Assembly: GCA_964632315.1 (NCBI GenBank)
Contig: CAZWEM010000074.1
Coordinates: forward strand, 1 to 13,846
DNA from: an uncultured archaeon
Lineage (GTDB): Archaea; Asgardarchaeota; Lokiarchaeia; Sigyniarchaeales; SOKP01
Direction of reading: 5' to 3'
DNA length: 13,846 nt
The notes below the pieces were generated by a model. The model did no database searches. It was not told the DNA's origin and saw only the letters and a list, made by a program, of their open reading frames with translations. Within the stretch, counting starts at the first letter, position 1. Each line of letters opens with the position of its first letter. This document shows positions 1 to 13,846 of the stretch, piece by piece. A program made the translations under genes and the position numbers.

Positions 1-301
1 CCCGGCACCGGTGCTCATCCCTCAGACGCCGTAACGTGTCTGGCCATACACCCCAGTTCGAACCGTAGATCAGCAACAACTCCGGTCTGAATTCAGCCGC
101 CTCTCGCCGCAGCCTGCGATTGAACCGTCGCCTATCGAAAACATTCACGCTGACACAGTTGATCGCCTCCAAGAACGGTTGGTCTTCGTCAACCGCGACC
201 AGTTTCGTGTCACAGCCGAGTCGCCGAAGCGCCCTTTCGACCAGCAGTGGGACGTCGCCGGACGGCAACGTGATACTTGCGACGACGATCACCCTAGTCA
301 C
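1..301 (-). CDS. CgeB-like (Glyco_trans_1_2-type) glycosyltransferase, N-terminal part; runs off the left edge
   Basis: Not in the ORF track. Hand translation from GTG at 301 is open to the window edge: MTRVIVVASITLPSGDVPLLVERALRRLGCDTKLVAVDEDQPFLEAINCVSVNVFDRRRFNRRLRREAAEFRPELLLIYGSNWGVWPDTLRRLRDEHRCR. GAGG lies 6 nt upstream of the GTG, and the start overlaps the stop of the upstream gene (GTGACTAG). 'ALRRLG...NRRL...EFRPELLLI' matches the N-terminal pattern of CgeB-type GT-B proteins. Confidence 0.7.
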   Translation of the reverse strand, partial: MTRVIVVASITLPSGDVPLLVERALRRLGCDTKLVAVDEDQPFLEAINCVSVNVFDRRRFNRRLRREAAEFRPELLLIYGSNWGVWPDTLRRLRDEHRCR

Positions 302-737
302 GGCACGCCTCGTTACGGCTACGCAAAGTGGCAAGACGCCGCCTGCTGCCGGCGGCGACCCGGCGGACCGCGCGAATCCAGCGCTCGGCACTCAGCCTGA
401 GCAGGACGAGCTTGATCTCATCGTGGTGGAATATCACCAGGCGGCGCTTGCCAACCTCGTACAGTCCGACCCAGCGCGGACGCGCTCGCGCCACCTGGCT
501 GACGGACACGCGTCGCCATTTCAGACCGTGGATCCCCTCTCGATAGGGTATGACGGCAAGGTCACACTCAAGAGCAGCCGGTAGCGAAGAAGCTTCGACC
601 TGCACCGCCGGAAACAATGTTGCCAACTCTGCGGAAAGGTCCTGGAATAACCAGTCACCATGAGTATCCATAATCCAGACTTGGCGCAGCAGATCCACCC
701 CTGCTCGCTCGAGCCGATGCCTCAGGTAGGCAGTCAT
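294..737 (-). CDS. hypothetical protein (147 aa) with a basic amphipathic C-terminus
   Basis: Co-oriented between the flippase and the CgeB-like gene, and overlaps the downstream start by 8 nt. Protein-like alternating alpha/beta composition (VWIMD, CDLAVIPY, WVGLYEV). No family recognised. Confidence 0.6.
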   Translation of the reverse strand: MTAYLRHRLERAGVDLLRQVWIMDTHGDWLFQDLSAELATLFPAVQVEASSLPAALECDLAVIPYREGIHGLKWRRVSVSQVARARPRWVGLYEVGKRRLVIFHHDEIKLVLLRLSAERWIRAVRRVAAGSRRRLATLRSRNEACRD

Positions 738-868
738 GTGGTGTCCATACAGACAGCGGAGGAAGTCCGATCATCCCCAGATCCATGAATGTGCATGGGC
801 ACCTCATGGTACCAGGCACTTGGCTGTCTCATCCTCTCGAGCGATGACCGATCGGAACCCATTCAGAT

Positions 869-2383
869 TCAAGTGCCGCTTTGTGTGAGCAGCCGAAACA
901 CTCTTCTGAAGTTCTCCCGATGCCCCGATCTGAGGAAGTGGTCCGAGATCCAGAGACCGGTGAGGTAGACGGACAAGCCCGTTCCGGAGAGCAGCGCCAG
1001 CTCCCACGTTCCCGGCACGATGCCCCAGCGCTGCAGAGTCACGACGGCGGAGACAGCGACAAGCGCTGCGATGACCGGTGAGCTCAACATCCTCACCACT
1101 TCGGCGAGCCGAACCCCAGTCAGCCGCAGGAAGCGAGGCCATGTGTACAGTTGCGTGACGAGGGTCAGGAGGCGTGCGTAAACCGCCCCAAGAATACCAA
1201 ATCCTGCGACTAGAGGGACAAGGCCTAGGGCCAGCACGAGAATGTTGAGAAGCGAAGCCTTGGTCTGGATGTCTGGCCGTCCTGCGGCCAGGAACAGAGA
1301 CCCGAAGTTCGCGGTCAGAGATCGTACGGCTCCAGATATCAATAGGAGTTGGAAGGCGGGAATCATCGGCGCCCATTTCTCCCCAAGCACGAAACGGACG
1401 ATCTGGGGTGCGAGGGCGAGCAATCCAGCGGCGACCGGCAGCGACACCGTGGACACGAGACCCAGCGTGCGGAAAACCGCAGCGCGCAACCTCTCCCGAT
1501 CATCGCGCACCTTGGAGAAGGCGGGAAACGTAACCTGGGAGACCACGAGCGTGACCTCGGTTGCCGCCATCCCAGACATCCGCGAGGCCATGTTGTATAA
1601 ACCGAGAGAGCCCGCTTGCAGCATGCGTCCTACCACCGCGGTGTCCAAGCTCTGCACTAAGTAGTTGAGCACCCGGGTCGAAAAGACCCACTTGCCGTAA
1701 CGACCGAGCTCAAGGGCCAGCTCTCGTTTGAACCGGAGTCTCGGTCGAAAGGGATGAATCACCCACGACATAACGGTTTGGGTAAGCTGCGCCGCGAGAA
1801 ACCCCCAAGCCAACGCCCAAGCATTACGGAGCACGACGCCTGCGGCGATCGAAACCACCACGTCCGCCAGTGACGTCGCCAACTGGTAGATGGTCTGCTT
1901 GCGAAATTCCAAATCCTTCTGAAAGTAGACCACTCCGATGTTGGTGAGTCCGCGTACGAGCAGTCCCCCGGCGATTAGTCGCAACAACGGTGCGGCTCCG
2001 GGCTCTCTGAAGAACGTAGCGATCGTTGGGGCGGCTGCCACGAGGACTAGCGCCAGCAGCCAGTTGCGGACTATCTGGACAACCCACGCCGTGTCGAAAT
2101 AATCACTTATCTCATCGTCCGCCTTGTGAATGAGTGCAGCCTCGAACCCAGTCTGTGAAACCGTGTCTAGGAGGGTGAGCCCGAGGAGAGCGATCGCGAA
2201 CAGCCCGAAGTCATTGGGGGAGAGCAGCCGGGCCAGAACCACTGTTCTTGCGAAGGTGATGAACCGACCCAGCAGCCGCCCGACAAGGACCCAGACGCCG
2301 CTGCGAACGGCTTTCTCGGATACAGTGCCACTCGAGCCTACGAGGCCGTGCAGCAATCGGGCGAGGTCTCTGTAAATCGGCAC
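869..2383 (-). CDS. wzx: Wzx-type polysaccharide flippase (PST/MOP family, WzxC-like lipopolysaccharide biosynthesis protein)
   Basis: 504 aa with many hydrophobic segments. Signature stretches: 'VLARLLSPNDFGLFAIA', 'TGFEAALIHK', 'FQKDLEFRK', 'LGLYNMASR', 'VTFPAFSK', 'VLGEKWAP'. GGAG lies 9 nt upstream of the GTG start. Confidence 0.93.
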   Translation of the reverse strand: MPIYRDLARLLHGLVGSSGTVSEKAVRSGVWVLVGRLLGRFITFARTVVLARLLSPNDFGLFAIALLGLTLLDTVSQTGFEAALIHKADDEISDYFDTAWVVQIVRNWLLALVLVAAAPTIATFFREPGAAPLLRLIAGGLLVRGLTNIGVVYFQKDLEFRKQTIYQLATSLADVVVSIAAGVVLRNAWALAWGFLAAQLTQTVMSWVIHPFRPRLRFKRELALELGRYGKWVFSTRVLNYLVQSLDTAVVGRMLQAGSLGLYNMASRMSGMAATEVTLVVSQVTFPAFSKVRDDRERLRAAVFRTLGLVSTVSLPVAAGLLALAPQIVRFVLGEKWAPMIPAFQLLLISGAVRSLTANFGSLFLAAGRPDIQTKASLLNILVLALGLVPLVAGFGILGAVYARLLTLVTQLYTWPRFLRLTGVRLAEVVRMLSSPVIAALVAVSAVVTLQRWGIVPGTWELALLSGTGLSVYLTGLWISDHFLRSGHRENFRRVFRLLTQSGT

Positions 2384-2510
2384 GTCTTACAGCTCCGACG
2401 TGCTCACCGCGTGAGGCACGCCGCCATCCTCCGGCCGGTGCGCGCACCTCGATCCCCGCCAGCGGGCGGTGCGGATACACGGGTCCCATGCTGGAGCGCG
2501 CTGGTGCAGC

Positions 2511-4184
2511 TCACCGCCCGCCAGTCCTCCGGAGCACGGCATTCGCTGCTCGCCGAATCGAGGGAAGCGAGTTGGCAATCGAGGCTGCCCTCCGTTTCGC
2601 GGAGCCGAGCGCTGCGTTCCTGACAACGTGCAATCGACCTCGGACGCCCGTTGGCGGAAAGTTGTAGCGGGCACGGATCGCCGGATCGGTGAAGTCGGTG
2701 TCGAAGTGCTTGTACTGCACTCTGCCTGCTTCCACGCGAACCCCGCCCTGGGCCGCAAATGCCAGTACATTGTTACCTTCCAGCTCCCGGTAGCCGGCCT
2801 TGACCAGGTTCGCCACTCCATCCACCGTCGCCTCGCCGGCTCCTGGATACGGTCCGGGCCGCAGCAGCGGTCGGAAGTTACCTTGGTGGAGGTTACCGAA
2901 GATACATCGATAGCGACTGTAGGGGGGGAAGACGTTGGAGTCATATCCAACGTTGCCGACGTTGTCGACCACGAAGAAGTGGAGGCCCGAGTATGTCAGA
3001 TCTCCGGTATGGCGCTGCTGGTTGAGCATGTAGGCGATGCTGCCGTCGTCCATGAACCGAGCGACTAACCGACGCTGCTCATCGGTGTAGGCGCGGGGAT
3101 AGATTGCTCCCTTGTATCGTCCCTGGAAGCGCCTCAGGTGAACCGGGAATCCATGGCGGGCGAAGAAGGCGATGTCTTCCTCAAGGCGGTCCAGGAAAGG
3201 GGGATAGGCCACGTAGACTATCGGCACCTCGATTCCGTGCTCGCGGAGCAGCTGCGCCTTCGCAAGGAAGCTCTCCCGGTCGATGGTGAGGGGATGAAAG
3301 GACGCGTTGATGTGGAGCCGTCCGTCCCGTGCGAGCCGCGTGCGGACAATCTCCTCAACAGGACCCGCGATGTTGGTGGTCATGCGGAGCTGCCAGGCGG
3401 GCTCTGACGCGACCATGTCGAGGATGTCGAAGAACGCACCGCCAATGGAGGGCTCACCGAATGCGAGGTAGAGGATGAGTGCTTGATCTCCGAACGAGTT
3501 CTTGAACGACGCATGCCACTGCTCGATGGTCCCGAAGAAGGCATCCGAGGGATTCCAGAGGCCTACGTAATAGCAGTAGGGACAAGCGTAGTTGCACGTC
3601 GCTTCGCGGCCGTTGTATTGCCACAACACGGTGGTGTGACGCCGCGGCAGTACGTGGAGGAGGGTTTCGCACACGAGTTCATTGCCGGAGTCGTTGGGAT
3701 GAATGGCGTCACGCAGCCCACGCCGGGCCGGCCATATCTTGTCGCGCCAGACGGCATTGACGTCGGCGATCTTGACCCGTTTCTCGAATGCCAGCTCTCG
3801 AACTGCCTCGCTGTAGCTGTCCACCTCACGGTTGCTTGCGGCACGATGGCCCTCGGTCACAGGATTGAGGGTCATGGGAAGCACCCGCACCCCGGCAGCC
3901 ACAAACGCATCTATCATCCCACCGACGTTCCGTTTGTACTCGCTCCTGCTCACCCCCTTGCGCCAGTCATTCATCCCGAAGCAGATTACAGCTACGTCGG
4001 GTGCCGTGCCCACGACACTGTCGAGACGAGCCATCCCGTCCCGGGATGTCTCGCCCGAGATCCCGGCGTTGATGAGCTCGACACCCACCTCTGGCGCGTG
4101 CTCCTGCACTCGATGCTCTAGCTTTGACGCCGCGCCCTTTATGATCGAGTCACCGAAAAGCAGTATGCGACAAGGATTCTCCAC
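2511..4184 (-). CDS. fused SGNH/GDSL hydrolase (N-terminal) and radical SAM domain (C-terminal) protein, 557 aa
   Basis: All four SGNH blocks are present: FGDSII (4146-4154), NAGISGETS, CFGMNDW, DAIHPN (3699-3710). They are followed in frame by CNYACPYC (CxxxCxxC, 3573-3596), AFGEPS, MTTN and NASFHP. I moved the start from 4376 to GTG 4184 because the longer version overlaps the pyruvyl transferase by about 160 nt and GGAGG lies between that gene's stop and 4184. Confidence 0.9.
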   Translation of the reverse strand: MENPCRILLFGDSIIKGAASKLEHRVQEHAPEVGVELINAGISGETSRDGMARLDSVVGTAPDVAVICFGMNDWRKGVSRSEYKRNVGGMIDAFVAAGVRVLPMTLNPVTEGHRAASNREVDSYSEAVRELAFEKRVKIADVNAVWRDKIWPARRGLRDAIHPNDSGNELVCETLLHVLPRRHTTVLWQYNGREATCNYACPYCYYVGLWNPSDAFFGTIEQWHASFKNSFGDQALILYLAFGEPSIGGAFFDILDMVASEPAWQLRMTTNIAGPVEEIVRTRLARDGRLHINASFHPLTIDRESFLAKAQLLREHGIEVPIVYVAYPPFLDRLEEDIAFFARHGFPVHLRRFQGRYKGAIYPRAYTDEQRRLVARFMDDGSIAYMLNQQRHTGDLTYSGLHFFVVDNVGNVGYDSNVFPPYSRYRCIFGNLHQGNFRPLLRPGPYPGAGEATVDGVANLVKAGYRELEGNNVLAFAAQGGVRVEAGRVQYKHFDTDFTDPAIRARYNFPPTGVRGRLHVVRNAALGSAKRRAASIANSLPSIRRAANAVLRRTGGR

Positions 4185-4213
4185 CTGTGAGAGTCCACCC
4201 CTCCAACCGACCG

Positions 4214-5329
4214 CTACCTGACAAGCGCCAGCCACCTGTCCACGGCTGCTCGCACCCGCGAGCGGTGAGCCACGACGGCGCGGACGATGCTCGTCGACCG
4301 TGACGCGTAGGACCCGAAGGTCTCGCCCACGAGCATACCCAACTCCTCGTGGCTGAGCGACTCCAACGGGACACAAAAATGCTGCTCGCCAAGGTCAGTC
4401 ATGAATCCGTGCACTTTCGGCAAGTAGGAGAGACCGATCATGGGGACGCCCCGAACCGCCGCGAGGATCAACGAATGAAGGCGCATGCCGATCACCATGT
4501 CACAGTGGTCTAGGATCTCCAAGAACTCCCGCGCAGAGGGCGCCTCCGTGAGGAGTCGTGCCGCATCAGAGTGACGCATTTTGTCTATCACGCGCCGACA
4601 GACCGACACATCATCGTCGCCAGCGGTGACCCGCAGCGGAACAAATAGGAGGGTGGCACCCCGGTTGCGGATCGCCTCATCCGCGGTTCTCGCAACGGCC
4701 TGCAGCACAGCTTCGAACGCCCCTTCCGCCTCCACGAAGTGCCCCTTGGAATACCAATGCCGCATGCAGACCATGATCCGTGGTGGATCGGCCGGAGCCT
4801 TCCTAGCGGGAATATCTTCATCCCCTAGCAGCAGTGCGAGGTCGCCCGCCACGTGGATCTCACTTCCCACACCGATTTCGGTGAGCAAATCCCTAGAGCA
4901 GCAATCGCGCACGGTGAGGTCGTCAACTCCTTGCAGCCCCCGCGCAAGCTGACGCCGAGACTCGGGGAACCTGATGCTCTCAACACCGACGCAGGCGAGA
5001 GCTGTCGGTCGTCCCAGGCGACGGGCCAGTCGGAGGTTTGCCAGCCAGCCGCGGAGTGAGCTCGAGTCGATACCGTAGTCCTTCAACAACCCACCACCGC
5101 CGAGGAGGAAAAGGCGCGCGCCCAGGATCGCGCCGGCACGACGCGCCATGGAGGTCCGGCGCGAGTGAAGTGCAGACAGTCCACCTTGTCGACGCACCTC
5201 CCCCGGACGCATCGTGAACACCAGCGGCTGGACGGACGCCCGAGCGCGCAAGGCGCCCAGTAACGCTTCGAGAATTGCCTCGTCTCCGAGGTTGCCGTGA
5301 CCGTAAAAACCCTCGATGACGACCTTCAT
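4214..5329 (-). CDS. polysaccharide pyruvyl transferase family protein (CsaB/WcaK-like)
   Basis: Motifs GFYGHGNLGDEAIL, LLGGGGLLKD, LTVRD, GMRLHSLILAAVRGVPMIGLSYLPKV are characteristic of PS_pyruv_trans proteins. Confidence 0.93.
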   Translation of the reverse strand: MKVVIEGFYGHGNLGDEAILEALLGALRARASVQPLVFTMRPGEVRRQGGLSALHSRRTSMARRAGAILGARLFLLGGGGLLKDYGIDSSSLRGWLANLRLARRLGRPTALACVGVESIRFPESRRQLARGLQGVDDLTVRDCCSRDLLTEIGVGSEIHVAGDLALLLGDEDIPARKAPADPPRIMVCMRHWYSKGHFVEAEGAFEAVLQAVARTADEAIRNRGATLLFVPLRVTAGDDDVSVCRRVIDKMRHSDAARLLTEAPSAREFLEILDHCDMVIGMRLHSLILAAVRGVPMIGLSYLPKVHGFMTDLGEQHFCVPLESLSHEELGMLVGETFGSYASRSTSIVRAVVAHRSRVRAAVDRWLALVR

Positions 5330-5388
5330 CTGGACCCAGAGCCTTCCTGCGTCTGATCAGGCGGCGTTTATCATCGCGAATGGATCGC

Positions 5389-5435
5389 GTGCTGCCTCGC
5401 CCCCATCCCATCTACAATACTCGAGACGCGAGGTG
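5389..5435 (+). promoter_or_regulatory. possible sigma70-type -10 element and RBS in the divergent intergenic region
   Basis: TACAAT at 5413-5418 and GAGGTG at 5430-5435 precede ATG 5445. No convincing -35 element. The region 5330-5444 lies between two divergent starts, so promoters are expected here. Confidence 0.3.
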
Positions 5436-5444
5436 CTGATCGGC

Positions 5445-6509
5445 ATGCGATGCGCTTTAGTGGAGCTCAACCCCTTTCACCGCGAGACGCTGCCGACGTT
5501 CGTTCTGCTCTTGAATCAGCTCGGCGTCACCGTCGACGTTTTTGCGCGCGGGGATACGCTCTCCCGGCGCCCTTTCGCACCATGCCCAAGTCTCCGCTAC
5601 AAGGCTCATTCGATCGACGACCTGCCGATGAAGCTGTGGTTCGAACTCCGCCGACTCGCCGGCTACGATTTCGTCGTTGCCAACTCTGTCGAACCGGTCT
5701 GGATCCTCCGGAAGCTGGCCCGGTTCCAGGTCCCGATCATCGGGGTGGTCCACAACTCGGTCCTGATGCTCGAGGATCCGGAGTACCAGGCCTTCTTTTC
5801 GCCCGCGTCGCGGCGCCCGCTGGTCCTCGCACCTCACATCGCGTCGTGGCTTGGGGGTCGCGCAGCAGTCAGTTGGGTGGCGCCGGTGCACGTGACGGAG
5901 GATCTTCGTCTCGACACGGCGAGAAATGACTGGCTCTGTGTCCAAGGCACAATCGACTTCAGACGCCGCAACTACGGATCGCTGATAGTGGCGGCTAGTG
6001 AGCTTGAGGCTGCGGGTGTGCCAAGCTTTTCCGCCATCGTCGTCGGAAAGGACTCTCACCTCGACGGTATGCGATTCCGGAGGGAGGTAGCGCGGCGGGG
6101 TCTGGAGAAGATCATCGTACTCGATGGCGAGAAGTTCGGCTACGACGACTATCTCGAGGCCGTCATGACAGCCGCATTCATTCTGCCCCTGGTTGACTCA
6201 ACCTCGCTCTTGTTCCAGCCATACTTCGGAGAGAAGGTCACATCGTCACTTTCCATGGCGCTCGCCACCGCGCGCATTCCGGTGGTCCACGCGGCGATCG
6301 CGAGGCTCTACGGGATCGAGGGAATGGCCGTGACGTACGAGGACGGAGGCCTGTGCGACGCCATCCGCCGCGCCATGGCTCTCCCAACCGATGAACGGGG
6401 AGAGATGATATCCGGCCTCCGGGAGTGCCGCGCGTCACTCCTCAGGAACTCCCTCAGCAATCTGAGGGCCGTCATGGAGGACCTCGCCCTCGACCCACGC
6501 CGACGGTGA
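5445..6509 (+). CDS. putative divergent GT-B fold glycosyltransferase (354 aa)
   Basis: Start moved from 5316 to ATG 5445 (GAGGTG 9 nt upstream; 5316 overlaps the divergent gene). Two Rossmann-like halves are suggested by 'LNQLGVTVDVF', 'YDFVVAN', 'PIIGVVHN', 'LCVQGTIDFRRRNY', 'AIVVGK' and 'SSLSMALATARIPVVH'. The canonical GT4 Ex7E motif is absent. Confidence 0.6.
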   Translation: MRCALVELNPFHRETLPTFVLLLNQLGVTVDVFARGDTLSRRPFAPCPSLRYKAHSIDDLPMKLWFELRRLAGYDFVVANSVEPVWILRKLARFQVPIIGVVHNSVLMLEDPEYQAFFSPASRRPLVLAPHIASWLGGRAAVSWVAPVHVTEDLRLDTARNDWLCVQGTIDFRRRNYGSLIVAASELEAAGVPSFSAIVVGKDSHLDGMRFRREVARRGLEKIIVLDGEKFGYDDYLEAVMTAAFILPLVDSTSLLFQPYFGEKVTSSLSMALATARIPVVHAAIARLYGIEGMAVTYEDGGLCDAIRRAMALPTDERGEMISGLRECRASLLRNSLSNLRAVMEDLALDPRRR

Positions 6510-6611
6510 CAAGTTGCCGAGGAGAACTGCCCTGAAACGGCCGCGCGTGACACTTGCCGGCGGAAAGGAACGCCAGTCGACCACGGGAGGTTGCGGTCAT
6601 CTGGGGACTAC

Positions 6612-7547
6612 GTGCCGCGCGACCCACTGGGCACCGGCCGCGGTGACGGAACCGGAAAGGCGGGCAGGTTGCAGCCCCTTGTGAGCATCGTCGTCCCCGT
6701 CCGTAACGATCCCATCGGCGTCCGGAGATGTGTGGGGGCGTTGCGGCGTCAATCCTACTCCCGCGAATGTCTCGAGATCCTGGTCGTCGACAACGATTCC
6801 ACGAACGACACCTGGGAGGTGATTTGCGAGCTGGGCGTCAAGGCGCTGCGCGAGACGTCGGTTCGGAACTCCTATGCCGCAAGGAATCGCGGGCTGGCGG
6901 AGTCCAGCGGCGACGTCCTGGCCTTCACCGACGCCGACTGCGTGCCTCACGAGCGATGGGTGGAGGCCGGCGTGCGCTCGCTGCTCGACGAGGGGGCGCA
7001 CCTAGCAGGTGGCCGGGTGCGCTTCGATCTCGGGTTCAAGCCGACTGGCGCCGAGATCTGGGACTCGATCACCAACATGCAGATGGCCGACAGTATCCGT
7101 GCGCGTGGGGTGGCCAAGACCGCCAATCTGTTCGTTCGACGAGAGGTTGTCGATGCCATCGGTGCTTTCCCCACGGCAGCACCCTCCGGCGGCGACGTCG
7201 CATGGACGGCACGCGCGACGGCGGCTGGATTTCGACTCGTGTATGCAGCCGATGCGGAGGTTCGCCATCCCACACGCCGCCTCGGGGCTCTCGTGCGGAA
7301 ACAGATGCGGGTCGGCGTCGGGCAGGCCTCGCTGCTCGGCGCCGCGGCCGGCACACGGCAGGCTGTCTCCCTGCTGATGCCCTTGCGGCCGTCAGAACTT
7401 CGCGCCAGATTGCGCGCTAAGGGTCAAGAGGTGTCTTCGGCGAACACGCTGCGGGTGTGGACGGCGGCATCGATCTGCCGTGCGGCGACCGCCGCCGGGA
7501 TCCTGTTCGGCCTTCCGCGCCTGCGTTCCGAGGAGACCGACGGGTGA
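6612..7547 (+). CDS. glycosyltransferase family 2 (resembles haloarchaeal AglI-type GT2)
   Basis: Motifs VSIVVPVRNDP, ILVVDNDS, SYAARNRGL, AFTDADC (DxD), TANLFVR, SGGD and VRHP. The start is uncertain: TTG 6591, GTG 6612 and TTG 6669 are all in frame. Confidence 0.9.
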   Translation: MPRDPLGTGRGDGTGKAGRLQPLVSIVVPVRNDPIGVRRCVGALRRQSYSRECLEILVVDNDSTNDTWEVICELGVKALRETSVRNSYAARNRGLAESSGDVLAFTDADCVPHERWVEAGVRSLLDEGAHLAGGRVRFDLGFKPTGAEIWDSITNMQMADSIRARGVAKTANLFVRREVVDAIGAFPTAAPSGGDVAWTARATAAGFRLVYAADAEVRHPTRRLGALVRKQMRVGVGQASLLGAAAGTRQAVSLLMPLRPSELRARLRAKGQEVSSANTLRVWTAASICRAATAAGILFGLPRLRSEETDG

Positions 7548-8635
7548 GGCTCGCCGACGTGATCGAGGCGACCGCGGAGGCCGGTCTGGTTCTGCAGCGG
7601 TCAGACGGCTCGTTCCCGGCAGGGCACAACGGCCCCTATGACGATGCGGAGACACCTCTGCGCAACACGGCCCACTGGATCGTGACCGTGCTCAAGGCTT
7701 ACGAGCTGAACGGGAACGCGTCGTTCCGCGAGGCGGCGCGGCGCGCCAGCAACATCCTGCTGGCGCCTGATGCGCGCCCCAGTGGGGCGACCTTCCTCTG
7801 TCGGACCAACCCCGCGAAGGACTCCGCCAACGGACTGATCGGGCAGGCGTGGGTCATGGAGGCCCTGGTGGAGCTGCACCGGGTGCTCGGCGACGATCGT
7901 GCACGCGAGGTCGCCGCCCAGGTCTTCCTCCTCCACCCTTTCTCGCCAGTCGGGGGCCTGTGGCGCCGCGTCGACGTGGATGGGAGCCTCCTCACCGTCG
8001 ACCCCACCTTCAACCACCAGCTCTGGTTCGCGGCGGCCGGAGCCCTGCTCGACCCGACCGGGGACACGGAGATCGGAGACCGCGCTGGTCGGTTCCTGGA
8101 CGGAGCCCTTGCCCAGACCTTCGCGGTGCGCCGCACAGGGAGGATCCGGCACGAGGCTGTCCAGCCGTGGCTGGCCCGAGCCAGGGGCCTCCTGGTTGGT
8201 CTCAAGTACCCTCGGACGCGCCTCAAGCAGAGGCGGGCCCAGGATGCCCGGGAGGTGGGCTACCACGCCTTCAACCTGTACGCCTTCGCCATCCTCCACC
8301 GCTGGCGGCCCGAGCATCCCCTGTGGCGGTCCCGTCGCTTCCTGCGTGCACTGCGCTTCGTGGCCCGAGGAGGGCTCGCCGGAGCACTCTCCAACCCCTT
8401 CGGCGGCCCGTACAACCCGGTGGGATTCGAGGCGGCGCTCGCCATCGAGACGTTCCAGCCGCTGCTGTCGGTCCGCCTCGGTTCGCCGGTGGAGTGGATC
8501 GAACGCCAGCTCGAGCACACCTTCGACGCTTCCAGCAACCTGATGAACCGCAACACGCCGGATCCTCAGACCCTCGCCGCCAGGTTCTACGAGCTGACCC
8601 GGCTGCGGGCGACCGACATGTTCATCGAGCTGTGA
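7544..8635 (+). CDS. aglQ: AglQ-like protein (putative alpha/alpha-barrel sugar epimerase or isomerase), 363 aa
   Basis: GTG 7544 overlaps the GT2 stop (GTGA), with GAGGAG 8 nt upstream. Motifs AEAGLVLQRSDGSFPAGHNGPY.D.ETPLRNTAHW, NGLIGQAW..EAL, VFLLHPF, DPTFNHQLWFAA, GYHAFNLYA, PYNPVGFE and AARFYELTRL match, from memory and end to end, Haloferax volcanii AglQ. Confidence 0.85.
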   Translation: MRLADVIEATAEAGLVLQRSDGSFPAGHNGPYDDAETPLRNTAHWIVTVLKAYELNGNASFREAARRASNILLAPDARPSGATFLCRTNPAKDSANGLIGQAWVMEALVELHRVLGDDRAREVAAQVFLLHPFSPVGGLWRRVDVDGSLLTVDPTFNHQLWFAAAGALLDPTGDTEIGDRAGRFLDGALAQTFAVRRTGRIRHEAVQPWLARARGLLVGLKYPRTRLKQRRAQDAREVGYHAFNLYAFAILHRWRPEHPLWRSRRFLRALRFVARGGLAGALSNPFGGPYNPVGFEAALAIETFQPLLSVRLGSPVEWIERQLEHTFDASSNLMNRNTPDPQTLAARFYELTRLRATDMFIEL

Positions 8636-8649
8636 GAGGGCCGACCGGT

Positions 8650-9603
8650 TCAGAGCCGGCATAGGTCCCGACACGAGCCCGCGGCACGGACGACCTTGGC
8701 CATCCAGACGACGAACCATGCTCCGACCAGACGCGCCGCGGGCAGCCGGCCGACCCGCCGCCGAGCCCGCGCCGGCAAGCGGTGCGGGGGCATGGGCAGG
8801 AAGCTTCGCGCGGCGGCCAACGCCATCTTCGGGGGCTTCATCCCGAAGGCCGCCCACACCCCAGGGGTCCCCCGACCGACCCGGTACTGCTTGCGTAGCA
8901 GCGCACCGAGACGGCGGGCCGGGTACGAGACCACCGCGCTCGGTGCGTAGACGAGGGTGAACCCGGCATCGGTCGCCCGCCGGGTCCAGCGCATGTCGCC
9001 TCCGGAGCGGAGACGGGCATCGAAGGGCCCGATCGCCTCTAACACGCGTTGGCGCACGAAGAGGTTGCAGGTCATGCAGGCGCGATGAGCTTCGATGCTG
9101 GCCTCCGCGTCCACATTGAGGATTGCGTCCGCAATCTCTCCCAGAGTGGGAGGGTCGGACGTGGCGAAGGCGGACTGCCCGCCAGCCAGGTCCGCACCGT
9201 GCTCGCGGAGTGCCTCCACGCCGCGCTCAATCCAGTCGGCTGCGGGCACGCAGGTGCCGTCGGTGAAGGCGACGATCTCGCCCCGCGCCATGGCCAGTCC
9301 GGCGTTGCGGGCGGCGTAGGGACTGCGTACCGTGTCCTCCCTCAGCAGGGTGACAGGATACCGGGCAATGACATCCCGTGTTGCGTCTCGGGAGCCGTTG
9401 TCCACCACGATGATCTGGGTATCGGCCCGGGAGTAGGTCTGGGCCAACAGACCCTCCAGGCAGGCCTGGATGGCAGGTGCCGCGTCGAGCACGGGCACCA
9501 CCACGGACACCGACGGCAGCTGCACGCCATCCATCTGCTCCATCATACGGGCCTGTGTCTCAGACGGCTCGGCACCGGTCGAGCCGGTGCGATGCCGGCT
9601 CAT
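8650..9603 (-). CDS. glycosyltransferase family 2, paralog of 6612-7547, with non-canonical DxD (317 aa)
   Basis: Start moved from 9987 to ATG 9603 (ATGA overlap with the upstream stop; ATG 9546 is an alternative). Motifs VSVVVPV, IIVVDNGSRDAT, PYAARNAGL, AFTDGTC, TCNLFVR and SGGD. Confidence 0.88.
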   Translation of the reverse strand: MSRHRTGSTGAEPSETQARMMEQMDGVQLPSVSVVVPVLDAAPAIQACLEGLLAQTYSRADTQIIVVDNGSRDATRDVIARYPVTLLREDTVRSPYAARNAGLAMARGEIVAFTDGTCVPAADWIERGVEALREHGADLAGGQSAFATSDPPTLGEIADAILNVDAEASIEAHRACMTCNLFVRQRVLEAIGPFDARLRSGGDMRWTRRATDAGFTLVYAPSAVVSYPARRLGALLRKQYRVGRGTPGVWAAFGMKPPKMALAAARSFLPMPPHRLPARARRRVGRLPAARLVGAWFVVWMAKVVRAAGSCRDLCRL

Positions 9604-10871
9604 GGCGGCGCTGCGAGCTCGAGCCCCGCCGCCGCGAGGGCATGAAGGAAACGAGGACGGACGGACTCTTCGCTGAACTGCCGAGGGGGTTCGACCTTGG
9701 CGTCGGGCTGCGCGCACCGGGCGAGAAAACGGGCCACCACGACACCCGCCTCCGAGGAGTCGGGGGCCAGGGTCCACACCTGGGAGAGCGTGCGGGTCGC
9801 CTCCCAGACGGCGCTGCCCCGGGGCGCGACCGCCAGGATGGGCCGGCCCGAGGGCAGGTACTCGAACAGCTTGGCCGGCAGCGACGCCGTGGAGGAGGAC
9901 AGCAGCAGCAGGCCGTCCGCGGCCCGGATCAGCTCCAGGATCGCGGCCCGGTCCACCGGCGGTCGCAGCTCCAGCTCCCAGCCCCACGCTGCCAGCCGCG
10001 GGCGCCAGGCGGCAACCGCCGCCCGTTCCTCGGCGAGCAGGTTGCCCACCACGAGCACCCGGCCGCGGGGTCCCGCCCCGGCCTCGATGCCATCCAGCAG
10101 GGGCCTGAACAAATCCTCCACGCGGCGCTCGGCGCGGGAGCCGAAGAACTTGCCTGCGTACAGCAGGGTCAGGGGATCGTCCGGTCTCCGGCGTTGCTCA
10201 CCAGTGGAGGCATCCATGACTTTCGGGTAGCAGTTGGTCACCACCGAGACCTTGTCCGCGACCCACGGCAGCCGCTCGGCGAGCAGCCGCCACCAGGCTT
10301 CGGAGGTCACCAGGACGCCCTCGGCCTGCCGCAACAGGCGGGCTTCCAGCCGCCGGTGCCGCAGCCGCTGCAGTGCCAGGGTGTTCAGCAGCGGGATCAC
10401 GGGCTCGTCCAGCCAGCCGTCGCGCAGATCCATCACGAACGGTGCCTGGAGACGGCGTGCCAGCCCCGCCCCGGCCACGTGCACCGACTCCGGCGGGCTC
10501 GAGGCGAGGACCATGGAGGCGCTGCGCCCTGCTTCCAGAGCCAGGGGATGTTTCGCCGCCCTGCGCGCCCACGCCACCAAGGGGTCCGGCACCATCAGCA
10601 GGTAGGCGACGGTGCGGCGCAGGCGGTTGGTGGTCCGGGGCGGGAGCGCCGCCCGCCGGCCGGGAGGTGGATCGGAGAAGAAGCCGATCGGGTCCCGGAT
10701 CGTGACCACCTGCCCGAAGCTCGTGCCCTCCACACCATCCCGGGATCCGGCCCGCAGGACCAGGCTCCCCACCCCCTCCTCGCCGAGCCAGCGCACGAAA
10801 CGCTCGACGCGGGTCCAGCCGAGGTGGCCGGGCTGGCCCCAGTAGGGCGCCGGGATCACGACGCGCTTCAC
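9600..10871 (-). CDS. glycosyltransferase family 4-like (GT-B)
   Basis: Motifs APYW, VPDPLVAW, ASSPPESVH, MDLRDGW, VVTNCY, LLYAGKF, ADGLLL and LPAKLFEYLPSGRPILAV. The GTG start overlaps the upstream TGA (GTGA). Confidence 0.88.
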   Translation of the reverse strand: MKRVVIPAPYWGQPGHLGWTRVERFVRWLGEEGVGSLVLRAGSRDGVEGTSFGQVVTIRDPIGFFSDPPPGRRAALPPRTTNRLRRTVAYLLMVPDPLVAWARRAAKHPLALEAGRSASMVLASSPPESVHVAGAGLARRLQAPFVMDLRDGWLDEPVIPLLNTLALQRLRHRRLEARLLRQAEGVLVTSEAWWRLLAERLPWVADKVSVVTNCYPKVMDASTGEQRRRPDDPLTLLYAGKFFGSRAERRVEDLFRPLLDGIEAGAGPRGRVLVVGNLLAEERAAVAAWRPRLAAWGWELELRPPVDRAAILELIRAADGLLLLSSSTASLPAKLFEYLPSGRPILAVAPRGSAVWEATRTLSQVWTLAPDSSEAGVVVARFLARCAQPDAKVEPPRQFSEESVRPRFLHALAAAGLELAAPP

Positions 10872-12712
10872 GGATTGCCGTCCCGCGGCGCGGCCACCGG
10901 CCCCTCGCCGAGCACACCCTCGAGCTCACGGACGTGTCCGGGGGGCGCTTCGAGGAGGTCCCGCTCATAGGCGGACAGCCTGCGGCCGGCCCCCAACCGA
11001 GCCGCGTCGCGCGCCCGCTCAAGCGCGTCTCGAGCCGCTTGGCTGCGCCCGAGATCCAGCTCGACACGGCTGATGAACAGCCAGCCACGGACGAAGTGCG
11101 GCTCCTCCCGGACCGCTCTCTGCGCCAGCTCGAGGGCCCGTGAGGAGTCCCCGAGCATGCGTTCGAGCTGGGCCCAGCGCAGCCAGGACCACGGGAGATG
11201 GGGCTCGAGCTCCGTCGCCCGCCGGTACCCCTTCCTGGCGCCGGCGATGGCGTCAGGCCAGCCTCCGAGGTCCTCCACGATGCGGGCGTTCACGAGACCG
11301 TAGTTCGACCACACGCGGGCGCTGCCGCCGTGGAGTGCGGTCGCCCGCCGGCTCCAGCTCAAGGCCTCTCCGGCCGTCTCCCAGCCCCAGCGCGGCTCAG
11401 CCAGGAGGTGGCGGGTGGCCCACTCCGCGGGCTCCGCGAACCAGGGATCCGCGCGCAGGCTCGTCCGCGCCAGGTCCGTGCTGGAGGTACCCTCCCACCA
11501 GAGCCGGCGAGCGTAGGCCGGCTCCGCCGCTCCCCACAGCAGAAGCCACATCACCGCCAGCCCCGCCGCCAACCGCACGCCTGGCCGCGCGGGCCACCTT
11601 CTCGCGGACTCCGCCTGGATCTGGCCGGTCGCCGGGAGCAGGCTTCCGACCAGCAGCGCCCACGTCCAGAGCACGACACCCTGGTCCAGGAAGTCGTGGA
11701 ACAGCGCCATGACGGCCAGAGCCGCCAGGGCCACGACGCCGGCCCGCCGTTGCTCGAGCCCCTGCCGGCGCAGCTGCCAATACCCCAGAAAGATCGCCGC
11801 CGCAGCCAGGGCAGCGCCGACGATCCCCGTCCGCACCGCCAACCCGAGGACCGTCGATTCCGCGCTGCCGATGACGTGCTGGTGAATGGCGATGGCCTCC
11901 GGGCGGGCCAGCCGCACCACCCCCGTGGCGTCCTCGAGCCAGCCCGGCCCCACGCCGAGCACGGGGTGAGCGGCCGTTAGGCTGCCCACCGCACGCCAGA
12001 TGGCGGGCCGATACCACGCCAGCGCATCCGGATGGGAGAGGAAGCGCCAGGTCGCGATCGCCGCCGCACCGGCCGCGGTGCCCGCCAACCCCAACCACCG
12101 CAACCGCCCCCGAGGGAACGCGACCGCCGCGGCCGCCACCAGGGCCAGGAGGCCGGCTCGTGAGCCTGTCGCCGCGATCGCCGCCGTCGCCAACAGGGCC
12201 GGCAACCAGCGCCAGCGCCCGAGGCTCCTCCCGACGTCGGACCACGGCACGGCGAGAGCGGGGATGACGAGCGCGATGGCCACGTTCGGGTTGCGGTACA
12301 TTCCGCCGAGGCCCAGCGCCCCCGCGGCCAGATTCGCCCCCAGCACCCAAGCCGCCGTCAGGCCCGCGCCGGCCGCCACCAGGGCGAAGGCCGCGCCGCG
12401 AGCCTTCCTGCCGCTGTGGCGGGCGAGCACGAGGATCGCCCACGCCGCAAGCCAGGTGGTGACCGTCTCCTTGGCGCCCATGGGATATCGCTTCGCCACC
12501 ACGGCGGACACCACCGCCCAGCCCAACACTCCGAGGCCCAGCCACTCCGCCGTCGTCAGGTGGTCCCGCCAGGTTGCAGCCGCCCAACCGACGATGACGG
12601 CCAGGGCAGCCGTGACGACGAGCCGCGGGGTCGGTGCGAAGGCGCCCCCCCAGGCGGTCGCGACGAGCACGAGCGCCGCCGCCGCGATCGCGGCGCGGTC
12701 AGTTCCGCGCAT
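10868..12712 (-). CDS. O-antigen ligase-like (Wzy_C) membrane protein with C-terminal TPRs
   Basis: Multi-TM N-terminus with GGMYRNPN, TGSRAGLLAL, RPAIW...HPVLGVGPG and AVRTGIVG. About three TPR-like repeats at the C-terminus (YRRATELEPHLPWSW, AQRAVREEPHFVRGW). ATG 12712 has GAGG 9 nt upstream; GTG 12718 is an alternative start. Confidence 0.82.
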   Translation of the reverse strand: MRGTDRAAIAAAALVLVATAWGGAFAPTPRLVVTAALAVIVGWAAATWRDHLTTAEWLGLGVLGWAVVSAVVAKRYPMGAKETVTTWLAAWAILVLARHSGRKARGAAFALVAAGAGLTAAWVLGANLAAGALGLGGMYRNPNVAIALVIPALAVPWSDVGRSLGRWRWLPALLATAAIAATGSRAGLLALVAAAAVAFPRGRLRWLGLAGTAAGAAAIATWRFLSHPDALAWYRPAIWRAVGSLTAAHPVLGVGPGWLEDATGVVRLARPEAIAIHQHVIGSAESTVLGLAVRTGIVGAALAAAAIFLGYWQLRRQGLEQRRAGVVALAALAVMALFHDFLDQGVVLWTWALLVGSLLPATGQIQAESARRWPARPGVRLAAGLAVMWLLLWGAAEPAYARRLWWEGTSSTDLARTSLRADPWFAEPAEWATRHLLAEPRWGWETAGEALSWSRRATALHGGSARVWSNYGLVNARIVEDLGGWPDAIAGARKGYRRATELEPHLPWSWLRWAQLERMLGDSSRALELAQRAVREEPHFVRGWLFISRVELDLGRSQAARDALERARDAARLGAGRRLSAYERDLLEAPPGHVRELEGVLGEGPVAAPRDGNP

Positions 12713-13846
12713 CGCCACCCGCCTCGAGCCGATCCAGCAGATCCGCGAGCGCGGTGGCGCGCTCCCTCACGCGCGGCTGCTCCACGGCCGCCTGCCAGGC
12801 GTCGCTCACCGCCGACGGCGCGTGGCCGAGCGCCAGCTCCAGCCGGCTGGCTAGCGCGGCCAGGGAAGCCGACCTGGGCCGGAGCCACCGCACATCGTCC
12901 AGGACCTCCAGGGCCCCCCGCTCCAGCTCCACGCGTCCGCTCTGCAGGGCCGCGGTCCCCGCGGCTGTCACCGGCGGGAGTCGCCACGGCGCAAGGTTCG
13001 CGGCACGGACGGCGACTGCGTACCTGGCCGCCGGATCGGTCGCAACGACGCTCCCGACGACGACGCTCGTGAGGTGCAGCAGGGAGAGACCGACCGCCAG
13101 CGAAGTGGCTCCCAACGCCGCCAGACGCAGGCGAGGGTGATCGGCGGGGCCGGGCGCCGTCGCGCGCACCATCGCGACGCCCCAACCCACGAGCACGGCC
13201 CAGGGCAGCGCCACTCCGCTGCTGTAGAAAGAGAAGTCCACAAGGTTGGCGAGAGGGATCACCGCGATGGCCGCCGTCAGCGCCGGCGCGCGGGGCCACA
13301 ACCGTCGCAGCAACCGTCCCAGAGCGAGCGCCGCCGCCACCGCCAGCAGGATACCGACCACACCGAGCTCGGCCGCCCACTCAAGGGGCATACAGTGGGC
13401 GTGAGCCGGCACGTTGCCCACCGCGAAAGGTACCGCGCGGGCAGCCTGCCCGAACCCGCCCACTCCCACCCCGGTCAGCGGCGCCTCAGACCACACCCAG
13501 GCGGCGGTGCGCCAGTTGTCGGCGCGCAGGGCGAGGGGCTCCAGCTTGGCGAGGTCGGGCCTGGACACGAAGGCGCCCGCCAGAGCCGCCGCGAGCAGAG
13601 CCACCACGACGACAGCGACGAGGCTCCGCCTCCGACCCGGGACCACGACCAGACACGTGCCCATGCCGAGGGCGATGCCCACGGGCGAGTAGGTGAGGGC
13701 CAGCCCCAGCCCGCACAACGCCGCCGCCGCCCCCCATGCCAGGCCTTCCCGAGAGCGGCGCACACCGGCCACGAGCAGGGGAAGTGCCGTCGCCAGCAGG
13801 GCGGCCAGGTGGCCGGGCACCAGCAGCGACGCGAAGGCGCGGCCGC
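12699..13846 (-). CDS. O-antigen ligase-like (Wzy_C) membrane protein with TPR-like tail; 5' end outside the window
   Basis: The frame stays open past 13820 to the window edge (GRAFASLLVPGHLAALL, the typical RAFxxxxxPxHLA segment). Also LTYSPVG, LRADNW...APLTGVGVGGF, PAHAHCMPLEWAAELGVVG and NLVDFSF, followed by a TPR-like helical tail. Confidence 0.85.
   Translation of the reverse strand, partial: GRAFASLLVPGHLAALLATALPLLVAGVRRSREGLAWGAAAALCGLGLALTYSPVGIALGMGTCLVVVPGRRRSLVAVVVVALLAAALAGAFVSRPDLAKLEPLALRADNWRTAAWVWSEAPLTGVGVGGFGQAARAVPFAVGNVPAHAHCMPLEWAAELGVVGILLAVAAALALGRLLRRLWPRAPALTAAIAVIPLANLVDFSFYSSGVALPWAVLVGWGVAMVRATAPGPADHPRLRLAALGATSLAVGLSLLHLTSVVVGSVVATDPAARYAVAVRAANLAPWRLPPVTAAGTAALQSGRVELERGALEVLDDVRWLRPRSASLAALASRLELALGHAPSAVSDAWQAAVEQPRVRERATALADLLDRLEAGGDARN

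Follow-up and report, generated by a model that had tools for sequence, protein, structure and literature searches.

The stretch of DNA analysed here (13,846 nucleotides, hereafter the window) contains, in an apparent glycan locus, a gene whose product seems to join an SGNH hydrolase to a radical SAM enzyme, raising the questions of whether a single protein really unites the two domains and on what substrate it might act. A previous sequence-only reading had placed this gene between a pyruvyl transferase and a Wzx flippase, and Pfam searches identified both flanking genes as stated. The single frame proposed in that reading was confirmed by the list of open reading frames, the translation and the colinearity of the homologs. 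The uninterrupted frame spans positions 2511..4376 on the minus strand and the start was placed at the GTG codon at 4184, resulting in the N-terminal sequence VENPCRI (first residue read as M), in agreement with the MENPCKI N-termini of homologous proteins. The coordinates of the individual features are reported in Table 1.

Table 1. Position of the fusion gene, its domains and its two flanking genes within the window.
Feature	Coordinates	Strand	Details
PF04230 polysaccharide pyruvyl transferase gene (partner)	4214..5329	minus	371 aa; Pfam 99.7 bits vs 25.3-bit cut-off
SGNH hydrolase-radical SAM fusion gene	2511..4184	minus	557 aa; GTG start, stop 2511-2513
SGNH/GDSL hydrolase domain	3657..4184	minus	residues 1-176; triad Ser13-Asp159-His162
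Linker between domains	3636..3656	minus	residues 177-183; short, conserved
Radical SAM core and C-terminal subdomain	2655..3638	minus	residues 183-510; single [4Fe-4S] site predicted
CxxxCxxC motif CNYACPYC	3573..3596	minus	residues 197-204; from the translation
C-terminal tail, basic, predicted helical	2514..2654	minus	residues 511-557; variable in the family
Wzx-type flippase gene	869..2383	minus	Polysacc_synt_3, 276 bits; 127 bp downstream of the fusion gene, same strand

The contig showed a GC content of 67% as compared with 33% for the Asgard MAG to which it was assigned; it is mis-binned, and its true host is a high-GC bacterium and not the archaeal bin. This mis-binning, together with a GC step at about position 6680 (about 62% on one side, about 75% on the other), might suggest that two separate genes had been artificially merged through frameshift, misassembly or contig chimerism. 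However, colinearity over the conserved junction (VPR..TTVLWQYNGREAKCNY) was seen in more than 120 independent homologs taken from many assemblies, and alignments of 50 and of 127 sequences were both colinear and conserved across the domain boundary, thus removing the concern about an assembly error at about position 3640 that the sequence-only reading had itself raised. Moreover, the locus of the closest relative (L085) shows the same gene order as the window, including the flippase and the GT2 gene across the GC step, and the full-length structure model was predicted with confidence (pLDDT 91.9, pTM 0.89). An artefactual fusion is then extremely improbable and can be considered effectively refuted. 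A Pfam analysis of the alternative long open reading frames in the high-GC half of the window returned nothing but a weak GT4 match.

The N-terminal half had been described as carrying the intact SGNH motifs GDS, G, GxND and DxxH, and this description was verified by both the motif positions and a Pfam search. Lipase_GDSL_2 (PF13472) matched residues 9-170 with an E value of 7.7e-26 (92.1 bits, with a cut-off of 32.9 bits). Block I consists of GDS at residues 11-13 (nt 4146-4154) and provides the Ser nucleophile, G41 is the block II glycine, GMND at residues 70-73 corresponds to block III, and DAIH at residues 159-162 (nt 3699-3710) represents block V. Foldseek analysis of the full-length model retrieved the esterases Axe2, TesA and LAE5 with E values of about 1e-10 to 1e-11 and TM scores of 0.73-0.76, the match to Axe2 (E 3e-11, TM 0.74) indicating the three-layer alpha/beta/alpha fold, while phmmer matches to SGNH carbohydrate esterases and TesA ranged from 1e-7 to 1e-9. 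Axe2 from Geobacillus stearothermophilus (PDB 3w7v/4jj4), an intracellular sugar deacetylase, and TesA share both the fold and the catalytic blocks with our N-terminal domain; however, they are stand-alone proteins of about 200 aa involved in degradation or lipid metabolism, with no radical SAM domain fused to them.

Conservation was evaluated on 127 aligned members, with 124 or 126 sequences available for some columns. S13 was retained in 120/124 sequences, H162 in 122/126 and D159 in 117/126, and overall about 93-97% of the members retain the triad and oxyanion residues, with the esterase triad conserved in about 95%. About 7% of the members lack a triad residue and still possess intact radical SAM motifs, so that some lineages can do without the esterase step. 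The SGNH domain might also serve a function other than ester hydrolysis, as an acyl transferase, a substrate-binding or docking module, or a lysophospholipase- or thioesterase-like domain acting on lipid at the membrane, leaving the radical SAM domain as the only one performing glycan chemistry. Such a role would be in line with the occurrence of TesA (acyl-CoA thioesterase I / lysophospholipase L1) among the sequence matches, with the loss of the nucleophile or the His in several members, with the basic C-terminal tail and with the finding that the recurrent gene clusters of the family loci include no acetyltransferase able to make an esterase substrate. We consider it unlikely, since catalytic residues are retained in the large majority of members and acetyl esterases of carbohydrates, Axe2 among them, give the best structural matches. 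Furthermore, in L087, the one SGNH-less relative located on a long contig, the PS_pyruv_trans gene is followed by two CE4 deacetylase genes, which possibly represent a non-homologous replacement of the missing domain.

The full-length model had returned SGNH esterases only, and the radical SAM half was then modelled separately, giving a pLDDT of 94. Its Pfam score for Radical_SAM (PF04055) was 20.2 bits, below the gathering cut-off of 29.5 bits; several homologs match the same profile at E 1e-5 or better. Foldseek returned anSME, SuiB, BlsE, viperin, DesII and BtrN as structural matches, with AbmM also present. In the VIA comparison BlsE (7vob) showed a Z score of 17.1 with an rmsd of 3.6 A over 274 aligned residues and 14% identity, followed by SkfB (15.3), anSME (14.8) and MoaA (14.0), with SuiB and viperin also falling within Z 13-15. 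The CxxxCxxC triad, the GEP motif, N271 and H297 were invariant in 127/127 aligned members, and GEP at residues 243-245, which comes after the strand at 235-240, corresponds to the GGE-type SAM-binding motif. As fold and motifs settle the question, the protein was accepted as a divergent member of the superfamily despite its sub-threshold Pfam score: the predicted structure of this half is unambiguously a radical SAM barrel, and the intact core recognised in the sequence-only reading is thus substantiated by both the invariant motif and the fold.

A look-up in a protein atlas gave only generic "radical SAM" clusters, and a profile search of the PDB detected no sequence-level match to BlsE 7vob, its best match being anSME with an E value of 0.0015. 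The best curated sequence family was STM4011 (NF038073), matched over model positions 5-151 with an E value of 1.3e-9; the score of 36.6-37.8 bits against a 200-bit cut-off shows that the fusion protein is not a member of this family, which is itself uncharacterised. The nearest solved fold is that of BlsE, a soluble enzyme of the radical SAM type that takes part in the biosynthesis of blasticidin S and acts on the sugar acid cytosylglucuronic acid (PMC3715490). The likeness is confined to the fold. BlsE lacks an SGNH domain, is not encoded beside a PF04230 gene and belongs to nucleoside antibiotic synthesis and not to polysaccharide loci.

Since several peptide-modifying enzymes ranked high among the fold matches (anSME, SuiB, SkfB and CteB, with Z scores of 13.6-15.3), we considered whether the fusion might be a RiPP or protein maturase. 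No conserved Cys occurs beyond the CxxxCxxC triad among the aligned members (the best two columns showing Cys in 42/127 and 49/127), so that the auxiliary Fe-S cluster cysteines of SPASM/twitch proteins are absent from this half. In addition, no precursor-peptide or RRE context was seen, and all annotated neighbourhoods are glycan loci, making a peptide substrate very improbable. The proximity to BlsE, together with the matches to DesII, BtrN, AbmM and viperin, points instead to sugar-type radical chemistry.

The cellular location was then addressed. As the catalytic Ser is already found at residue 13, no signal peptide could fit ahead of it, in accordance with the absence of such a peptide reported in the sequence-only reading. 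The basic amphipathic tail noted in the same reading was observed as well: residues 508-557 carry a net charge of +11 with an 18-residue hydrophobic moment of 0.61, and helices were predicted, at low pLDDT, for residues 513-537 and 541-554. Within the family, a tail charge of +4 or more occurred in 103/127 members, while almost no tail was present in 21. The best explanation of these data is a cytoplasmic protein, either soluble or peripherally bound to the membrane.

About 130 protein clusters at 90% identity possess the complete architecture, showing 37-71% identity to the window protein, and clusters with the same colinear arrangement span many bacterial and archaeal phyla. The 38 loci carrying a family gene in GTDB species representatives cover over 12 phyla of bacteria as well as several orders of archaea. 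The module of fusion and pyruvyl transferase occurs in hosts as varied as Lachnospiraceae of the gut, sulfate reducers, methanogens and Asgard-related archaea, and the isolates Desulfosarcina alkanivorans PL12 (L029) and Pseudodesulfovibrio sp. JC047 (L002) carry the pair. The homologs are nearly always fused and nearly always located in glycan loci, in contrast to the never-fused homologs outside glycan loci that the sequence-only reading had named as refuting evidence. That reading knew of no characterised enzyme with an SGNH-radical SAM architecture; a literature search on the architecture and on its pairing with a pyruvyl transferase likewise retrieved no relevant paper. The family is widespread and uncharacterised, and both its architecture and its conservation were directly observed.

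The gene encoding the pyruvyl transferase ends 29 bp upstream of the fusion gene on the same strand. D16, R141, R283 and H285 were invariant in 25 partners, and alignment of the partner-family profile to Pvg1p (5ax7) mapped D16 and R283 onto D106 and R337, the proposed catalytic residues of Pvg1p (PMC4872226). Using our own PF04230 HMM on 39 distinct family loci, a same-strand PF04230 gene was detected within 100 bp in 25/39, often with overlaps of 3-13 nt, and at a distance of 1-8 kb in a further eight, so that PF04230 is a neighbour in 33/39 loci; Pfam-annotated contigs gave concordant results. In 5/39 loci the family gene lies at, or immediately next to, the end of the contig, and L022 is the only locus with full flanks and no PF04230 gene, lying among other radical SAM genes. 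By comparison, none of 34 tabulated loci of distant radical SAM or weak partial relatives had a PF04230 neighbour. The co-occurrence with a pyruvyl transferase that had been suggested for comparison of genome neighbourhoods is thus near-obligate across phyla, and the proposed link to a pyruvylated substrate is strengthened considerably.

PF04230 genes were also found in 9/14 control genomes. As PF04230 is common and the fusion family rare, the dependence appears one-way, as expected of an enzyme using the product of the transferase. The partners fall into three size classes with low mutual identity, arguing against a single co-evolving partner clade. A weak co-divergence of fusion and partner (Mantel rho 0.31, 2/2000 permutations) counts in favour of the pairing. 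Complex prediction for the fusion and its pyruvyl transferase neighbour, with family alignments as input, returned a score of 0.00, which is uninformative on binding. Pvg1p, CsaB and WbbZ belong to the same PF04230 family as the partner, and in the literature examined none of them is described as needing, or being encoded with, an SGNH-radical SAM protein.

The module adjoins Wzm/Wzt genes in at least five loci and Wzx in at least four, suggesting as the best explanation that the pair moves between ABC-transporter-type and Wzx/Wzy-type polysaccharide loci. As WbbZ shows, a glycan that is exported through an ABC transporter can be capped with pyruvate (PMC10629545). The position beside either export system, together with the absence of a signal peptide, indicates that the fusion protein would act in the cytoplasm before export.

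On these grounds, we propose that the fusion protein is a cytoplasmic accessory enzyme of the PF04230 transferase, both working on one sugar as a two-gene glycan-decorating module, a reading to which we assign a probability of about 60%. The fusion would consist of a predicted-active SGNH esterase domain linked rigidly to a radical SAM domain with one cluster. Before export, the transferase would add a PEP-derived (enol)pyruvyl group to one sugar of the lipid-linked glycan, and the radical SAM domain would generate a 5'-deoxyadenosyl radical and abstract a hydrogen, either from this sugar itself or from the pyruvyl group on it. The SGNH domain would hydrolyse an ester, most likely O-acyl, on the same residue, either freeing acceptor hydroxyls or finishing the product, and the resulting pyruvate-derived decoration would differ from the plain ketal. 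The partnerless L022 locus, the lack of a recurrent acetyltransferase, the triad loss in about 7% of the members and the different partner size classes were all counted against this proposal.

Alternatively, the two proteins might act independently, with the radical SAM domain epimerising, dehydrating or oxidising another sugar or nucleotide-sugar precursor, the SGNH domain trimming an acetyl group and the transferase being a mere cassette neighbour. The structural neighbours are indeed small-molecule sugar radical enzymes, and L022, the eight loci with a more distant partner and the partner size classes would all fit such an arrangement. However, close same-strand pairing prevails in hosts with few PF04230 genes: the five host genomes checked (1.4-7.3 Mb) contained only 1-3 each, one always being the neighbour. 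Moreover, among the neighbour-gene clusters only the broad GT4 group (29 loci) is as widespread as the partner, compared with 4-9 loci for each of the Wzx, Wzt and aminotransferase genes. Independent tailoring is thus possible and rather less than probable. Its chemistry would resemble that of BlsE, DesII, viperin or NeoN. In general, adjacency in glycan loci can also originate from co-inherited tailoring cassettes instead of a common substrate.

As for the product of an accessory enzyme of the transferase, a precedent is offered by the octosyl acid route (PolA/PolH/PolJ or NikO/NikJ/NikL), in which enolpyruvyl transfer from PEP onto a sugar hydroxyl is followed by the action of the radical SAM enzyme PolH on 3'-enolpyruvyl-UMP and then by the hydrolase PolJ (PMC5365060). 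Radical SAM chemistry on PEP-derived sugar substituents therefore exists. The similarity concerns the logic of the route: there, separate proteins act on a nucleotide, with a phosphatase in place of the SGNH esterase and a MurA-like enolpyruvyl transferase in place of the PF04230 protein. It is conceivable, albeit doubtful, that the transferase and the fusion make an undescribed pyruvate-derived decoration on a lipid-linked polysaccharide, for example by C-C bond formation or by decarboxylation or rearrangement of the ketal. In the first case, a radical might attack an intermediate of the enolpyruvyl or pyruvyl-ketal type and, by a cyclisation resembling that of PolH, give a bicyclic, higher-carbon sugar acid. 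If such a decoration is made, it would represent the first known radical SAM step on a pyruvylated glycan.

On surface glycans, pyruvate groups determine the charge, hold S-layer proteins in place and distinguish antigenic types. A search of the literature found no enzyme acting on glycan pyruvate groups after the pyruvyl transferase, and a conserved mobile module of transferase and fusion implies that many anaerobes make a sugar modification not yet recognised. The defined two-protein pair provides a testable route to finding this modification, and radical SAM enzymology would gain a new clade of single-cluster enzymes whose substrate is a carbohydrate polymer.

Finally, we investigated variants of the architecture. 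L086 had been taken as a possible split gene, which was rejected as its upstream 207-aa open reading frame encodes no SGNH domain; L086 is one of the rare cases of a stand-alone radical SAM protein. No longer Rosetta-stone fusions above 975 aa were found, a result carrying little weight, and among the best 150 representatives the sole extra domain present in close relatives was a C-terminal methyltransferase.

The gene encoding an SGNH hydrolase fused to a radical SAM enzyme (fusion gene) lies within an ORF spanning 2511..4376, and the stop codon of the adjoining polysaccharide pyruvyl transferase gene is located 29 bp upstream of its start. Translation from the GTG at 4184 returned the N-terminus VENPCRI (V read as M), while the homologs start with MENPCKI; judged from the sequence, this GTG is the true start, and the limits 2511-4184 assigned to the gene by the sequence-only reading were correct. 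For the GT4-like gene on the other side of the transferase gene, the ATG at 5445 (MRCALVE...) is the probable start, as judged from the 49% identity to its homolog in L085, the locus of the closest relative, which would leave a 115-bp divergent intergenic region to the pyruvyl transferase gene and no overlap.

Positions of the features in the window, in the fusion protein (residues) and in related loci
Feature	Position	Strand	Remarks
wzx (Wzx-type flippase gene)	869-2383	-	
Fusion gene	2511..4184	-	557 aa from GTG at 4184
Pyruvyl transferase gene (PF04230)	4214-5329	-	
GT4-like gene	5316-6509	+	probable start at 5445
GT2 gene	6591-7547		
Gene without any Pfam match	7457-8635	+	363-392-aa protein; called as gene in L089 (independent metagenome assembly) too
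Two tandem Wzy_C (O-antigen ligase/polymerase-like) proteins	10868-13820	-	first with C-terminal TPR array
SGNH blocks	GDS 11-13; G41; GMND 70-73; DAIH 159-162		fusion protein
CNYACPYC	197-204		radical SAM domain of fusion protein
GEP	243-245		radical SAM domain of fusion protein
Three-domain variant	L018:10001-12655		
Stand-alone radical SAM gene	L085:5321-6274		317-339 aa; also on the P0007 contig
Full-flank family locus without PF04230	L022:4924-13828		sole case
SGNH-less member, then PS_pyruv_trans, then two CE4 Polysacc_deac_1 genes	L087:6001-10408		SGNH-less member 406 aa

The SGNH hydrolase is complete in residues 1-176 of the fusion protein and was matched by the Pfam family Lipase_GDSL_2 (E 7.7e-26), its nearest solved relatives being sugar acetyl esterases and TesA. 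As the catalytic Ser is residue 13, there is no room for a signal peptide. A conserved linker of seven residues leads to the radical SAM domain, and the tail beyond residue 508 is strongly basic (+11) and amphipathic. The model of the full-length protein (pLDDT 91.9, pTM 0.89), together with this short conserved linker, suggests that the two domains are fixed relative to each other.

The radical SAM half scored 20.2 bits in Pfam, below the cut-off of 29.5, did not reach the STM4011 family cut-off and showed no sequence-level match among solved structures (best profile E 0.0015). When residues 183-525 were modelled alone (pLDDT 94), the predicted fold was unmistakably a radical SAM barrel, with VIA Z values of 17.1 to BlsE, the nearest fold, and of 13-15 to SkfB, anSME, SuiB, MoaA and viperin; Foldseek concurred. 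The Cys triad, the GEP motif, N271 and H297 were invariant across 127 aligned members, and no Cys outside the triad was conserved, thus indicating a single cluster without a SPASM or twitch site. The analysis showed two intact catalytic domains on one cytoplasmic protein in a glycan context.

A search of 5.8 billion proteins returned about 130 clusters sharing the full-length architecture (510-590 aa, 37-71% identity), which, where named, were only called "GDSL-type esterase/lipase family protein"; this conservation ruled out a frameshift or misassembly as the origin of the fusion. Among GTDB species representatives the gene occurred at 38 loci, a few being contig-end fragments, in bacteria (Victivallales, Campylobacterota, Elusimicrobiota, Zixibacteria, WOR-3, Cloacimonadota, Thermotogota, Planctomycetota, Chloroflexota, Desulfobacterota, Spirochaetota and Lachnospiraceae) and archaea (Methanosarcinales, Methanophagales, Halobacteria and Woesearchaeota). 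The catalytic triad was largely retained (S13 in 120/124, H162 in 122/126 and D159 in 117/126 members), the nucleophile being lost in a handful of lineages and the radical SAM motifs in none (n=127). About 7% of members (P0057, P0100, P0102, P0128 and others) had the nucleophile, His or Asp replaced with every radical SAM motif retained, which argues that esterase activity is dispensable in some lineages. Stand-alone radical SAM forms were rare (P0131, P0134).

A few members carry a class I SAM methyltransferase C-terminal to the SGNH-radical SAM body, giving three-domain proteins of 870-884 aa (L018, P0099 and P0124). In the closest relatives a stand-alone radical SAM gene, a paralog of the radical SAM half of the fusion (hhalign 99.6%, 26% identity), separates the fusion gene from wzx; the window lacks it and has only a 127-bp gap in its place.

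All the Pfam-annotated neighbourhoods retrieved for the family gene were glycan loci with a PF04230 gene nearby. An HMM was then built from these neighbour genes and run over all fetched loci, 39 distinct ones carrying the family gene. A PF04230 gene was found on the same strand within 100 bp, upstream or downstream and often with a 3-13 nt overlap, in 25/39 loci and on the same strand 1-8 kb away in a further 8/39; none was found in 5/39, where the contig stops at the family gene or right next to it, or in 1/39 despite full flanks (L022). The same scan detected PF04230 in 0/34 tabulated loci of distant radical SAM or weak partial relatives. The family gene thus pairs near-obligately with a pyruvyl transferase. 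The neighbours of the fusion gene in L022 are two SPASM radical SAM genes, a B12-binding radical SAM gene, a methyltransferase and a GNAT gene.

Five host genomes contained 1-3 PF04230 genes each, one of which always adjoined the family gene. PF04230 was present in 9/14 control genomes and is common in prokaryotes, whereas the fusion family is rare, so that the dependence is one-way. The similarity matrix of the fusion proteins correlated weakly, but beyond permutation, with that of their partners (rho 0.31, 2/2000 permutations), a test that host relatedness inflates. The partners fall into three size classes. They retain the Asp and Arg proposed as catalytic in Pvg1p (PMC4872226), their invariant D16 and R283 mapping in our analysis to D106 and R337 of that enzyme. 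The module of fusion and partner occurs both in ABC-transporter-type loci (Wzm/Wzt with Wzt_C domain) and in Wzx-type loci, suggesting that it acts before export. Both domains were already known, as was sugar tailoring by radical SAM enzymes in general; their fusion, the clade that carries it and the near-obligate partner were not, and literature searches turned up neither the architecture nor this pairing.

In the most likely mechanism, the transferase would attach a PEP-derived group to one sugar of the growing lipid-linked glycan, the radical SAM domain would abstract a hydrogen either from this sugar residue or from the pyruvyl/enolpyruvyl substituent on it, and the SGNH domain would strip an ester from the same residue. 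Radical chemistry on such substrates is supported by PolH, which cyclises 3'-enolpyruvyl-UMP by radical SAM chemistry and is followed by a hydrolase (PMC5365060), and by BlsE, whose substrate is a sugar acid (PMC3715490). A deacylase role is supported by a single case, L087, the only long contig with an SGNH-less relative, whose CE4 deacetylase genes may stand in, non-homologously, for the esterase domain. The weak points of this mechanism are the lack of a recurrent acetyltransferase among the neighbours at family loci, the triad-less members, the one partner-less locus and the three partner size classes. In the main rival reading, the fusion protein is an independent tailoring enzyme of the sugar epimerase or dehydratase type whose gene simply accompanies that of the transferase. 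Since terminal pyruvate caps occur on ABC-exported O antigens (WbbZ, PMC10629545), a modified cap in Wzt-linked loci is one, speculative, possibility.

The contig has a GC content of 67%, compared with 32.9% for the bin holding it (95th percentile of 2-kb windows, 37.6%); the bin shows 8.6% contamination and includes 17 contigs (125 kb) above 45% GC, this one among them. The contig is a binning contaminant and should therefore not be taken for DNA of an Asgard archaeon. Over its right half it matched, at 99.96% identity, one end of a 69.5-kb contig of the NCBI MAG GCA_964576825.1, whose GC content (70-75%), type II secretion pseudopilin, Wzm/Wzt and lytic transglycosylase (SLT) identify the host, on gene content, as a high-GC bacterium.

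The left 6.6 kb, comprising wzx and the fusion, pyruvyl transferase and GT4-like genes, has 61-63% GC and steps to 70-76% at about 6671-6691. L089, from a third assembly, was 99.87% identical to the window from 13677 down to 6671 and unrelated beyond, and nucleotide similarity to L085 (62% GC) ended at 6691; the breakpoint falls within about the first 30 codons of the GT2 gene. L085 retains the window gene order across the step, and the left part looks like a swapped or recombined serotype-type glycan cassette rather than one side of a chimeric contig. On the right side, the TPR form of Wzy_C has many metagenomic relatives, with identities of about 50%.

Follow-up and report, generated by a model that had tools for sequence, protein, structure and literature searches.

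A GT2–AglQ gene pair in a bacterial surface-polysaccharide locus: family membership, lineage and a predicted role in uronate epimerization

Archaeal AglQ and its relative Agl32 belong to haloarchaeal N-glycosylation, and the locus described here, where an AglQ-like gene overlaps a GT2 glycosyltransferase gene, raises the question of what such a pair does in a bacterial setting and how it came to be there. Agl32 (VNG1058H) of Hbt. salinarum has been shown experimentally to be a GlcA-to-IdoA C5-epimerase that acts on glycan-bound GlcA and requires a flanking GlcA (PMC12624080, PMC13308652). Agl32 rescues an aglQ deletion in Hfx. volcanii (PMC4335974), a deletion that blocks the AglE step (PMC4335974, PMC3827465). 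The literature found under the name AglQ mostly concerns the unrelated gliding-motor protein of Myxococcus, and none of the papers listed deals with bacterial homologs of the archaeal protein.

The locus and its host

The window, by which we mean the whole stretch of DNA analysed, comprises 13,846 nt of contig CAZWEM010000074.1 (GCA_964632315.1, positions 1 to 13,846, forward strand). This contig is mis-binned, because its GC content is 67% inside a genome of 33% GC, and it probably comes from a Holophagae-like member of the Acidobacteriota. As the contig is foreign to the 33% GC genome, we set aside the results from that genome on nucleotide-sugar dehydrogenases and copy number, together with the prevalence figures for the phylum (3 of 400 genomes) and genus (0 of 41) of the assembly.

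Table 1. Features of the window
Feature	Position	Strand	Remarks
Flippase	869-2383	-	Pfam; left half of locus
SGNH + radical-SAM-like fusion	2511-4376	-	Pfam; left half of locus
Pyruvyl transferase	4214-5329	-	Pfam; left half of locus
GT4-like gene	5316-6509	+	Pfam; left half of locus
GT2a, AglE-type GT2	6681..7547	+	288 aa; Pfam Glycos_transf_2, 1.3e-21
Shine-Dalgarno-like GAGGAG	7530..7535	+	Inside 3' end of GT2a, 8 bases before AglQ-like start; read from sequence
GTGA start/stop overlap	7544..7547	+	GT2a stop TGA 7545-7547; AglQ-like start GTG 7544-7546
AglQ/Agl32-family (alpha/alpha)6-barrel protein	7544..8635	+	363 aa; no signal peptide; predicted, by analogy, to be a cytoplasmic hexuronyl epimerase
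GT2b, second GT2	8650..9987	-	Pfam Glycos_transf_2, 6.5e-25; 88% aa identity to L001
GT4-like glycosyltransferase	9600..10871	-	Weak Glyco_transf_4 match, 6e-4
Two Wzy_C membrane proteins (O-antigen ligase/polymerase-like)	10868..13820	-	Pfam Wzy_C + TPR

The locus is a bacterial surface-polysaccharide locus of the Wzx/Wzy type. A Pfam scan of 10 of the large frames in the window identified GT2 and GT4 enzymes, a pyruvyl transferase, a flippase and Wzy_C proteins (Table 1). It found no STT3/AglB or other agl gene. Nor did it detect a UDP-glucose dehydrogenase or any other gene specific to uronates, which speaks against the uronate role proposed below. The left half of the locus (869..6509) has the lower GC content (0.60-0.63), and blastn shows that the nearest relative, L001, does not share the part left of 5443. 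The GT2–AglQ pair, with a GC content of about 0.68-0.70, resembles the remainder of the right-hand block, for which blastn gives 91% nucleotide identity to a Holophagae MAG. Within this block, the GT4-like gene at 9600..10871 is kept beside the pair in both Acidobacteriota relatives (83% identity to L001 and 54% to L002, above the frame on the opposite strand), and the Wzy_C genes, the downstream one of which carries the TPR repeats, are syntenic in the same two loci. GT2b is convergent with the AglQ-like gene and is a paralog of GT2a in the same AglE-type clade of the GT2 tree; its start is uncertain, with the GT2 domain starting at residue 161 of the longest frame.

At the junction of the pair, both frames are open and GTGA is common to both, as had been claimed from the letters alone. 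This overlap suggests that GT2a and the AglQ-like gene are translationally coupled. The GT2a frame is open from TTG 6591 or GTG 6612, and its start is likely GTG 6681 (MSIVVPV...) rather than 6612, since all 24 of 24 aligned homologs begin there and the stretch with 91% of its nucleotides identical in the nearest relative sets in at 6691; blastn detected no similarity to that relative between 6465 and 6690. The AglQ-like frame is open back to 7457, and its homologs all start at the position of 7544. GT2a ends in a conserved hydrophobic C-terminal tail which, judged from its sequence, is a probable membrane-association segment.

AglQ family membership and coupling to AglE-type GT2s

The AglQ-like protein belongs to the AglQ family over its full length. 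It aligns with the Haloferax denitrificans AglQ ortholog over 362 of its 363 residues, with 45% identity and an E-value of 5e-104, and is thus homologous over its full length to Hfx. volcanii AglQ (HVO_1523); like that protein, it is soluble and has no signal peptide. The order of genes in the agl cluster is reported to be identical in Hfx. denitrificans and Hfx. volcanii (PMC5867893), and the numbering of the Hfx. denitrificans ortholog agrees with the published residues of Hfx. volcanii AglQ. Mutagenesis of the latter showed that T38, K52 and K/R93 matter for function (PMC3827465), and all three are kept in the window protein, where T37, K51 and K92 align to AglQ T38, K52 and K93. The window protein also keeps each position at which 81 family members are invariant or show conservation of 95% or more; the family-invariant polar residues are E106, N157, Q159, Y240, E296, D340 and Y349, and H44, H158, H241, R87 and R347 are nearly invariant. 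The AglQ assignment of the original prediction was therefore right, and the motifs on which it drew are all present, both in GT2a (PVRNDP, SYAARN, SGGD) and in the AglQ-like protein (GLIGQAW, TFNHQ, GYH, PYDDAE); the string PYHDPE, given for Haloferax, occurs in the Hfx. denitrificans ortholog. The AglQ-like protein matches no Pfam family at E ≤ 0.01, no NCBIfam model and, by sequence, no PDB entry. The Haloferax ortholog likewise lacks an NCBIfam match, so NCBIfam simply has no model for this family. Relatives were found by tblastn in 183 species genomes, among them those of the cultured bacteria Algoriphagus pacificus, A. limi, A. kandeliae, Parapedobacter luteus DSM 22899, Vasconcelosia minhoensis LEGE 07310 and Hyella patelloides LEGE 07179, and the window pair is a new but ordinary bacterial member of a known, little-studied family.

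The partner of AglQ is an AglE-type enzyme, and not the AglI-type GT2 that had been proposed. GT2a shares 42% identity (297 aa, 226 bits) with the Hfx. denitrificans GT2 that overlaps aglQ in the aglE position, compared with 36% over 220 aa (137 bits) for the GT2 in the AglI position. The homology to the AglE-position GT2 runs over the full length and includes the C-terminal tail, and in the GT2 tree GT2a falls in the AglE-position clade with a support of 92. The published gene order is aglP-aglQ-aglE-aglR (PMC4335974, Table 1), with which that of locus L016 agrees.

The tight junction is no accident of the window, because a same-strand GT2 ends between -14 and +17 bases from the AglQ start in 35 of 82 AglQ loci (81 distinct) and 13 of the 82, Hfx. 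denitrificans included, have an exact 4-base overlap. Adjacency was counted from match coordinates; longest frames undercount overlaps in high-GC loci. All 34 upstream-adjacent GT2s belong to a single GT2 clade together with GT2a and the Haloferax AglE-position GT2. No gene family other than the AglE-type GT2s, which lie beside AglQ in 70 of 81 loci, is broadly linked to it. At least five natural fusions join an AglQ domain to an AglE-type GT2, in both orders and on one to five contigs each, and one joins an AglQ domain to a GT4. The GT2 and AglQ trees also agree locally, placing the window with L001, then L002, then L003/L025. A predicted complex of GT2a and the AglQ-like protein, both given as alignments, scored 0.00, which weighs neither for nor against binding.

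Lineage of the pair

Haloferax AglQ, like the window copy, lies directly downstream of a GT2 of the same subfamily with the identical 4-base overlap, an arrangement that could be taken to mean that the pair was recently acquired from haloarchaea as an N-glycosylation module, in line with the archaea-bacteria gene exchange that the original prediction considered. The family has indeed crossed the boundary between domains: methanogen and Atribacterota copies group together in both the AglQ and GT2 trees, and Thermodesulfobacteriota copies join them in the AglQ tree. A haloarchaeal source for the window copy is nonetheless highly improbable. This copy is one of 11 sequences in a bacterial clade with an SH-aLRT of 98, where it groups with copies from Acidobacteriota, Chloroflexota and Actinomycetota, its closest kin are from two Acidobacteriota MAGs, and the haloarchaeal copies form a separate clade. 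Forcing the window copy to group with haloarchaea is rejected by the AU test (p 0.03). The 45% identity to Haloferax is not above that of many bacteria, and the base composition of the pair and its 91% identical counterpart in a Holophagae MAG tie it to the right-hand block. The context differs too, being Wzx/Wzy and devoid of AglB, AglP, AglF and AglJ, and the lipid carrier is presumably undecaprenyl phosphate rather than the dolichyl phosphate of the Haloferax AglQ/AglE system.

The AglQ family comprises about 750-1,080 clusters in at least 20 bacterial and archaeal phyla. That homologs might prove to be widespread and vertically inherited in bacteria had been foreseen, and they do occur in many phyla, but within each they are rare and patchy, and their inheritance does not look uniformly vertical.

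Fold and predicted function

The model of the AglQ-like protein (pLDDT 94.7) is a single (alpha/alpha)6 barrel whose nearest solved structure is cellobiose 2-epimerase 5ZIG. In fold searches, the closest matches are AGE-type barrels, that is, C2 epimerases and aldose-ketose isomerases. The window protein thus has the same fold as the AGE superfamily (N-acylglucosamine 2-epimerase, cellobiose 2-epimerase, mannose isomerase, YihS), but lies below the sequence threshold, as a profile built from 30 family members reaches cellobiose 2-epimerases in the PDB only at E-values of 0.33-0.54. The parallel previously drawn with the D-glucuronyl C5-epimerase (GLCE) domain is not supported: the protein has no match to the Pfam C5-epimerase family (PF06662), its fold is AGE-like, and Agl32 is reported to lack the GLCE catalytic residues (PMC13308652). 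It is unrelated in sequence to GLCE, to the bacterial GLCE-like epimerase and to dermatan sulfate epimerase 1, and is a single-domain protein without the beta-sandwich or hairpin domains. GLCE is neither among the Foldseek matches listed nor among the best 50 VIA matches, which is no evidence that the folds differ.

The interpretation that we favor, and consider reasonably probable, is that the pair is a glycan-tailoring cassette in which the AglQ-like enzyme epimerizes a lipid-linked uronate, most likely GlcA to L-IdoA. By analogy with AglE, GT2a would add a sugar, probably a hexuronic acid from a UDP-uronate, during assembly of the Wzx/Wzy-type polysaccharide in the Holophagae-like host. The soluble AglQ/Agl32-type barrel would then epimerize the uronic acid already present in the lipid-linked glycan. 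The likeliest chemistry would be a cofactor-free C5 inversion of GlcA to L-IdoA, in which the C5 proton beside the carboxylate would be taken off and returned on the opposite face; this mechanism is only putative, because no known epimerase catalytic constellation was detected in Agl32 (PMC13308652). The hexuronic acid epimerization envisaged in the original prediction fits the Agl32/AglQ literature. Likeness to Agl32 is drawn from its published description only, and the activity of the window protein is a prediction. The present data show the family membership, the fold, the conserved coupling to the AglE-type GT2s and the fusions with them; that the substrate is a uronate, which of its carbons is inverted and in what order the GT2 and the epimerase act are features that we infer from the archaeal members. 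Neighboring genes hint at uronates. In Haloferax, the other aglQ neighbor is the FkbM-type uronate methyltransferase AglP; genes for TuaD/AglM-like UDP-glucose 6-dehydrogenases occur in both of the nearest relative genomes; and in Ca. Brocadia AglQ has an Asn-synthase-like protein and a sugar-transfer ATP-grasp protein as neighbors.

The enzyme could instead be an epimerase or isomerase with another substrate or site, such as GalA, ManA or ManNAcA, C2 of a neutral sugar, or a nucleotide sugar prior to transfer. We regard this as possible but rather unlikely. The closest folds are those of enzymes acting at C2 of neutral sugars, unlike the proposed C5 reaction on a uronate, and the authors of the Agl32 study were initially unable to rule out that UDP-GlcA is the substrate (PMC12624080). 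The product ascribed to AglQ is GalA and that ascribed to Agl32 is IdoA (PMC12624080), so specificity either varies or is unsettled within the family. Because the window copy is placed apart from the haloarchaeal copies, in neither haloarchaeal clade, phylogeny cannot transfer the specificity of AglQ or Agl32 to it, nor can the donor sugar of GT2a be read from an identity of 42%. Against such an enzyme, the AGE catalytic His/Glu set is reported not to be conserved in Agl32 (PMC13308652), and coupling and fusion to transferases suit a transferase product or acceptor better than a free nucleotide sugar.

The fold also admits a trimming enzyme, a GH76-, GH88- or GH105-like glycoside hydrolase or lyase that would edit or proofread the growing glycan. 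Among (alpha/alpha)6 barrels, hydrolases and lyases outnumber epimerases, which speaks against an epimerase; GH76 mannanases, unsaturated glucuronyl hydrolases and polysaccharide lyases follow the epimerases closely in fold score; and PSI-BLAST with AglQ reached GH88 and alginate lyase families (PMC3827465). The archaeal phenotypes argue otherwise: without AglQ the chain is no longer extended, and the glycan does not become longer (PMC3827465), and loss of Agl32 converts IdoA to GlcA at constant mass (PMC12624080). With the window protein predicted to be cytoplasmic and the family residing in biosynthetic loci and fused to transferases, trimming appears quite improbable.

For the window itself, the outcome is mainly a correction of annotation: the GT2 is AglE-type rather than AglI-type, the lineage is bacterial and the contig is mis-binned. 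The wider interest lies in IdoA, a signature sugar of animal glycosaminoglycans. To our knowledge, IdoA has rarely been reported in bacteria, and the only bacterial GlcA C5-epimerase described is GLCE-like; we also know of no demonstration of the GlcA-to-IdoA reaction in the AglQ/Agl32 family before 2025, nor of published analyses of the family outside haloarchaea. Tentatively, and with less confidence than for the cassette in the window, we suggest that a mobile GT2 + AglQ module present in at least 20 bacterial and archaeal phyla installs L-IdoA or another C5-epimerized uronate in lipid-linked surface glycans. Such a module might be the main, as yet unrecognized, bacterial route to IdoA, with an active site unlike those of GLCE, DS-epimerase and AGE, and the source pool from which haloarchaeal AglQ and Agl32 were drawn. 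If the bacterial members are active, cultured carriers would offer an easier route to the catalytic mechanism, and the enzymes could help to make heparin-like sugars chemo-enzymatically on short substrates. The family would then supply about a thousand clusters of a second, structurally unrelated type of epimerase, and these could help to foresee where polysaccharides from the environment contain unusual uronic acids.

A bacterial member of the AglQ/Agl32 family

In Haloferax volcanii, deletion of aglQ, which encodes a soluble protein, halts N-glycan assembly at the trisaccharide, just ahead of the AglE step (PMC3827465), and the deletion is rescued by VNG1058H of Halobacterium salinarum (PMC4335974). 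VNG1058H was later shown to be Agl32, a D-glucuronyl C5-epimerase that makes IdoA at position three of an N-linked tetrasaccharide (PMC12624080) and that requires GlcA flanking its target on both sides (PMC13308652). The homologues analysed in these papers are archaeal only (PMC3827465, PMC4335974, PMC12624080, PMC13308652), with the 2013 AglQ paper mentioning 'a few bacterial species' (PMC3827465).

The 363-residue AglQ-like protein of the window has no sequence match in Pfam, NCBIfam or PDB. A homology search with it returned more than 800 relatives of equal length; where a bacterial relative bears a family name, NCBI gives that name as 'agl cluster protein AglQ'. With each species represented by a single genome, a scan places the family in 183 genomes, including that of Haloferax denitrificans ATCC 35960, whose agl cluster has been reported with the Hfx. 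volcanii gene order (PMC5867893). The AglQ assignment made in the original prediction held when compared with this ortholog: in a pairwise alignment the two proteins are 45% identical from end to end (E 5e-104). Numbering of the Hfx. denitrificans protein reproduces the published residues, among them H34, E37, T38, K52, K93 and W104 (PMC3827465), so the three positions reported to be functionally important have T37, K51 and K92 as their counterparts in the window protein, all of which are conserved (PMC3827465). Comparison of 81 family members drawn from the two domains shows 14 invariant positions and a further 39 with conservation of 95% or more, and the window protein keeps every one.

An AlphaFold model built on a 30-sequence alignment (pLDDT 94.7, pTM 0.93) shows the paired helices typical of an (alpha/alpha)6 barrel, with the conserved motifs falling at or just ahead of helix starts. 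Foldseek matched it at probability 1.00 (TM 0.55-0.66) to AGE-family epimerases/isomerases, GH76 and GH88. The two glycoside hydrolase families could point to a hydrolase-like role, which we consider very improbable. The suggested parallel to GLCE-domain motifs was not borne out by sequence (Pfam), and a published analysis of Agl32 identified no catalytic residues of GLCE, DS-epi1 or AGE (PMC13308652). The window protein is a bacterial AglQ/Agl32 family member paired with the usual AglE-type GT2. Because bacterial proteins already carry the AglQ name at NCBI, this finding is sound rather than surprising.

The partner glycosyltransferase

The Hfx. denitrificans locus reads GT2; AglF (NCBIfam equivalog, 446 bits); a 479-residue protein without an NCBIfam match; a 483-residue flippase-like protein; GT2 (5081-5995); AglQ (5992-7107, a 4-base overlap); an FkbM methyltransferase; and AglJ. 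This agrees with the published order aglJ-aglP-aglQ-aglE-aglR-...-aglF-aglI (PMC4335974, Table 1), so the GT2 overlapping aglQ occupies the aglE position. GT2a, the window transferase upstream of the AglQ-like gene, is 42% identical to this AglE-position protein over 297 residues, C-terminal tail included (226 bits), and just 36% identical to the AglI-position protein over 220 residues (137 bits). In a tree of 98 GT2s from 81 loci, one clade (support 92) takes in all 34 GT2s abutting AglQ on its upstream side, along with GT2a, its window paralogue GT2b and the AglE-position gene of Haloferax; the other (support 80) holds the AglI-position gene and most GT2s downstream of AglQ. By these sequence comparisons GT2a is AglE-type, not AglI-type as first proposed.

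The two window genes share GTGA, as originally noted: the GT2a stop (TGA, 7545-7547) overlaps the GTG at 7544 that begins the AglQ-like frame, with GAGGAG 8 bases 5' of that start. All the motifs cited earlier are present in the two proteins. The GT2a start is most likely GTG 6681 rather than 6612, judging from homologues, 24 of 24 of which begin at that position when aligned; nucleotide similarity to the closest relative sets in at 6691. GT2b has TDGTC in place of the TDADC of GT2a. Across 25 aligned AglE-type GT2s this motif is invariant at its first Asp and its Cys alone, and the position of the second Asp frequently holds G, T or N (DAGC, DATC, DSTC, DINC), so losing that Asp need not mean inactivity. 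The longest GT2b frame carries about 150 additional N-terminal residues of uncertain status.

The pairing recurs throughout the family. An AglE-type GT2 ends -14 to +17 bases from the AglQ start in 35 of 82 loci (81 distinct), 13 of which have the 4-base overlap. When all frames of the 81 loci were clustered, the AglE-type GT2 family (about 2.3 copies per locus) was the only one broadly linked to AglQ, at 70 loci, the next real family being a flippase at 17. The window copies have the same neighbours in the AglQ and GT2 trees (window plus L001, a Holophagae MAG locus, then L002, then L003/L025), and cyanobacterial, spirochaete and methanogen/Atribacterota groups recur in both. Searched exhaustively with a profile, 1.84 billion representatives yielded only 1,079 proteins at E <= 1e-3, 751 of them at E <= 1e-30. 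The longer ones include natural single-chain fusions of the barrel, mostly with an AglE-type GT2, each on one to five contigs: GT2-AglQ (P0123/P0269, 706 residues; P0271, 684 residues, on five contigs), AglQ-GT2 (P0229/P0270, P0272, P0273) and AglQ with a GT4/GT1 transferase (P0274, 12 member sequences). Fusion in both orders in independent assemblies argues that barrel and transferase work on the same molecule. The pair is thus a conserved, co-inherited and sometimes fused unit.

Host and origin of the locus

The contig is mis-binned and is not part of the genome under which it is filed. Its GC content is 67.1% versus 32.9% for that genome, and its tetranucleotide correlation with it is -0.58, compared with 0.97-0.996 for all but two other similar-sized contigs. 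The assembly, with a given contamination of 8.6%, holds 17 contigs above 45% GC, this one included (125 kb in all). Inferences from the window's 'own genome' are therefore unsafe.

The nearest relative is the uncultured Holophagae MAG, which matches 6691-13846 as a single 7.16-kb block at 91% nucleotide identity. The left-hand GT4-like gene of the window is only 73% identical to L001 at the nucleotide level, and here L001 carries a further GT4-like gene. Left of 5443, the 5.4 kb with the flippase, SGNH-radical SAM and pyruvyl transferase genes has no counterpart in the L001 flank, and its GC is 0.60-0.63 versus 0.70-0.76. Directly upstream of GT2a (5443-6691) the comparison shows a recombination-like breakpoint. 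L002, from a Sulfomarinibacteraceae MAG (Acidobacteriota), preserves the GT2-AglQ-GT4-Wzy-Wzy gene order, with amino-acid identities of 50-56%. The Wzy_C-TPR gene of L001 (9330-11177) matches the window protein in three abutting pieces, and two nucleotide-sugar dehydrogenase genes in that genome have internal stops; these are probably long-read assembly frameshift errors, not real pseudogenes.

Gene exchange between archaea and bacteria had been suggested for the pair. The AglQ tree gives no sign of a recent archaeal origin: the window copy belongs to a group of 11 bacterial sequences (SH-aLRT 98), apart from the ten haloarchaeal copies, which form their own clade (93), and forcing window and L001 with the haloarchaea costs 48.9 log-likelihood units (AU p 0.03). 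Methanogen copies group with an Atribacterota copy in the unrooted AglQ and GT2 trees, joined in the former by Thermodesulfobacteriota copies. On these phylogenies the family has crossed domains in other lineages, and the ancient transfers may have run in either direction. The gene is rare: it turned up in none of 400 further genomes sampled from the phylum of the Holophagae MAG. A mobile cassette with a patchy distribution is the picture that emerges. Two AglQ-family paralogues from different haloarchaeal subclades occur in Natronococcus sp. A-GB7 (L040/L048), and likewise in Natronosalvus hydrolyticus (L030/L056); they may match the AglQ-like and Agl32-like clades of the literature.

Glycan context and proposed function

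Frames, composition and Pfam matches identify the window as a high-GC glycan locus.

Features of the window
Feature	Position	Strand	Basis or remark
Polysacc_synt_3 flippase	869-2383	-	Pfam
SGNH + radical-SAM-like fusion	2511-4376	-	Pfam
Pyruvyl transferase	4214-5329	-	Pfam
GT4-like gene	5316-6509	+	left of GT2a
GT2a	6681 (most likely start)-7547	+	Pfam; 3' of GT4-like gene
AglQ-like gene	7544-8635	+	follows GT2a
GT2b (second GT2)	8650-9987	-	Pfam
GT4-like gene	9600-10871	-	right half
Two Wzy_C proteins, one with TPR repeats	10868-13820	-	Pfam

The bacterial glycan setting originally described is evident in the flippase, Wzy_C and glycosyltransferase genes around the pair. The N-glycosylation reading did not survive: a Pfam scan covering 10 large frames of the window found no STT3-type oligosaccharyltransferase, and the pair sits in a Wzx/Wzy polysaccharide locus, not an N-glycosylation cluster. 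With Wzy_C proteins present, the glycan is likely to undergo O-antigen-type ligation or polymerisation. The SGNH fusion is one 621-residue frame with a GDSL/SGNH hydrolase domain (9.9e-26) and a weak radical-SAM match (1e-3), a pairing uncommon for a glycan locus.

Family membership, fold, intact conserved residues and a hard-wired coupling to an AglE-type GT2 are established here for the AglQ-like protein, whose predicted location is cytoplasmic. In our proposal, GT2a would add a hexuronic acid to an undecaprenyl-linked repeat unit, and the barrel would then epimerise a chain-embedded uronate at C5, turning GlcA into L-IdoA or acting likewise on another uronate. Either order of the two steps would be possible; in Haloferax the epimerase is needed ahead of the AglE step, whereas in Halobacterium it acts once the fourth sugar is added. 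Genes for UDP-glucose 6-dehydrogenase-like enzymes occur in both of the nearest relative genomes. Elsewhere AglQ neighbours AglP (Haloferax) or asparagine-synthase-like and ATP-grasp proteins (Ca. Brocadia), which may modify uronate carboxyl groups. Action on a different sugar or carbon is an unlikely alternative to C5 epimerisation of a uronate. In the anammox/Nitrospirota subclade the AglQ gene does not adjoin the GT2; in Ca. Brocadia pituitae (L006, 4098-8207) it lies between asparagine-synthase-like and 'sugar-transfer associated ATP-grasp' genes, an arrangement that may be connected with uronate carboxyl groups being amidated or decorated with amino acids. The finding is of value in directing attention to bacteria, some of them in culture, that carry this newly understood epimerase type.
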